Shown here: piece after piece, positions 1 to 64,000 of the stretch
Numbering within the stretch: the stretch's first letter is position 1
Layout of the letters: every line of letters starts with the position of its first letter
Assembly: GCF_947258935.1 (NCBI RefSeq)
Contig: NZ_CAMYKH010000004.1
Location: 6,101-70,100, forward strand
Length of the DNA stretch: 64,000 bases
DNA from: an uncultured Muriicola sp.
GTDB lineage: Bacteria > Bacteroidota > Bacteroidia > Flavobacteriales > Flavobacteriaceae
Reading direction: 5' to 3'
Made by a program: the position numbers and the translations under genes
The notes under the pieces: generated by a model
Databases searched by the model: none
Told to the model about the DNA's origin: nothing
Seen by the model: only the letters and a program-made list of their open reading frames with translations

Positions 1-792
1 GGGCATAAGTTCCTCCACTCCTTTATACGCATCATAGATTTCGGCACATCCTTTGGAAGAATCTGCAGGATCGTTCCTGCGGATACAGAAATTTCCGAAA
101 TCTGGTAAGGTGCCACAATTATCCATTCCAACTTTGGTCATCACTTCTGTGAGCATAGCTGCATTAGATGACAGGCCTCCGTGATTTTCTACCAGTATAT
201 TTATATTCTTCTCTTTGGCATAGGCAGCTAATTGGCTTAGACCATCTACAGAATTAGGGATCCAGGCCTCAGGTTCCGTACTTCCTGCCAGGTTAACTCT
301 AATAGCATGGCAACCCATGGCCTTGGCGGCATCTACCCATTTAAAATGGTTCTCCGCAGCCTTTTTCCGTGCTTCAGCATCTGAAGTCGCAAGGTCTCCT
401 TGCCCATCTATCATGATCAGCACGTTTTGCATCTCGTGTTTCTCAGCTTCTGCATTCGACTTATCTACAAAGGCAGCCATTGCTTCGGCGCTATAATTAC
501 TTTCTTTTAATTCTTTATCGTATAGTTGACTAACGTATTCGAGCCCGGTAAAGCCCCATTCCTTTGCCTTGGAAGCAAATGCATAAGGGTCCATTTCACC
601 ATTCCTTATCATCCTATGTACAGACCATTGGGCAAGAGATAATTTAAAAAAGGGTTCCATAACCTCCTCCATGTCTTCCATTCCTGTTTCATCGGTTCCT
701 TCTTTTTTAGCTTGTCTGCAGCTGTAGATCCCCAAAACGGACAGACCTATTCCAGCTGCGGTTGAATTCTTTACAAAATTTCTTCTTTTCAT
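1..792 (-). CDS. Sugar phosphate isomerase/epimerase (xylose-isomerase-like TIM barrel), TAT-exported. The C-terminus is cut by the window edge.
   Basis: My translation of the reverse strand from the ATG at 792..790 gives MKRRNFVKNSTAAGIGLSVLG, a twin-arginine signal. It continues with WGFTGLEY...ENHGG, typical of TIM-barrel isomerases. The frame stays open to position 1. The ORF is absent from the track because it is truncated. Confidence 0.75.
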   Translation of the reverse strand, partial: MKRRNFVKNSTAAGIGLSVLGIYSCRQAKKEGTDETGMEDMEEVMEPFFKLSLAQWSVHRMIRNGEMDPYAFASKAKEWGFTGLEYVSQLYDKELKESNYSAEAMAAFVDKSNAEAEKHEMQNVLIMIDGQGDLATSDAEARKKAAENHFKWVDAAKAMGCHAIRVNLAGSTEPEAWIPNSVDGLSQLAAYAKEKNINILVENHGGLSSNAAMLTEVMTKVGMDNCGTLPDFGNFCIRRNDPADSSKGCAEIYDAYKGVEELMP

Positions 793-991
793 ATTAATAT
801 TTTTTAAATAGTCTATTTGTTCTTATTTCTTTGAATATGGAAAATAGTATATCTGTATTAAAAATTGACACTTTATTTTTATAATCTAAAAAAAGCTAAA
901 GTTTAGAAGGGATTCGGTAAGAATTAGGCCGTTTAAATGTAGAAAATTAATTTTATAATTAATACATTTAGCCGACAAACAATATACTTAC

Positions 992-2710
992 ATGAGTAAA
1001 TTTTATTACAATGAAGAGCAAGATTCGTACGATGCCATTGTTGTTGGCACAGGTATTAGTGGGGGCTGGGCCGCCAAGGAGCTCTGCGAAAATGGTCTTA
1101 AAACACTTGTGCTGGAACGCGGAAGAATGGTAAAGCACCGCGAGGATTATCCTACCGCGAATATGGATACCTGGGACTTTCCCAATAATGGGGAATTACC
1201 CAAAGAAGAAGCGGCAAAGCAATTCAAACAAGCTCGTACAGGCTATACTGTACGATCACCACATAATTTTTGGTTCGTCAATGATCTGGAACATCCGTAC
1301 AATGAAACAAAACGATTCGACTGGATGCGTGGATACCACGTTGGCGGAAGGTCTTTACTATGGGGCCGTCATAGCTATCGCTGGAGCGATCTGGACTTCG
1401 AAGCCAACAAAAAAGAAGGAATAGCCGTAGACTGGCCGGTTAGATATAAAGATATTGCGCCCTGGTATACCAAAGTTGAAACATACGTTGGGATATCTGG
1501 AGAAACCTTAGGTCTTCCACAATTGCCGGATAGTGTTTTCGAACCTATGATGGAGCTCAATTGCATAGAACAACATGTTCGGGAGAAGGTAGCCGAGAAT
1601 TTTGGTGGCCGGGTAATTACCGCCGGGCGTGTTGCTCATATTAATAGTTCTAAAAAATTTGAAGGAGACGGCAGATCAAAATGTCAGTTTAGGAACAGGT
1701 GTATCAGAGGGTGTCCTTTTGGTGCCTATTTCAGTAGTAACTCCTCAACCCTTCCTGCTGCCGAGGCCACGGGAAATATGACCCTGAGACCGGATTCAAT
1801 AGTGCATGAGGTAATGTATGATCCGGACACAAAAAAGGCAAGCGGGGTAAAGGTTATTGATAGGGTTACTAAAGAGACTTTTGAATTTAAGGCCAGGGTA
1901 ATATTCCTATGTGCTTCTGCAATCGCCTCTTCATCCATACTAATGCAATCTAAGTCTGACCGATTCCCAAATGGTATGGGCAATGACTCGGATCAGCTGG
2001 GAAGGAATATAATGGATCATCATCTGGGGGTTGGTGCTGCCGGAAAATATGATGGGTATGAGGATAAGTTTTATAAAGGAAGAAAGCCCAACGGTATCTA
2101 TGTGCCACGCTTCCGTAATATAGGCGGAAATTCTAATACAAAAGCTTTTAAACGAGGTTATGGTTATCAGGGCAGTGGAAGCCGGGGTAACTGGGAAGAT
2201 GTAGTTTCGGAATTGTCTCATGGAAAAGACCTGAAAGAGGCTATCCTTAAGCCAGGAGGTTGGACCTTCGGAATGAGTGGTTTTGGTGAAGTTCTTCCGT
2301 ACGAGGACAACAGGATGACCTTAGATTATGACAAATTAGATGGTTGGGGTCTGCCAACAGTTACCTTCGATGCCGAGTTTAAGGAAAATGAGTGGAAGAT
2401 GCGGGAAGATATGAAAGAACAGGCCTATGAAATGCTTACAAAAGCAGGATTAAGAGATGTTGAGACCTTTGACAGACCAGGAGCCCTTGGTTTGGGGATT
2501 CACGAAATGGGGACAGCCAGAATGGGACGCGACCCTAAAACATCCGTGCTCAACGGATATAACCAGGTTCATGCAGTAAAGAATGTATATGTCACCGATG
2601 GTGCCTTTATGACCTCCGCTGCTTGCGTAAACCCATCATTGACCTATATGGCATTTACGGCCCGCGCTGCCAACCATGCCGCTGAACAACTTAAAAAAGG
2701 ACTACTGTAA
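992..2710 (+). CDS. GMC family FAD-dependent oxidoreductase
   Basis: 572 aa. The N-terminal Rossmann motif is DAIVVGTGISGGWAAKEL. The C-terminal region has a GMC-type HEMGTARMG motif. It is followed by the typical small subunit gene. Confidence 0.9.
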   Translation: MSKFYYNEEQDSYDAIVVGTGISGGWAAKELCENGLKTLVLERGRMVKHREDYPTANMDTWDFPNNGELPKEEAAKQFKQARTGYTVRSPHNFWFVNDLEHPYNETKRFDWMRGYHVGGRSLLWGRHSYRWSDLDFEANKKEGIAVDWPVRYKDIAPWYTKVETYVGISGETLGLPQLPDSVFEPMMELNCIEQHVREKVAENFGGRVITAGRVAHINSSKKFEGDGRSKCQFRNRCIRGCPFGAYFSSNSSTLPAAEATGNMTLRPDSIVHEVMYDPDTKKASGVKVIDRVTKETFEFKARVIFLCASAIASSSILMQSKSDRFPNGMGNDSDQLGRNIMDHHLGVGAAGKYDGYEDKFYKGRKPNGIYVPRFRNIGGNSNTKAFKRGYGYQGSGSRGNWEDVVSELSHGKDLKEAILKPGGWTFGMSGFGEVLPYEDNRMTLDYDKLDGWGLPTVTFDAEFKENEWKMREDMKEQAYEMLTKAGLRDVETFDRPGALGLGIHEMGTARMGRDPKTSVLNGYNQVHAVKNVYVTDGAFMTSAACVNPSLTYMAFTARAANHAAEQLKKGLL

Positions 2711-3357
2711 TGGATAGAAGAATAGCATTAAAAAATATGGGATTGGCACTGGGTTATACGATAGCCACCCCTACATTATTATCGCTTGTCCAGGGATGTA
2801 ATGAAGTAAAAACGGAAGACTGGACCCCCGACTTTTTTACGAAAGAAGAAGGAAATGTTCTTATTAAGCTGGTAGATATCATTCTACCAAAAACAGATAC
2901 CCCTTCTGCTTCTGAAGTCAATGTTCATGTATTCATTGATAGATTTACAAATGAGATCGTGGAAGAGATTATGCAGGATATGACAAAATTGTCTCTTAAT
3001 AAGTTCATTAAAAAGGCCCTAACGGAATCCGGAAAGGAGAAATCCGAGGAATTAACTTCTGAAGACCTGGAACCCGTTCTGGCAGCAGCCTTGCAAGTAA
3101 CAGAAGAAGAGGAAATTGAAAATATGGAACTGATGATCAAAAATACTTCGGCCGCTGCCAAGGGAGAAAATGACGCTGTCCCTGACGAGGTCATGAGATA
3201 CTCTTTTACTAAGAATTTGCGCGATATGACTATCTGGGGATATAAAACCTCTGAATATGTAGGGGAAAATGTGTTGGCATACCTACCAGTACCAGGGGAA
3301 TATATAGGATGTGGGGACCTTAACGAACTTACCGGAGGTAAGGATTGGTCCCTTTAA
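2710..3357 (+). CDS. Gluconate 2-dehydrogenase subunit 3 family protein (small TAT-signal subunit partnering the GMC oxidoreductase)
   Basis: 215 aa. The start overlaps the stop of the GMC gene (TAATG). The N-terminus MDRRIALKNMGLALG is a TAT-like signal. Size and position fit this subunit family. Confidence 0.75.
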   Translation: MDRRIALKNMGLALGYTIATPTLLSLVQGCNEVKTEDWTPDFFTKEEGNVLIKLVDIILPKTDTPSASEVNVHVFIDRFTNEIVEEIMQDMTKLSLNKFIKKALTESGKEKSEELTSEDLEPVLAAALQVTEEEEIENMELMIKNTSAAAKGENDAVPDEVMRYSFTKNLRDMTIWGYKTSEYVGENVLAYLPVPGEYIGCGDLNELTGGKDWSL

Positions 3358-3366
3358 TTTAAGCCT

Positions 3367-4287
3367 TTGAAAAGAAGAAGTTTTATTTTAAAATCGGCAT
3401 TGGCCACCAGCACCCTGTCCATGACAGGGTTTTCTGTCTTTGGTCAGATCCCTAAAGAAAAACCTAAATACCATTTTCAATTAAAATATGCTCCGCATAT
3501 TGGCATGTTCCGTGAAAGTGCCGGGGACGACCCTATTGCCCAACTCAACTTTATGGCAGATCAGGGCTTTGCCGCTTTTGAGGACAACGGAATGATGGAT
3601 AGGCCTGTAGATATGCAAGTGGCTATGGCAAAGGTCATGAAAGATAGGAGTCTGGAAATGGGAGTATTTGTTGCACACAAGATCTATTGGGATTCCCCCA
3701 ATCTGGCATCGGGCAACAAAGAAAAACGAGCAGAATTCCTGGAATATATAAGAAAGGCCGTGGAGGTTGCTAAAAGAGTAGGAGCAAAATGGATGACGGT
3801 AGTACCCGGCCATAGAGATCTTAAACTTGGAATGGGATATCAAACCGTCCATGTAGTTGAATCATTGAAACAAGCGGCAGCTATTCTGGAGCCACATGGA
3901 CTGGTCATGGTTCTTGAACCGCTAAATTTTAGGAACCATCCGGGTCTGTTCTTAACGGAAAGTCCGCAAGCCTATGAGATCTGTAAAGCTGTGGCATCCC
4001 CCTCCTGTAAAATTTTGTTCGACATCTACCATCAACAAATACAGGAAGGCAATTTAATTCCCAACATAGAAGCATGCTGGGATGAGATCGCCTATTTTCA
4101 ATTAGGAGACAACCCCGGGAGAAATGAACCTACCACCGGTGAAATAAATTACCAAAATGTCCTGAAATTTATTAATACCAAAGGTTTTACAGGAATCCTT
4201 GGGATGGAGCACGGAAATTCCATGGCCGGAATTCCCGGAGAAGAGGCCGTGATCCAAGCCTATAAATTGGTTGATCCAAAGCCCTGA
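3367..4287 (+). CDS. Hydroxypyruvate isomerase-like / sugar phosphate isomerase TIM-barrel protein, TAT signal
   Basis: 306 aa with a TTG start. MKRRSFILKSALATS is a twin-arginine signal. LEPLN and GMEHG motifs are typical of the xylose-isomerase-like TIM barrel family. Confidence 0.8.
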   Translation: MKRRSFILKSALATSTLSMTGFSVFGQIPKEKPKYHFQLKYAPHIGMFRESAGDDPIAQLNFMADQGFAAFEDNGMMDRPVDMQVAMAKVMKDRSLEMGVFVAHKIYWDSPNLASGNKEKRAEFLEYIRKAVEVAKRVGAKWMTVVPGHRDLKLGMGYQTVHVVESLKQAAAILEPHGLVMVLEPLNFRNHPGLFLTESPQAYEICKAVASPSCKILFDIYHQQIQEGNLIPNIEACWDEIAYFQLGDNPGRNEPTTGEINYQNVLKFINTKGFTGILGMEHGNSMAGIPGEEAVIQAYKLVDPKP

Positions 4288-4348
4288 ATAGACATATAAA
4301 AAGTTACAGCCCCAGCCAACAATGCATAACAATAACTAAACATATAGC

Positions 4349-4711
4349 ATGCTCACTTCTATAAACCCAAAATTACCTATGCGTAGCAAAAAAGTTACCT
4401 ATGATTACTACATAAACAAATTGGGATTTAAAGTGGTTGGAAATACAGAATACGATGATTATTTGATGATACAAAAAGATCAAATTGAAATTCATCTTTT
4501 TAGGTTTGAAGAACTAAAACCAAAAGAGAATTACGGGCAAGTATATATACGAACAACTAATATTGATCTAGTTTATAAATCCTTTTTGGATAATAATATT
4601 CGCATTCATCCCAATGGATATTTAGAAGAAAAACCTTGGGGTCAAAAGGAGTTTTCAATTCTGGATCCGGATCATAACTTACTTACTTTTGGCCAGCCTA
4701 TAACCAAATGA
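4349..4711 (+). CDS. VOC (glyoxalase/bleomycin-resistance) family protein
   Basis: 120 aa. The pattern of a beta-alpha-beta-beta-beta module and the ending KPWGQKEFSILDPDHNLLTF is typical of bleomycin-resistance-like VOC proteins. Confidence 0.65.
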   Translation: MLTSINPKLPMRSKKVTYDYYINKLGFKVVGNTEYDDYLMIQKDQIEIHLFRFEELKPKENYGQVYIRTTNIDLVYKSFLDNNIRIHPNGYLEEKPWGQKEFSILDPDHNLLTFGQPITK

Positions 4712-5038
4712 TGTGTATAAAATTGGCTATTCTTTTACAATCTCCTCATCCAAAAATAACTTTTGATGCGTATATATGAAAAGGTATTCACTTTACGGGC
4801 ATGGATTATTACTTCCTACTTCTTCTTATTTATATCGCCCTCATGGTGATATCTCACAAGGCCATAAAGCCTTATTTTGATAAATAAACTTCCCTCATTC
4901 AATTTTTACATAAAACAAAATACCCCGGATATACGCTATTATTGGGGATCAGCGTTTCCGAGGCATCTTTTAATAAACACTAGTCTTTACCTAAGACATA
5001 AGTTGGTTTCGTTCATTTATCATTCAGTGCATTATATC

Positions 5039-7525
5039 TTAAGATCCACACATCAGACAATCGTCATCTGCTTCACCGGCTTTAGCCTGGGCTATTAAAG
5101 CTTTCATTTCTTCCGGTGACAAGGGGGTTACATCTGCTTCTTCCTTTTGAACAGGCGTTGTTTGTACCTGTAGTGCTTCAGCAGCCTTCGGATCTGGTGT
5201 TGTTGCCGCCATTACCTCAGCTTCAGCCGCAATACTTACCGGAACTTCTTTTTTCTTTGTGTTGTCCAGGGTAAATTTAATGGCATCTACAGCCGCTTTG
5301 GTCCTGAGATAGTACATGCCCGTTTTTAAACCGCTTTTCCAGGCGTAGAAATGCATGGAAGTAAGTTTAGAGTAATTGGCATTCTCCATAAACAAGTTCA
5401 ATGACTGGCTCTGGTCTATAAAATACCCCCGCTGTCTAGACATGTCAATGATGTCTTTCATGCTCAACTCCCAGACTGTTTTATACAACTCCTTAATGTC
5501 TTCCGGGATTCCCTTGATATTCTGTACAGAACCGTTGGCCCGCATCAATTCTTGCTTTAAATTTTCATTCCACAAGCCTAATTCAACAAGGTCTTCCAGC
5601 AGGTGTTTGTTTACCACTATAAATTCACCGGAAAGCACCCTTCTCGTATAAATATTGGAGGTATAAGGTTCAAAACACTCATTATTCCCCAGGATCTGTG
5701 AGGTAGAAGCAGTAGGCATAGGGGCTACCAAAAGGGAATTTCGAACTCCGTGTTTTTTTACATTTTTACGAAGTTTGTCCCAGTCCCAACGGCCGGATAA
5801 TTCCTCGTCCTTAATTCCCCAGAGGTTGTGCTGAAACTTCCCTTCGGAAATAGGAGATCCCTTGAAGGTAGTATAGGGTCCCTCTTCTTTAGACGCTTCC
5901 ATAGATGCTGTTACGGCAGCGAAGTACAGCGTTTCAAAGATCTCCTGATTGAGCTTTCTTGCCTCATCACTTGTAAAAGGTAGTCTAAGCAAGATAAATG
6001 CATCTGCTAACCCTTGTACGCCCAAGCCTATGGGTCTGTGACGCATGTTAGAATTTTCTGCTTCCTTAATAGGATAGTAATTTCGGTCTATGACCTTGTT
6101 CAGGTTTTTAGTTACTCTTTTGGTAACACGGAATAGTTCTTTGTGATCAAAACTTCCATTCTTAATAAACATTGGCAAAGCAATGGAAGCCAGGTTGCAT
6201 ACAGCCACTTCATCCGGGGAAGTGTATTCCATGATCTCCGTACATAAGTTGGAAGATCTGATGGTTCCCAGATTCTTTTGGTTGCTCTTACGGTTAGCCG
6301 CGTCCTTATATAACATATAAGGCGTGCCAGTTTCTATCTGTGATTCAAGGATCTTTTCCCAAAGCTCTCTGGCTCTGATTGTTTTTCTTCCTTTGCTTTC
6401 GGCCTCATATCGAGTGTATAATTCCTCAAATTCCTCACTGTGGGTAGTAAACAATCCGGGGCATTCATTAGGACACATAAGGGTCCAATCCCCATCGGCC
6501 TCTACTCGTTTCATAAACAGATCCGGGATCCACATGGCATAGAAAAGGTCGCGTGCACGCATTTCTTCCTTTCCATGGTTCTTTTTCAACTCCAGGAATT
6601 CGAAAATGTCTGCATGCCATGGTTCTATATAAATTGCAAAGCTGCCTTTTCTCTTTCCACCGCCCTGATCTACATACCGCGCAGTATCATTGAAAACCTG
6701 AAGCATTGGAACAATTCCATTGGAGGTGCCATTGGTGCCCGCAATGTATGAGCCTGTAGCTCTTACATTGTGAATAGACAAGCCTATTCCTCCCGCAGAC
6801 TGTGATATTTTAGCCGTATTTTTTAGGGTATCATAAATGCCGTCAATACTATCGTCTTTCATTGCCAGTAAGAAGCAGGAAGACATCTGAGGTTTTGGGG
6901 TACCTGAATTAAACAAGGTGGGCGTAGCATGTGTAAAATATTTTTTGGACATAAGCTCGTAAGTCTCCATAGCTGACTCCAGATCATTCAAATGGATGCC
7001 AATAGAAACCCGCATAAGCATATGTTGAGGTCTTTCAGCGATCTTCCCATTTAACTTTAGGAGATAGGATCTTTCCAAGGTTTTAAAACCGAAATAATCA
7101 TACCCAAAATCGCGGTTGTAAATGATGGTAGAATCTAGAACCTCTGCATTTTCTGAAATAACTTTAAATACCTCATCAGACAACAAGGGGGCCTTTTTCC
7201 CCGTTCTGGGATTCACGTATTCGTGTAAGTCCTTCATGGTTTCGGAGAACGACTTTTTAGTATTCTTGTGTAAGTTGGAGACAGAGATACGCGCAGCGAG
7301 TTTAGCGTAATCTGGATGTGCTGTTGTTAAGGTGGCCGAAATCTCAGCAGCCAAATTATCTAGTTCTGATGTGGTTACCCCATCATACAGGCCCTCAATA
7401 ACCCGCATGGCCACTTTAACCGGATCTACAAGGTCATTAAGGCCATAACACAATTTACGTACACGGGCCGTGATCTTGTCAAACATCATTAGCTCTTTTC
7501 TGCCGTCTCTTTTTACTACAAACAT
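5039..7525 (-). CDS. nrdA: Ribonucleoside-diphosphate reductase alpha subunit, class Ia
   Basis: 828 aa. It has an N-terminal ATP-cone ([16 protein letters not shown]) and the catalytic motifs SNLCTEI and [10 protein letters not shown]. The C-terminal tail carries CLMCGS redox cysteines. Confidence 0.97.
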
Positions 7526-7603
7526 GTTTCTACAAATATTAAATTAGAATATATGGTTGGTTTAAGTCCTTTGTGAAAAACTCAACATTTTTAAAATAAG
7601 CCA

Positions 7604-7632
7604 CAAAAAAACCCGGGTTACTCAGGGTTTTT
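7604..7632 (-). terminator. Weak hairpin with a U-run between nrdB and nrdA; possible attenuator or partial terminator
   Basis: The plus strand reads aaaaaaaacccgggttactcagggttttt. On the minus strand an AAACCC/GGGTTT stem (only 3 G-C pairs, about 10-nt loop) is followed by a T-run. It starts 14 nt after the nrdB stop. Confidence 0.3.
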
Positions 7633-7645
7633 ATGAACGGTTCAA

Positions 7646-8632
7646 TTAAAAGTCAGCGTCGAAGCTGATCTTTTGAGAATCCGAATCTTGTTCTTTATTT
7701 AAGACACCGGCTTTTTGATATTCGGATACGCGTTTTTCAAAGAAGTTCGTTTTCCCCTGAAGAGAGATCATATCCATAAAATCAAATGGGTTGGTAGCGT
7801 TAAATACCTTTTCACATTCGAGTTCTACCAGGAGCCTGTCTGTTACAAACTCCAGATATTGGGTCATTAACTTGGCGTTCATCCCAATAAGACTTGCTGG
7901 TAAGGATTCTGTGATGAATTCGCGTTCTATATTCAAGGCATCTACAAGAATCTCGGTAATGCGTTCTTTTGATACTTTATTGACTAAATGCTTAGTGTGA
8001 AGATGCACAGCGTAATCGCAATGCATGCCTTCATCTCTCGAAATTAATTCGTTAGAGAAGGTAAGTCCAGGCATAAGCCCTCTTTTCTTTAACCAGAATA
8101 TGGAACAAAATGCTCCGGAGAAAAATATCCCTTCAACGGCTGCAAATGCAATAAGACGCTCGGCAAAGCTGGGAGAATCTATCCATTTTAGTGCCCAATC
8201 TGCTTTTTTCTTGATAGCCGGGAAATTTTCAATAGCTTTAAATAGCATATTCTTTTCCTTTTCATCTTTAACGTAAGTATCTATCAAGAGGGAATATGTC
8301 TCAGAATGGATGTTTTCCATCATGATCTGAAAGCCATAGAAGAATTTAGCTTCTGAATACTGTACTTCGTTTACAAAATTTTCTGCAAGGTTCTCATTAA
8401 CTATCCCGTCTGAAGCTGCAAAAAATGCTAAAATGTGCTTAATGAAATACTTCTCATCACCATTTAGTTTATTATTCCAATCGGCTAGATCCTGATGAAG
8501 ATCTATTTCCTCAGCGGTCCAAAAACAGGCTTCACATTTCTTATACCATTCCCAAAGATCATGATGCTTAATTGGAAAAATTACAAATCTATCTTCATTT
8601 TCTTCTAGGATTGGTTCTAAGAGTTTTGACAT
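7646..8632 (-). CDS. nrdB: Ribonucleoside-diphosphate reductase beta subunit, class Ia
   Basis: 328 aa. It has diiron/tyrosyl-radical family motifs ([39 protein letters not shown]). The C-terminal acidic tail ends in DADF. Confidence 0.97.
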
Positions 8633-9159
8633 TTCTTGTTCTTATTAGTGTTAGTTTTTGAGTAAAAAAGTGGATCGAGCTGGGACTAACAAAGATTAGA
8701 AAATGTTATTAAATTGTAAAGTCTGTTTCATGATAACAGGCTCAAAGTTTTTAACACAGCATGTTGAAATCTAGGCTCGCCTGCTATGTTTGTTACCCTT
8801 ATGTACAACTGTTATCCTGTATAAATTTTTTTAACAACTTCAACAGTTAAAGAATAGACCAAAAAGTATATTAGAATATGCTAGTTTTTGTTGTAGCACA
8901 AACCTCTCTTGCAACGTACTGTCTATGGGGATTAATAGGAATAGGTCCATGCATTTCTTTTAAAGATCTGTTGTCTGTTTCATTTAATAGCAATTCATAC
9001 AAAATCTTAAAGAAAGAACAGATCTTCATTGATAAAAAGTCAATGGAGAACATATTAACTATGTTGCCAGATCGAAAATTGAGAAAAAAACAAACGAAGT
9101 ATTTCTGTACAAGAGTGAGACATGTACAGATAAAAATAAAAACCTGAAGTGGTTTTGTT

Positions 9160-9330
9160 TTACTTGGGAAGATCGTTGCTCAGAGCAGTACTTTCCTGAA
9201 GCAATGACTCAGTATCATTAATCTCCATTGCAACCTTTTCATTGGCTGCTGCCCTATCCCTGTTTTCTGTAATGGACGCAATGATAAGTACGAACACTAA
9301 TAAAATAAATAAAAGAACACATTTTCTCAT
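9160..9330 (-). CDS. Small membrane-anchored hypothetical protein
   Basis: The ORF track gives 9160..9354. The internal ATG at 9330 gives MRKCVLLFILLVFVLIIASI, a signal or anchor. There is no recognisable domain. Confidence 0.35.
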   Translation of the reverse strand: MRKCVLLFILLVFVLIIASITENRDRAAANEKVAMEINDTESLLQESTALSNDLPK

Positions 9331-9485
9331 TGTGGGGGTAATTGGTTGTGTCATTTGTCCTTCTAAACATCATTAATACATCAAAAACAGTATAAGATGA
9401 ATATTAGGGATAGGGAAAGTAGGCAATGTATCAGGGGGATAAAAAATATTCCGTTAACGGTATAAAATACTCTATGAACTACCTT

Positions 9486-10064
9486 CTATTGTTTCGATGA
9501 ATGGTATTCCTGGGCTACTTCTTCTAACTCTTTATACCATTTTTTTCCAAATTTTCGGATAAGAGCATCTTTTACAAACCGGTATACAGGAACCTTAAGA
9601 CTTTCTCCTAACTGACAGGCGGGATCGCAGAGTTGCCATTTGTGATAATTAACGGCTCTTAATTCTGTATACTCAGTAACACGGATGGGATATAGATGGC
9701 ACGAAACCGGTTTCTTCCAGCTTGTTGCCCCTTTTTCATAGGCCTCCTCCAGGCCACATTTAGCAACGCCATGATCATTAAATATCACATACGCACATTC
9801 GCTGTTACCAACAAGCGGAGTTTCCCATTCTCCATCTTCTCCTTTTACAAATGCCCCTTGCGCTTCAATGGCTTCAATTCCTTCAGGACGAAGAAATGGC
9901 TTTACCTTGGCATATATATCTACCAGGATTTCTGTTTCTTTGTCCTCAAGTGGAGCGCCGGCATCACCGTCTACACAGCACGCTCCCTTGCAGGCAGATA
10001 GATTGCACACAAAGTCTTTCTCAATGATCTCTTCTGAAACCAGTGTTTTCCCTACTTGGAACAT
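9486..10064 (-). CDS. DUF3109 family protein (Cys-rich)
   Basis: 192 aa. The N-terminus MFQVGKTLVSEEIIEKDFVCNLSACKGACC and later conserved cysteines match the DUF3109 family common in Bacteroidota, as I remember it. Confidence 0.75.
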   Translation of the reverse strand: MFQVGKTLVSEEIIEKDFVCNLSACKGACCVDGDAGAPLEDKETEILVDIYAKVKPFLRPEGIEAIEAQGAFVKGEDGEWETPLVGNSECAYVIFNDHGVAKCGLEEAYEKGATSWKKPVSCHLYPIRVTEYTELRAVNYHKWQLCDPACQLGESLKVPVYRFVKDALIRKFGKKWYKELEEVAQEYHSSKQ

Positions 10065-10182
10065 CTTCTTTAAGTAAGCGTCAAAGATACTTTTTTAACC
10101 TGTATTTCCCCTTATAATATTTGTATTGACGACCTGCCACAAACTCAAAATATATACTACTTTTGCACAACTTTAAAAGCCT

Positions 10183-10764
10183 ATGGTAATGCATTTGAAC
10201 TTCAGGGAAATAGCAACTGCCAGCATAGTTCTGTTTGCTGTTATTGATATTGTTGGGAGTATTCCCATTATCATAAATCTGCGAAAAAAAGTGGGCCATA
10301 TTCACTCAGAGAAAGCGTCTATTGTCGCCGGGTGCATAATGGTAGCTTTTCTGTTTGTGGGGGAGGAAATCCTGAAATTGATTAGGATAGACGTGTATTC
10401 CTTTGCGGTAGCCGGGGCTTTTATTATATTCTTTTTGGCGATAGAGATGATCCTTGGGATCACCCTTTACCGCGATGACGAACCAGAGTCTGCCTCTATA
10501 GTGCCTATTGCTTTTCCGCTAATTGCCGGAGCGGGCACTATGACAGCTCTCTTATCCTTGCGTGCTGAATTTTATGTGGAAAACATCATAGCAGCCATTA
10601 TCGTCAATATTATTTTTGTCTACCTGGTTTTAAAATCGTCTGCCAAGATTGAACGTGTCATGGGGAAAGGCGGACTAAGTGTTGTCAGAAAAGTATTTGG
10701 GGTCATTTTATTGGCAATAGCAGTTAAATTATTTGCCACGAACATTAATCAATTATTTCCATAA
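10183..10764 (+). CDS. MarC family (UPF0056) integral membrane protein
   Basis: 193 aa, multi-pass hydrophobic. LFAVIDIVGSIPI and AFPLIAGAGT motifs are typical of MarC/NAAT family proteins. Confidence 0.8.
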   Translation: MVMHLNFREIATASIVLFAVIDIVGSIPIIINLRKKVGHIHSEKASIVAGCIMVAFLFVGEEILKLIRIDVYSFAVAGAFIIFFLAIEMILGITLYRDDEPESASIVPIAFPLIAGAGTMTALLSLRAEFYVENIIAAIIVNIIFVYLVLKSSAKIERVMGKGGLSVVRKVFGVILLAIAVKLFATNINQLFP

Positions 10765-10807
10765 ATTGGTGTTCCTATAGGAATACAACTCACAATAAAG
10801 CGAAAGA

Positions 10808-11011
10808 ATGAATAAAAAAGTTACCGTTGTTCTTATCATTTTAGCCATCGGCCTAATTGCCTATAATGCGACGATCATTGATTTTTCGGATCCACTGGGT
10901 CAGGATAGTATTATTGCTGTTATAGGTGTTGTGGCGGCCCTGTGCGCTATTGTTCTTCTTATTATTCTTCTTACCTCCTGGAATATCCAGAAAAAGATTG
11001 ACGAGGATTAG
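10808..11011 (+). CDS. Small two-TM hypothetical membrane protein
   Basis: 67 aa with two clear hydrophobic helices. No domain recognised. Confidence 0.45.
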   Translation: MNKKVTVVLIILAIGLIAYNATIIDFSDPLGQDSIIAVIGVVAALCAIVLLIILLTSWNIQKKIDED

Positions 11012-11046
11012 ATTTCTCCTTTTCTACTAAAAAGAAACTCAAAATT

Positions 11047-12651
11047 TTAATCTTTCACCATTTCCTTCAACATAGGCTGATCTAATTCCAATACTTTTTG
11101 CAACATTGGATCTATGGCACCCCTGATCTTTGCACTAATGTTAGGTGAAAACAACTGTTCTGCCAATGCCGCTTTTAAATACAGCTTAATACGTTGGTCA
11201 TAAGCGTAGAAATCCATTCGGAGATTATTACCAACAGTATAATCCACAAATTGTTCGAATAGGATATCGTCTACCTTGAAGTTGCTGATAAAATCTTGCT
11301 GCTCATAGTTAGTATAGCGTTCGCGGTCTTCTTCAAGATGTTCAAATACAAATCGAGAAATAAAGCCCAGGCTTTCCATACTCTTTATGGTTTCTTCCTC
11401 AATATTTCCAATAGGCACAAATACATCGGGGATTATGCCCCCACCCCCGTACACTACCTTGCCCTTGGGAGTAGTAAATTTTAAAGAATCTGCTACCTTA
11501 ATGCTATCCGCTGACATTAGTTCACCATTCTCGTACCTGGCTTCAAAACGCTCATAGTAATCTTCATTGCCATTGTTGTAGGTTCTTTGAATAGAACGAC
11601 CGGTTGGGGTATAATACCTGGACACGGATAAACGCACAGCAGATCCATCACCCAGAGTCATCTCACGCTGTACAAGTCCTTTTCCAAATGACCTGCGACC
11701 TACAATGGTCCCTACGTCATTATCCTGTAAAGCCCCTGCGATGATCTCACTTGCGGATGCAGATCGTTCGTTAATAAGTACATAAACAGGTTTGTCCTCA
11801 AATGAACCGGCATTGGAAGCAAACATCTTCTCTATTTTGCCTTTCTTGTTCTTAGTAAAAAGAATAAGCTTACCTTTCTTTAGGAATTCGTCTGCCATTT
11901 GCTCTGCAATTCCTAAATATCCCCCGGGGTTATCTCTGAGATCCAGAGTTATTTTCACAGCCCCATTTTTCTGTAAGGTTAGAAGGGCTTTTTTGAATTC
12001 CTTATAGGTGGTCTCTGCAAATCTGTTGACCTTGATGTACCCCATATCACGAGAAAGCATATAATAAGCCTCAACACTTTTTATTGGCACTCTATCTCTT
12101 TTTAGGGTAACCGTAAAGATGTTGTTTTCTGTTTTTCGATATATCTTTAGATCTACAGAAGATCCTATTTCCCCTTTCAAGGTACTGACAATACGGCTAC
12201 TGGGTAAATTTTTGCCGTACAAGGTGTCTTTGCCCGCCATCAATATTCTATCACCGGGTTCTATCCCTTTAATAAAACTTGGACCGTTCTCAATGGTACG
12301 GATCACCGTAATAGTGTCCTTGTACATATAAAAATTGATCCCGATCCCAACGAAATCACCTTTCATGTTCTCAGAAACCTGTGTTAGTTCCTCCCTTGGA
12401 ATATAGACCGAATGAGGATCCAATTTTTCCAGAATATTATTGACGGTAACATCTACAATACTGTCTGTATTGATCTCATCTACATACTCAAAGTCTATAT
12501 AATCAATGAGTCGGTTCAGTTTGTCTTTCTTTGAGTTGGTGGAAAAGAGCTTTTCGGGCGAATCATTAAAATGAAGTTTGCCTCCAATCAGGACACCCAA
12601 TGCCATGGATAAGGCAATGATCATAGGCCATATGTAATGATACTTCTTCAT
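11047..12651 (-). CDS. S41 family C-terminal processing peptidase
   Basis: 534 aa with an N-terminal anchor and a PDZ-like region (GIEPGDRIL). The S41 catalytic region includes INERSASASEI (Ser) and RRSFGKGLVQ (Lys). Confidence 0.9.
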   Translation of the reverse strand: MKKYHYIWPMIIALSMALGVLIGGKLHFNDSPEKLFSTNSKKDKLNRLIDYIDFEYVDEINTDSIVDVTVNNILEKLDPHSVYIPREELTQVSENMKGDFVGIGINFYMYKDTITVIRTIENGPSFIKGIEPGDRILMAGKDTLYGKNLPSSRIVSTLKGEIGSSVDLKIYRKTENNIFTVTLKRDRVPIKSVEAYYMLSRDMGYIKVNRFAETTYKEFKKALLTLQKNGAVKITLDLRDNPGGYLGIAEQMADEFLKKGKLILFTKNKKGKIEKMFASNAGSFEDKPVYVLINERSASASEIIAGALQDNDVGTIVGRRSFGKGLVQREMTLGDGSAVRLSVSRYYTPTGRSIQRTYNNGNEDYYERFEARYENGELMSADSIKVADSLKFTTPKGKVVYGGGGIIPDVFVPIGNIEEETIKSMESLGFISRFVFEHLEEDRERYTNYEQQDFISNFKVDDILFEQFVDYTVGNNLRMDFYAYDQRIKLYLKAALAEQLFSPNISAKIRGAIDPMLQKVLELDQPMLKEMVKD

Positions 12652-12657
12652 TAATTT

Positions 12658-13098
12658 TTATTCGTTTTCTTCCAAAATATTAGGAAGATGTTCTAGTACA
12701 ACCCCCGCTCTATCCAGAAATTGTAACCCTGAGTCATCTTTATATGCTATTTGGTATACAACGCGTTTAATACCAGATTGGTGTATTAACTTACTACATT
12801 CCTTGCAAGGGGATAGTGTTATATATAAAGTAGCCCCTTCGCAAGACTGCGTAGAAGCTGCTACTTTGGAAAGGGCATTTGCCTCTGCATGTAAAACATA
12901 CCATTTGGTATATCCATCATCATCCTCACAAATATTCTCAAACCCTGTTGGCGTTCCATTGTATCCATCGGATATGATCATACGATCCTTTACAACTATA
13001 GCCCCTACTTGTCTGCGGATACAATAGGACAATTTCCCCCATTCATGAGCCATCCTAAGATAGGCCCGATCATACTTTAACTGCTTCTTTTTTGTCAC
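12658..13098 (-). CDS. dCMP (deoxycytidylate) deaminase
   Basis: 146 aa with the zinc-binding motifs HAEANAL and PCKECSKLI. It lies 6 nt downstream of the S41 peptidase gene. Confidence 0.9.
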   Translation of the reverse strand: MTKKKQLKYDRAYLRMAHEWGKLSYCIRRQVGAIVVKDRMIISDGYNGTPTGFENICEDDDGYTKWYVLHAEANALSKVAASTQSCEGATLYITLSPCKECSKLIHQSGIKRVVYQIAYKDDSGLQFLDRAGVVLEHLPNILEENE

Positions 13099-13263
13099 TA
13101 ACTCCTATCCGTTTAATTTTTCCAATGATTGAAAAGCACTAAGATACCTGCTTTGAAATAGTTCAACAACCATAAATGGTTAATATTTAATTAAAACCGT
13201 TAAGAAGAGGGAATCACTCTTTTATCGCTTGCTTAAGACCGTTAGAGTTACCTCCAAAACGCA

Positions 13264-13848
13264 TTAAACAGGCCAAGTAGTATAGATCATCCGTAGCGAG
13301 ATAAGGATCACGATAGTGGAAGTTCCCAATACAAAATACCTTTTTGGAAGCCTACCCCTTTCAACAAGTAAAAATGCCAGGAACAACACCCCAATTATAA
13401 TGATGATCTGAGATAATTCTATTCCGGTGGCAAAGCCAAGCAAAGGATTTAACTTGTTATCCTCCCCTGCCATAAGCATTTTAAAATAATTGGAGAATCC
13501 AAAACCATGGATTAGCCCAAAAAAGACAGTAGCCGCACTTTGCAATTTAAAAGTAAGTGCAGTGTCCTTTTTTACAATCTCTTTTACATTAAAAAGTGCG
13601 GTAACCAAAATGGTAATTGGAATTAAAAATTCGATCCATGCAACATTTACCTCCACAATCTCATACACCGAAAATGCCAACGAAAGGCAATGAGCCACAG
13701 TAAATATGGTAACCAGTGTAAGTATCTGTTTCCAGGAGCGGAACGTAAACGGTATAGCCAATGCGGCGAGGAACAAAATATGGTCATAAGCATTGAAGTC
13801 TAAAACATGACCTAATCCCAATTCCACATAAAATAAAAAATGTTCCAA
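13264..13848 (-). CDS. HupE/UreJ family membrane protein
   Basis: 194 aa, multi-pass. The N-terminal GLGHVLDFNAYDHILFL motif is typical of the HupE/UreJ-2 family. Confidence 0.75.
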   Translation of the reverse strand: MEHFLFYVELGLGHVLDFNAYDHILFLAALAIPFTFRSWKQILTLVTIFTVAHCLSLAFSVYEIVEVNVAWIEFLIPITILVTALFNVKEIVKKDTALTFKLQSAATVFFGLIHGFGFSNYFKMLMAGEDNKLNPLLGFATGIELSQIIIIIGVLFLAFLLVERGRLPKRYFVLGTSTIVILISLRMIYTTWPV

Positions 13849-13862
13849 GATGCTATAAAAGA

Positions 13863-14594
13863 TTACAATCCACGTTGTTGTTGTATCTGTTCATAGGCCT
13901 TTTGAACTTCCTTGAACTTCTCCTCTGCCCCTCTTTTGATCGCCTCATTTTCGGTATTCACCCTATCTGGGTGATACTTTTTCGCCATCGTTCTATACGC
14001 CTTCTTTACTTCATCATCCGAAGCACTCTTCTCTATCTCCAAAATCTTATAGGCATTGTCTGCGGCCTTAACAAACATCGCCTTAATACTACCAAAATCG
14101 CTTGCACCAATACGCAAATACCCCGCTATCTCACGAATCTTTTCAATCTCAGGAGCGCTGATAGAACCATCAGACTGTGCAATGGCAAATAAAAAATGGA
14201 GTAGCTGCAAACGCACCTCATAGCGTGTTCGCTGATTGAGATAGGTACAGATCCTTTGAGCAGAGATCTCACGTTTTTTAATAACTTCATTAAATGTTCT
14301 AAAAATGGCATTTGCCTTCTCTTTTCCATAGGTGCTAAGGAAGTACTGCCTTACATAATCTAATTCTCGTTGACTTACCTGCCCATCTGCTTTGATCACC
14401 AAGGAACACAGGGATAATAAATTCAACTCAAAGTCGGCCGGTGAAACCTTTTGCCGAGACAGATCTTCAAAAATGGAGCGCGCATTGGAGCCGGAACCTA
14501 GGTTATCCATAAAACTGCCAACCAGAAACCCAATGATAGCTCCTGGTAAACGAAATAAAAAATATCCTAAAATAGCGGCGATCCAACGAATCAT
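13863..14594 (-). CDS. DjlA-like co-chaperone (TM anchor, TerB-like domain and C-terminal J domain)
   Basis: 243 aa. The C-terminal J-domain reads [32 protein letters not shown]. There is an N-terminal hydrophobic anchor. Confidence 0.8.
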
Positions 14595-14688
14595 GAAAAG
14601 GAAAAAATTTTGGCAAAGATAGGGTTAAACCACTAATAACCCCTTAGCACCTTAAGAAAGCTTTAGCAAAATAGTTGTACATTTTGGT

Positions 14689-14696
14689 TATCTTTG
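14689..14696 (+). promoter_or_regulatory. Candidate Bacteroidota -7 promoter element (TAnnTTTG) for the bacilliredoxin gene
   Basis: TATCTTTG lies 27 nt upstream of the ATG at 14723. No well-spaced -33 TTTG was seen. Confidence 0.3.
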
Positions 14697-14722
14697 CAGG
14701 GAATAAAAATAAAAAATATATT

Positions 14723-15133
14723 ATGTACCCTGCAGAATTAGTAAAACCCATGAGACAAGACCTCGCTTCGGCTGGTTTTGAAGAATTATATACCGCAGAG
14801 GCCGTAGAAAAAGCCCTCAAAATGGAAGGTACTACCCTGGTGGTAGTAAACTCTGTCTGCGGTTGTGCTGCAGCTAATGCAAGACCCGCGGCCAAATTAA
14901 GTTTGCGAAATGATAAAAAACCAGATCATTTGATCACTGTATTTGCTGGAGTAGATACAGAAGCTGTGGATGCAGCACGAAATCTAATGGTTCCATTCCC
15001 TCCTTCATCACCCAGTATGGCTCTTTTTAAAAATGGAGAACTGGTACATATGATCGAAAGGCATCATATAGAAGGAAGGCCTGCAGAAATGATAGCTGAA
15101 AATTTAAGCGGGGCTTTTGACGAATTCTGTTAG
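14723..15133 (+). CDS. BrxA/BrxB-type bacilliredoxin (YphP/YqiW family thiol-disulfide oxidoreductase)
   Basis: The VVNSVCGCAAANARP active-site CGC motif is present. I prefer the ATG at 14723 (MYPAELVKPMRQDL) over the upstream track start at 14675. Confidence 0.85.
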   Translation: MYPAELVKPMRQDLASAGFEELYTAEAVEKALKMEGTTLVVVNSVCGCAAANARPAAKLSLRNDKKPDHLITVFAGVDTEAVDAARNLMVPFPPSSPSMALFKNGELVHMIERHHIEGRPAEMIAENLSGAFDEFC

Positions 15134-15156
15134 ACTCCAATAAGTTTTATCTTAAA

Positions 15157-15190
15157 CACCGCACTTTGGTAAGTGCGGTTTTTTATTTTT
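15157..15190 (+). terminator. Rho-independent terminator after the bacilliredoxin gene
   Basis: A perfect 8-bp stem accgcact/agtgcggt (15158..15165 and 15172..15179) has a 6-nt loop. It is followed by tttttatttt. Confidence 0.75.
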
Positions 15191-15195
15191 GTACA

Positions 15196-15933
15196 ATGCG
15201 TAAAATTCTGGCATATCCTTTAACCTGTATTTATTTCCTTTTTTTTGGAATAGTACTTCTGGTTTTTCATCCCATTCAATGGATATGCTTTAACTGGTTT
15301 GGATATGATGCCCATCAAAAAAGTGTAAGCTACCTCAACTTAACACTTATGTGGTGCACATTCCTACTGGGAACCCGTTACACTTTCAAAAATGATCACA
15401 ACATTCCTAAAGGTGTGCCGCTTATCATAGTTTCGAACCATCAAAGCATGAACGATATTCCTCCTATTATCTGGTACATGAGAAAATATCATCCAAAATT
15501 TGTGAGCAAGATAGAATTAGGAAAAGGTATACCAAGCGTATCGTATAATCTCAGACATGGAGGTTCGGCCCTTATAGATCGGAAGGATAGTAAACAAGCC
15601 CTTGTGGCTATTGCCAGATTGGGTAAATACATAGAAGCAAATAAAAGAAGTGCCGTTATCTTTCCTGAAGGTACACGCAGTAGAACCGGGCACCCAAAGA
15701 AATTTCAACCCACCGGATTAAAAGTACTGATGAAACAGTCCCCTTCTGCACTTATTGTGCCTATAAGTATTAACAATTCTTGGAAAATGTTACGCTATGG
15801 TAAATTCCCTTACGGCATAGGATCACATTTGTATTTTAAGGTACACCAACCTATTGAGAACACCGGTGAATCTGATGTTTTATTAACCCGGGTAGAAGAG
15901 GTCATTTCCAACAATATACTCGTAACTCCATGA
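15196..15933 (+). CDS. plsC: 1-acyl-sn-glycerol-3-phosphate acyltransferase
   Basis: It carries the H(X)4D motif NHQSMNDI and the FPEGTRS motif. The ATG at 15196 lies after the terminator, whereas the track start at 15166 falls inside the terminator hairpin. Confidence 0.88.
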   Translation: MRKILAYPLTCIYFLFFGIVLLVFHPIQWICFNWFGYDAHQKSVSYLNLTLMWCTFLLGTRYTFKNDHNIPKGVPLIIVSNHQSMNDIPPIIWYMRKYHPKFVSKIELGKGIPSVSYNLRHGGSALIDRKDSKQALVAIARLGKYIEANKRSAVIFPEGTRSRTGHPKKFQPTGLKVLMKQSPSALIVPISINNSWKMLRYGKFPYGIGSHLYFKVHQPIENTGESDVLLTRVEEVISNNILVTP

Positions 15934-16589
15934 ATACCACCTCACTCGTTGAAGATACAATTGCCTTTGTAAAAGAAACGCTAAGTGACGCAGAAGCAGG
16001 ACACGATTGGTTCCATACCCAACGCGTTTTTCGCAACGCCCTCTTGATCGCTAAAGACGAAAAAGCAGACGTTTTGGTTGTAAGCCTTGGAGCCTTATTA
16101 CACGATATAGCTGATGCAAAATTTCATCAGGGAGATGAAACTGTAGGTCCTAAAATGGCCAGGACATTTCTTAGTTCACTGGATGTAGAAAAGGAGGTCA
16201 TTGAAAAGGTATGCTATATCATTGAACATATTTCTTTTAAAAATAATATTGGGGAAAATAAGAATAAAACGCACCCAGTTGAATTGTTTGTGGTACAGGA
16301 CGCAGACAGGTTAGATGCCATAGGTGCCATTGGAATTGCACGTGCTTTTCACTACGGAGGTTTTAAAAATAGAACCCTCTACGATCCCGAAATAGCTCCC
16401 AATTTGGAATTGTCCAAAGAGGAATACAAAAATTCTAAGAGCCCTACCATTAATCATTTCTATGAGAAGCTCCTGCTTCTCAAAGACAAAATGAATACCA
16501 AAACCGGGGCAAAGATAGCCTTGGAAAGACACGCTTTTCTCTTGCAGTATCTGGAACACTTCTATTCAGAATGGAGTGGGACTCAGTGA
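15930..16589 (+). CDS. HD-domain phosphohydrolase
   Basis: 219 aa with H...HDIAD...D metal-binding motifs. Its ATGA overlaps the plsC stop. Confidence 0.85.
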   Translation: MNTTSLVEDTIAFVKETLSDAEAGHDWFHTQRVFRNALLIAKDEKADVLVVSLGALLHDIADAKFHQGDETVGPKMARTFLSSLDVEKEVIEKVCYIIEHISFKNNIGENKNKTHPVELFVVQDADRLDAIGAIGIARAFHYGGFKNRTLYDPEIAPNLELSKEEYKNSKSPTINHFYEKLLLLKDKMNTKTGAKIALERHAFLLQYLEHFYSEWSGTQ

Positions 16590-16701
16590 AATTCTTATTG
16601 ATTTCCTTTAGGCCTACCAAATGAACATATGTTGATCCTTATTTGAACTTTACGGATTGCTTTTTTTGTATCTTCCTGCCTCATTTATAAACACTTTCCA
16701 T

Positions 16702-18126
16702 ATGCAAAGGCGAAAATTTATCAAGAATGTATCAGCCTCTACAGCTGTTTTTTCAATTGTTCCAAGTTATGTTTTAGGCAAAGGTCATGTGCCTCCCAGC
16801 GATACGCTTTATATTGGAGCATTTGGAGTTGGTGGTCGTGGTTCAGGAGTTATCAGAGGGCTACAGGAAACAGGGAAGGTGAAATTTGTATCATTTTGTG
16901 ATGTAGACGATAGAATAGCGGCAGAAACCTATGAACTCTATCCGGACGTTAAACGTTACAAAGATTTTCGCAAGGTATACGATAAACAATTAAAGGATAT
17001 GGATGCGATAATGGTAGCTACCCCAGACCATACGCATGCCACCATAGCCCTACCCTTTATGCGTGCTAAGAAACACGCCTATGTTGAAAAACCCCTTACA
17101 CATAATATAGCAGAAGCAAGATTGATGACCAAGGTGGCCAGGGAGAATGGGATCGTTACGCAGATGGGCAACCAGGGAGCCTCTAGCGATGGCAGCAGAC
17201 TAGCCAAAGAATGGATCAATTCCGGTATTATTGGTAAAGTAGAACGAGTAGATTGTTGGACCAACAGACCTGTTTGGCCTCAAGGGATTCCACTACCGGT
17301 AGGTAAAGATGAGATCCCGGACGGACTGGATTGGGATCTGTGGCTGGGACCTGCAGCTAATAGAGATTACAACAATTCATATTTGCCTTTTAAATGGCGC
17401 GGTTGGTGGGATTTTGGCACCGGAGCTATGGGCGACATGGGTTGTCATATTATGGAAACACCTTTTGGAGTGCTGGATCTGGGTTATCCTACCGAGGCAG
17501 AAGCCAGTTGCACTACGAATTGGGTGGGCGATTTTGTTGAAGCAGATTACAGCGCTTCCTGCCCGGCCTCCTCCATAGTGCGTTTAAAATTCAATACACC
17601 TCAGCACGGAGATATAGCCCTAAATTGGTATGATGGTGGCATTATGCCCGATCTCCCGGACGAATTAAAAGATGGAGAGACCATTGGCGATTCTGGTGGG
17701 GGTTCTGTTTTTTATGGCACCAAAGGAATTCTGGTGTGTGATGTTTATTCGCGCAATGCCAGACTTCTTCCTTCGGAAATGATGAATATGTATAATCCTC
17801 CTACGCCAACCTTAAAACGAATTGAAGGTAGCACTGGCGGGCACCAGCGCAATTGGGTTGAAGGTTGCCTGCAAGGGACCGAAACATCTTCAAGTTTTGA
17901 CAGGTCAGGTCCGTTAACAGAAGCAGTTCTGATGGGGAATCTGGCAATTAAGGCATTTCAATACAAAGAAATAGTTGCCCCGGAAGAACCCGGAAGAAGA
18001 CCATCGATTCTAAGACCCGGAAGAAAGAAATTGCTTTGGGAAGGTGAATCCATGCGGGTAACAAATTTTGAGAAAGCCAATGAATGGGTGAAAGGAAGCT
18101 ATCGCAAAGGCTGGGAATTAAAATAA
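16702..18126 (+). CDS. Gfo/Idh/MocA family oxidoreductase with TAT signal
   Basis: MQRRKFIKNVSAST is a twin-arginine signal and GAFGVGGRG is a Rossmann motif. EKPL is the family motif. I prefer the ATG at 16702. Confidence 0.88.
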   Translation: MQRRKFIKNVSASTAVFSIVPSYVLGKGHVPPSDTLYIGAFGVGGRGSGVIRGLQETGKVKFVSFCDVDDRIAAETYELYPDVKRYKDFRKVYDKQLKDMDAIMVATPDHTHATIALPFMRAKKHAYVEKPLTHNIAEARLMTKVARENGIVTQMGNQGASSDGSRLAKEWINSGIIGKVERVDCWTNRPVWPQGIPLPVGKDEIPDGLDWDLWLGPAANRDYNNSYLPFKWRGWWDFGTGAMGDMGCHIMETPFGVLDLGYPTEAEASCTTNWVGDFVEADYSASCPASSIVRLKFNTPQHGDIALNWYDGGIMPDLPDELKDGETIGDSGGGSVFYGTKGILVCDVYSRNARLLPSEMMNMYNPPTPTLKRIEGSTGGHQRNWVEGCLQGTETSSSFDRSGPLTEAVLMGNLAIKAFQYKEIVAPEEPGRRPSILRPGRKKLLWEGESMRVTNFEKANEWVKGSYRKGWELK

Positions 18127-19188
18127 TTTCCACTGTCCTTGTTTATAGACCTCATAGAGATCTTTATTCAATTTGGGAAAAGTACGTCCATTGAAGTACC
18201 TTCGCTTTGCAATTTTGGACAGGTCATGAATTTGTTTTGCAAGTACCCCTTCTCCCTTATTTCGTATCCCAAACCTGTTGTCATTTAAGGTGCCCCCATG
18301 ACAACTCTCTATTTGATGTAAGACCTTATTTGCTTTATCAGGCATGGTCCGTTTTAGCCAGTCGGTAAATAGCATTCCAATGGCACCGTTTAATCTCACA
18401 ACAGTAAAGGCAAAGGAAAGTGCCCCTTTTTCTGAAACAGCACGCGCCAGTTGTAAGAGTTCGTGACTATTTATCCCTGGTATGATAGGTGCCAGCATAG
18501 CATTGACAGGGATGTTATTTTCTGAAAGTATTTTGATGGTCTCAAGGCGTTTTGCGATGGTCGCTGTTCGCGGTTCCAGGAGTCGTCTTGTCTTTTCTGA
18601 TAAAGAGGTGACCGATATATTTACTCCTATAAGTCCGTCTTTAGTAAGCTCTCTTAACAGATCCAGATCCCTCAAGATCAAGGTATTCTTTGTGATAATT
18701 CCTACAGGGTGTTTGTATTTTAAGAATACTGCCAAACAAGCCCTGGTTATCTCAAATATCTTTTCGGCAGGTTGGTAACAATCAGTATTCCCGGAAAGGA
18801 CGATAGTTTCAGCTTTCCAGTTTTTACTTTTGAGCTTTTCTTCTAAGAGATACGGTGCATTCTCTTTAATTAAGATCTTTCTTTCAAAATCGAGTCCGGC
18901 ACTATACCCCCAAAATTCATGTGTATTACGGGCATAGCAATAAATACAACCATGTTCGCATCCCTGATAGGGGTTCATGGAATAGGCCATACCCACATCC
19001 GGACTGGTTACCTTATTGACAATGGACTTAGGAAAAATAGGCAAATACTCCGTTTTATTCTTGTCCGCCAGCTCCCCTTCTTTCCAGCAATATTCCAAAA
19101 AATCTTCGCGCATTTCTGAATAGAACTCCTGGAACTTGTTACGGGAATTATGTTGAGCACCTCGCCCTTTCAGATAGTCAGCATTCAT
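18118..19188 (-). CDS. Radical SAM protein (PA0069-like family)
   Basis: 356 aa with the CEHGCIYCYA CX3CX2C cluster motif. Its 3' end overlaps the convergent oxidoreductase gene by 9 nt. Confidence 0.85.
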   Translation of the reverse strand: MNADYLKGRGAQHNSRNKFQEFYSEMREDFLEYCWKEGELADKNKTEYLPIFPKSIVNKVTSPDVGMAYSMNPYQGCEHGCIYCYARNTHEFWGYSAGLDFERKILIKENAPYLLEEKLKSKNWKAETIVLSGNTDCYQPAEKIFEITRACLAVFLKYKHPVGIITKNTLILRDLDLLRELTKDGLIGVNISVTSLSEKTRRLLEPRTATIAKRLETIKILSENNIPVNAMLAPIIPGINSHELLQLARAVSEKGALSFAFTVVRLNGAIGMLFTDWLKRTMPDKANKVLHQIESCHGGTLNDNRFGIRNKGEGVLAKQIHDLSKIAKRRYFNGRTFPKLNKDLYEVYKQGQWKLF

Positions 19189-19193
19189 AAAAT

Positions 19194-19225
19194 AGGAATA
19201 TTTCCAAATATATGGATTTATTCCT
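19194..19225 (-). terminator. Long imperfect hairpin between the 516-aa gene and the radical SAM gene; terminator or translation-region structure
   Basis: The sequence is aggaatatttccaaatatatggatttattcct. It forms a 7-bp outer stem, a 2x2 internal loop and a 4-bp inner stem. On the minus strand it is followed by TTTTATG, which is the radical SAM start codon. Confidence 0.4.
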
Positions 19226-19251
19226 ACTATTGTTTTAACTGAATTAAAAGA

Positions 19252-20802
19252 TTACTGAATGGTGACGTTTACCAATTGCTTTTTATTACCGCGTTTAGCG
19301 TAGAAAAGCATTTTGCTATTGGTCTCATCCTTGAGCGGGTTAGAGACTTTTAAGGGTAGCCGTGCATCTTTTGAGTCTATGATCTTCTCATAGCTCATGT
19401 TACCCTCATTGTTCAATTGGATTACAAAGACATTTCTATTCCTGCTGAAGCCTTGCTTAAAAATGATCCGTTCCTTATTCAGTACCTGCGGATTTTCAGA
19501 AGCCGAGCTGATAAAAAAGTATGTATTTCCGTTTTTTGTAAAAGTACTATAAGAAGCATAATCGCCATCGCCTTGCGTAACCTCAGATTTATTGATATTA
19601 CGAGCCCAAACCATATTTCCTTCTGCATCTATCTTTGCACTTACAATATCATTATGATGAAATCGCTTTACCCGCAACCTGCCGCCACTTGAGTTTGACT
19701 GAACACTATTGGTCACAAAATACTCTTCGGCATTGAACAAAATTGAATTCTCCGGGGTTACTGTTACATTTTTAAAGACGAGATTTTTAACTTCCTTATC
19801 GTATTCCTGTCCAAACTTATCGAACATAAATTGCTCAGAGAAAGGATTGTATTTTCTGCTTTTTACGCTAAGCGTGGCAGGATCCAATTTAAAATAAGCC
19901 AGACCATTGTATCTGTTATCCTTGCGATCTGCATAGAAACCAACGCATATCAAATTGCCCTGATTGATAACAGGGGTCAAAGATTCTGAGTATTTTCCTG
20001 GGGTATCGAAGCTTTGTGTTTTGATCCCCTGAGAACTGAGTTGTATTAGCTCATATTGAAATTTACGTTCCAAGGCTGTAAAACGTTTCTTTTTGAAATA
20101 CGCTTTCCCAATAATAAAAACCTTATCCAGATCATTTGAGACTGCCATTCGCTCAAAGGCGTAATTCTTTTCCTCAACTTCACTTGAAAAATCCTGATAC
20201 ATGGCTTGCTTCAAATTGGCGGTGAAAAGATATATGTCGTGCCTGTTATTTTTTCCTTTTTTGTAGTGGGTGCTGATGATGAATCCATTCTTATCTTCAG
20301 AAAACAAGACCGTAGTAGTGAATCCTGAGTTGAAATTCCGGTTGTAGTAATTTTTATCCAACGGATCCTTTACGGGAGCAGATGAAAAGGATAACAATTT
20401 TTCCTGTGTAAAGGTAAAAGGATCCAAGGGACTCCTGTGTGCCCAATATTCATAAGTGCCTGCTTCTATATTGTAATCTAAGAACAACAAATACAACTGG
20501 CCATTCTTTAGATAGCCATCTACAAATTCCGAGCCCTTTATCTTATAATTGAACTCAGAAACCAATTGCATGTCCTTATTGTAATGTTCTAAAATGTAGC
20601 CCTTTGGTTTTAAGATAAGTCCCGTATAATAAGCCCTTACAAGAACACTACCACCATGACCATCATCGGTGATCATCAATAAATTCGAATATTTATAACG
20701 ATCGTTATATTTTTCACCAAAAGTATAGTCTACAGGAAATTCCTGAGCCCGGACAAGAAAACTCATAAAAAGAAGCCCGATAAAAAGGGGATTTTTTAGC
20801 AT
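19252..20802 (-). CDS. Secreted hypothetical protein, no recognised domain
   Basis: 516 aa with the signal peptide MLKNPLFIGLLFMSFLVRAQ. The protein is beta-rich and Asn/Lys/Tyr-rich. The long uninterrupted ORF has no competing frame. Confidence 0.6.
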   Translation of the reverse strand: MLKNPLFIGLLFMSFLVRAQEFPVDYTFGEKYNDRYKYSNLLMITDDGHGGSVLVRAYYTGLILKPKGYILEHYNKDMQLVSEFNYKIKGSEFVDGYLKNGQLYLLFLDYNIEAGTYEYWAHRSPLDPFTFTQEKLLSFSSAPVKDPLDKNYYNRNFNSGFTTTVLFSEDKNGFIISTHYKKGKNNRHDIYLFTANLKQAMYQDFSSEVEEKNYAFERMAVSNDLDKVFIIGKAYFKKKRFTALERKFQYELIQLSSQGIKTQSFDTPGKYSESLTPVINQGNLICVGFYADRKDNRYNGLAYFKLDPATLSVKSRKYNPFSEQFMFDKFGQEYDKEVKNLVFKNVTVTPENSILFNAEEYFVTNSVQSNSSGGRLRVKRFHHNDIVSAKIDAEGNMVWARNINKSEVTQGDGDYASYSTFTKNGNTYFFISSASENPQVLNKERIIFKQGFSRNRNVFVIQLNNEGNMSYEKIIDSKDARLPLKVSNPLKDETNSKMLFYAKRGNKKQLVNVTIQ

Positions 20803-20829
20803 ACCTAAGATTTTAAAATAAGGATGTTC

Positions 20830-21612
20830 TTACGAACCGGGGAAGGAGGCTTTTCTCTTCTCTAGGAATGCTGTGGTTCCTTCTTTAAAATCATCTGTAC
20901 CAAAACACTCGCCAAAAGCTTTAACCTCTATTTCATAACCCTGAACACCATTGTTAAAACCCGCATTTATCGCTTTTATTGCCTGTCTGATGGCCATAGG
21001 AGAATTTTTTGCTATTTTTTTGGCGATCGTCTTACAAAAATCAAGTAACTCTTCAATTGATGTTACGTGGTTCACTAGGCCAAATTCAATGGCTCTTTCC
21101 ACATCTACCATACCCCCGGTCATGATCATTTCCATAGCCCTTCCCTTCCCTATTAATTGGGGAAGACGCTGTGTTCCGCCATAGCCGGGAATGACCCCTA
21201 AAGAAACTTCGGGAAGGCCCATTCTAGAGTTATGGCTGGCTACCCTAAAATGACAGGCCATGGCGAGCTCTAGGCCGCCGCCAAGCGCATATCCATTAAT
21301 TGCAGCGATCACTGGTTTAGAAAGGTTCTCAATAAAACTAAAAAGTAATTCCTGCCCCTGGGCAGCCAATTGACCTCCCTGTTTGGTGTTGAAATGGGCA
21401 AATTCAGATATATCGGCCCCTGCTACAAAAGCCTTGTCTTCACTTCCGGTTAGTATTATGACGCGCACCTTCTTATTTGTTTCCAGGGCTTTAAAGGCTA
21501 AATGCAATTCTTTGATGGTCGCAGTATTTAGCGCATTTAATTTCTTTGGTCTATTAATGGTTACTATCGCCAGGTTATCTTCTAATTTAACTTTGATATT
21601 ATTGAATTCCAT
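20830..21612 (-). CDS. Enoyl-CoA hydratase/isomerase (crotonase) family
   Basis: 260 aa with KAFVAGADISEF and GYALGGGLELAMACH crotonase motifs. Confidence 0.9.
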   Translation of the reverse strand: MEFNNIKVKLEDNLAIVTINRPKKLNALNTATIKELHLAFKALETNKKVRVIILTGSEDKAFVAGADISEFAHFNTKQGGQLAAQGQELLFSFIENLSKPVIAAINGYALGGGLELAMACHFRVASHNSRMGLPEVSLGVIPGYGGTQRLPQLIGKGRAMEMIMTGGMVDVERAIEFGLVNHVTSIEELLDFCKTIAKKIAKNSPMAIRQAIKAINAGFNNGVQGYEIEVKAFGECFGTDDFKEGTTAFLEKRKASFPGS

Positions 21613-21614
21613 AA

Positions 21615-23075
21615 TTATTTTTTTTCACTTTCCTTGGGAAATCTGACTGTAAAAACAGATCCTTTGTCCGGTTGCGAGGTTAATGTTATAGATCCTTTAT
21701 ATGTTTCCACTATATTTTTTACCATTCCCAGACCTAAGCCCATCCCGCTAGATTTGGTCGTAAACTTAGGTTCAAATACCTTTTCCTTTACTTCATCTGA
21801 GATACCTATACCGTTATCTGCCACAGAGATCTTTACATAGGCACCATCTGAGACTACCGAAACCAAGATCCTGGGTGAAGCCACCTCCGGAACTGCCTGA
21901 ATGGCATTCTTAACAAGATTGGTTACCACCCGGATCAATTGCGTCCTGTCTAATTTCGCAATTATTTCTTCTTCCTCGGAGATAAAATGGATGTAATTCT
22001 CATTAAAAATATCGAGTGCCAGTTTTACTGTTTTCACCACATTCAAAGTTTCATTCTGCTGTGCGGGCATTTGTGCAAAACTGGAGAATGCCGAGGCAAT
22101 ACTGCTCATCATATCTATTTGTTGGATAAGCGTTTTTGAAAACTCTTTGATCTTCACTTTTGCATCCGGATCTGAAGGTTTAAAATTACGCTCAAAGTTC
22201 TGTACGGTGAGTCGCATTGGCGTTAATGGATTCTTTATTTCGTGCGCAACTTGTTTTGCCATTTCCCGCCAGGCCTGTTCCCTTTCACTTCGTGCCAGTT
22301 TCGCAGCGCTTTGCTCCAGTTCATCGATCATTTCGTTGTAAGAATCTATCAACTTTCCTATTTCCTCACTGGGGTTCTTAACAAAGATCTTTTCATTCCG
22401 TTTTGTGAGATCGGTTTGATGTAGTTTATCAGAAATAGTTGCTAACGAGCGGGTGATATATTTGGAGATAAAATAAGCCAGGAAAATAGCAATGACAAAC
22501 ATTATCAGGTACACTCCGCCGAGACGAAACAGGAATTCTCTCAATTCCATACTATTAAAGGAATTGTCCTCATAATATGGCAAATTGAGGATGCCAATGG
22601 GTTTAAATTTCTGATCGGTAATAAACGTATAGGAAGCCTGATATTTATTTCCGGCCACCAGGTTGTCCTCTACATATCTTTTATTTTGGCTTTCTTTGAG
22701 GTTGTTCAATAGATAAGCCTCCAGGCATCGTGAAATTGAATCATTATTTAATTGTGGTCGAGAGCTTTTAATAAGCTGCCCTTCCAGGTCATAAATATTA
22801 AAATTCACATTCTGTACATCGGCAATACGATAGATCTCATCCTTAAATATTAGTCCAAGATTTTCTGTGATCACCGGATAGGTGGTTGACTGAAGGGTAT
22901 AACTGATGCTCTGTTTAATCTGTTCTTCCTTTCGCTCCAAACGATCCTGGTGATAATCTTTGGATTGTTCCCTGTATTGATAGACCGTTACCCCTGCAAT
23001 CAGCACAGAAGCAATCAGCACTAAAAATATCATGGTAACAAAAATCCTGGACCGGAGGGAGAACTTCTTGAACAA
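21615..23075 (-). CDS. Membrane sensor histidine kinase (no cognate response regulator nearby)
   Basis: 486 aa with two TM segments. The H-box is HEIKNPLTPM, the N-box is TNLVKNAIQA, and the G-boxes are DNGIGI and GMGLGLGM. Confidence 0.9.
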   Translation of the reverse strand: MFKKFSLRSRIFVTMIFLVLIASVLIAGVTVYQYREQSKDYHQDRLERKEEQIKQSISYTLQSTTYPVITENLGLIFKDEIYRIADVQNVNFNIYDLEGQLIKSSRPQLNNDSISRCLEAYLLNNLKESQNKRYVEDNLVAGNKYQASYTFITDQKFKPIGILNLPYYEDNSFNSMELREFLFRLGGVYLIMFVIAIFLAYFISKYITRSLATISDKLHQTDLTKRNEKIFVKNPSEEIGKLIDSYNEMIDELEQSAAKLARSEREQAWREMAKQVAHEIKNPLTPMRLTVQNFERNFKPSDPDAKVKIKEFSKTLIQQIDMMSSIASAFSSFAQMPAQQNETLNVVKTVKLALDIFNENYIHFISEEEEIIAKLDRTQLIRVVTNLVKNAIQAVPEVASPRILVSVVSDGAYVKISVADNGIGISDEVKEKVFEPKFTTKSSGMGLGLGMVKNIVETYKGSITLTSQPDKGSVFTVRFPKESEKK

Positions 23076-23207
23076 GGCTCTTTATTTTGATTTTAAAGAT
23101 AGCAATAATCAGTCCAAAAAGAGCGGGTGAAGAGCAACTAGAATTATTCTTGCCCAAAGGAAATTGAGATCTCTGTGTTTGCCAGCCATAAATTAAACGG
23201 GCATCAT

Positions 23208-23759
23208 CTATGCCTCGGGGTTCTTTTCCCGGATCCTTTTGTAAAGTTTTATCCCTAGCATAAGTAAAAGACCCAAAATAATTATCCCTGCCACCCCAAA
23301 CACCCAATTAAAGGCACTTTTGAGAATAGCCAGAAAAGTAACCGCAAACAGCACCACAGTAGCGCCTTCATTCCAAATACGCATAAAATTAGAGGTGTAT
23401 TTTATCTTATTTTGCTGTAATTGGAGGAACATTTGATGTGTCTTAAAATGATACGCGATCAAAAGCACTACAAAAAGCAGTTTAACGTGCATCCATGGTT
23501 GCTCTAACCAACCGGGAATAAGCACCAACAACCATATAGCAAATAGGGTTGCCAAAACTGCTGAAGGCCAGGTAATAATATACCAAAGCCTTTTGGTCAT
23601 CAATCTTAACTGATCTGAAAGGATATCTTTGGCGGGATTTGGTTTATCCTGAGCTTCTATATGATAAATAAAAAGCCTTGGAATATAGAACAAGCCCGCA
23701 AACCAAGTGATCACAAAAATAAGATGTAAGGCTTTTATATAATTATAATACTCTCCCAT
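23208..23759 (-). CDS. hemJ: HemJ-type protoporphyrinogen IX oxidase (UPF0093/CopD-like)
   Basis: 183 aa with 4-5 TM segments. The N-terminus KALHLIFVITWFAGLFYIPRLFIYH is characteristic of the HemJ family. hemH and the hem operon lie in the same window. Confidence 0.8.
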   Translation of the reverse strand: MGEYYNYIKALHLIFVITWFAGLFYIPRLFIYHIEAQDKPNPAKDILSDQLRLMTKRLWYIITWPSAVLATLFAIWLLVLIPGWLEQPWMHVKLLFVVLLIAYHFKTHQMFLQLQQNKIKYTSNFMRIWNEGATVVLFAVTFLAILKSAFNWVFGVAGIIILGLLLMLGIKLYKRIREKNPEA

Positions 23760-26700
23760 TATTTTCCAATTTGTATGGCCCCAATACCAGCGTTCCAGAG
23801 GGTCTTATTGTAGTTTGGCAAGGCCACATTTACGAAGTTCTTGGCTTTGGATTTTAACCCGTTCCATTGGGCATCCAATACTGACTTGCGATCTCTGGAG
23901 CCCTGATTTACTCTTGGAATAACACTGTTGGTCTGATTGATCAAATAGAGATATTCCGCGGTGAATTTATTGGGAAAATTCTCAACATCGTCATACGCCT
24001 GGGATTTGCGCTGTATCATCTGCTCGTCCCAGGTTATCAGTTCTTTTAATAAAGCCTCGCCAGCTTGTTTAGCCACGCTAGCTTCCATAGTGGACAACAA
24101 CGCTTTTAATTGTTGCTGTACCTTGTGCAATTGATTAACCAACTGATGCATTTCATTAAGTTTAGCTTCCATTTCTGACATAAAAACATCGTACTCCTCA
24201 TACTGTGCCATGGATACATCAAAACCGGGAGTTGCAATTATTTTACCTTCAGTCATCACAGTTTCTTCACCAAGTTTTAAATGAATGGTGTAGTTACCCG
24301 GAGGGGCCTTATGCCCTTCAAAACCAGCCTCCATATAAACCCCAGGAATACCTTCCATGATGGGATAATTAAGATCCCAGACAAATCTATTAAGTCCCTG
24401 TTCTTTAGCCAATACCGGTGCAGGAGGTGGGCCACCCCCGTTGTGTTTTTGATAGGTACTATCTTTTTCCGAACTGAAGGTCCTAATGATCTTCCCCTTA
24501 GAATTCAATATCTCCAAAGTTAAAAACGAAGCATCATCCATCTTGGGAAGCTCATAATAAAGTACCATGCCATTGGCCGGGTTTATACCCTGGAAGGGGT
24601 GCGTACCTTTAAAATCCTTTGAATTCTTGTCTAAGGGACTTCCCCATGAAGCGTTGAGTGCCTCCTCTGGTTGCATGATCTTTACATCTGCATTTCCGGT
24701 TTTGTATTGAGAAAGGGCAGCCAGATCATCCAGGATCCAGAAGGAACGTCCAGAAGTGGCTACAACCAGATCACCCTTATGTACTTTAAGATCCGTAATA
24801 GGTGTCTTAGGTAGATTCAATTGCAGAGTTTCCCAGCTTGCACCATCATTCCAGGAAATATAAATCCCTTTTTCGGTTCCGGCGTATAACAAGCCTTTTC
24901 TTGATGCATCTTCACGTATCACCCTCGTAAAAGACCCGTAGGGAATACCGCTGCTGATGTTCGTCCAGGTTTTCCCATAATTAATGGTTTTATATAAGCC
25001 CGGAGTATGATCATTAAACTTATACCTGGTAGTTGCGATATAGGCTGTACCGGCATCGTGGGGAGAGACTTCAATAGCATTGATCAGGCATTCCTGCAGG
25101 CCTTTAGGGGTTACATTTTCCCAACTTTGGCCTCCATTTCTGGTGATATGTACAAATCCGTCATCGCTCCCTGTCCAATAAACGCCTTTCTCATGCGGTG
25201 ATTCTATCATATAGGCAATAGTGCCATAATTTTCTGCCCCAACAGCCTCGATCGTATATGGACCTCCTCCATGTCCTTGCTTTTCATCCATATTTCGGGT
25301 AAGGTCGGGAGAGATCTCTTCCCAGCTAGTACCCATATCAGTAGTTTTTAATACCAATTGAGCACAATGGAAAAAGGTATTGGGCTCATGCTGTGATCTT
25401 ATGATGGGTGCATTCCAGTTATACAGGTATTTCATATCCCTGGCCGCCCTGCCAAGGTATTGTATGGGCGCTGCCATGATCTTGGTATCCGATTTTGTCT
25501 GTGAGTCTAAGACGTCTATGGTTCCCAGATAACTTCCTCCCAATACATAACGAGGGTTATCAGGATCGAATGCGAGGAACGCACTTTCTCCTCCTGCAGA
25601 ATAGGTCCAATCCTGTTCCGAAATACCCCATCTGGATAAGGAAAGACTCGCGATCTTTACGGAAGTATTATCTTGTTGGCCTCCATATACATTGTATGGA
25701 AATAGGTTGTCTGTACTGATGCGATAGAATTGAGCCGTAGGCATAATGTCTTGAGAAGACCAGGTTTTGGCATGGTCAAAACTAACGGCTGCCCCGCCAT
25801 CGTTGGCAATGACCATATTCTTAGAATTCGCCGGATTGATCCAAAGATCGTGGTAGTCTCCATGGGTACCCGTTATCTGTTCCCAGCTAACTCCACCATC
25901 AAAAGACCTAAGCGCCTGGGCACTCATTACATATACCGTATTTTCGTCATTTGGATCCGGGAATACTTCAATATAATACCAGGCGCGTTGTACCAAACGG
26001 TTGTCCCCACTGATCATATTCCAGGAATCCCCCGCATCATTGGAAACAAATAAACCACCTTTGTCTTTATCCGAATCACTTTCCACCAGGGCATATACTT
26101 TATTGGTATTTACCTGACTCACCGCAATGGCCATTTTACCTTTTTCTTCTGGCAGACCATTGTGTATTTGTTTCCATGTTTCACCGCCGTCTGTAGATTT
26201 ATATAAGCCGCTTCCAGAGCCACCACTGATTACAATATTTGGTTTTCGCTGATGATGCCACATACTGGCATATATAACTTCAGGCGTAGAAAGATCCATG
26301 GAGAGTTCATTACAACCTGTAAGTTCATTCACAAATAAAACTTGTTTCCAGCTATTTCCTCCATCCGTACTTTTGTAAATGCCACGTTCTTTATTAGGGC
26401 CGTATAATGCTCCTTGAGCAGCTACATAGACAATCTCCGGATTAGTTGGATGGATGACGATGCGTGCTATATGCTGTGTCTTTTCCAACCCTATTCTTTT
26501 CCAGGTCTTACCGGCATCAGAAGATTTATAAACCCCGTCCCCATAGGAGGTCATCACTCCACGTACAGCATGTTCTCCCATCCCACAATACACTATGTTG
26601 GGGTTGGAAGCCGAAACAGCTACTGCGCCAACAGATCCCATCTCAAAAAATCCGTCTGAAATATTATTCCATTGTCTCCCGGCATCAATGGTCTTCCACA

Positions 26701-26890
26701 AGCCGCCGCCTGTGGTACCCATATAATAGGTCATAGGATCACCAATGACACCTGTTGCCGTCACGGACCGTCCTCCTCTGAAAGGGCCAATATTTCTATA
26801 TTTAAGTGGTTTAAAATACTCTTCTGCCGTTTGTCCCATAAGGGTGCCCACTAATAAAAAGGCAAGCAGACCAAATATTCGTTGTTTCAT
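23759..26890 (-). CDS. BNR/Asp-box repeat, sortilin (VPS10)-like double beta-propeller protein, secreted
   Basis: 1043 aa with a signal peptide. It has many Asp-boxes ([54 protein letters not shown] and others). Confidence 0.85.
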
Positions 26891-26956
26891 GTTGTATTGG
26901 AAGATTACAAACTTGATTAGTATTCATATGTTGAGACATCTATCAAATAGAATATC

Positions 26957-26977
26957 CCCTGCCTTGCACGGCAAGGG
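26957..26977 (-). terminator. Short hairpin between the two BNR paralogs
   Basis: ccttgc-acg-gcaagg forms a 6-bp stem with a 3-nt loop, 25 nt after the stop of the upstream (27002..30145) gene on the minus strand. The trailing sequence is only modestly T-rich. Confidence 0.3.
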
Positions 26978-27001
26978 ATCATATCCAATCACTGTCTATT
27001 T

Positions 27002-30000
27002 CTATTCTATAAAGAGATAATTTAATTGTAAGGTATTAAAGGCTTCATTAAAGGCTTTGATCTCATTGGTTACCAAAGCATCAAATTGATTTAATTGTTC
27101 TTCAATTTTAGCAGTGAGCTGATTCTTTACGGCAATATCCTGATCTGTTGGATGAAAATCATCAATAGATACCAAACTGTTCAAATGGGCTAATTTATTG
27201 GTCAGTCTGATCGGAAAATTCAAAGGATCTTGTCCACTTCTGTTCTGCGTCTGATATAGTGCTTTCTCTACTTCTCCAAAATCATTCTTCATTTTTTTGG
27301 CTTTCTCTACCAATTCCTTGGTAACCTCATTGTCTTTGTACTGCGCCATAAAAGCTTCGAGCTGAGTTGTGATCTTTCTGATCTTTTTGATAGAGGCATG
27401 CGCTTTGTCTACCGTGCTATTGATGTCCGAAATAAAATCGAATTGTGTTTGCATCTCAGCTACACTTACCTCAGCCCTTGGATCTGGCAGAATAGTAAAT
27501 GCTTGCGTTTGAGTAACACCATTCAGATTGAGATGCACCTTATAGGAACCTGGAACAGCTTTTGCTCCATTTAGATTGGCCCACCACATGATCATTCCTT
27601 TGAAATCCTGGGCTCCTTTTCCCCGTGTATCCCAAACATGGGTGTTGCCTCCTTTTTTTGGTTTCAACTTTTCGTCCGCTTCCTTGGCGTAGGTGCTAAA
27701 GTTGGCAAGAGTGTCTCCCGCAACTGAGGTATAGGTAAGTGCGAGACTATCCTTTTCAGACAGGTCCTTTAGATAAAAGTGGGTGATAACTCCGTTTGGA
27801 TGATTCTGTCCTTCTGTTTTTGAAGGGCTTCTGCTTGTCCCACCTTTCGTTCTATACGCATCTTTTGGCTTATAGAGGATGGTTTTTCCGGCTGAAATGC
27901 CTTGGTTCAATTGATGTAGTAACGTAAGATCGTCAATGATCCAAAGGCTTCTACCCTGAGTGGCTACAATAAGATTATTGTCTTTTACAGCTAAATCTGT
28001 GATAGGTACGATGGGTAGATTTAATTGGAAAGGTTTCCAGTTGCGGCCATCATCAAAGGAAATGTACATCCCCGTTTCTGTACCCGCATATAACAACCCT
28101 TTTCTTTTAGGATCTTCCCGAACTACTCTGGTAAAATGCTCCTTATCTATCCCGTTAGTGATCTTCTGCCAGGTCTTGCCATAGTCTGTTGTTTTGTACA
28201 AATAAGGTTGAAAATCTCCCAATTTATAGCGCGTGGCTGCCACATAACAAGTGCCTTCATCAAAGGCCGAAGGCTCTATACTATTCACCATGGACCAAGC
28301 AGGCATATTTGCAGGAGTTACATTCTCCCAGTTGCCACCTCCATCTTTGGATACATGGATCAGTCCGTCATCACTACCCACCCAAATGAGCCCTTCTTTC
28401 AGCGGACTTTCATTCGCTGCAAAAATGGTGCAGTAGTATTCCACGCCTGTATTATCCTGGGTTATTGGACCTCCACTTGAGACCAATTTATCTGGATCGT
28501 TTCTGGTGAGATCACCACTTAGAAGTTCCCAACTTTGTCCTTCATTGGTACTCATATGCACATGGTTGGAAAAGGTGTACAGCTTTTTAGGATCGTGTTT
28601 GCTGAAAATGATAGGGAAATTCCATTGAAAACGATATTTCATCCCTTCTGCGCCATAACCCATGGGGTTGTCTGGCCAAACATTGATGCCTCGCACAGTG
28701 TTTGCATCATGGTTTACCCTTGTAAGGAAACCACCATAACTTCCACCATACACAATGTCATTATTCGTAGGGTCTACGGCGATATGAGCCGATTCTCCCC
28801 CAGCGGTAGGTTCCCAGTCATCATCATCAATACTTCGCCCCTCACTACGGTGTTTTATTCGGATCGTTGAATTATCCTGTTGAGCAGCATAAATGCGATA
28901 CGGGAAGGCATTGTCTGTGGTAACTCTATAAAATTGTGCGGTTGGTTGATTGTAGTAAGTACTCCATGTCTCTCCGCCATCATAGGACACTTGCGCCCCA
29001 CCGTCGTCCCCAATGATCATTCTTTTTGTGTCTTCAGGTGCTATCCAAAGATCGTGGTGATCACCATGAGGGGCATTAAATGTATTAAAGCTTTTTCCAC
29101 CATCGGTAGATTTATGGTACCGCACATTGAGAACATATACTACATCTTCGTTTTCAGTATCGGCATACACCCGGGTATAATACCAGGCACGTTGACGCAG
29201 TTTTCTTTCAGAATTAACCATGCTCCATTTCTTGCCACCATCATCCGAACGGTATAAGCCACCTTTTTCTTTATTTTCAACAATTGCCCATACGCGTTGT
29301 GCATTTTTTGGTGAGACCGCAACGCCAATGATCCCTAATGTATCCTTAGGAAAGCCCTCATTTTTAGAGATCTCTGTCCAGGACTCCCCACTGTCTGTAC
29401 TTTTCCACAGGGCCGATCCTTCGCCCCCACTACTTAGACTATATGGGGTTCTTTTTGCCCTCCAGGTAGACGCATACATGATCCTGGGATTGGTTGGGTC
29501 TAATACCAGGTCAACTGCCCCTGCCTGATCATTTACAAATAAGGTCTTTCTCCAGGTAGTTCCTCCATCTTGACTCTTGTAGATACCTCTTTCCTGAGAA
29601 GGCTTATAGATATCTCCAAGCACTGCTGCATAGACTGTATTTGGATCATTTGGATGAATCCTGATACGAGGTACGTGTCTGCTATTTTTAAGTCCAACAG
29701 ATTGCCAGGTTATTCCGGCATCTACCGTTTTCCATATGCCATATCCTGAAGAAACATTTCCTCTCAGGGTTTTTTCACCTCCCCCAACATAAATCACATT
29801 TGGATCGCTTTTGGCCACTTCCACGGCACCTATACTTCCTCCAAAAAAGCCATCAGAAATATTTTCCCAGCTACGGCCCCCGTCCGTGGTTTTCCATACT
29901 CCACCTCCGGTGGCGCCAAAATAAAATAGATTGGGTTCGCCGGGAACTCCTGTAACTGCTGCCGATCTGCCTCCTCTAAAAGGGCCTATCTGCCGGTATT

Positions 30001-30145
30001 CTATACTAGAATACAAGGACTCAGGATACGTGTCTATTACCGTTGTATTCTTTTTACTTCGTTGGGCGTTGCTGCTTAGTGTAACAGCAAAACAGGTCAG
30101 TAACAGGCCAAAAAAATACTTCTTTACTTTCATCTTATTATGCAT
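27002..30145 (-). CDS. BNR/Asp-box repeat, sortilin (VPS10)-like double beta-propeller protein, paralog of 23759..26890
   Basis: 1047 aa with a signal peptide. Asp-boxes include TTDGGRSWE, TVDAGITWQ, SQDGGTTWR, STDSGESWT, SDDGGKKWS and SYDGGETWS. It is collinear with the neighbouring paralog along its full length. Confidence 0.85.
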   Translation of the reverse strand: MHNKMKVKKYFFGLLLTCFAVTLSSNAQRSKKNTTVIDTYPESLYSSIEYRQIGPFRGGRSAAVTGVPGEPNLFYFGATGGGVWKTTDGGRSWENISDGFFGGSIGAVEVAKSDPNVIYVGGGEKTLRGNVSSGYGIWKTVDAGITWQSVGLKNSRHVPRIRIHPNDPNTVYAAVLGDIYKPSQERGIYKSQDGGTTWRKTLFVNDQAGAVDLVLDPTNPRIMYASTWRAKRTPYSLSSGGEGSALWKSTDSGESWTEISKNEGFPKDTLGIIGVAVSPKNAQRVWAIVENKEKGGLYRSDDGGKKWSMVNSERKLRQRAWYYTRVYADTENEDVVYVLNVRYHKSTDGGKSFNTFNAPHGDHHDLWIAPEDTKRMIIGDDGGAQVSYDGGETWSTYYNQPTAQFYRVTTDNAFPYRIYAAQQDNSTIRIKHRSEGRSIDDDDWEPTAGGESAHIAVDPTNNDIVYGGSYGGFLTRVNHDANTVRGINVWPDNPMGYGAEGMKYRFQWNFPIIFSKHDPKKLYTFSNHVHMSTNEGQSWELLSGDLTRNDPDKLVSSGGPITQDNTGVEYYCTIFAANESPLKEGLIWVGSDDGLIHVSKDGGGNWENVTPANMPAWSMVNSIEPSAFDEGTCYVAATRYKLGDFQPYLYKTTDYGKTWQKITNGIDKEHFTRVVREDPKRKGLLYAGTETGMYISFDDGRNWKPFQLNLPIVPITDLAVKDNNLIVATQGRSLWIIDDLTLLHQLNQGISAGKTILYKPKDAYRTKGGTSRSPSKTEGQNHPNGVITHFYLKDLSEKDSLALTYTSVAGDTLANFSTYAKEADEKLKPKKGGNTHVWDTRGKGAQDFKGMIMWWANLNGAKAVPGSYKVHLNLNGVTQTQAFTILPDPRAEVSVAEMQTQFDFISDINSTVDKAHASIKKIRKITTQLEAFMAQYKDNEVTKELVEKAKKMKNDFGEVEKALYQTQNRSGQDPLNFPIRLTNKLAHLNSLVSIDDFHPTDQDIAVKNQLTAKIEEQLNQFDALVTNEIKAFNEAFNTLQLNYLFIE

Positions 30146-30421
30146 CTAGGAGTTTGTCGGCCTTAAATGTACCAAAAAAGACTAGAATGAAAAACGGGTA
30201 TTATTAATGGGAATGCCATAGAAATACTACAGGTTTGTTTTGATGTATCAAGAATAACTGTTCTTTCCTAACAATCGGGACTACTGTTTCCCTTCTTATT
30301 TGTATCTTCTTGGTAACAATCGCATTTCCTTTTAGTATGCATATACGCACCATGTTTTCTGTCAGAATTGGTATAATTCTCGGTACTGTCTGTGCAATTC
30401 CCAATTAAAACATTAATTACT

Positions 30422-30763
30422 ATGAAAAAGTATGACTGGAAAAAAGTGGCCTATATATTTGGGATCGTGCTATTCTGTGTGGGCACTTTAGACCCACTGG
30501 AAGGAAGTGTACTGATAGTTTTTGGAAGTATTATACTGACATTTATAAGCAAACGTAACAATGATCGCCACAGGAAATGGTTTATGCTGAATGCGCTCCT
30601 GATCACTGTAGGAGTGATCTTTTTATTTTATTTGTCCTCGTTGGGAGGTTTTGGGGGTAATTCAAAATTATCCTGGTGGTGGGGTTTGCTTATACTCCCC
30701 TATCCCATTGGATGGTTACTCCAGGTAGTTCTATTGCTCCTCCGGGCATTTAAAAAAAAATGA
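30422..30763 (+). CDS. Hypothetical 4-TM membrane protein
   Basis: The ATG at 30422 gives MKKYDWKKVAYIFGIVLF. Hydrophobic helices run throughout. No domain recognised. Confidence 0.5.
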   Translation: MKKYDWKKVAYIFGIVLFCVGTLDPLEGSVLIVFGSIILTFISKRNNDRHRKWFMLNALLITVGVIFLFYLSSLGGFGGNSKLSWWWGLLILPYPIGWLLQVVLLLLRAFKKK

Positions 30764-30982
30764 TCTCTTATTTAAAACTAAAAGAGCCAGCATCAATACC
30801 ATTCACGGCACATCTCATAAGTGGGCATGGTGTCAAATCCTTTTTTAACCGTAACATCATTCATCATTTTTAATTTACATTCTGTTAGCAATCCAGTACG
30901 TTCGCTTTGTAACAATGGCAATGTAGCTTTGATATCCGCAATGGCCTTGCCGAGCTTGAGTAATAAAAAAAGATGGACTTTA

Positions 30983-32374
30983 TTAAGCAGTTTCCTTGCT
31001 CATAAGAGAGTTTTTCACTTCATTTCGGAGATAATATCCTGTTACAATGGTAGACATGGTGTCCGCAATTGGAAATGACAACCACACTCCCAATTCCCCT
31101 AAATAATTAGGGAGAATAAGGATCAAGGGAATAAAGAAGAAGCCCTGACGCGTTAGAGTAAGTAAGAGCGCCGGAATGGCTTTCCCTACCGCTTGAAAGT
31201 AGGCCGCTCCAATAAGTTGGATGGCTATGACAGGTGTTGCTGCAAACACCCAACGCATGGCTGAAGGTGTATTTTCCAACACAAAAATATTACTCGCAAT
31301 TTCTGCGGCAGACATGTCTGCCCTGTTACTAAGGAACCAACCGGTGATCTCCGCAGGGAAGATCATAAGGCCTATAAAAACCACGGTGGCCACAATGGCT
31401 GCATAGGCAATGGCAGTGTTAATGCTTTCCCTAACCCTCGCATATTTACGTGCACCATAGTTGTAACCGGCAATAGGCAAAAAGCCCTGCGTAACCCCAA
31501 ATACCGGGAAAAGTGCAAACATCAGCGTTCTTCCAATAATGGCATAGACAGCCACCATAGATTCGCCTCCGAGATCGAACAAAATATTATTCATCAGGAG
31601 GTAGGTAACACTGGTCACTGCCTGTCTGGAAAGGGTCACAAAACCAAGTGAACCGATCTCTTTTAGTATGGGCAGATTGAGTCCAAAATCTGAAAGCTTA
31701 ATCTTTAATTCAGAATTCTTAGAGAGAAAAAAGTAAAAGATATACCCAAAACACAGGAGGTACCCTCCTGTAGTGGCCCAGGCGGCACCTTCCATACCCC
31801 AGTCGAATACATAGATAAAAAGATAATCCAATACCAGGTTGCCCACTGAAGGTATGATCATGGCGATCATCGCAAATTTAGGCTTCCCTTCCGCACGGAT
31901 CACGGTGTTTCCCATCATGCACAAGGCCAGGAAAGGAACCCCGTATAGCACAATAGTATAATAGGTCTTAGCGGGTTCAAAGATGCCTCCCTTGCCTCCA
32001 AAGGCAGGGATAAGGCCATCGGCATAATACAACCCCAGGGCAACCATAGAAATGGTCACTAACAGGGTTAAGGTGATCTGATTACCGAAAGTCTTTAGCG
32101 CTTTCTCCGGATGATCTGCACCCAAAGCTCTTGATATAATACTACTCCCTCCTATCCCAATAGCCATTCCAAGAGCCGCAATAAAAAAAGAGACAGGTAA
32201 GACCACATTTATGGCGGCAATAGCGATGGATCCTATCCAGTTACCTACAAAAATAGTGTCTACTAGAATGTTGAGCGACATCACTAAAATGCCGATAGAT
32301 GCTGGTACTGCTTGCCTTACCAGGAGTCTCCCAATAGATTCTGTGCCTAGCTGATCTGAGGAGACTTTAGCCAT
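30983..32374 (-). CDS. MATE family efflux transporter
   Basis: About 463 aa with 12 predicted TM helices and typical MATE composition. I prefer the ATG at 32374, which shares one nucleotide with the hemH stop (TAATG on the coding strand), over the track start at 32404. Confidence 0.88.
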   Translation of the reverse strand: MAKVSSDQLGTESIGRLLVRQAVPASIGILVMSLNILVDTIFVGNWIGSIAIAAINVVLPVSFFIAALGMAIGIGGSSIISRALGADHPEKALKTFGNQITLTLLVTISMVALGLYYADGLIPAFGGKGGIFEPAKTYYTIVLYGVPFLALCMMGNTVIRAEGKPKFAMIAMIIPSVGNLVLDYLFIYVFDWGMEGAAWATTGGYLLCFGYIFYFFLSKNSELKIKLSDFGLNLPILKEIGSLGFVTLSRQAVTSVTYLLMNNILFDLGGESMVAVYAIIGRTLMFALFPVFGVTQGFLPIAGYNYGARKYARVRESINTAIAYAAIVATVVFIGLMIFPAEITGWFLSNRADMSAAEIASNIFVLENTPSAMRWVFAATPVIAIQLIGAAYFQAVGKAIPALLLTLTRQGFFFIPLILILPNYLGELGVWLSFPIADTMSTIVTGYYLRNEVKNSLMSKETA

Positions 32375-33405
32375 TAGACGGGAAGCAACTGTTTGGTTTC
32401 CCAATCACGGATCCATGAAGCCATTAAGGACACCCATGCATCATTATCATTCAGACAGGAAATATGTATGTAGTCCTCACCACCTGCTTCTTCAAATTGT
32501 TCCTTCCCTTCCATCGCAATTTCTTCGAGCGTTTCCAGACAATCACTTACAAAGGCCGGGGTGATCACTGCTAGTTTCTTTTTGCCTTCCTTAGCCAGAC
32601 GTTCAAATTCATAGTCGGTATAAGGCTTTAACCATGGATCTCCTGCCAATCTCGATTGGAAAGAGGTGCTCACTTTATCCTCAGGGAGTTGCAGGGCCGC
32701 CTTTACCAGTTCGGTAGTATCATAACACTGATGTCTGTAACAGGTATTGTGGGCCACTGAATTGATATTACAACAACTGCCATCTATTTTACAATGAAAA
32801 CGCGTTGGGTCCGATTTACGGATATGACGTTCCGGAATGCCGTGGTAGGAAAAAAGTATATGATCGTACTCAAAGTCTTTTAGTCCTTGAGCAATGCTGC
32901 CTGCTAGTACTTTGATGTACTCAGGATTTTTATAAAAAGCAGGCAGGGTAGTAACTTGCATCTCAGGGAAGTATTTTTGTTGCTCTTCCAGCACTTTTAC
33001 CACCACAGTTTCATAGGAAGACATGGCATAATGCGGATATAAGGGTACCAAAAGCACCTCATCTACCCCTTGATCTTTTAATTCCTGCAGTGCGTTCTTA
33101 ATACTCATGCTGCCGTAGCGCATCCCAAGGGCAACGGGTATGTCTGCTTTTAAACGTACTTTTTTGGCAAATCTTTCTGAGATCACAATAAGGGGAGACC
33201 CTTCTTCCCACCATATCTTTTGATAGGCCTTGGCCGATTTTTTGGGGCGGGTTTGCAAGATGATACCTCTTACCAAGATGTTACGTAAGATCCTAGGTAC
33301 ATCTATAACCCGTTCGTCCATTAAAAATTCATCCAGATACGGCTTTACATCCTTGGCTGTGGGACTGTCTGGCGATCCCAGATTTACTAATAAAACTCCT
33401 TTCAA
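32374..33405 (-). CDS. hemH: Ferrochelatase
   Basis: 343 aa with VLLVNLGSPDSPT, LVPLYPHYA and FSYHGIPERH (catalytic His) motifs. Confidence 0.95.
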   Translation of the reverse strand: MKGVLLVNLGSPDSPTAKDVKPYLDEFLMDERVIDVPRILRNILVRGIILQTRPKKSAKAYQKIWWEEGSPLIVISERFAKKVRLKADIPVALGMRYGSMSIKNALQELKDQGVDEVLLVPLYPHYAMSSYETVVVKVLEEQQKYFPEMQVTTLPAFYKNPEYIKVLAGSIAQGLKDFEYDHILFSYHGIPERHIRKSDPTRFHCKIDGSCCNINSVAHNTCYRHQCYDTTELVKAALQLPEDKVSTSFQSRLAGDPWLKPYTDYEFERLAKEGKKKLAVITPAFVSDCLETLEEIAMEGKEQFEEAGGEDYIHISCLNDNDAWVSLMASWIRDWETKQLLPV

Positions 33406-33571
33406 AACGCTTTTTTTTAGGCTTCAAAAATACCATTTGTTGTACAACATTTTGACACATTGGGGCAATACTTTTATTATGCCTTTATAGAGAATCCTAA
33501 TTTCGCATGGTATTCACATCTTTGTTACGTATTTTAACACCTTACCAGCAATCAAAATTTCATTAAACCAA

Positions 33572-34654
33572 ATGATCCAAGACTTATTAAAAAATCCGGT
33601 TTACAAATCAATGTTAGTTGTTTTGGGAAGCCTTTTGTTGATACTTATAGCCTATTGGGTAACGGTCAAAATTATAAACCATTTCGGGAAAAATCCTAAA
33701 TATTTGATCCCGTCTGGAAGTGTAAAAAAAATATCTCTTCCTCTTTTTTTCCTCTTTTTCTCATTTTTAATACGGATGCGCTCGCTTAATGAAATGCTTG
33801 GCATGGAAAGCTATGCCTATTGGTTTAAAAAGACCAGTACCCTGCTTTTTATTTTTTCCTTTACCTGGTTACTTATCAAGATCATTAAGTTGATCAAGCA
33901 ACTGGTCATTAGCAATTATGATGTACATACTACCGATAATCTCAAAGCCCGTAAGATATATACTCAATTTACCATCCTGGAACGCGTCTTTATCTTTATC
34001 CTGATCATCTTCGGCCTGGGGATCGCTTTAATGAGTTTTGATAGTATTAAAGAGATCGGAATCAGCATTTTCGCCTCTGCCGGGGTAGCGGGTATCATTA
34101 TTGGGTTTTCGGCCCAAAAAATGATCGGCGCAATTCTAGCGGGCGTCCAAATTGCAATTGCGCAACCTATTAAAATTGATGACGTGGTGGTCATAGAGGG
34201 TGAATGGGGCCGGATAGAACAGATCACCCTCACCTATGTGGTTATCGCTATCTGGGACAAAAGACGACTGGTGGTGCCTACCACCTATTTTATTGAGAAA
34301 CCTATACAGAACTGGACCAAAAGTTCCTCAGACATCATAGGTACGGTATATCTGTTCACGGATTACAAAGTTCCCATTGATGCACTGCGAAAAAAATTAA
34401 CCCGTATCCTCAAGGGTACAGATTTATGGGATGGCCAGTCTGATGCATTACAGGTTACCAATGCCACGGAAACCACTCTGGAGATTCGTGCCCTAATGAG
34501 TGCTAAAGATGCCTCTTCTGCCTGGGAACTTAGGGTCCATGTGCGGGAGAAAATGATAACGTTCTTACAGAAAAACTATCCGGAAAGTCTGCCGCATACA
34601 CGGGTGTTAATAAAAAATGAAGGAGAAACGGTCCCTCCTTCAAAAAAAAAGTGA
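33572..34654 (+). CDS. Mechanosensitive ion channel (MscS) family protein
   Basis: 360 aa with N-terminal TM helices. The conserved MscS core reads GAILAGVQIAIAQPIKIDDVVVIEGEWGRIEQITLTYVVI. Confidence 0.9.
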   Translation: MIQDLLKNPVYKSMLVVLGSLLLILIAYWVTVKIINHFGKNPKYLIPSGSVKKISLPLFFLFFSFLIRMRSLNEMLGMESYAYWFKKTSTLLFIFSFTWLLIKIIKLIKQLVISNYDVHTTDNLKARKIYTQFTILERVFIFILIIFGLGIALMSFDSIKEIGISIFASAGVAGIIIGFSAQKMIGAILAGVQIAIAQPIKIDDVVVIEGEWGRIEQITLTYVVIAIWDKRRLVVPTTYFIEKPIQNWTKSSSDIIGTVYLFTDYKVPIDALRKKLTRILKGTDLWDGQSDALQVTNATETTLEIRALMSAKDASSAWELRVHVREKMITFLQKNYPESLPHTRVLIKNEGETVPPSKKK

Positions 34655-34675
34655 AGGCCTAACGAATAGAGGAGT

Positions 34676-35209
34676 GTGAAAAAAATTCGTGTGACTATAT
34701 CTAAGGAGACCAAGTTAGAATATGCCTTGCTGCATTCGCATAAAGACGAGATGATCTCATTTATAAAGGGGTATCCGGAATATTTTGATGAGGCTATTGA
34801 ATTAGCTATCCAAGATAAACAGCCATATTCCTGGAGGGCAGCATGGGTATTATGGAGTTGCATTTCTAAAAATGACCCCCGTATACAAAAATATATTCCC
34901 TTTATTATTGAAAGTATTGATGGCAAGACAGATGGGCATCAACGAGAATTGATAAAGATCTTACTTGAAATGGACCTTACCGACGAACAGGAAGGTTATT
35001 TATTCGATCTCTGCGTATCACTATGGGAACATCTGGAGAAGAAACCATCCGTAAGGTTTACGGCATTTAAGTTTATCCATAAGACTGCCTGTAAACATCC
35101 TGATCTGGCAAATGAAATACGATTGCTTGCACAGGAGAAATACATGCGCACATTGTCTCCCGGGGTACATAGATCTATTGAAAAGATGTTAAAGAATGTT
35201 CCTTCATAA
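34676..35209 (+). CDS. Hypothetical all-helical (HEAT/AlkD-like?) protein
   Basis: 177 aa with a GTG start. It is helix-rich with W/R-containing repeats (SWRAAWVLWSC). I cannot assign a family with confidence. Confidence 0.5.
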   Translation: MKKIRVTISKETKLEYALLHSHKDEMISFIKGYPEYFDEAIELAIQDKQPYSWRAAWVLWSCISKNDPRIQKYIPFIIESIDGKTDGHQRELIKILLEMDLTDEQEGYLFDLCVSLWEHLEKKPSVRFTAFKFIHKTACKHPDLANEIRLLAQEKYMRTLSPGVHRSIEKMLKNVPS

Positions 35210-35501
35210 CTACCCCAAATTCACAACGAAATTCCTATTTTCCTCATCTGATCTTTTTTATTTTCATTCAAAACGCGCAAATATTTCTTATGAATCTTAC
35301 AATTAATCTCTAAAGTACTGGGGCATGCAAAATTCTCAATCGGTATGGGAAGGGTCAACTCGCAATTCAAAACATCCGGATATGTTGTAATTTAAAACGT
35401 TTTTTCCTTAGAAAGGAAAAGTTGATTTGTTGCTTTCAGGGATGAAGTAGCAACTTTTATTAACTTTAACCTGGTGTTTTCAGAAACCTTTAAGATAGAG
35501 T

Positions 35502-36173
35502 ATGAAATTAAGTCTAAAGTTCTTACCTATTAAAGATATGTTTTACTCGGTTGTTCCAACGGTCGGAACCTACGGAGGTTATCTGCAAGGCATGGCACCA
35601 AAGTTGTTTCCAAATCAATGGATCGCTATTGGGATTGGACTTATATTATCAATAATTTTGGCCGTAATTTTTTATTTCGAAAATGTAAAGGCTTATAAAA
35701 AATCCCTGGCAGAAATTCTTGCTACTGGCTATTTTATGAATTTTACAGGAAGATTGGGGAAATTACTCAAGACCAAAACACCAATCCATTTTTCTTTCCC
35801 GGATGGGAGTATCAAAACATTTACCGCTAATCATATTTCAGTTGAAATTGGAATGCCAATAAGTTTGGCTTCACTAATAAAATATAGTGAAAAGATTGAG
35901 ATGAATTCTGATATTGTATACGTACGGGAAGAAACTTATAGCGAACCATTTTGGGTTCGTGCCAATGTTCAAGATGCAAAATTGATAGTATATGAGTTTC
36001 CCAGAACACTGTTTTCTATTTCAAGATATATGCGGAAAGACTTCACGAATAGCCAGAAGGCAGAGAAGAACTCTAAGAAAATATATTCCTTTTTTTCGGA
36101 AAAAATTGATCAGTTAAGAATCGAATATTCAAGTGAAATTTCGAATGAAAGATTAAATTTTATATCTGTCTAA
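35502..36173 (+). CDS. Transmembrane STING-domain protein (bacterial TM-STING-like cyclic-dinucleotide receptor/effector candidate)
   Basis: 223 aa with a TM helix QWIAIGIGLILSIILAVIFYF. The C-terminal ~160 aa align by eye to the human STING CDN-binding domain. The matches are LATGYFMNFTGRL~LAWSYYIGYLRLI, LIVYEFPRTLFSISRY~VLEYATPLQTLFAMSQY, SKKIYSFFSEKIDQL~EQAKLFCRTLEDIL and SNERLNFISV~NNCRLIAYQE. Confidence 0.7.
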   Translation: MKLSLKFLPIKDMFYSVVPTVGTYGGYLQGMAPKLFPNQWIAIGIGLILSIILAVIFYFENVKAYKKSLAEILATGYFMNFTGRLGKLLKTKTPIHFSFPDGSIKTFTANHISVEIGMPISLASLIKYSEKIEMNSDIVYVREETYSEPFWVRANVQDAKLIVYEFPRTLFSISRYMRKDFTNSQKAEKNSKKIYSFFSEKIDQLRIEYSSEISNERLNFISV

Positions 36174-36183
36174 AATATAATTG

Positions 36184-37041
36184 ATGCTAAATTCATTTCT
36201 TGTGAGATCTATACCATTATGCTTTTTCATCTTTTTGGCCTCTGTTACAACATGGGCACAAGCCATTACATGCTCACCGGAAAATAAAGAGGCAGTAATC
36301 CAAAAAATTCTGGAAGTAAAAGGTATAGATAATGAGCTTTTTGGGGAGGAGTTGGTGGCCATTGGTAAAACCTTTATAGGTGTCCCCTATGTAGCCAAAA
36401 CCCTGGAAGTGGGGGAAGAGGAATCTCTGGTGATTACCCTAGAGGGATTAGATTGTACCACCTATGTTGAAAATGTGCTGGCCTTTGGCCTGGTAAATGA
36501 AAAAACAGAACCCAACTTTGATTCCTTTGTAAAAACACTTGAAAAAATACGATACAGGGATGGGCAACTAAATGGATATGGTTCCAGACTACATTATTTT
36601 ACAGAATGGATCTCAGATAATGAAAAAAAGGGGTTGGTACAAAATATCACAGCTTCTTTGGGGGGAGCAGAAATAGACAAAAAGCTCAATTTCATGAGTG
36701 TGCACCGAGACCTTTATCCCCATTTAAAGGATGATAAGTCTTTTCAACACATACAGGAAACTGAAAAGAAATTACAACAGCAGTCGCTGTGTATCTTATC
36801 TCAGGAAATGCTGGCCATGAATGAAGATCAGATCCACTCCGGAGATATCATTGCCCTTGCTACTTCCATTGAAGGATTGGATGTTACCCATACCGGATTT
36901 GCGATCAGAGCTGATGACGGACGTATTCATCTCCTGCATGCCTCTTCCTCTGGAGCCGTTGAGATCTCGGCACTTCCACTGGTTGATTACCTAAAAAAAA
37001 TAAAGAAGAATACTGGGGTCATCGTTGCCAGGCCCTTGTAG
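36184..37041 (+). CDS. DUF1460 (N-acetylmuramoyl-L-alanine amidase-like, NlpC/P60-like fold) secreted protein
   Basis: The signal peptide is MLNSFLVRSIPLCFFIFLASVTTWAQA. GLDCTTYVENVLA contains a candidate catalytic Cys and a later VTHTGF contains a His. The ATG lies 10 nt after the STING-like stop. Confidence 0.75.
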   Translation: MLNSFLVRSIPLCFFIFLASVTTWAQAITCSPENKEAVIQKILEVKGIDNELFGEELVAIGKTFIGVPYVAKTLEVGEEESLVITLEGLDCTTYVENVLAFGLVNEKTEPNFDSFVKTLEKIRYRDGQLNGYGSRLHYFTEWISDNEKKGLVQNITASLGGAEIDKKLNFMSVHRDLYPHLKDDKSFQHIQETEKKLQQQSLCILSQEMLAMNEDQIHSGDIIALATSIEGLDVTHTGFAIRADDGRIHLLHASSSGAVEISALPLVDYLKKIKKNTGVIVARPL

Positions 37042-37079
37042 GTTGTAGTACTTCAGAAATAGTTATTCTTCTTGCCAAA

Positions 37080-37457
37080 TTACACGATTCTCCAGGGTGG
37101 ATTCTTCCTATTCTTGCCGGCGAAGTAAAGTATCAATTGATTTTGGTCCGGATCTTTTAAACGGGCCTCTCTCCATATCCACCGTTTATCATTTGGCAAT
37201 TCGTCAAAACTTATTCCTTTTTCTATTAATCCGGCCACATAGATGTCCAGATTCCGGCATTCAAAATAGACCATGACTCCATTCCCATGAGGTAATTCAT
37301 CTACCTGATGTATGGAAAAAGTAGCATCTCCTTCGGGACATTCAAACCTGGCATAGGTTGGGATCGCTTTTATGATCAGCTTTAATCCTAATTTTTCATA
37401 GAACCCAATAGATTTGATCAGGTCCTTGGTAGGGACAGTCACTTGGTTTAGGTTCAT
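37080..37457 (-). CDS. VOC/glyoxalase family protein
   Basis: 125 aa. FYEKLGLKL and LKDPDQNQLILY are glyoxalase-fold hallmarks. Confidence 0.7.
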   Translation of the reverse strand: MNLNQVTVPTKDLIKSIGFYEKLGLKLIIKAIPTYARFECPEGDATFSIHQVDELPHGNGVMVYFECRNLDIYVAGLIEKGISFDELPNDKRWIWREARLKDPDQNQLILYFAGKNRKNPPWRIV

Positions 37458-37554
37458 ACCTGGTATGTTTATATTGATGGTTCTTTAAAGATCGTTATTT
37501 GGGATCAGAAATAAAAATGGGATAGCACCATGTAAGAACTCGCCAGTTATAGTA

Positions 37555-38442
37555 CTATTGCACCTGGGACATCAGGTATTTCTTAGGGGTGGTCCCGTAT
37601 TTCTTTTTAAAGGCTGCTATAAAATGACTGGAAGTACTATAGCCCACTTTAAGGCCCACTTCATTGACATTATACTGATTAGACTCCAGCATTTTCCTGG
37701 CGTATTCCATTTTATAATCGAATAGAAAACTATAGACAGAGTCGCCATAGATCTGCTTAAATCCTTCTTTTAATTTTCTTAAACTTAATCCTATTTCCTC
37801 TGCCAACTCCGGTAAGGTAGGTGGTTCAGTCATCCGCTGTAAAATAATATCCTTTGCTTTTCTAATGCGCTTCACATTTTCTTCGTCCACTAAAAAAGGA
37901 CACTGTTCCAATGCCGAATTATCTGTCTTGTTAAAATAGAGGGCTATAAGTTCATAGACCTTCCCCTTTACATACAGATCCATGATGGTAGGGTGTACGT
38001 TGTAGTTCATAAGCTGACTCAGCACTACTGCGATAGTTGGGGTAATAAGTTCCTGGGTGTAGTACTTCTTGTCCTCAAACTCTTTACTGAGAAAAGGAAT
38101 ATGTTCTGCCTGCTGCGAGAATAAAGAATGAAATTTTTGAATGCTCATCACCAGGGATAACATCCATGAATTGGGATGCACTTCTGCATTCAAGGGCAGA
38201 TCTACCTGAGTGTTGTACAGCAATAAGGATTGTTCCTCAGGTACGTCTAACGCATAGGTCCCCTGATTAAAAACAAACTTGGCCCTTCCCTTCATACAAA
38301 AATGAAATTGTAAAAAAGAGCGATCTATCTTACGGTTAAACTGCTGAATTTGAGTGGTTTCATTCTGAAATTTGAGTACCAAAAAACCGGGTTCTACAAA
38401 GATCTCTTGTAAGGAACCTTCAGCGTTATTTTTATCATTCAT
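37555..38442 (-). CDS. AraC family transcriptional regulator
   Basis: 295 aa. The C-terminal double HTH includes LPELAEEIGLSLRKLKEGFKQIYG and GYSTSSHFIAAFKKKYGTTPKKY. It is divergent from hemA. Confidence 0.9.
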   Translation of the reverse strand: MNDKNNAEGSLQEIFVEPGFLVLKFQNETTQIQQFNRKIDRSFLQFHFCMKGRAKFVFNQGTYALDVPEEQSLLLYNTQVDLPLNAEVHPNSWMLSLVMSIQKFHSLFSQQAEHIPFLSKEFEDKKYYTQELITPTIAVVLSQLMNYNVHPTIMDLYVKGKVYELIALYFNKTDNSALEQCPFLVDEENVKRIRKAKDIILQRMTEPPTLPELAEEIGLSLRKLKEGFKQIYGDSVYSFLFDYKMEYARKMLESNQYNVNEVGLKVGYSTSSHFIAAFKKKYGTTPKKYLMSQVQ

Positions 38443-38462
38443 AAGTCGATTTTTACGTCTAT

Positions 38463-38485
38463 TTATTTAGAATAATTCTAAATAA
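38463..38485. promoter_or_regulatory. Perfect 11-1-11 palindrome in the araC/hemA divergent intergenic region; candidate operator
   Basis: ttatttagaat-a-attctaaataa was verified base by base. It lies 21 nt upstream of the AraC-family start and about 160 nt upstream of hemA. Confidence 0.3.
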
Positions 38486-38617
38486 TATATATTTTGAATG
38501 TAGGTATCTTCAGCAAAAATAATGGATTTCACAGCTTTTATGCTAAAACCGTCATCAAAAAAACTTATAACGATACTTAAAGTACCGCTAGCGTTATTTT
38601 TGTGCTATCGTAGCCAT

Positions 38618-38625
38618 TATTTTTG
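38618..38625 (+). promoter_or_regulatory. Candidate -7 promoter element (TAnnTTTG) for the hem operon; a second copy lies at 38595..38602
   Basis: TATTTTTG occurs twice, 42 and 19 nt upstream of the hemA ATG. Confidence 0.3.
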
Positions 38626-38643
38626 CCCTTCAGAAACCATTAA

Positions 38644-39900
38644 ATGAAGAACTATCATATCTCCAGACATAATTCGTTCTACACGATAGGTTTGAGCTAT
38701 GTAAAGGCCGATGCCGTTCTTAGGGGAAAATTTAGTTTGGAAGAACAAGCTGAAGAGGCAATTCTTCAACAGGCCAAGGTACTTGGAATAGACGGACTTC
38801 TGATAACGGCTACATGCAACCGCACCGAATTTCATGGTTTTGCACAACATCCTTTTCAATTGATAAAACTCCTTTGTGACCATTCTCGTGGAAGTGTTGA
38901 AGAGTTTCAGGAAGTTGGTTATATATACAAGAACTATGAGGCCATTGATCATCTGTTTCGCGTAGGTACAGGGCTCGACAGTCAGATCCTTGGCGATTTT
39001 GAGATCACTAGCCAAATAAAAAAAGGCTTTGCACGATCTAAAAAAAGTGGCCTGGCCAATCCCTTTCTGGAACGTCTTTGCAACACCATTCTTCAGGCAA
39101 GCAAACGGATAAAGAACGAGACCGAATTATCTAGTGGTGCTACTTCCGTGGCCTTTGCATCGGTACAATACATCTTACAAGAAGTGCCGAATATCTCCGA
39201 AAAAGATATTTTGCTTTTTGGAACAGGGAAGATAGGAAGAAACACCTGTGCAAACCTCTTGAAACACACACAGAATACGCATATCACCCTAATAAACCGG
39301 ACCAAAGACAAGGCACAAAAGATAGGGGGCAAGTTCAACCTATTGGTAAAAGACTATGGGGATCTTCAAACAGAGATCAGACAGACAGATGTACTTATTG
39401 TAGCAACAGCTGCGCAATCTCCAACCATATCAAAAGCGCTGCTGCATCTCAAAAAACCATTACTTATTCTGGATCTGTCCATCCCTAAGAATGTAGCAGA
39501 TGACGTAACGGATGTCCCCGGAGTTACACTGGTTCATTTAGATCATCTTTCTCAACGCACAGACGAGACCCTGGAACGAAGGAAACAGGATATCCCACTG
39601 GCAGAAAAGATCATTAATGAGGTACGGAAAGATTTTATTCAATGGCTAGAAACAAGAAAATTTGCCCCGGTCATTAAAGCCTTAAAAAAGAAATTAAATA
39701 CCATGAAAGATGAGGAGATCAACTTTCAATCTAAAAAACTATCCGACTTTAATTCGGAACAGGCAGATATCATCTCCGCCAGGATCATACAAAAAATCAC
39801 CAAACAGTTCGCCAATCATTTAAAAGATACAGAGGTGGATGCCGAAGATAGTCTGGAACTTATTCAACGGGTTTTTCAATTAGAAGTTGATAAACCATGA
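38644..39900 (+). CDS. hemA: Glutamyl-tRNA reductase
   Basis: 418 aa with the catalytic motif ATCNRTEF and an NADPH Rossmann motif LLFGTGKIG. Confidence 0.95.
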   Translation: MKNYHISRHNSFYTIGLSYVKADAVLRGKFSLEEQAEEAILQQAKVLGIDGLLITATCNRTEFHGFAQHPFQLIKLLCDHSRGSVEEFQEVGYIYKNYEAIDHLFRVGTGLDSQILGDFEITSQIKKGFARSKKSGLANPFLERLCNTILQASKRIKNETELSSGATSVAFASVQYILQEVPNISEKDILLFGTGKIGRNTCANLLKHTQNTHITLINRTKDKAQKIGGKFNLLVKDYGDLQTEIRQTDVLIVATAAQSPTISKALLHLKKPLLILDLSIPKNVADDVTDVPGVTLVHLDHLSQRTDETLERRKQDIPLAEKIINEVRKDFIQWLETRKFAPVIKALKKKLNTMKDEEINFQSKKLSDFNSEQADIISARIIQKITKQFANHLKDTEVDAEDSLELIQRVFQLEVDKP

Positions 39901-40811
39901 GCAAACCCATCCGGATAGGGACCCGCGATAGCGAATTGGCCTTATGGCAAGCCACATCCGTAAAAATTAAGCTGGAAGAATTAGGACATACTTGTCAACT
40001 GGTCCCAGTAAAAGCTACCGGTGACCTGCTGTTAGATAAACCTCTCTACGAATTAGGCATTACCGGTATTTTCACCAAAACATTAGATGTAGCCCTACTA
40101 AAAGGAGAAATAGACCTGGCCGTACATTCTATGAAAGATGTGCCTACCCTGCTTCCCAAAGGGATTGTTCAAGCGGCTGTACTGGAAAGAGGGAATCCCA
40201 GAGATATTTTAGTGCATAAGGGCCTCAACTTTCTAAATGAGGAAGGTCTTGTTGCTACCGGAAGTCTGCGCAGGAAAGCACAGTGGTTACATAAATATCC
40301 ACTACATGAGATCACAGATCTGCGAGGCAATGTAAACACCCGTTTAGAAAAATTAAGTACTAATCCATGGAATGCGGCCATATTTGCCGCAGCCGGATTA
40401 GAACGAATTGGTATTCTTCCGGAAAAACATACCACATTGGAATGGATGATCCCGGCACCTGCACAAGGCGCCATGATGGTTGTAACCCTCGATAAAAATG
40501 AGGATTGTAAAAAGGCGCTCGCCGCTTTGAATGATGCAGATACTGAAAAGTGCACTAAGGTGGAACGCGATTTTCTGCGTACCCTGGAAGGTGGATGCAC
40601 GGCTCCCATAGGTGCCTTAGCTAGATTTAAAGAAAATAACCTTTATTTCAGAGGGATCCTTCTCTCCCTGGACGGGCAAGTAAAATTTGAGATTCACAAA
40701 GAAGTGAATAGACAAGCACTAGATGGATTTGGCAAAGCTTGTGCTCAGGATATATTGGAACAGGGTGGTAAAGAACTTATGACATCCATTAAAGCACAAC
40801 TACAAAAATGA
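39897..40811 (+). CDS. hemC: Hydroxymethylbilane synthase (porphobilinogen deaminase)
   Basis: 304 aa with IRIGTRDSELALWQA and LRGNVNTRL motifs, plus a dipyrromethane Cys in EGGCTAPIG. Its ATGA overlaps hemA. Confidence 0.95.
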   Translation: MSKPIRIGTRDSELALWQATSVKIKLEELGHTCQLVPVKATGDLLLDKPLYELGITGIFTKTLDVALLKGEIDLAVHSMKDVPTLLPKGIVQAAVLERGNPRDILVHKGLNFLNEEGLVATGSLRRKAQWLHKYPLHEITDLRGNVNTRLEKLSTNPWNAAIFAAAGLERIGILPEKHTTLEWMIPAPAQGAMMVVTLDKNEDCKKALAALNDADTEKCTKVERDFLRTLEGGCTAPIGALARFKENNLYFRGILLSLDGQVKFEIHKEVNRQALDGFGKACAQDILEQGGKELMTSIKAQLQK

Positions 40812-41488
40812 GCACCGTCCTCTCCACCAGATTATTAAGCGAGGACCAAAAAAGGACGCTACAAGATGCCCATATTGTTGTGGAAGAATACAATGCTATT
40901 GCTATTGATCTTATAGATTTTGAGCTTCCAAAAGGATTTACTTATTTCATTTTTACCTCCAAGAATGGGGTGAAAAGCTTTTTGCGGTATTTGACTGATA
41001 AACCACAGCTCAGGATGTCTGAAATTAGTTGTTTTTGTGTTGGGCAAAAAACAAAGTCATTTTTAGAAGAAAATGAGCTAAAAGTGATCAAAATGACTGA
41101 AAATGCTTTAGAATTGGCCAATTTTATTGCAAAACGGTATAAAAAAGAACATTTTTTGATCTTTACAGGAAATCGAAACAGACCCGATCTGAGAATGATC
41201 CTCAGCAAGGAGAGCATACTTTTTAAAGAAATAGAGGTATACAAGACCAGCCTTGTGCCTCAACGACATAATCAGAAGTTTCAAGGGATATTATTTTACA
41301 GTCCAAGTGGTGTTGAGAGTTTTACCCGGGAAAATGTCATTGGAAATACTCCTGTATTTTGCATTGGAGAAACTACCGCCAGGGAAGCAAGGAAGTACAG
41401 TGAACATGTAAATGTTGCTGAAAAACCTACAGTGGATAGTGTGATAGAAATGCTTATTAAAAAACTTCCTACTCTATTAAAACAATGA
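40808..41488 (+). CDS. hemD: Uroporphyrinogen-III synthase
   Basis: 226 aa. Size, the FTSKNGV motif and its position between hemC and hemE fit hemD. ATGA overlaps occur at both ends. Confidence 0.8.
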
Positions 41489-42519
41489 ACATGGCAATAA
41501 AGAACGATCTATTCTTAAAGGCATTAAAAGGGGAGACCGTAGAAAGGCCTCCCGTTTGGATGATGCGGCAAGCTGGCAGGTATCTGCCAGAATTTATGGA
41601 ACTCAAAAAGAAGTACGATTTCTTTACCCGATGCCAAACCCCGGAACTGGCCTCAGAGATTACCGTACAGCCCATCAGGAGATTTGGGATGGACGCCGCT
41701 ATTTTATTTAGTGATATCCTGGTAATTCCTCAGGCTATGGAAATTGAGGTTGAGATGAAACCAGATTTTGGTCCCTATTTACCCCACCCTATCCGATCTC
41801 AAAAAGATCTGGACCGAGTTATAGTACCAGATGTCCATAAAAGTCTTGGCTATGTAATGGATGCCATCAAAATGACCAAGGAAAAATTGCAGGATGAGGT
41901 GCCACTTATTGGTTTTGCCGGGTCTCCATGGACCATACTATGTTATTGCGTACAGGGACAAGGCAGCAAAAACTTTGACAAGGCCAAAGAATTCTGCTTT
42001 ACCCAGCCTTCGGTAGCTCATGGACTGCTTCAAAAGATCACGGATACTACAATTGCCTATCTGAAGGCCAAAGTAGCAGCCGGAGTGAACGCAGTTCAGG
42101 TGTTCGATTCCTGGGGAGGGATGTTATCCCCGGAAGATTATAATGAATTCTCCTGGCCTTATATTCAACAGATCGTTGATGCACTAAAAGACGAAGCCCC
42201 GGTAATTGTATTTGGGAAAGGGTGCTGGTTTGCCCTAAAGACCATGTCGCAATCTGGTGCGGCCGCCCTGGGTGTAGATTGGACCTGCTCTGCACAAAAT
42301 GCACGTTACCTCAGTGGAGGGAACATAACGTTGCAGGGTAATTTTGATCCTACACGTCTGTTCTCACCTCCTTCAGATATAAAGAAAATGGTTGCAAAAA
42401 TGATACGCGATTTTGGTAAGGACAGATACATTGTAAATTTGGGCCATGGTATTTTACCAAACGTCCCCGTAGAAAATGCCAAAGCATTCATAGATGCGGT
42501 TAAGTCGTATTCGGAGTAG
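41485..42519 (+). CDS. hemE: Uroporphyrinogen decarboxylase
   Basis: 344 aa with the signature [16 protein letters not shown] and an FDSWGG motif. Confidence 0.95.
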
Positions 42520-43016
42520 TGGATCTATGGCATTTCATAAAAAGAGCGAATGCTGCACAATTTTGGCATTTGATGACATTATGTTTGGGAAATATAAGAC
42601 TGCTCTGGCCAACATATAAGGCAACAAAACAGGCTGTGCAGTATTCCAATACATTTTTTGGAACTAAACACCATAAGAATACCCCTTCCAATGCCTTCAG
42701 GCATGCCGTTTGGAATTGGCTTATTGCCAAAGAATGCATGCAATGGAAGAAAGACGAAAATACAGTCTTGAAATGGACCCTAAAGATCACAACTATGCAT
42801 GAAAAGATATTACCCGGAGATCCACTTTCCAATGCTATGGACATGCATAATAATGAAGTAGGAAGAACGATTTTTTTTAAAGAGAAAGAACATGATCTGG
42901 AAAAAGGTCTGGCTACATTGCGAAAATTGACGCAAGAATCCAAAAAAGTACATACACTTGATGAGTTAACACTTCATTCAAAATCTCAATTAGTACATTT
43001 AATTGATCCACAGTAA
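42519..43016 (+). CDS. Hypothetical protein embedded in the hem operon
   Basis: 165 aa. The GTG start shares 1 nt with the hemE stop, and its stop shares 1 nt with the hemF ATG (TAATG). Motifs are NAFRHAVWNWLIAKE and MDMHNNEVGR. The alternative in-frame ATG is at 42573. Confidence 0.6.
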   Translation: MDLWHFIKRANAAQFWHLMTLCLGNIRLLWPTYKATKQAVQYSNTFFGTKHHKNTPSNAFRHAVWNWLIAKECMQWKKDENTVLKWTLKITTMHEKILPGDPLSNAMDMHNNEVGRTIFFKEKEHDLEKGLATLRKLTQESKKVHTLDELTLHSKSQLVHLIDPQ

Positions 43017-43924
43017 TGAAAGATAAATTCTATAATTATATAGTAGCCCTGCAGGATTCCATCACCTCTCAATTGGAGAGTCTTGACGGGAAAGCCATCT
43101 TTAGGGAAGATATTTGGGAACGGCCGGAAGGTGGCGGTGGCAAAACCCGTGTTATTGAAAATGGTGACGTTTTTGAAAAAGGAGGGGTTAATATATCTGC
43201 TGTGCACGGTGCGCTTCCAAAAAGTATGCAGTCCTATTTTGGTGTTCAGGAAGCAGATTTTTTTGCTTGTGGACTAAGCTTGGTATTACACCCCATAAAT
43301 CCATTTGTCCCCACTGTGCATGCCAATTGGAGGTATTTTGAAATGTATGATAAGGAGGGAAATATAGTAGACCAATGGTTTGGAGGTGGGCAGGACCTAA
43401 CACCCTACTATTTATTCGATGAAGATGCGCTGCATTTTCATACGATCTGTAAACAAGCCTGTGACAAACACCATCCTGATTTTTATACAACATATAAAAC
43501 AAAATGCGATGAATACTTCTACAATAGCCACAGACAGGAAGCACGCGGCATAGGAGGTCTGTTCTTTGATTATTGCAAAGCTTCTGAGGAGATGAGCATG
43601 GAACAGTGGTATAATTTTGTCACAGAAGTAGGAGATTCTTTCCTGAACTCTTATGTGCCCATAGTGGAGAGAAGAAAAGATCTCTCCTATTCAAAGGACC
43701 AAAGAACCTGGCAGGAAATCAGACGGGGGCGCTATGTGGAATTTAATCTTGTACATGATAAAGGCACTTTGTTTGGTTTAAAGACCAATGGGCGTATTGA
43801 AAGTATTTTGATGAGTTTACCCCCAACTGTACAATGGGTATATGATCATCATCCTGAGAAAGGAAGTGAGGAGGCCCGTTTGTTATGTGTCCTGAATGAA
43901 CCCAAAGATTGGATAGCTTCCTGA
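43016..43924 (+). CDS. hemF: Oxygen-dependent coproporphyrinogen-III oxidase
   Basis: 302 aa with RPEGGGGKTRV, HANWRYFE, GGGQDLTPYY and RRGRYVEFNL motifs. Confidence 0.95.
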   Translation: MKDKFYNYIVALQDSITSQLESLDGKAIFREDIWERPEGGGGKTRVIENGDVFEKGGVNISAVHGALPKSMQSYFGVQEADFFACGLSLVLHPINPFVPTVHANWRYFEMYDKEGNIVDQWFGGGQDLTPYYLFDEDALHFHTICKQACDKHHPDFYTTYKTKCDEYFYNSHRQEARGIGGLFFDYCKASEEMSMEQWYNFVTEVGDSFLNSYVPIVERRKDLSYSKDQRTWQEIRRGRYVEFNLVHDKGTLFGLKTNGRIESILMSLPPTVQWVYDHHPEKGSEEARLLCVLNEPKDWIAS

Positions 43925-43939
43925 TTCAAATACCATCCT

Positions 43940-44731
43940 ATGAGAACACAAAAGATATATCAGATAGATGCCTTTGCAGATGCCTTGTTCCAGGGGAATC
44001 CTGCAGCCGTCTGCGTCATGGATACCTGGTTGGCGGATGACATTATGCAAAAGATCGCTATGGAGAACAACCTGGCAGAAACTGCTTTTGTTGTAAAAGA
44101 GGAAGGTCTGTACCATATTCGTTGGTTTACCCCGGAACTGGAGGTGGACCTCTGCGGGCATGCAACACTGGCAAGCGCTTATGTACTCTTCCACTATTAC
44201 CAACATGCCTCAGATACTATCAACTTTTATTCTAACAGAAGTGGGGAATTATCTGTATTCAGGGAAACCTCGGGTAATCTTACAATGAATTTCCCGACAG
44301 ATACGCTGGAGGAAGTGCCCATTAACGAAAAAATAGTGGAGGCACTCGGTCTTACTCCTTTAAAAACCTTTAAAGGCAAGACAGATTATTTATTGATCTA
44401 TGAAAATGAAGAAATGATAAGTTCCATGAAGCCTAACTTTTTTCTTTTGGATGCTATAGAAGCCAGAGGGATCATTGTCTCTGCTCCGGGAAATGAGGTA
44501 GATATGGTCTCGCGATTCTTTGCTCCCTGTTGCGGGATTCCCGAAGACCCTGTCACGGGTTCGGCCCATACAAGTCTTACGCCCTATTGGGCTAAAAGGT
44601 TGGGTAAAAAGGAATTGGTTGCCAAACAATTATCTGCAAGAGGAGGCACTATTCGCTGCACATATTTGGGAGATCGGGTCCTTATTTCCGGAAAGGCTGT
44701 ACCCTATTTAAGCGGCGAAATAATACTGTAG
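43940..44731 (+). CDS. PhzF family isomerase
   Basis: 263 aa with FADALFQGNPAAV, DLCGHATLAS and PVTGSAH motifs. Confidence 0.88.
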   Translation: MRTQKIYQIDAFADALFQGNPAAVCVMDTWLADDIMQKIAMENNLAETAFVVKEEGLYHIRWFTPELEVDLCGHATLASAYVLFHYYQHASDTINFYSNRSGELSVFRETSGNLTMNFPTDTLEEVPINEKIVEALGLTPLKTFKGKTDYLLIYENEEMISSMKPNFFLLDAIEARGIIVSAPGNEVDMVSRFFAPCCGIPEDPVTGSAHTSLTPYWAKRLGKKELVAKQLSARGGTIRCTYLGDRVLISGKAVPYLSGEIIL

Positions 44732-44773
44732 AAACCGATCAAATCGCTTAACTTTAAGAATAAATAAAACTCC

Positions 44774-45763
44774 ATGTATCCACTTAGAAGAAATCGAATC
44801 CTTAGAAATAGTAATTCCATTAGACATCTTGTGCGTGAAACCATTATAACCCCTAGTGATTTTTTGGTTCCTCTCTTTGTTGTGGAAGGAAATGGCGTAA
44901 AAGAAGAAATACCTTCTATGCCCAATTATTTTCGATTGAGCCTGGATAATTTAGGGAAAGAAGCAAAAGAACTCTGGAATATGGGGCTATGCGCCGTACT
45001 TCTTTTTGTAAAGGTACCGGATAATTTAAAAGACAATACAGGGTCTGAGGCTTTAAATGAACATGGCTTAATGCAGCGAGCCATTAAGACGGTAAAGGAT
45101 GCTTGCCCGGATATGTTGGTGATGACCGATGTTGCGCTCGATCCGTATTCCACCTTCGGCCATGACGGAATCGTTTCAAACGGCATTATATTAAATGATG
45201 CCACCAACGAAATTTTAGCGGAAATGAGTATCTCTCATGCCAAGGCAGGGGCAGATTTTGTGGCTCCCAGTGATATGATGGATGGGAGAATACAAATCAT
45301 ACGCGAAGCCCTGGAAGATGAAGAACTTACCACTACCGGAATAATGAGTTATGGAGCAAAATATGCCAGTGCTTTTTATGGCCCTTTTAGAGATGCCCTG
45401 GACTCTGCTCCCTCAACTAGCGGCGATGCCCCTAAAGACAAACAAACCTATCAGATGGATCCTGCTAACAGATTCGAGGCTGTTAAAGAGGCGGAAATGG
45501 ATGTGGAAGAAGGGGCCGACATTATTATGGTAAAACCAGGCCTTTGTTATCTGGACATTGTACGAGAAGTTAAAAATGCAGTAGATGTGCCTGTAGCTGT
45601 ATATCAGGTCTCAGGGGAATATGCCATGTTAAAAGCTGCGGCAGAAAGAGGATGGTTAGATCACGATTCCGTAATGATGGAACAATTGATCGCTATGAAA
45701 AGGGCCGGAGCAAACATCATTGCATCATATTTCGCGAAAGAAGCTGTGGCATTAATGAGCTAA
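44774..45763 (+). CDS. hemB: Porphobilinogen synthase (ALA dehydratase), aspartate-rich (non-zinc) metal-site type
   Basis: 329 aa. The N-terminus is RRNRILRNSNSIRHLVRET and the Schiff-base Lys lies in IIMVKPG. The metal site reads DVALDPYSTFGHDG rather than the Cys-rich form. Confidence 0.95.
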   Translation: MYPLRRNRILRNSNSIRHLVRETIITPSDFLVPLFVVEGNGVKEEIPSMPNYFRLSLDNLGKEAKELWNMGLCAVLLFVKVPDNLKDNTGSEALNEHGLMQRAIKTVKDACPDMLVMTDVALDPYSTFGHDGIVSNGIILNDATNEILAEMSISHAKAGADFVAPSDMMDGRIQIIREALEDEELTTTGIMSYGAKYASAFYGPFRDALDSAPSTSGDAPKDKQTYQMDPANRFEAVKEAEMDVEEGADIIMVKPGLCYLDIVREVKNAVDVPVAVYQVSGEYAMLKAAAERGWLDHDSVMMEQLIAMKRAGANIIASYFAKEAVALMS

Positions 45764-45785
45764 AATTACAGTAAATAAGTAGTTC

Positions 45786-47057
45786 ATGGTTTTTAGAAAT
45801 GGCATTGTGTATATTATTATACTTTTTGGTATATTAATAAACAGCTACAGTCAATCCCCACAAATATCTTCCAAAAATAAACTTCAATCCAGCGTAGATT
45901 CAATTATAACAAACGGTATAATAAATGAGGCCTTCCCCGGAGCCCAGCTGCTGGTGGCTAAGGAAGGGACCATTGTTTTTCATAAAGCGTACGGATATCA
46001 CACCTATGACAGTCTGCAGCCGGTTAAGACGAACGATCTGTATGATCTGGCCTCTCTCACCAAGATACTAGGGCCTCTACCACTTCTGATGAAACTGTAT
46101 GAAGAAGGAAAAATAGATCTTGACGCTCCCTTTAGTACCTATTGGAAGTCCTGGCAGCGCATAAAAAATAAAAAGGATCTTACACTGCGGGAGATATTGG
46201 CGCATCAGGCTGGTTTAACCCCTTACATTGTCTTTTTAAATGAGGTAATGCGGAAAGATGAACTCAAATCAAGATTTCTAAGCAATAAACTAAAGGGCAA
46301 TTTTAAAAAACAGGCCTATGAGGATCTTTACGTGGCCAATAGGTTCCAACATAAAATGAATAGAATGATCCGTCGCTCTGAAGTGGACGATCTGAAGGAA
46401 TACAAATATTCTGGTCTGGCATTTTTATTATTTCCTGAGCTCATCGAAAAGCTTACAGGCCATTCCTATTCATACGAATTGACCAAAGAATTTATTTTCC
46501 CCCTTGACATCCCCAGTCTGGGATTTCTTCCACAGAAAAAAGGCTTTCCAAATGCCCTTGTTCCCACAGAATATGACCATCGTTATAGAAAAGCCCTGGT
46601 TCATGGATGGGTACACGATGAGAATGCTTCCCTCCTGGGAGGTATTTCCGGGAACGCAGGACTTTTTGGTACCGCGCACGATCTTTATCGGTTTATGCAG
46701 TTCTATCAAAATTATGGGGTCCTTGAAGGGCATCGTTTATTAAAGGAAGAAACGGTCAGAGAATTTACATCTATACAATATCCCGAGAATGAAAATAGAA
46801 GGGGACTTGGTTTTGATAAACCTTTATTAGATAATGTTGACAGGAGCTTAGAAGATGCCTATCCCGCACCCTCCGCCAGTCCGGAAAGCTTTGGCCATAG
46901 TGGGTTTACGGGCACTTTTGTGTGGGCCGACCCGAAATACCAATTGGTATTTATATTTTTATCAAATCGTGTTCATCCATTCAGAACACATCGAAATTTA
47001 TATGACCTGCATATTCGGACCTCCCTTCACGAGGTCTTTTACACCTTTTACAGGTAG
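45786..47057 (+). CDS. Serine hydrolase (beta-lactamase/PBP4-like family)
   Basis: 423 aa with a signal or anchor. The S-x-x-K motif is ASLTK, and HSGFTG lies near the C-terminus. Confidence 0.85.
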   Translation: MVFRNGIVYIIILFGILINSYSQSPQISSKNKLQSSVDSIITNGIINEAFPGAQLLVAKEGTIVFHKAYGYHTYDSLQPVKTNDLYDLASLTKILGPLPLLMKLYEEGKIDLDAPFSTYWKSWQRIKNKKDLTLREILAHQAGLTPYIVFLNEVMRKDELKSRFLSNKLKGNFKKQAYEDLYVANRFQHKMNRMIRRSEVDDLKEYKYSGLAFLLFPELIEKLTGHSYSYELTKEFIFPLDIPSLGFLPQKKGFPNALVPTEYDHRYRKALVHGWVHDENASLLGGISGNAGLFGTAHDLYRFMQFYQNYGVLEGHRLLKEETVREFTSIQYPENENRRGLGFDKPLLDNVDRSLEDAYPAPSASPESFGHSGFTGTFVWADPKYQLVFIFLSNRVHPFRTHRNLYDLHIRTSLHEVFYTFYR

Positions 47058-47116
47058 TATATATCATCTTATTTGTTTTTTTAATAATTCTTACCTTCGC
47101 TATTGAATCTACCAAC

Positions 47117-48220
47117 ATGGAATTACTATTTTTTTACATTTTCATTTCCATCTTTTTCTCTTTTTTGTGTTCTATTTGGGAAGCCGTTTTACTTAGCGTT
47201 ACACCCACTTTTATAAATCTCAAAAAGAAAGAAAATAAGAAATATGCTTTTAGATTGGAGAATCTGAAAAAGGATATAGACAAACCTTTAATAGCGATAT
47301 TAACGTTAAATACCGTTGCCCATACGGTTGGAGCTATTTTAGTGGGTGTTCAGGCCAAGGTTACTTATGCTGAGTCGTATGGCAATAGCACAAACAGCTT
47401 TTTAGGCCTGCAATTCACGGAAGAGCTTATGGTTGGGGTCGTTTCCGCCATAATGACGATACTTATTCTTGTGGCGTCTGAGATCATTCCTAAAACCCTG
47501 GGGGCCACCTATTGGCAGAAACTGGCAAATTTTACGACTAGGTCACTCAATATTTTGGTCCTAATACTCAAATGGACTGGCTTATTGTGGGTGCTTCAAC
47601 TATTTACAAAATTAATAAGCAAGAAAGCGATACATGGCAGTGTGCTAAGCCGTGAAGATTTTACGGTTATGGCCGATATCGCTCAGGAAGAAGGGGTCTT
47701 TGAGGCTTCAGAGTCTACGGTCATTAAAAATTTGTTACGTTTTAAAGAGGTTTTAGTTAAAGATATTATGACTCCCAGGGCGGTCATGAAAATAGCTTCA
47801 GAAAATCAGACTATTAGAGAATTCTTTAAGGAAAATCCTGAACTTCGTTTCTCACGCATTCCATTATACGGGGAACGGGTAGATATTATTACTGGTTTTG
47901 TATTGAAGGACACAGTATTGGAAGAAATTATCAATGAAAAAGGGGATTTTCCCTTATCCTCAATAAGAAGAGATATCCTTATGACCACCAGAAATACATC
48001 CATTCCACAATTGTTCGAAATTTTTATTTCAAAAAAGGAGCATATAGCATTGGTTACCGATGAATATGGCTCTATTAGTGGGTTAGTTTCCATGGAAGAC
48101 ATCATAGAAACCCTTTTAGGTCTGGAAATAATGGATGAAAGCGACCACCATGAAGATCTTCAGGTTTTAGCCAGGAAAAAATGGGAGGCTAGAGCCAAAA
48201 AAACAGGTATTATTGAATAA
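47117..48220 (+). CDS. CNNM/DUF21 plus CBS-pair membrane protein (hemolysin C / CorB-like)
   Basis: 367 aa with an N-terminal 4-TM DUF21 domain and two CBS-like modules (VKDIMTPR, GLVSMEDIIETLLG). Confidence 0.85.
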   Translation: MELLFFYIFISIFFSFLCSIWEAVLLSVTPTFINLKKKENKKYAFRLENLKKDIDKPLIAILTLNTVAHTVGAILVGVQAKVTYAESYGNSTNSFLGLQFTEELMVGVVSAIMTILILVASEIIPKTLGATYWQKLANFTTRSLNILVLILKWTGLLWVLQLFTKLISKKAIHGSVLSREDFTVMADIAQEEGVFEASESTVIKNLLRFKEVLVKDIMTPRAVMKIASENQTIREFFKENPELRFSRIPLYGERVDIITGFVLKDTVLEEIINEKGDFPLSSIRRDILMTTRNTSIPQLFEIFISKKEHIALVTDEYGSISGLVSMEDIIETLLGLEIMDESDHHEDLQVLARKKWEARAKKTGIIE

Positions 48221-48701
48221 AATTGAAGAAGCACTAATAGAAACGCCTTTGGGTTGGGCAAAAATAGAAGGTGATCTTGAAGGAATAAGATCAATTTCTA
48301 TTCTTGACGATAAACCTGTTGAAACAATTGAAATTCCTGAACTACTTGAAGATGCGGCTTATCAATTAAAAGAGTATTTTGAAGGCAAAAGAAAGGACTT
48401 TCAATTAGAATTAAATCCTTTAGGAACAGAATTCCAACTTAGGGTTTGGAAGGAATTACAAACTATTCCCTATGGAAAACAAATCTCCTACCTGGAATTA
48501 TCAAAAAAATTGGGCGATGTTAAAGCCATTCGGGCGGTTGCTGCTGCCAATGGGAAAAATCCATTATGGATCGTAATTCCCTGTCATAGAGTGATAGGAA
48601 GTAATGGTGATCTGGTAGGTTATGCAGGAGGATTACACCGTAAAAAATGGTTGTTGAACCATGAGAGTCCCGCAAAACAAGGTTCCTTATTCCCAAATTA
48701 A
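48213..48701 (+). CDS. ogt: Methylated-DNA--protein-cysteine methyltransferase
   Basis: 162 aa with the active site IPCHRV. The TTG start overlaps the CNNM gene's 3' end by 8 nt. Confidence 0.9.
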   Translation: MNKIEEALIETPLGWAKIEGDLEGIRSISILDDKPVETIEIPELLEDAAYQLKEYFEGKRKDFQLELNPLGTEFQLRVWKELQTIPYGKQISYLELSKKLGDVKAIRAVAAANGKNPLWIVIPCHRVIGSNGDLVGYAGGLHRKKWLLNHESPAKQGSLFPN

Positions 48702-48857
48702 CAGACCATGTGGTTTGTTGCTCTCCAATCCTTACAGATTTATTGAATAGTTTACCCTTTGGTCGATCTATTTGTTAGTTTTCTCCCTACCCACTCAATT
48801 TCATTCAGAAATCTCAAACAATAAAACCAACCAGCTGGTCTGTTAGCTGCTTTTCTG

Positions 48858-49916
48858 CTATTTAATGAAATAAGTAGGGGCAAAAGGCACTTCAATACGC
48901 TCCAACAGGGTTCCCGTTTTAGAGATGACAAGTACACCGCCAATAATCTCCGTCGTAAAATTGTCATTCGCATATCCCATAAGAAAGACCTCAGCTTCTT
49001 CAATGTACCGCATGGCGGTTAACACTATTGTGGACTCAGTTTCTGATTCTACTTGTTGTACAATACTTAGAATATCAATAACGAAATCAGTATCGTTCTC
49101 AAAATTGAAATAGGCCGGCCCAAAAGTTACGGGGGATGGTTGTGCCAACGAATTGGAATAAAAGAGGGTATTGCCATTAACGGCTCCTTGTAAAGGTCCC
49201 GGTGGCAAAAACTTATCTAAATTAAACGATGATTCACTTTGAAGTATAAGGGTCTCAATATCGTACACCTGATACACAAAATTAGAACTCCCGGTCCCAA
49301 TTACAACACCGATATTGCCTTCATCATCTATGAGAACATTGGGGACGCCTTCGCCATAGTCTAGCGTACTTATAATAGAGCGTGTTTCTGTATTGAAAAC
49401 GGCAATTTTATAAGCTCCTGCTTCGTCTTTATACGTCATTAAGATCCGTTGGCGGTAATATAATGGATCATATGCTTGCTGAATATTGAACTCTATAGGA
49501 AGGTCCGAAAAGCTTCCATCATCAGGATCCAGGGTTCTTATCCCAAAATCCCGACTCCCTTTGGGGCTGTAATTACCCAAAAACAAAAGGTCCTCAGAAT
49601 TTGTCCCCCAGGTTATGGATCGTTCTTCTGTTACCGTATAAAAGTCGGGATACGCAGTAGATTGACCGTTTAGTGTGTTTTGCTGAAGAATTGAAAAACT
49701 ACCCGCACTAAAACTGTAAAATGAGACCACTTCATCTACCTGTCGCAATGTTATATAAAATGGATCCAGGCCAAGTGTCTGGGTAAGGTTGATCTGAGAC
49801 CCGATTTCCTGTGTAGAATTATAGCTATACTGAACAGTACCCGGCCCATTATCCTTAGAACAGGATATAAAAAAGGCCAGACACAGGAACACAGCAAGTA
49901 ATTGATGATATTTCAT
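48858..49916 (-). CDS. Hypothetical lipoprotein
   Basis: 352 aa. The lipobox is LAFFISCSKDN. The protein is beta-rich with no recognised domain. Confidence 0.6.
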   Translation of the reverse strand: MKYHQLLAVFLCLAFFISCSKDNGPGTVQYSYNSTQEIGSQINLTQTLGLDPFYITLRQVDEVVSFYSFSAGSFSILQQNTLNGQSTAYPDFYTVTEERSITWGTNSEDLLFLGNYSPKGSRDFGIRTLDPDDGSFSDLPIEFNIQQAYDPLYYRQRILMTYKDEAGAYKIAVFNTETRSIISTLDYGEGVPNVLIDDEGNIGVVIGTGSSNFVYQVYDIETLILQSESSFNLDKFLPPGPLQGAVNGNTLFYSNSLAQPSPVTFGPAYFNFENDTDFVIDILSIVQQVESETESTIVLTAMRYIEEAEVFLMGYANDNFTTEIIGGVLVISKTGTLLERIEVPFAPTYFIK

Positions 49917-50096
49917 GCAAGTTTTTCTTTAAAAATACATAATCTCAAATTAAAGATTAGAAACCGAAAGCTACTTTCACCCTTATATACTCTCTTTGCC
50001 ATGAACCCTTTTCAGAAATGTGAAGAATACATTTCTTAGTATCTTTAATATAGCAAAGACCATAGTGTAATTCGTTCGTCTTATCATCATACCCTA

Positions 50097-50810
50097 ATGC
50101 TTCAAAAAATAGATCTTGAACATATTCTTTTCCTCGACATTGAAACGGTTCCTGAAGAAAGGGAGTATTCCCGGCTCGATGAAACCAAAAGGCAATTATG
50201 GGACCATAAATCCCAATATCGCAGAGCAGAAGATGAATCTGCGGAAGAGTATTATGATAATGCAGGGATATGGGCAGAATTTGGCAAGATCATTTGTATT
50301 TCTGTAGGGTATTTTCATTTTAAAGGCAGTCAACGACAATTCCGGGTGACTACTTTCCACGGGGATGAAAAAACAATATTGCAAGAGTTCAACAATCTAT
50401 TAGAAGCTCATTTTAGACACCCAAAATACCTCTTATGTGCCCACAATGGGAAAGAATTCGATTTTCCTTATATCGCCCGCCGTATGATCATCCTGGGGAT
50501 CCCTATCCCTAGTAAGTTGAACCTGTTTGGTAAAAAACCCTGGGAAGTGCCTCATCTGGATACCATGGAACTCTGGAAATTCGGAGATTATAAGCATTAT
50601 ACCTCCCTTAAATTGATGGCCAATATCCTGGGAATTCCTTCCCCAAAGGAAGATATTGATGGTAGCATGGTAAGGCAAGTCTATTATGAAGAAAAGGATC
50701 TGGACCGTATTATCCTCTATTGCGAACGCGATGTGATCACCGTGGCTCAGGTATTTCTGCGTCTGCGAAATGATATACTATTGGAAGATCAGGAAATAAA
50801 AAAGGTCTGA
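50097..50810 (+). CDS. DEDDy-type 3'-5' exonuclease (RNase H-like/PolB-exo-like fold)
   Basis: 237 aa. The motifs are Exo I LFLDIETV, Exo II HNGKEFDFPY and Exo III YCERDV. Confidence 0.8.
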   Translation: MLQKIDLEHILFLDIETVPEEREYSRLDETKRQLWDHKSQYRRAEDESAEEYYDNAGIWAEFGKIICISVGYFHFKGSQRQFRVTTFHGDEKTILQEFNNLLEAHFRHPKYLLCAHNGKEFDFPYIARRMIILGIPIPSKLNLFGKKPWEVPHLDTMELWKFGDYKHYTSLKLMANILGIPSPKEDIDGSMVRQVYYEEKDLDRIILYCERDVITVAQVFLRLRNDILLEDQEIKKV

Positions 50811-50822
50811 GTCTCCATTGCA

Positions 50823-51806
50823 TTAGACAAAAGGTGCTGTATAAAGAAACTGTACATAGACCGGAAAATGATCACTATAGCCTCCTAAATACTTCCTTCC
50901 CACATACGTCCTAAACGGATTTCCCTTGTAACGGCCACTCCATTCTTTTAAGAACCGATCGTCAAAGATATTGGCATGTGTAAAACTATGAGTCCCCGCC
51001 TCTTTGTTAAAAAAGGTGTTGGAAAGGATGATCTGATCAAAAAGTGACCAGCGTTGTTTGTAATTGGCACTGCCTCTTCGCATAGTGATAAGAATCTCCA
51101 TGGGATTATAGAGTTTTTTTCCATTTACCAGGGTTTGAATGCTTTTATCCGCGGGGCCATCATTAAAGTCACCCATAACCACAATATTTGGATTGGAATC
51201 CTTCTCTTCAATAGTTGAAATAAAGGCATGGATGGTCGCTGCTGCTTTAATTCTTTTATACGCCGTCTCCGTATCACCATCTCTGCGTGAGGGCCAATGA
51301 TTTACAAAGAGGTGTATCTCTTCCCTATTGAGATGGCCATGAACATACAGGATGTCCCGGGTAGCATCGAGTACACCGTTCAAGTTTTTAACCATTAGTG
51401 GAATCTTCTCTGAGGCTATCACTTTAAAGTGTTTTGGGTCATACAGCAGGGCAGTATCTATCCCTCGTTCATCAGGAGAATCGTAGTGAACATATTGATA
51501 CGCTTTGTCCTTGAGGGACGGTGCATCGATTAGATCCTCTATCACCCTTTTATTCTCCAGTTCTGCCAACCCAATTAGTACAGGGGCCCTTTGACTTTCC
51601 TTTACTCCAAGATGGGATAGGGTCCTGGATAATTTTCTTATTTTCTTACGGTACCGCTTAGGGGTCCATTTTTTAAATCCCTTGGGTGTAAAATCATCAT
51701 CGAGTTTTGTTGGATCGTTTTTAGTGTCAAATAAATTCTCAAGATTGTAAAAGGCTATAGTAAAAAGGTTAGTTATACGCTTCTTCCGAAAGAAAGTAAT
51801 TGCCAT
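50823..51806 (-). CDS. Endonuclease/exonuclease/phosphatase (EEP) family protein
   Basis: 327 aa. FYNLENLFD is at the N-terminus, followed by MGDFND, with a C-terminal SDHFPV. Confidence 0.85.
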   Translation of the reverse strand: MAITFFRKKRITNLFTIAFYNLENLFDTKNDPTKLDDDFTPKGFKKWTPKRYRKKIRKLSRTLSHLGVKESQRAPVLIGLAELENKRVIEDLIDAPSLKDKAYQYVHYDSPDERGIDTALLYDPKHFKVIASEKIPLMVKNLNGVLDATRDILYVHGHLNREEIHLFVNHWPSRRDGDTETAYKRIKAAATIHAFISTIEEKDSNPNIVVMGDFNDGPADKSIQTLVNGKKLYNPMEILITMRRGSANYKQRWSLFDQIILSNTFFNKEAGTHSFTHANIFDDRFLKEWSGRYKGNPFRTYVGRKYLGGYSDHFPVYVQFLYTAPFV

Positions 51807-51880
51807 GTGTCATAAATATGATCCCTAAAATACGAAATCGCTTAGCAGGTATTGTGTAGCTTTGCACTATATTCTATAGT

Positions 51881-53092
51881 ATGCTAGAGAAAAAAACAAT
51901 AGATCATGAAAAGGCAGTTCTCATTGGCGTTATCACTAAAGAACAAAATGAAGAAAAGGTAACGGAATATCTGGATGAGCTGGAGTTCCTAACCTTTACT
52001 GCCGGTGGTGAGGTAGCCAAGCGTTTTGTGCAACGGATAGATCTCCCCAATCCCAAGACCTATATAGGTAGTGGGAAGATTCAAGAAGTGGAGGCTTTTG
52101 TAAAGGAACATGAGATCGGTTCTGTGATCTTTGATGATGAACTTACTCCTGTTCAGCAACGCAATATTGAAAAGCAACTTAGATGTAAGATCCTGGATAG
52201 AACAGGGCTTATCCTAGATATTTTCGCCCAAAGGGCTCAGACCAGTTATGCCAGAACCCAGGTAGAACTCGCCCAGTACGAATATCTCTTACCAAGATTA
52301 ACAGGCTTATGGACCCACCTGGAAAGACAACGTGGTGGGATTGGGATGCGTGGACCCGGGGAAACGGAAATAGAAACAGATAGACGAATAGTACGAGACC
52401 GCATCTCGCTGCTAAAAAAGAAACTTAAGAAGATAGACCGCCAAATGGAAACCCAGCGTGGTAACCGCGGTTCATTAGTTAGGGTAGCGTTAGTGGGGTA
52501 TACAAATGTGGGTAAGTCTACACTTATGAACGTCATTAGCAAGAGCAATGTCTTTGCCGAAAATAAACTGTTTGCAACACTAGATACTACGGTTCGTAAA
52601 GTGGTCATTGGCAACCTTCCCTTTTTATTGAGTGATACAGTAGGGTTCATCCGTAAACTACCCACCCAATTGATAGAGAGCTTTAAAAGCACACTCGATG
52701 AGGTAAGGGAAGCAGACATGCTGTTGCATGTAGTTGACATCTCCCATCCCAACTTTGAAGAGCATATCGCCTCTGTGAATAAGGTACTAAACGAGATAGG
52801 CTCAGCCAATAAAGAGACCATAATGGTCTTTAACAAAATAGATCTTTACAAAGCTGAGGTTATTGAAGAAGACGATCTAATCACCGAAAAGACCAACAGG
52901 CATATGAGTCTGGAAGAATGGGAAAATACCTGGATGCATCGTATGGGTGGCAATGCGCTCTTTATTTCAGCCCTGAACAAAGAGAATTTGGAAGCATTTA
53001 AAGTACAAGTTTATAAGACAGTGCGAAATATTCACGTCACAAGATTCCCATATAACAACTTTTTGTACCCCGAAAATTTGGATGAATACTAG
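51881..53092 (+). CDS. hflX: GTPase HflX
   Basis: 403 aa with G1 GYTNVGKST, G3 DTVGF and G4 NKID motifs. The N-terminal HflX domain is present. Confidence 0.95.
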   Translation: MLEKKTIDHEKAVLIGVITKEQNEEKVTEYLDELEFLTFTAGGEVAKRFVQRIDLPNPKTYIGSGKIQEVEAFVKEHEIGSVIFDDELTPVQQRNIEKQLRCKILDRTGLILDIFAQRAQTSYARTQVELAQYEYLLPRLTGLWTHLERQRGGIGMRGPGETEIETDRRIVRDRISLLKKKLKKIDRQMETQRGNRGSLVRVALVGYTNVGKSTLMNVISKSNVFAENKLFATLDTTVRKVVIGNLPFLLSDTVGFIRKLPTQLIESFKSTLDEVREADMLLHVVDISHPNFEEHIASVNKVLNEIGSANKETIMVFNKIDLYKAEVIEEDDLITEKTNRHMSLEEWENTWMHRMGGNALFISALNKENLEAFKVQVYKTVRNIHVTRFPYNNFLYPENLDEY

Positions 53093-53325
53093 ATTGTGAC
53101 AAGAAAATTTAGGTAGTTCATCGAAGAAATAAACCCTTCATATTTTTCACAACAAGAACTCAATAGTTGACAACATAGTTTTGGCTTCCAGACCTTCTGG
53201 TGATACATTTACAGTGTAGTTAAGTGTACGTGTTTATCCCCAAATCCTACCTGAACTTGCTACTTTAGTGTTCATTTCCCCAAATCAACACTAAGAATTT
53301 AGATCTTATTAACAGACCTACTAAC

Positions 53326-53359
53326 AAAAAACCCTGATCGATTGCTCAGGGTATTTTTT
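53326..53359. terminator. Bidirectional rho-independent terminator (ends the suf operon on the minus strand; may also end the hflX transcript)
   Basis: The sequence is aaaaaa-ccctga-tcgattgc-tcaggg-tatttttt. A 6-bp stem is flanked by an A-run and a T-run, so it reads as a terminator on both strands. Confidence 0.7.
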
Positions 53360-53421
53360 GTTGTATTGTGGTATAATGAACGAGCTGCTGAATACTAAAG
53401 TTTAAAGTTTGATTGAAGTTG

Positions 53422-53925
53422 TCACTTCTTCTTAAAAAGTGGCACAGAAGAACAAGCTTCCCCATACATAATACTTTTGGCCACGCCTTGAAGTTTTTGA
53501 GTTGCCCATATATAAGCGTTTTCGGGAACAGGTTTACTGGAACATCCTTTAATGATAACCGGCTTGTCCTTAAATGATGATACGTCTAGTGCGTCTATTA
53601 CTGATCTGAAAAGTGCGGTTTCAAGTAATTCCAGGTCTCCAAGCACTATTTGTTTTGCATAAGGCTGCAACTTGGTGGTGATCAGCATAAACGCCCAGCC
53701 CGGAACTATGGCATCTGTAGAACAATGCATGGCTACATATGCATCCTTGTATTGTTCCCATGCATGATCTGTAACGAAGGCTCTGAATTCTTTTTCCTTA
53801 AGGACGATCCCTTCGTATAGCCAATCCTTTATATCCAAAACAACCCGTTCGCCTTCAGGATAGTAATCCTCAAGATCAATAGTCAGGAGTTTGCTTTGAG
53901 CCACTCTGTTTACAATATCTGCCAT
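53422..53925 (-). CDS. DUF2480 family protein
   Basis: I prefer the ATG at 53925 (MADIVNRVAQSKLLTIDLEDYYPEG). The family is commonly found at the distal end of flavobacterial suf clusters, from memory. Confidence 0.7.
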   Translation of the reverse strand: MADIVNRVAQSKLLTIDLEDYYPEGERVVLDIKDWLYEGIVLKEKEFRAFVTDHAWEQYKDAYVAMHCSTDAIVPGWAFMLITTKLQPYAKQIVLGDLELLETALFRSVIDALDVSSFKDKPVIIKGCSSKPVPENAYIWATQKLQGVAKSIMYGEACSSVPLFKKK

Positions 53926-53980
53926 TCTTATTATACTGGTTATACAGCCCTCTGGCAATCTATATTAAATCACTACCTCC

Positions 53981-54163
53981 TTAACTTTTGGATGGCATGA
54001 TCAGGGCCAATATTAGATATACCAAAATGCCTAAGCCCATTAAAGTAAATACAAACCATAATATTCTCACAGTTTGTTTAGACCATCCTAAAAAATCCGC
54101 AATGCCTCCACATACGCCAAATACAACTCTGTCATCAGATTTTTCAAGTCGTTTATTTTGCAT
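53981..54163 (-). CDS. PspC-domain small membrane protein
   Basis: 60 aa. VFGVCGGIADFLGWSKQTVRILWFVF is the PspC signature, followed by a TM helix. Confidence 0.75.
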   Translation of the reverse strand: MQNKRLEKSDDRVVFGVCGGIADFLGWSKQTVRILWFVFTLMGLGILVYLILALIMPSKS

Positions 54164-54192
54164 AGAAATTCGAAGTTATTATGGTTGTTAAC

Positions 54193-54519
54193 TTAAAGCA
54201 TCCCTAATTCTAATTTAGCTTCTTCACTCATCAGATCCTGGTTCCATGGGGGATCAAAAGTGATCTCAACCACAGCATCTTTTACTACGTTGAGCGACTT
54301 TACCTTCTCTTCCACTTCTACCGGCAGTGTTTCCGCTACCGGGCAGTTTGGTGAGGTTAAGGTCATCAGTATCTTTACTTCATTGTCCTCATTGACAAAG
54401 ACGTCATAGATCAGTCCTAATTCATAAATATCTACAGGGATCTCCGGATCGTAAATGGTCTTTAACACTTTTACGATCTTTTCACCTAATTCTTGTGTAT
54501 CAATAACGGTCTCACTCAT
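54193..54519 (-). CDS. DUF59/SufT-like Fe-S assembly protein
   Basis: 108 aa with DPEIPVDIYELGLIY and TLTSPNCPVAE motifs. Confidence 0.85.
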   Translation of the reverse strand: MSETVIDTQELGEKIVKVLKTIYDPEIPVDIYELGLIYDVFVNEDNEVKILMTLTSPNCPVAETLPVEVEEKVKSLNVVKDAVVEITFDPPWNQDLMSEEAKLELGML

Positions 54520-54526
54520 CTTCTTC

Positions 54527-54949
54527 CTAATTTAACTGTGTTTGATATGCCACCGCATATAATTTTAGTTGTTTTATCATGCTAACCAGGCCGTTGGCCC
54601 TGGTGGGGGATAAATGCTCTTTTAGCCCAATTTGGTCAATGAATCCCGTATTGGCATCAATGATGTCCTGCGGTTTCTGATGACTAAAGGTTCTTATAAG
54701 GATGGCAATGATCCCTTTTGTAATTATAGCATCACTGTCTGCCGTAAAAACTAGTTTATCACCCTCCAGTTCAGCATGTACCCAAACCTTACTTTGGCAT
54801 CCTTTGATTATGTTATCGTCTGTTTTGTATTGTTCTTTGATCAGGGGCAGCGATTTACCAAGCTCTATCATATATTCATAGCGCTGCATCCAATCATCAA
54901 ACATTGAAAATTCGTCTACTATCTCATCTTGTATTTCCTGTATGCTCAT
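54527..54949 (-). CDS. sufE: SufE family sulfur acceptor
   Basis: 140 aa with the conserved Cys motif IIKGCQSKVW. Confidence 0.9.
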   Translation of the reverse strand: MSIQEIQDEIVDEFSMFDDWMQRYEYMIELGKSLPLIKEQYKTDDNIIKGCQSKVWVHAELEGDKLVFTADSDAIITKGIIAILIRTFSHQKPQDIIDANTGFIDQIGLKEHLSPTRANGLVSMIKQLKLYAVAYQTQLN

Positions 54950-55042
54950 TCACTGTTCTTTGTCGTAAAAATACGATAAGTATTACTGTCTTTCAATAGT
55001 CTGGCCCTGTTTACCTACCAGAAGGATCATGGGATTAAATCC

Positions 55043-56269
55043 TTATCGCAGCATTTTTTTTGCCTTTATTACTGCCTCAATAAACCGGTTTATCTCTTCT
55101 TTTGTATTATAAAAACTAAAGCTTGCGCGTATAGTACCGGGTATTTTATAGTAGTCCATTACGGGTTGGGCACAATGATGCCCCGTACGCACTGCAATGC
55201 CCATCTTGTCTAACAATGTTCCCATATCATAGGGATGGATTCCCTGAATATTAAAGGAAATTACGGCCGTCTTGTTTTTTGAAGTACCATAGATCTTTAC
55301 CCCCTCTATTTCCGAAAGTTGCTTGGTAGCATAGATCAACAAGTCGTGCTCATAGTCCTCAATAGCTTCTATTCCTATGCTGTTTAAATAATCTAAGGCC
55401 GCTCCAAAGGCAATACCTCCACTAATATTAGGAGTGCCAGCCTCAAATTTATAGGGAAGATCTGCATAGGTGGTCTTTTCAAAAGTAACCTCAGCAATCA
55501 TCTCTCCACCTCCCTGATAGGGCGGTAACTTGGCTAACCATGCCGACTTTCCATACAACATCCCAATCCCCGTAGGGCCACATAATTTATGGGCCGAAGC
55601 AGTATAGAAGTCAACATCCAGTTTTTGAACATCCACTTTAATATGGGGTGATGATTGTGCCCCGTCTATAAGAACTGCCGCTCCTGCGTCATGAGCCAGG
55701 GTGATAAGTTCTTGGATAGGGTTGATTGTTCCCAAGGCATTGGATACATGGTTACAAACAACCAATTTCGTTCTGTCCGACAGCAGATCACGGTAGCTAT
55801 CCATCAAAAGTTCTCCCTCTTTACTCATAGGAATGACCTTTAAGCTTGCCCCGGTTCGCTCACAGAGCATTTGCCAGGGAACAATATTGGAATGATGCTC
55901 CATAGCAGAAACCAGCACCTCATCCCCTTTTTTCAAAAAGGCTGTAAACCCATTGGCCACCAGGTTGATGCTATGTGTTGTCCCCGAGGTAAATATGATC
56001 TCATGGGCCTTAGCCGCATTAAAGAAATGCTGTATTTTAGTTCTGGCCCCTTCGTATGCCTCGGTAGCTTCTTGTGCCAGGGCATGCACCCCGCGATGTA
56101 TATTGGCGTTGTAATTACTGTAGTAATCAACAATGGTATCTATTACCTGTTTGGGAGTTTGTGAGGTAGCAGCATTGTCAAAATAGATCAGCGGATTCCC
56201 ATTAACTTTCCTGTTTAAAATTGGGAAGTCTTTTCTTATTTGGGTGATATCCAATGTGTTCTCTGTCAT
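55043..56269 (-). CDS. sufS: Cysteine desulfurase, SufS type
   Basis: The PLP-Lys motif is SAHKLCGPTGIG and the catalytic Cys lies in RTGHHCAQP. I prefer the ATG at 56269 (MTENTLDI). Confidence 0.95.
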   Translation of the reverse strand: MTENTLDITQIRKDFPILNRKVNGNPLIYFDNAATSQTPKQVIDTIVDYYSNYNANIHRGVHALAQEATEAYEGARTKIQHFFNAAKAHEIIFTSGTTHSINLVANGFTAFLKKGDEVLVSAMEHHSNIVPWQMLCERTGASLKVIPMSKEGELLMDSYRDLLSDRTKLVVCNHVSNALGTINPIQELITLAHDAGAAVLIDGAQSSPHIKVDVQKLDVDFYTASAHKLCGPTGIGMLYGKSAWLAKLPPYQGGGEMIAEVTFEKTTYADLPYKFEAGTPNISGGIAFGAALDYLNSIGIEAIEDYEHDLLIYATKQLSEIEGVKIYGTSKNKTAVISFNIQGIHPYDMGTLLDKMGIAVRTGHHCAQPVMDYYKIPGTIRASFSFYNTKEEINRFIEAVIKAKKMLR

Positions 56270-56303
56270 GCTGAGGAAGATATTTGATCTGAGCAATCCC
56301 AAC

Positions 56304-57620
56304 CTACAGATCAAATCCTAACCGAACGCCAAGCTTGGTAGCGATAAGTTTGTTGATCCGTTTTTTTAATTCGGGTAGTCGTACGCTTTCCAGCACATTA
56401 TTCGCAAATGCATACATAAGAAGTCCGGTGGCCTCTTTCCTTGGGATGCCCCTGGATTGCAGGTAAAACATAGCATCGTCATCTAACTGACCAATGGTAC
56501 ATCCGTGAGAACACTTCACATCATCTGCAAAGATCTCGAGCTGAGGCTTGGTATTGATGGTTGCCTGGTCGCTGATAAGGACGTTGTTGTTTTGCTGAAA
56601 TGCATTGGTCTTCTGAGCGATCTTATCTACAATGATCTTTCCGTTGAAAACCCCCGTAGATCGTTCGCCATAAATACCTTTGTAATCCTGGTGACTCTCA
56701 CAATTTGGCTGCTTATGGTGCACCAGGGTATGGTGGTCCACATGTTGTTTTTCCCCCAGGATTGTGACCCCTTTTAAGGTAGAATCTATATACTCGCCGT
56801 TCTGAAAGAAATTCAGGTTATTACGAGTTAATTTCCCTCCAAAAGAAAAGGTATGCACTTTTACGACACTCTTGTCTTTCTGAGCGATATAGGTGTTATC
56901 TATTAGGGATGCGTCTTTGGTGTCATTCTGAACTTTATAATAATCCACAATGGCATCTTTGGCAGCAAATATCTCTGTGACACTATTGGTCAGCACCTCG
57001 TTTTTTGTAAGGCTTTGGTGCCTTTCTATCACCTGTAATTCTGCATTTTCTTCAACGATGATCAAATTTCTGGGCTGTAGCATTAGCGATGCCTCGTTCC
57101 CAGTTGCAAAATGTAAGATCTCAACTGGTTTTTTGGGTGCCTTATTCTTCGGAATGTAGATGTATGCTCCTTCCCTGCTAAATGCCGTATTTAAAGTTGT
57201 AAGCGATTCTTCCTTGGAAGCTATCTTGTTGAAATAGACATCGATTACCGGCTTATACATCGGCTTGGTCAGCGCTGAACTCATCAAACAAATATCTACC
57301 CCGTCATGGGTGGTTTCTGACAAGTAAGAGCTGTAGATCCCATCAATAAAAACGATCTTGTAGGTGTCTATCTCATGCAGGAAATACTTCTTTACCTGAT
57401 TATACTCCAGCGAATTTTCCTCTTTTGGAAAAATGCTGAAATCAACTTTCTGTAAACTATTTAAGGAGGTGTATTTCCAGGCTTCCTCTTTTTTAGAGGG
57501 AAATCCTTTTGTTTCAAAGTTCTTTATGGCCTCAGATCTGATATCGTGAATGGGATTTTCCAAATCCACGTTATTTTCGAATGCCATAAAAGAAGATACC
57601 AATTTTTCCTTTAGATCCAT
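56304..57620 (-). CDS. sufD: Fe-S cluster assembly protein SufD
   Basis: 438 aa with a SufB/D beta-helix C-terminal region (PQLEIFADDVKCSHGCTIGQLD). It lies between sufC and sufS. Confidence 0.9.
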   Translation of the reverse strand: MDLKEKLVSSFMAFENNVDLENPIHDIRSEAIKNFETKGFPSKKEEAWKYTSLNSLQKVDFSIFPKEENSLEYNQVKKYFLHEIDTYKIVFIDGIYSSYLSETTHDGVDICLMSSALTKPMYKPVIDVYFNKIASKEESLTTLNTAFSREGAYIYIPKNKAPKKPVEILHFATGNEASLMLQPRNLIIVEENAELQVIERHQSLTKNEVLTNSVTEIFAAKDAIVDYYKVQNDTKDASLIDNTYIAQKDKSVVKVHTFSFGGKLTRNNLNFFQNGEYIDSTLKGVTILGEKQHVDHHTLVHHKQPNCESHQDYKGIYGERSTGVFNGKIIVDKIAQKTNAFQQNNNVLISDQATINTKPQLEIFADDVKCSHGCTIGQLDDDAMFYLQSRGIPRKEATGLLMYAFANNVLESVRLPELKKRINKLIATKLGVRLGFDL

Positions 57621-57682
57621 GCTGCTTAATATTCGCTCATTTATGGCGATCCCAAATACGACCGCCTAATTTCTTTTTCTAG

Positions 57683-58435
57683 TTACGCTACCGGTTCCTT
57701 TTTTAACCAGTCGTATCCTTTTTCTTCTAATTCCAGGGCCAATTCCTTAGTGCCAGATTTCACGATTTTCCCATCGTGGATCACATGCACAAAATCGGGA
57801 ATAATATATTCCAGTAACCTCTGATAGTGCGTGATCAGGATCACCGCATTTTTCTTGCTCTTTAGTTTGTTCACCCCGTTGGCCACTATACGCAGCGCAT
57901 CGATATCCAGACCAGAATCAGTTTCATCCAGAATAGCCAATTTTGGTTCTAACATGGCCATTTGAAAGATCTCATTCCGTTTCTTTTCTCCTCCGGAAAA
58001 GCCTTCGTTCAATGATCTGGAGAGAAACTTCCTGTCTATGTCTAAGAGCTCAGATTTTTCCCGAATAAGTTTCAGCATCTCATTGGCAGGCATATCTTCT
58101 TGCCCACGTGCTTTGCGAGATTCATTGATTGCCGTTTTCATAAAGTTCGTTACGGATACTCCCGGGATCTCTACCGGGTATTGAAACGAAAGAAATATTC
58201 CTTTATGAGCCCTTTCTTCGGGAGAAACTTCATCCAGGTCTTCTCCTTCATAAAGAATGGTCCCTTTGGTCATCTCGAATTCTTCTTTTCCTGCAATAAC
58301 AGAGGCAAGGGTACTCTTCCCGGAACCGTTAGGTCCCATAATGGCGTGTACCTCGCCTGGTTTTACTTCCAGATTTACCCCCTTCAGGATTTCCTTACCA
58401 TCTACTCTGGCATGCAGATCTTTAATTTTCAACAT
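57683..58435 (-). CDS. sufC: Fe-S cluster assembly ATPase SufC
   Basis: 250 aa with Walker [10 protein letters not shown], signature FSGGEKKR and Walker [11 protein letters not shown]. Confidence 0.95.
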
Positions 58436-58475
58436 GATATGCTATTTTACTTTAATTCTTGTTCTTATTGATTGC

Positions 58476-59921
58476 TTATCCTACAGAACCTTCCAGGCTT
58501 ATTTCCAGGAGTTTCTGAGCTTCCACGGCAAATTCCATGGGTAATTTATTGAGTACTTCTTTACTAAATCCGTTTACGATAAGAGCTATGGCCTTTTCTG
58601 TATCAATACCACGTTGGTTGCAATAAAAGATCTGGTCTTCCCCAATCTTACTTGTGGTGGCCTCATGCTCTATTTGAGCCGATTTGTTCTTTACTTCAAT
58701 GTAAGGAAATGTATGAGCCCCGCATTCGTTCCCCATTAGGAGTGAATCGCACTGAGAAAAGTTACGGGCGTTCTCTGCCCTGCTGTTAACTTGTACTAAT
58801 CCTCTATAGCTGTTTTGCGATTTCCCAGCAGAGATCCCTTTAGATATGATGGTACTCTTGGTATTCTTCCCTAAGTGTATCATCTTGGTACCGGTATCTG
58901 CCTGTTGGAAATTATTGGTTACGGCAATGGAGTAGAATTCTCCGATAGAATTATCCCCTTTAAGGATACAGGATGGGTATTTCCATGTAATGGCCGAACC
59001 AGTTTCCACCTGTGTCCAGGAGATCTTGGCATTGCGTTCACACATGCCTCTTTTGGTCACGAAATTGTAAACCCCTCCTTTTCCTTCTTTGTTTCCCGGG
59101 TACCAGTTTTGTACCGTAGAATATTTGATCTCAGCATCATCTAAAGCGATCAGCTCTACCACAGCTGCGTGCAATTGATTCTCATCTCTTGAAGGTGCTG
59201 TACAGCCCTCCAGGTAACTTACGTAACTGCCCTCATCTGCAATGACCAGGGTTCTTTCGAACTGCCCTGTACCCGCCTGATTGATCCTGAAATAGGTGGA
59301 AAGCTCCATGGGGCATCTTACCCCTTTTGGGATGTAGCAAAATGAACCGTCTGTAAATACCGCCGAGTTTAATGCAGCGTAAAAATTGTCCTTTGGAGGA
59401 ACAATAGACCCAATGTATTTCTTAACCAGCTCTGGGTGCTCCTTGATAGCTTCTGAAATAGGACAAAAAATAATTCCCTTTTCAGCCAGTGTTTTCTTAA
59501 AGGTGGTAGCCACAGAAACAGAATCCATAACAATATCTACCGCCACACCGGCTAATATTTTTTGTTCGTCTAATGAAATACCTAACTTCTTAAAAGTGTC
59601 CAATAATTCCGGATCTACCTGGTCCAGGCTTTCATATTTAGGTTTTTTATTAGGTGCAGAATAATAACTGATGTCCTGAAAATCGGGTTTTTTGTAGTGA
59701 ATGTTGGCCCACTCTGGTTCTGTCATTTCCTTCCACCCTTTGAATGCCTCTAACCTCCATAAGGTCATCCATTCTGGTTCTTCCTTCTTTTTGGAAAGGG
59801 CAATGACAACTTCCTCACTCAATCCCTTGGGAAAAGTGTCCGATTCAATATCTGTATAGAAACCATATTCGTATTCCTTGGTTTCCAGTTCTTTTTTTAA
59901 TTCTTCCTCTGTATATGCCAT
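58476..59921 (-). CDS. sufB: Fe-S cluster assembly scaffold SufB
   Basis: I prefer the ATG at 59921 ([11 protein letters not shown]). Conserved SufB core motifs are [21 protein letters not shown] and [13 protein letters not shown]. Confidence 0.95.
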
Positions 59922-59938
59922 GTTCTGATTTCTGTGAT

Positions 59939-60268
59939 TTATAAAGAGAAACTTTCTCCACACCCGCAGGTGCGCTGTGCATTGGGGTTATTAAATACAA
60001 ATCCCTTGCCGTTAAGACCTCCGGAATATTCCAGGGTAGTTCCTACCAAATAAAGAAAACTCTTTTTGTCTACTATAATGCGCACGTCGTTGTCTTCAAA
60101 GACCTTATCTGTCTCGTTGATAAGATTGTCGAAATTCAGTTCATAAGACAATCCGCTGCAACCACCACTCTTCACGCCTACACGCACGTAATCTTTGCTA
60201 ACATCATAGCCTTCGTCAGCCATCAGGCTAGATACCCTCTTTTTAGCTGTTTCTGAAACTTTGATCAT
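59939..60268 (-). CDS. sufA: HesB/IscA/SufA-type Fe-S carrier
   Basis: The ATG at 60268 gives [17 protein letters not shown] and the C-terminal CGCGESF are cluster ligands. Confidence 0.9.
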
Positions 60269-60296
60269 CTTAATTGGATTTATTCTAAATAGGTTA

Positions 60297-60304
60297 CAAA
60301 TATA
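60297..60304 (-). promoter_or_regulatory. Candidate -7 promoter element (TAnnTTTG) for the suf operon
   Basis: The minus strand reads TATATTTG, 29 nt upstream of the sufA ATG. Confidence 0.3.
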
Positions 60305-60431
60305 CATTAAAACTGGGGTATACAAATAGATGCTAACATTATAATAACATATGTGAGGATCAGATATTTCTATGCCCCAGATCAAGGAAAACTAGAAGGA
60401 AAGTCGATTTATTTAGAAGGGCAGTCCCTTT

Positions 60432-61775
60432 CTATTCAATTTTTATAAGGATAAGGTCTGTGCCTCCTTTATTTTCAAAAGCATTGAAGTCCGTGCTTTT
60501 ACTTTCCCCTACGAGTACTAGACCGCTATCACTGGTTTCAATAGCATCGAACCCAAATTCTAGGTCTGTTCCGCCTAGGGTCTTTTGCCATAAGATGGAC
60601 CCCTGAGCATCGATCTTGAGGAGCCACAAATCATTTTCTCCTGCATTAGCACTAAGATCCTGATCATTGCTTTTAGAATTGCCCGAAATAATATAGCCTC
60701 CGTCTAGTGTAGTACGTATACTTTCAGCTGCATCAAAAGCTGCGCCGCCATAGGTGTGTTCCCAAAGCAAGGCCCCTTGAGCATCGATCTTGATCACCCA
60801 AACATCCGATTCTCCATGGGAAGCACTAATATCACCATCTGTACTGATAGTACTGCCGGTGATGATATAACCCCCGTCTTCGGTTTTGGCAATATCCTGG
60901 GCTATATCTATGCCTGTTCCCCCATAGGAATGTTCCCATACTAGATCACCCTCATCCCCGATCTTTACCACCCAAAAATCATAGGATCCTCTTGCGTCAG
61001 AAATATCAAAGTCATCACTTTCGGAAAAACCGGCCATCACATACCCCTGGTCATGGGCGGTGACTACCGCATGGGCGCGGTCATTATTGGTTCCTCCAAA
61101 ATATTTTCGCCATTCTAATGTCCCCTGGGCATTGAGCTTGATACCCCAAAATTCTCCCACTCCATGCCTGGTAAGGGAATAGGATTTATCTGTGTACCCA
61201 TCGGCCTTGGCAGAAGTAATATCCAGAAAACCGGTAAAGAAAAGTCCACCATCTTTACTTTCAACAATATCGTACGAATGATCGTGCCCCGAAAAACCAA
61301 AGCTTTGTTCCCATTCAATTGTACCCTGACTATCTAATTTTAGAACCCAATTGTCATGGAAGCCTTCATTATTACTGCCATCTCCATCATCACTCATGGC
61401 ATATCCCGTGATGGCATAACCACCATCTGAGGTTTGGATAACAGCCTGACCTCTATCATCTTTGCTGCCTCCATAGGTCCTGGACCAAAGCAGTGTGCCT
61501 TCAGCATCTGTTTTTATTAACCAGTAATCATTGACATTGTTGGTCTTAGGTGCAAGGTCTCCATCAGTACTATCAGTAAAACCAAAGATGGCAAAGCCAC
61601 CGTCTGAAGTTTCAATAACCGAGCGTGGGGTATCATCCCCGGATCCTCCAAAGGAATGCATCCAGGCAACTTCTCCTTTAAAAGAGATAGTGTTTTCCAC
61701 AAGGACCAAAGTCCCTGAATCCCTGGTACAGGAGATCAGAATCAAAATGAGCAGTACAGCAATAGGTAGTTTCAT
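60432..61775 (-). CDS. Lipoprotein with seven tandem ~56-60-aa repeats (predicted 7-bladed beta-propeller)
   Basis: The ATG at 61775 gives MKLPIAVLLILILISC, a lipobox. Seven repeats follow the pattern W-x3-[FY]-GG-x-x-D-x8-T-x-DGG[YF]-x-x-[TS]G...D-x-W-[LV]-[IL]-K-[IL]-D-x-x-G. Confidence 0.7.
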   Translation of the reverse strand: MKLPIAVLLILILISCTRDSGTLVLVENTISFKGEVAWMHSFGGSGDDTPRSVIETSDGGFAIFGFTDSTDGDLAPKTNNVNDYWLIKTDAEGTLLWSRTYGGSKDDRGQAVIQTSDGGYAITGYAMSDDGDGSNNEGFHDNWVLKLDSQGTIEWEQSFGFSGHDHSYDIVESKDGGLFFTGFLDITSAKADGYTDKSYSLTRHGVGEFWGIKLNAQGTLEWRKYFGGTNNDRAHAVVTAHDQGYVMAGFSESDDFDISDARGSYDFWVVKIGDEGDLVWEHSYGGTGIDIAQDIAKTEDGGYIITGSTISTDGDISASHGESDVWVIKIDAQGALLWEHTYGGAAFDAAESIRTTLDGGYIISGNSKSNDQDLSANAGENDLWLLKIDAQGSILWQKTLGGTDLEFGFDAIETSDSGLVLVGESKSTDFNAFENKGGTDLILIKIE

Positions 61776-61782
61776 GGACAGA

Positions 61783-63063
61783 TCAATTAGATTTCTGAAC
61801 AATAAAAAGCCCCGAATTAATATCACTTAGTACGATCTTCCCGCTTTCAAAAAAGGGATAGACACTCCAAACACCGTTAAATGAAGCGCTGTTGTTGGAA
61901 GGAAAGCTGTCGAAAAAACCTGTTTCCATAATGTTCCCATTTGCGATATCGGAAATGTCCATAACGCGCACACCCGCAGTATAATTCGCCAGAAAGAAAT
62001 CGTTTCCTTTTACATATACATTGTGGTCAATGGCCGAAGTAGTTCCCAAATAGGTTGTATGTAAAACAGGATTATCCAGATCTAACATGTCGAACACCAG
62101 TGTTCTTGAATTAAATCCAAAATTAATCTCATCCAATTCATCTCCCAAAATAAAATAGCGCTGATCCTCGGTGAACCATCCCTGATGGGTATAGCCTAAA
62201 TTTCCATACTGTATCCCGGTAATGTTCGTGGGGTTTTGTTTATCTGTAATGTCTACGATAATTACCTGATTTTCATTGGCTCCAATATAGATCTCCGCCC
62301 CGGCATAATCAGCATCTGGTCCGCTGTATGAAACCACCTGGGCATCATGGGTATAGCCCGAATCACCGTAGCCGCCGGCTGCCATGGGATTTAACGGATC
62401 TTGGATGTCCATAAAATGCACCCCGCCATTATATATGTCACTCCTTGCTGTTCCTACGGCATAGGCAAAGCCCGTTGTTTCATTGATCACAATATTGTGT
62501 GAATTGCCAAATCCGGTATAACGGTTGTCTGCCAAAAAGGTTGTGGGAGCACCGGTAACGTTGAGCAAATTCTTAAGATCAAAGACTTGCATCCCATGGT
62601 CAGCAGCCTCAGAACCAATATAGGCATAGTCCTGATAGACCTTGATATCTCTCCAGGAGCTAGATACTGTGGCCGTGGGTAGTTTACCTAGATATATAAG
62701 CTCTTCTGTATCCGTGATCTCTACAAAAGCAGTTCCGTTATTTAACCCTATTAGCGCAAATTCACGGTTAGAAGCAACATCTGTCCATCCCCAAATATCA
62801 TTGGCCGCAGAAGCATTGAGATCATTGAGCGAGATCCTGCCCAATAGGTCGTAACCATCACATGGGTATACCCCTGCAAATCCATTTTCACACGGAACAA
62901 AATTACTTTCAGATCCACCGGGATTATCAATTGGCGGATCCACAATAGGATCCATCTCTACGGGATCAATATTGCCATCATCATTTATAATATTGGCATC
63001 ATCATTTTTAGCACATGCAAAAAACAATACCAATATGAAGAGAAAATATAAAGACTTTTTCAT
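61783..63063 (-). CDS. Lipoprotein, LVIVD-repeat / choice-of-anchor-B-like beta-propeller
   Basis: 426 aa. The lipobox is LVLFFACAKND. Motifs DIWGW, SWRDIKVY and GNSHNIVI are typical of this family, from memory. Confidence 0.7.
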   Translation of the reverse strand: MKKSLYFLFILVLFFACAKNDDANIINDDGNIDPVEMDPIVDPPIDNPGGSESNFVPCENGFAGVYPCDGYDLLGRISLNDLNASAANDIWGWTDVASNREFALIGLNNGTAFVEITDTEELIYLGKLPTATVSSSWRDIKVYQDYAYIGSEAADHGMQVFDLKNLLNVTGAPTTFLADNRYTGFGNSHNIVINETTGFAYAVGTARSDIYNGGVHFMDIQDPLNPMAAGGYGDSGYTHDAQVVSYSGPDADYAGAEIYIGANENQVIIVDITDKQNPTNITGIQYGNLGYTHQGWFTEDQRYFILGDELDEINFGFNSRTLVFDMLDLDNPVLHTTYLGTTSAIDHNVYVKGNDFFLANYTAGVRVMDISDIANGNIMETGFFDSFPSNNSASFNGVWSVYPFFESGKIVLSDINSGLFIVQKSN

Positions 63064-63140
63064 AGCATTAGAGGTTTGGGACCTTATAGTTTTTCAAAGT
63101 AAAGATACGATTAATTCAATATCCTCCTTACTTTTGCGGG

Positions 63141-64000
63141 ATGTTCGAAGAGAAAGATGCTAATAAAACAAGCCTGGAAAAGCTGGGTGAATTTGGTCTT
63201 ATTGACCATTTAACGGATCAATTTAAGATTACACAACCCTCTACCGTCAAAGGCATAGGCGATGATGCCGCCGTACTCCAATTCAAGGATAAAAAAGTGT
63301 TGATCTCAACTGATCAGCTAATAGAAGGGATACATTTCGACCTCAGCTATATGCCCCTCAAACACCTTGGGTACAAGGCTGTAGTAGTAAACCTCAGCGA
63401 TATTTATGCCATGAATGGAACTGCTACGCAAGTACTTGTCTCTATCGCCGTATCTAACCGTTTTCCACTGGAAGCCCTGGAAGAATTATACGCCGGAATA
63501 CAATTGGCATGCGACCTTTACAAGGTAGACCTTGTAGGGGGAGACACTACCTCTTCAGAAAAAGGCCTGTATTTGTCCATAACAGCGGTTGGTGAGGTTG
63601 AAAAAGGAAAAGAAGTATACAGAAGTGGCGGTAAGCCCAATGACCTTTTGGTAGTAAGTGGTGATCTGGGCGGGGCTTATATGGGGCTACAGGTGCTACA
63701 GCGAGAGAAAGAGGTTTTTAAAGTGAATCCAAACAATCAACCAGATCTGGCACCCTACAGTTATATCGTAGAACGGCAACTAAAACCCGAGGCGCGAAAA
63801 GATATTATTACCCTGCTAAAAGAACTGGAAGTGAATCCTACTTCTATGATAGATATTAGCGACGGACTATCTTCTGAGATCTTGCACCTCTGTTCTAAAA
63901 GTAAGGTTGGTTGTATGCTGTATGAGGAAAAGATCCCATTAGATCCAACGGTTATTTCGGCCTGTGAAGAATTTAATTTAGACAGTACCACGGTAGCGCT
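63141..64000 (+). CDS. thiL: Thiamine-monophosphate kinase. The C-terminus is cut by the window edge.
   Basis: My translation from the ATG at 63141 gives MFEEKDANKTSLEKLGEFGLIDHL...GIGDDAAVL...NLSDIYAMNG...GGDTTSS. These are AIR-synthase-like ThiL motifs. Confidence 0.9.
   Translation, partial: MFEEKDANKTSLEKLGEFGLIDHLTDQFKITQPSTVKGIGDDAAVLQFKDKKVLISTDQLIEGIHFDLSYMPLKHLGYKAVVVNLSDIYAMNGTATQVLVSIAVSNRFPLEALEELYAGIQLACDLYKVDLVGGDTTSSEKGLYLSITAVGEVEKGKEVYRSGGKPNDLLVVSGDLGGAYMGLQVLQREKEVFKVNPNNQPDLAPYSYIVERQLKPEARKDIITLLKELEVNPTSMIDISDGLSSEILHLCSKSKVGCMLYEEKIPLDPTVISACEEFNLDSTTVA

Follow-up and report, generated by a model that had tools for sequence, protein, structure and literature searches.

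A gene within the 64-kb window (the whole stretch of DNA analysed) encodes a true membrane-anchored STING-fold protein, and it does so without a linked cyclic-dinucleotide synthase. In current descriptions, bacterial STING is a CBASS effector tied to its operon, reading the c-di-GMP that a neighbouring CdnE makes. The window protein belongs instead to a conserved clade of stand-alone TM-STINGs, ~223 aa in length, from Bacteroidota, and our literature searches found no described bacterial orphan or stand-alone STING. Its nucleotide pocket keeps the canonical floor and carries a different lid.

Profile and structure searches established the identity of the domain. The ORF matched the Pfam prokaryotic STING family (PF20300 prok_STING) at E=9.6e-18 and 64.9 bits, above the curated cut-off of 27.1 bits, over aa 70-192. 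A phmmer search of the PDB with the window protein as a single sequence gave no STING match, so a family profile was needed: one built from 30 family members matched the Larkinella STING 8HWI at 2.9e-9, and a broadened version matched ten STING entries, 6WT4 and 6WT5 among them (~1e-8). An AF2 model of the window protein reached a mean pLDDT of 82 and a pTM of 0.71. When this model was searched against the PDB with Foldseek, the best 50 matches listed were STINGs without exception, the top ones at E=3e-7 with target TM-scores of 0.61-0.73. The first-pass annotation had proposed a STING domain from an alignment made by eye, and these searches bear it out. Its alignment blocks are consistent with the profile alignments, in which LATGYFMNF is the stem helix bearing the stacking aromatic and YEFPRTLF lines up with EYATPLQTLF of human STING and D-[FI]-P-x-T-L of bacterial STINGs. 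Homologues of the window protein number 127, nearly all of 221-226 aa.

Table 1. Features of the stand-alone STING locus, in window coordinates.
Feature	Position	Strand	Basis or remark
Upstream intergenic region, 292 bp	35210..35501	+	Sequence read; no Rfam family
Stand-alone TM-STING ORF, 223 aa	35502..36173	+	ATG start; end coordinate takes in the stop codon
Conserved N-terminal segment, aa 1-35 (MKLSLKFLPIKDMFYSVVPTVGTYGGYLQGMAPKL)	35502..35606	+	Weakly hydrophobic; conservation in 30 members
Transmembrane helix, aa 40-59 (WIAIGIGLILSIILAVIFYF), then basic stretch ENVKAYKK	35619..35678	+	Kyte-Doolittle and AF2
STING cyclic-dinucleotide-binding-type domain, aa 62-223	35685..36170	+	Pfam (aa 70-192), PDB profiles, Foldseek
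Lid loop, aa 143-149 (EETYSEP)	35928..35948	+	Site of RX(R/Y/F) in canonical bacterial STINGs

The membrane part combines one strong helix with a conserved N-terminal segment. A 19-residue Kyte-Doolittle scan found a single strong TM segment, peaking at 2.81 at aa 41-59, and the weaker hydrophobic stretch before it (aa 13-31) scored below 1.0 yet is well conserved, confirming the arrangement first read from the letters. A second TM helix is uncertain because of this low hydropathy; aa 1-35 may form a first membrane or interfacial helix, placed by AF2 at aa 10-30 with low confidence, and are the presumed output module. Mean conservation of the N-terminal segment (0.69-0.74) exceeds that of TM2, with F7, K11, D12, S16, P19 and T20 invariant in 30 members. 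Of 29 distant TM-STINGs, at least 90% retain the Pro of its S-x-[VI]-P-[ST] motif, and P0147 and P0153, both CBASS-linked, are among them. A single unbroken helix spans aa 39-90 in the AF2 model, by which the TM helix is predicted to continue directly into the STING stem helix.

The clade retains the floor of the nucleotide pocket, namely F81, E165 and P-x-T-L. Stem helix LAEILATGYFMNF bears the stacking aromatic F81, and the pocket strand YEFPRTLF bears E165, P167, R168 and T169. The clade has 36 invariant residues, and conservation in the protein is highest at the pocket-floor motifs (G76, Y77, N80, F81, E165, P167, T169 and L170). F81, invariant in the clade, corresponds to FsSTING F92 in the 6WT4 sequence alignment (chain numbering offset 73). 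The same alignment pairs E165 with FsSTING D169; this site is acidic, with Glu in the window protein and Asp in a minority of clade members. Both FsSTING residues have assigned roles: F92, like PcSTING F171, occupies the stem-helix position of the stacking Phe/Leu, and D169, like PcSTING D252, is the Asp contacting guanine N2 (Ko et al. 2022, PMC8748872).

The lid above this floor is altered. Ko et al. 2022 (PMC8748872) assign specificity to the RX(R/Y/F) lid motif, with its Arg recognising guanine O6/N7. In the family alignment this motif is absent from the clade and replaced by x-S-[E/D], the full clade-wide pattern at the aligned site being x-[SNQGKV]-[EDQ]. The window protein has Y146-S147-E148 where FsSTING has R151-A-R153, 28 of 30 members carry E or D at position 148, and the TIR-STING alignment sets R-x-[FY]-P-F-Y opposite Y-S-E-P-F-W. 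The lid loop is also the lowest-pLDDT block within the domain (71 in the AF2 model). At its base, four positions upstream of the lid site, a basic residue (R142 in the window protein; 24 of 30 members have R or K) might substitute for the missing lid Arg. Clade-specific residues are W151, R153 and R168 (PRTL versus PTTL of TIR-STINGs), of which R153 also occurs in the CBASS-linked P0147 and P0153, as SFA[VI]RG. More distant orphan 2TM-STINGs have lids that are shorter still (IDNGAWV, for example), and no CD-NTase neighbours were found for them. Since RX(R/Y/F) is absent, the window protein is not simply a c-di-GMP STING minus its cyclase; with the motif missing, the domain may bind weakly or bind another ligand. 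Exchange of a guanine-reading Arg and an aromatic for Ser and Glu/Asp would fit altered base specificity, and an acidic lid side chain could read adenine N6.

No candidate synthase accompanies the gene in the window. PADLOC found no CBASS cyclase among the 57 window ORFs scanned. SMODS, GGDEF and DisA_N were lacking from the 25 of 36-37 Pfam families listed per window half; the families present include ribonucleotide reductase, heme and Suf. Motif regexes for GGDEF and DAC, and tblastn with a real STING-linked CD-NTase, likewise gave no match in the 64-kb window. The first-pass annotation had read the region as housekeeping surroundings free of CD-NTase and GGDEF genes, and these searches are in keeping with that.

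This isolation holds across the clade loci sampled, which comprise 33 loci in 16 genomic context groups. Neighbourhoods were sampled for 21 relatives covering most of the 16 contexts, and among 127 neighbours from these 21 loci the 25 strongest of 38 PADLOC families included no CBASS cyclase. A tblastn search with the STING-linked CD-NTase across the 33 loci hit control loci only. No CD-NTase lay within ~4.5-10 kb in any sampled context, and no SMODS was present in five contexts with precomputed Pfam annotation. In the positive control L054, the TM-STING P0153 is followed by a SMODS gene 13 bp downstream. Defence-island neighbours were found neither in the window nor at the sampled loci, and these comparisons support the earlier inference of a stand-alone STING receptor.

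Synteny comparison over the same 33 loci and 16 contexts revealed no constant neighbour, with no neighbour family present in more than 8 of 33 loci. Immediate neighbours include Trp synthase, DeoC, ferritin, MscL, acyl-CoA dehydrogenase and similar genes, and others are heme, Suf, ribonucleotide reductase, tRNA synthetase and EF-Tu/NusG genes. Two candidate partners were rejected. PepSY_TM adjoins the gene in 8 of 33 loci and was not taken as a partner because it is confined to two genus groups. The one PycC-like PADLOC match among the 127 neighbours, traced by motif to L017:12251-13153, is an ordinary class III cyclase domain, ~1.6 kb off and convergent with STING at a single locus. Hints of a link to mechanosensitive channels were anecdotal.

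The non-coding gap upstream of the gene, noted in the first reading, is present at its full length. Within it, a three-way alignment that includes L007 and L008 shows the block ACTTTTATTAACTTTAACC at 35453-35471, ~30-50 nt before the ATG, to be conserved across the Muriicola lineage; the block may be the gene's own promoter element, of the Bacteroidetes -7 type. Rfam searches of the whole window and the upstream gap found no riboswitch, c-di-AMP and c-di-GMP types included. A sigma-70 promoter and terminator scan returned fewer matches than shuffled sequence; Bacteroidetes promoters depart from the sigma-70 consensus.

The gene is patchy in distribution, yet inherited vertically, with high conservation inside genera. 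In a pattern-limited scan, 185,579 species genomes yielded 31 loci, a distribution unlike that of a universal syntenic core gene. Strong purifying selection acts on it. dN/dS is 0.084 against the closest relative; against other loci pS is 0.71-0.91 (at or near saturation) and pN just 0.07-0.33. No indels occur over the 223 aa, and the frame is intact in all 16 relatives checked, from four Bacteroidota classes. STING identity between the window and Muriicola is 87%, with 14 syntenic housekeeping neighbours at 50-90%; within the lineage, the gene is conserved to the same degree as heme-pathway enzymes.

The gene has a GC content of 0.333, whereas 56 window genes average 0.407 (z = -2.5), and just one window gene lies lower, which substantiates the impression by eye that it is AT-richer than its flanks. 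Similarity cuts across classes: for the window protein it is 68% with Cyclobacteriaceae and 45-46% with some Flavobacteriaceae. Patchiness, AT-richness and cross-class similarity together suggest that the gene has spread horizontally, as accessory or defence genes more typically do. Mobile-element origin was rejected, since viral contigs, phage records and plasmids yielded no relatives. In an NJ tree (no support values) the 2TM-STING radiation containing the clade has the CBASS-linked P0147 and P0153 at its base.

With no synthase alongside and no Arg motif in the lid, the protein probably senses a nucleotide made elsewhere. The reading we favour, and consider about evenly balanced between right and wrong, is that a CBASS-derived TM-STING turned into an unlinked receptor for a cyclic (di)nucleotide whose synthase is encoded elsewhere, with an endogenous messenger, chiefly c-di-AMP, as the favoured ligand. 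The ligand would be held between two protomers by the pocket floor (F81 stacking, E165, P167 and T169). STING dimer closure and oligomerisation would be relayed to the N-terminal membrane segments by the unbroken helix of TM and stem, and membrane permeability or signalling would be altered as a result. Endogenous c-di-AMP is possibly this ligand. Among cyclic dinucleotides it is the one reported as essential in Bacteroidetes: in a Bacteroidetes model it is dominant and c-di-GMP signalling is reported absent, and c-di-AMP receptors are largely unknown (PMC9259658). A bacterial STING domain is able to bind c-di-AMP (8HWJ), though in this, the only tested case, binding came without activation (PMC10739871). 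Several points weigh against the favoured reading. A toxic membrane effector under an essential housekeeping messenger would need extra control, and none is seen; the lid motif that canonical bacterial STINGs require to bind tightly is missing; and the patchy, AT-rich gene with its cross-class similarity suggests horizontal spread.

We regard as somewhat unlikely the proposal that a domesticated CBASS TM-STING now serves as a housekeeping receptor, coupling endogenous c-di-AMP or another self-made nucleotide to the inner membrane. If true, it might have a role in, for example, osmotic or envelope homeostasis, would be the first bacterial STING acting outside antiphage defence, and would form a bacterial parallel to eukaryotic membrane STING with its unlinked synthase.

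Some of the evidence would also suit a defence effector served in trans: a CBASS-type TM-STING that answers c-di-GMP or a different product of a CD-NTase whose gene lies elsewhere in the genome or on a co-resident element, so that phage infection leads to membrane disruption and death or arrest. Architecture and N-terminal motif are shared with CBASS-linked TM-STINGs, two of which lie at the base of the 2TM-STING radiation in the NJ tree (no support values), the signs of horizontal spread (patchiness, cross-class similarity, low GC) point the same way, and E165 keeps an acidic residue at the position of the guanine-reading D169/D252. We nevertheless hold this reading to be on the improbable side: sampled contexts lack a CD-NTase within ~4.5-10 kb and defence-island neighbours, no phage or plasmid copies were found, the guanine-reading lid Arg is absent, and purifying selection as strong as this, with conservation like that of heme enzymes, is unusual for abortive-infection effectors. 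Loss of RX(R/Y/F) and gain of W151, R153 and R168 could also reflect a repurposed STING fold, one that has given up binding cyclic dinucleotides and either takes a different small molecule as ligand (a linear dinucleotide, an alarmone or a lipid head group) or is a mere dimerisation or oligomerisation scaffold of a membrane protein with a different role. No clade locus sampled has a linked synthase, and the distant orphan 2TM-STINGs with even shorter lids, also free of CD-NTase neighbours, are in keeping with such a change. It is nonetheless decidedly unlikely, given that the top-conserved residues are the pocket floor common to all nucleotide-binding STINGs, that R153 is also found in CBASS-linked P0147 and P0153, and that R142 at the lid base could stand in for the missing Arg.

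Two further explanations fare far worse. The first-pass annotation raised the idea of a new module with the downstream neighbour; in such a two-gene module STING would regulate a cell-wall hydrolase. That neighbour, an AmiA-like amidase gene (36181-37041), lies on the same strand and starts 8 bp past the STING stop, L007 and Muriicola retain the pair, and in Confluentibacter a lytic transglycosylase (SLT) sits directly upstream of STING. Comparative context largely refutes the module: the adjacency occurs in only 3 of 33 loci, all of the Muriicola lineage, and the remaining 15 context groups have an unrelated gene downstream. Because the linkage is restricted to one lineage, the amidase is not a module partner, and we consider the module very improbable. 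Absence of a linked cyclase and of the lid motif would also suit a gene without function, left to decay after its CBASS operon had lost the cyclase. The dN/dS of 0.084 shows strong purifying selection and so refutes this pseudogene reading, and the indel-free frame intact in 16 relatives from four Bacteroidota classes, with its 36 invariant residues, argues likewise; its probability is close to nil.

The clade combines selectively constrained conservation, departure from the operon and an altered specificity-determining lid. It would show that bacterial STING signalling reaches beyond self-contained defence operons, and would give eukaryotic cGAS-STING, with its unlinked synthase and receptor, a precedent in bacteria. 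The mode of action of bacterial TM-STINGs has been explicitly termed unclear (PMC10732462), and the clade offers a tractable system for how a membrane-bound STING passes ligand binding to the membrane. Under the favoured reading, its protein is a candidate for the missing Bacteroidetes c-di-AMP receptors. Were it served in trans as a defence effector, it would put on record 'orphan' CBASS effectors that heed signals from elsewhere in the genome.

The nearest known relatives in architecture are the CBASS TM-STINGs (FsSTING 6WT4, CgSTING 6WT5, and P0153 in L054/L055), which we take to be Cap13-type effectors. They are likewise small (~210-230 aa) and have the same order as the clade, an S-x-[VI]-P-[ST] segment followed by a TM helix and the STING domain. 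They share the stacking aromatic (FsSTING F92, window F81) and the acidic residue ahead of P-x-T-L (FsSTING D169, window E165), and P0147 and P0153 have an Arg equivalent to window R153. In contrast to the housekeeping neighbours of the clade loci sampled, their genes have a SMODS/CdnE CD-NTase within ~13 bp downstream and lie among restriction-modification and HTH/S24 genes. The FsSTING lid, R151-A-R153, differs from the x-S-[E/D] of the clade, which matches 6WT4 and 6WT5 at ~1e-8 and only via the broadened profile.

TIR-STINGs (Cap12; SfSTING 7UN8/7UN9, LaSTING 8HWI, ElSTING 8HWJ, PcSTING/MySTING 7EBD/7EBL) are the best sequence-profile and Foldseek matches of the clade and have the STING fold and pocket floor in common with it. 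Their effector is a TIR NADase where the clade has a membrane segment, and they carry the R-x-[FY]-P-F-Y lid and a PTTL pocket strand where the window protein has PRTL. TIR-STINGs are described as CD-NTase operon partners (PMC8748872).

Like the clade, eukaryotic TM-STINGs, including choanoflagellate STINGs without a cGLR in the genome, are membrane-anchored and have no adjacent nucleotide source; stand-alone STINGs are proposed to sense nucleotides made by others (bioRxiv 10.1101/2025.09.04.674280). They have four TM helices rather than one or two, and bacterial and eukaryotic TM-STING architectures have been concluded to be of independent origin (Culbertson & Levin, PMC10732462). Orphan choanoflagellate STINGs retain high-affinity c-di-GMP binding, which is doubtful for the clade with its missing lid Arg. 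Known bacterial c-di-AMP receptors are RCK_C/KtrA, PstA/DarA, CBS-domain transporters and KdpD-USP. Their folds are unrelated to STING, and the likeness to the clade would lie only in the proposed role: linking an endogenous cyclic dinucleotide to membrane or osmotic homeostasis.

The orphan ORF encodes a genuine TM-STING, as the first-pass annotation had proposed. The Pfam prok_STING model (PF20300) matches residues 70–192 at E = 9.6e-18 (64.9 bits, cut-off 27.1), and PADLOC matches the protein to the STING half only of a TIR-STING effector model. Querying the PDB with the single sequence returned no match, placing the protein far from crystallised STINGs. A 30-member family profile reached Larkinella STING (8HWI) at 2.9e-9, and a wider profile matched ten STING entries, among them FsSTING (6WT4) and CgSTING (6WT5). 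The best 50 PDB matches listed by Foldseek for an AlphaFold2 model built from the family alignment (mean pLDDT 82, pTM 0.71) are STINGs only, bacterial ahead of human. These proteins already carry the NCBI name 'STING domain-containing protein', so the domain itself was known.

The protein joins this domain directly to a membrane helix. A 19-residue hydropathy scan finds one unambiguous TM helix (peak 2.81, residues 41–59) after a weakly hydrophobic stretch (residues 13–31) that is more conserved than the helix, matching the arrangement first read by eye. Residues 39–90 form a single continuous helix in the model, so the TM helix leads straight into the STING stem helix, and the basic stretch ENVKAYKK after it predicts a cytoplasmic STING domain. 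The N-terminal 39 residues could pair with the TM helix as a hairpin or stay outside the membrane. Invariant positions in the N-terminal segment are F7, K11, D12, S16, P19 and T20. At least 90% of 29 distant TM-STINGs, CBASS-linked ones included, retain the N-terminal Pro, indicating that orphan and CBASS TM-STINGs have a homologous membrane module in common.

The orphan clade lacks the canonical lid. According to Ko et al. 2022 (PMC8748872), bacterial STING recognises c-di-GMP through three features: a stem-helix Phe or Leu for base stacking, a conserved RXR or RX(Y/F) lid motif whose Arg reads guanine O6/N7, and an Asp reading guanine N2. We mapped them through the FsSTING sequence (chain numbering offset by 73), where they correspond to F92 in KNF, R151-A-R153 in GARARD and D169 in FDFPNTL. 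In the orphan clade, the stacking aromatic is invariant (F81), the acidic residue is E165 (Asp in a minority of members), and the lid reads Y146-S147-E148-P149, with E or D at 148 in 28 of 30 members and 146 variable. Conservation within the protein is highest in the pocket-floor motifs LAxGYFxNF and [ED]-[FY]-P-R-T-L-F; since these are kept and the lid motif is replaced, the predicted pocket looks maintained and its specificity-determining lid altered. Also typical of the clade are R153 in W-x-R, common to the CBASS-linked TM-STINGs P0147 and P0153, R168 in PRTL (PTTL in TIR-STINGs), and a basic residue at R142 (R or K in 24 of 30). Within the modelled domain, confidence is lowest in the lid block (pLDDT 71).

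No cyclic-dinucleotide synthase accompanies the gene, in line with the initial reading of these 64 kb. Among 57 window ORFs scanned against PADLOC there is no CBASS cyclase; the matches are housekeeping look-alikes such as cysteine desulfurase and dCTP deaminase. Pfam families across both window halves are ribonucleotide reductase, ferrochelatase, the hem operon, Suf and similar, and SMODS, GGDEF and DisA_N are absent from the best 25 of 36–37 families per half. GGDEF and DAC motif regexes gave zero matches across the window, as did a tblastn query with a genuine STING-linked CD-NTase.

Throughout the clade, the gene lies in housekeeping contexts and has no linked cyclase. Its 127 homologues are nearly all 221–226 aa, and the named sources are all Bacteroidota. 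A scan of 185,579 species (one genome each), its sensitivity limited by the search pattern, found 31 loci: Muriicola, Marixanthotalea, Confluentibacter, Arenibacter, Flaviramulus, Lentiprolixibacter, Cyclobacteriaceae, Chitinophagaceae, Mucilaginibacter and Parapedobacter. Mapping the genes around 33 loci gives 16 context groups, with any one neighbour family in at most eight loci; among the 22 genes directly beside STING are Trp synthase alpha, DeoC, ferritin, MscL, acyl-CoA dehydrogenase, Pirin, GNATs and PepSY_TM. SMODS is absent within 10 kb in five contexts with precomputed Pfam annotation, and the best 25 of 38 PADLOC families (127 neighbours within 4.5 kb, 21 loci) include no CBASS cyclase. 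The positive control was P0153, a more distant TM-STING of 210 aa: a SMODS/DncV-like gene begins 13 bp behind it, restriction-modification and HTH/S24 genes surround it, and its CD-NTase as tblastn query recovered the control loci alone. In a neighbour-joining tree (drawn without support values), P0147 and P0153 lie at the base of the radiation holding the orphan clades. The AmiA-like gene downstream in the window is lineage-specific, which leaves its suggested role as partner in a new module unsupported.

Other neighbourhoods vary. A PepSY_TM protein (~379 aa) adjoins orphan STINGs in 8 of 33 loci, spanning the Confluentibacter/Marixanthotalea and Arenibacter groups: downstream and convergent in L009, L010 and L015, or upstream on the same strand, after an unannotated 807-aa ORF, in L013, L014, L018, L020 and L029. 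Only one MAG carries a class III cyclase domain protein, which probably accounts for the lone PycC-like PADLOC match, as traced by sequence motif only. A second, more distant 2TM-STING group from metagenomes has no CD-NTase neighbours; those found include peptidase C1, a Tle1-like lipase, aconitase, ClpB and acetyl-CoA hydrolase. The pair with a Tle1-like phospholipase could be a different STING-effector pairing. A canonical TIR-STING (P0171) has no annotated SMODS/CD-NTase within 5 kb upstream or about 2 kb downstream.

Features in the window (positions without prefix) and at loci of relatives (L-numbers)
Feature	Position	Strand	Remarks
Lowest-GC gene	4349-4711	+	120 aa; GC 0.309, GC3 0.256, below STING gene too
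MscS-family channel	33572-34654	+	two genes upstream of STING, in Muriicola as well
177-aa ORF	34676-35209	+	between mscS and STING; no Pfam, NCBIfam or PADLOC match; 71% identity in Muriicola sp. E247
Gap	35210-35501		292 bp, precedes STING ORF
Inverted repeat 1	35393-35415		TTTTCCTT-AGA-AAGGAAAA
Inverted repeat 2	35429-35454		GTTGCT...AGCAAC
Conserved stretch	35453-35471		ACTTTTATTAACTTTAACC; just downstream of the repeats; conserved in L007 and L008
STING ORF	35502-36173	+	223 aa, ATG start
AmiA-like gene	36181-37041		
~1,380-aa gene	L008:5610-9773	-	Muriicola sp. E247; between hypothetical gene and STING; FG-GAP, ASPIC, VCPO, Por_Secre_tail domains
Class III adenylate/guanylate cyclase domain protein	L017:12251-13153	-	~1.6 kb downstream of orphan STING, convergent
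MscL	L026:1424-1861	+	Flavobacteriaceae MAG; same strand as orphan STING
Tle1-like phospholipase	L041:6700-7863	+	PF09994, E=2e-78; starts 28 bp after distant orphan 2TM-STING, same strand
TIR-STING region	L053:2671-7371		P0171 between patatin gene and two TIR_2 genes

The region upstream differs locally within the Muriicola lineage. The gap annotated at first pass is confirmed, contains two small inverted repeats, and is all that occupies the position of the ~1,380-aa gene of Muriicola sp. E247. The 177-aa ORF is missing from the 96%-identical MAG locus L007, where mscS ends 177 bp before STING.

The STING gene is functional and constrained by selection. Against the 96%-identical MAG copy, dN/dS is 0.084; against other relatives, pS is at or near saturation (0.71–0.91) and pN just 0.07–0.33. 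All 17 sequences compared (window plus 16 relatives) are exactly 669 nt, with zero indels. Protein identity to Muriicola sp. E247 is 87%, versus 50% to 90% for 14 syntenic neighbours, so in this lineage the gene is vertically inherited and no less conserved than heme enzymes. Phylum-wide, occurrence is patchy and similarity does not follow class boundaries: the window protein shares 68% identity with a Cyclobacteriaceae copy and 59–65% with Chitinophagaceae and Parapedobacter copies, but only 45–46% with some Flavobacteriaceae copies. Gene GC is usually a few points below host GC; here the value is 0.333, with the 56 window genes averaging 0.407 (z = -2.5), which makes STING the second most AT-rich of them and puts a figure on the AT-richness seen by eye. 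The patchy identities and low GC make occasional horizontal spread likely. Viral contigs, phage records and plasmids yielded no integrase, phage or plasmid link.

These observations fit the stand-alone receptor originally envisaged, now extended to a clade. The protein would still bind a nucleotide made elsewhere and relay the signal to the membrane. The chief alternative would make it a defence effector that responds in trans to the product of an unlinked CD-NTase. We favour an endogenous ligand because of the level of constraint and the lack of defence context, and because the essential cyclic dinucleotide of a Bacteroidetes model is c-di-AMP; c-di-GMP signalling is reportedly missing there, and few receptors are known (PMC9259658). 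The lid change, with Ser and Glu/Asp in place of Arg and an aromatic, also fits, as a guanine-to-adenine switch could look like this. A bacterial STING domain can bind c-di-AMP, in that case without activation (PMC10739871), an analogy that is suggestive only. Likewise suggestive, and perhaps due to chance, are two different mechanosensitive channels near STING in unrelated contexts: in the window, MscS is two genes upstream, and in L026, MscL follows 52 bp downstream.

Bacterial STING has been described as operon-linked to CD-NTase (PMC8748872), and TM-STING function has been called unclear (PMC10732462). In the literature searched, we met no account of a stand-alone clade of bacterial STINGs. 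The nearest parallel lies in those choanoflagellate STINGs that occur in genomes without cGLR (bioRxiv 10.1101/2025.09.04.674280).
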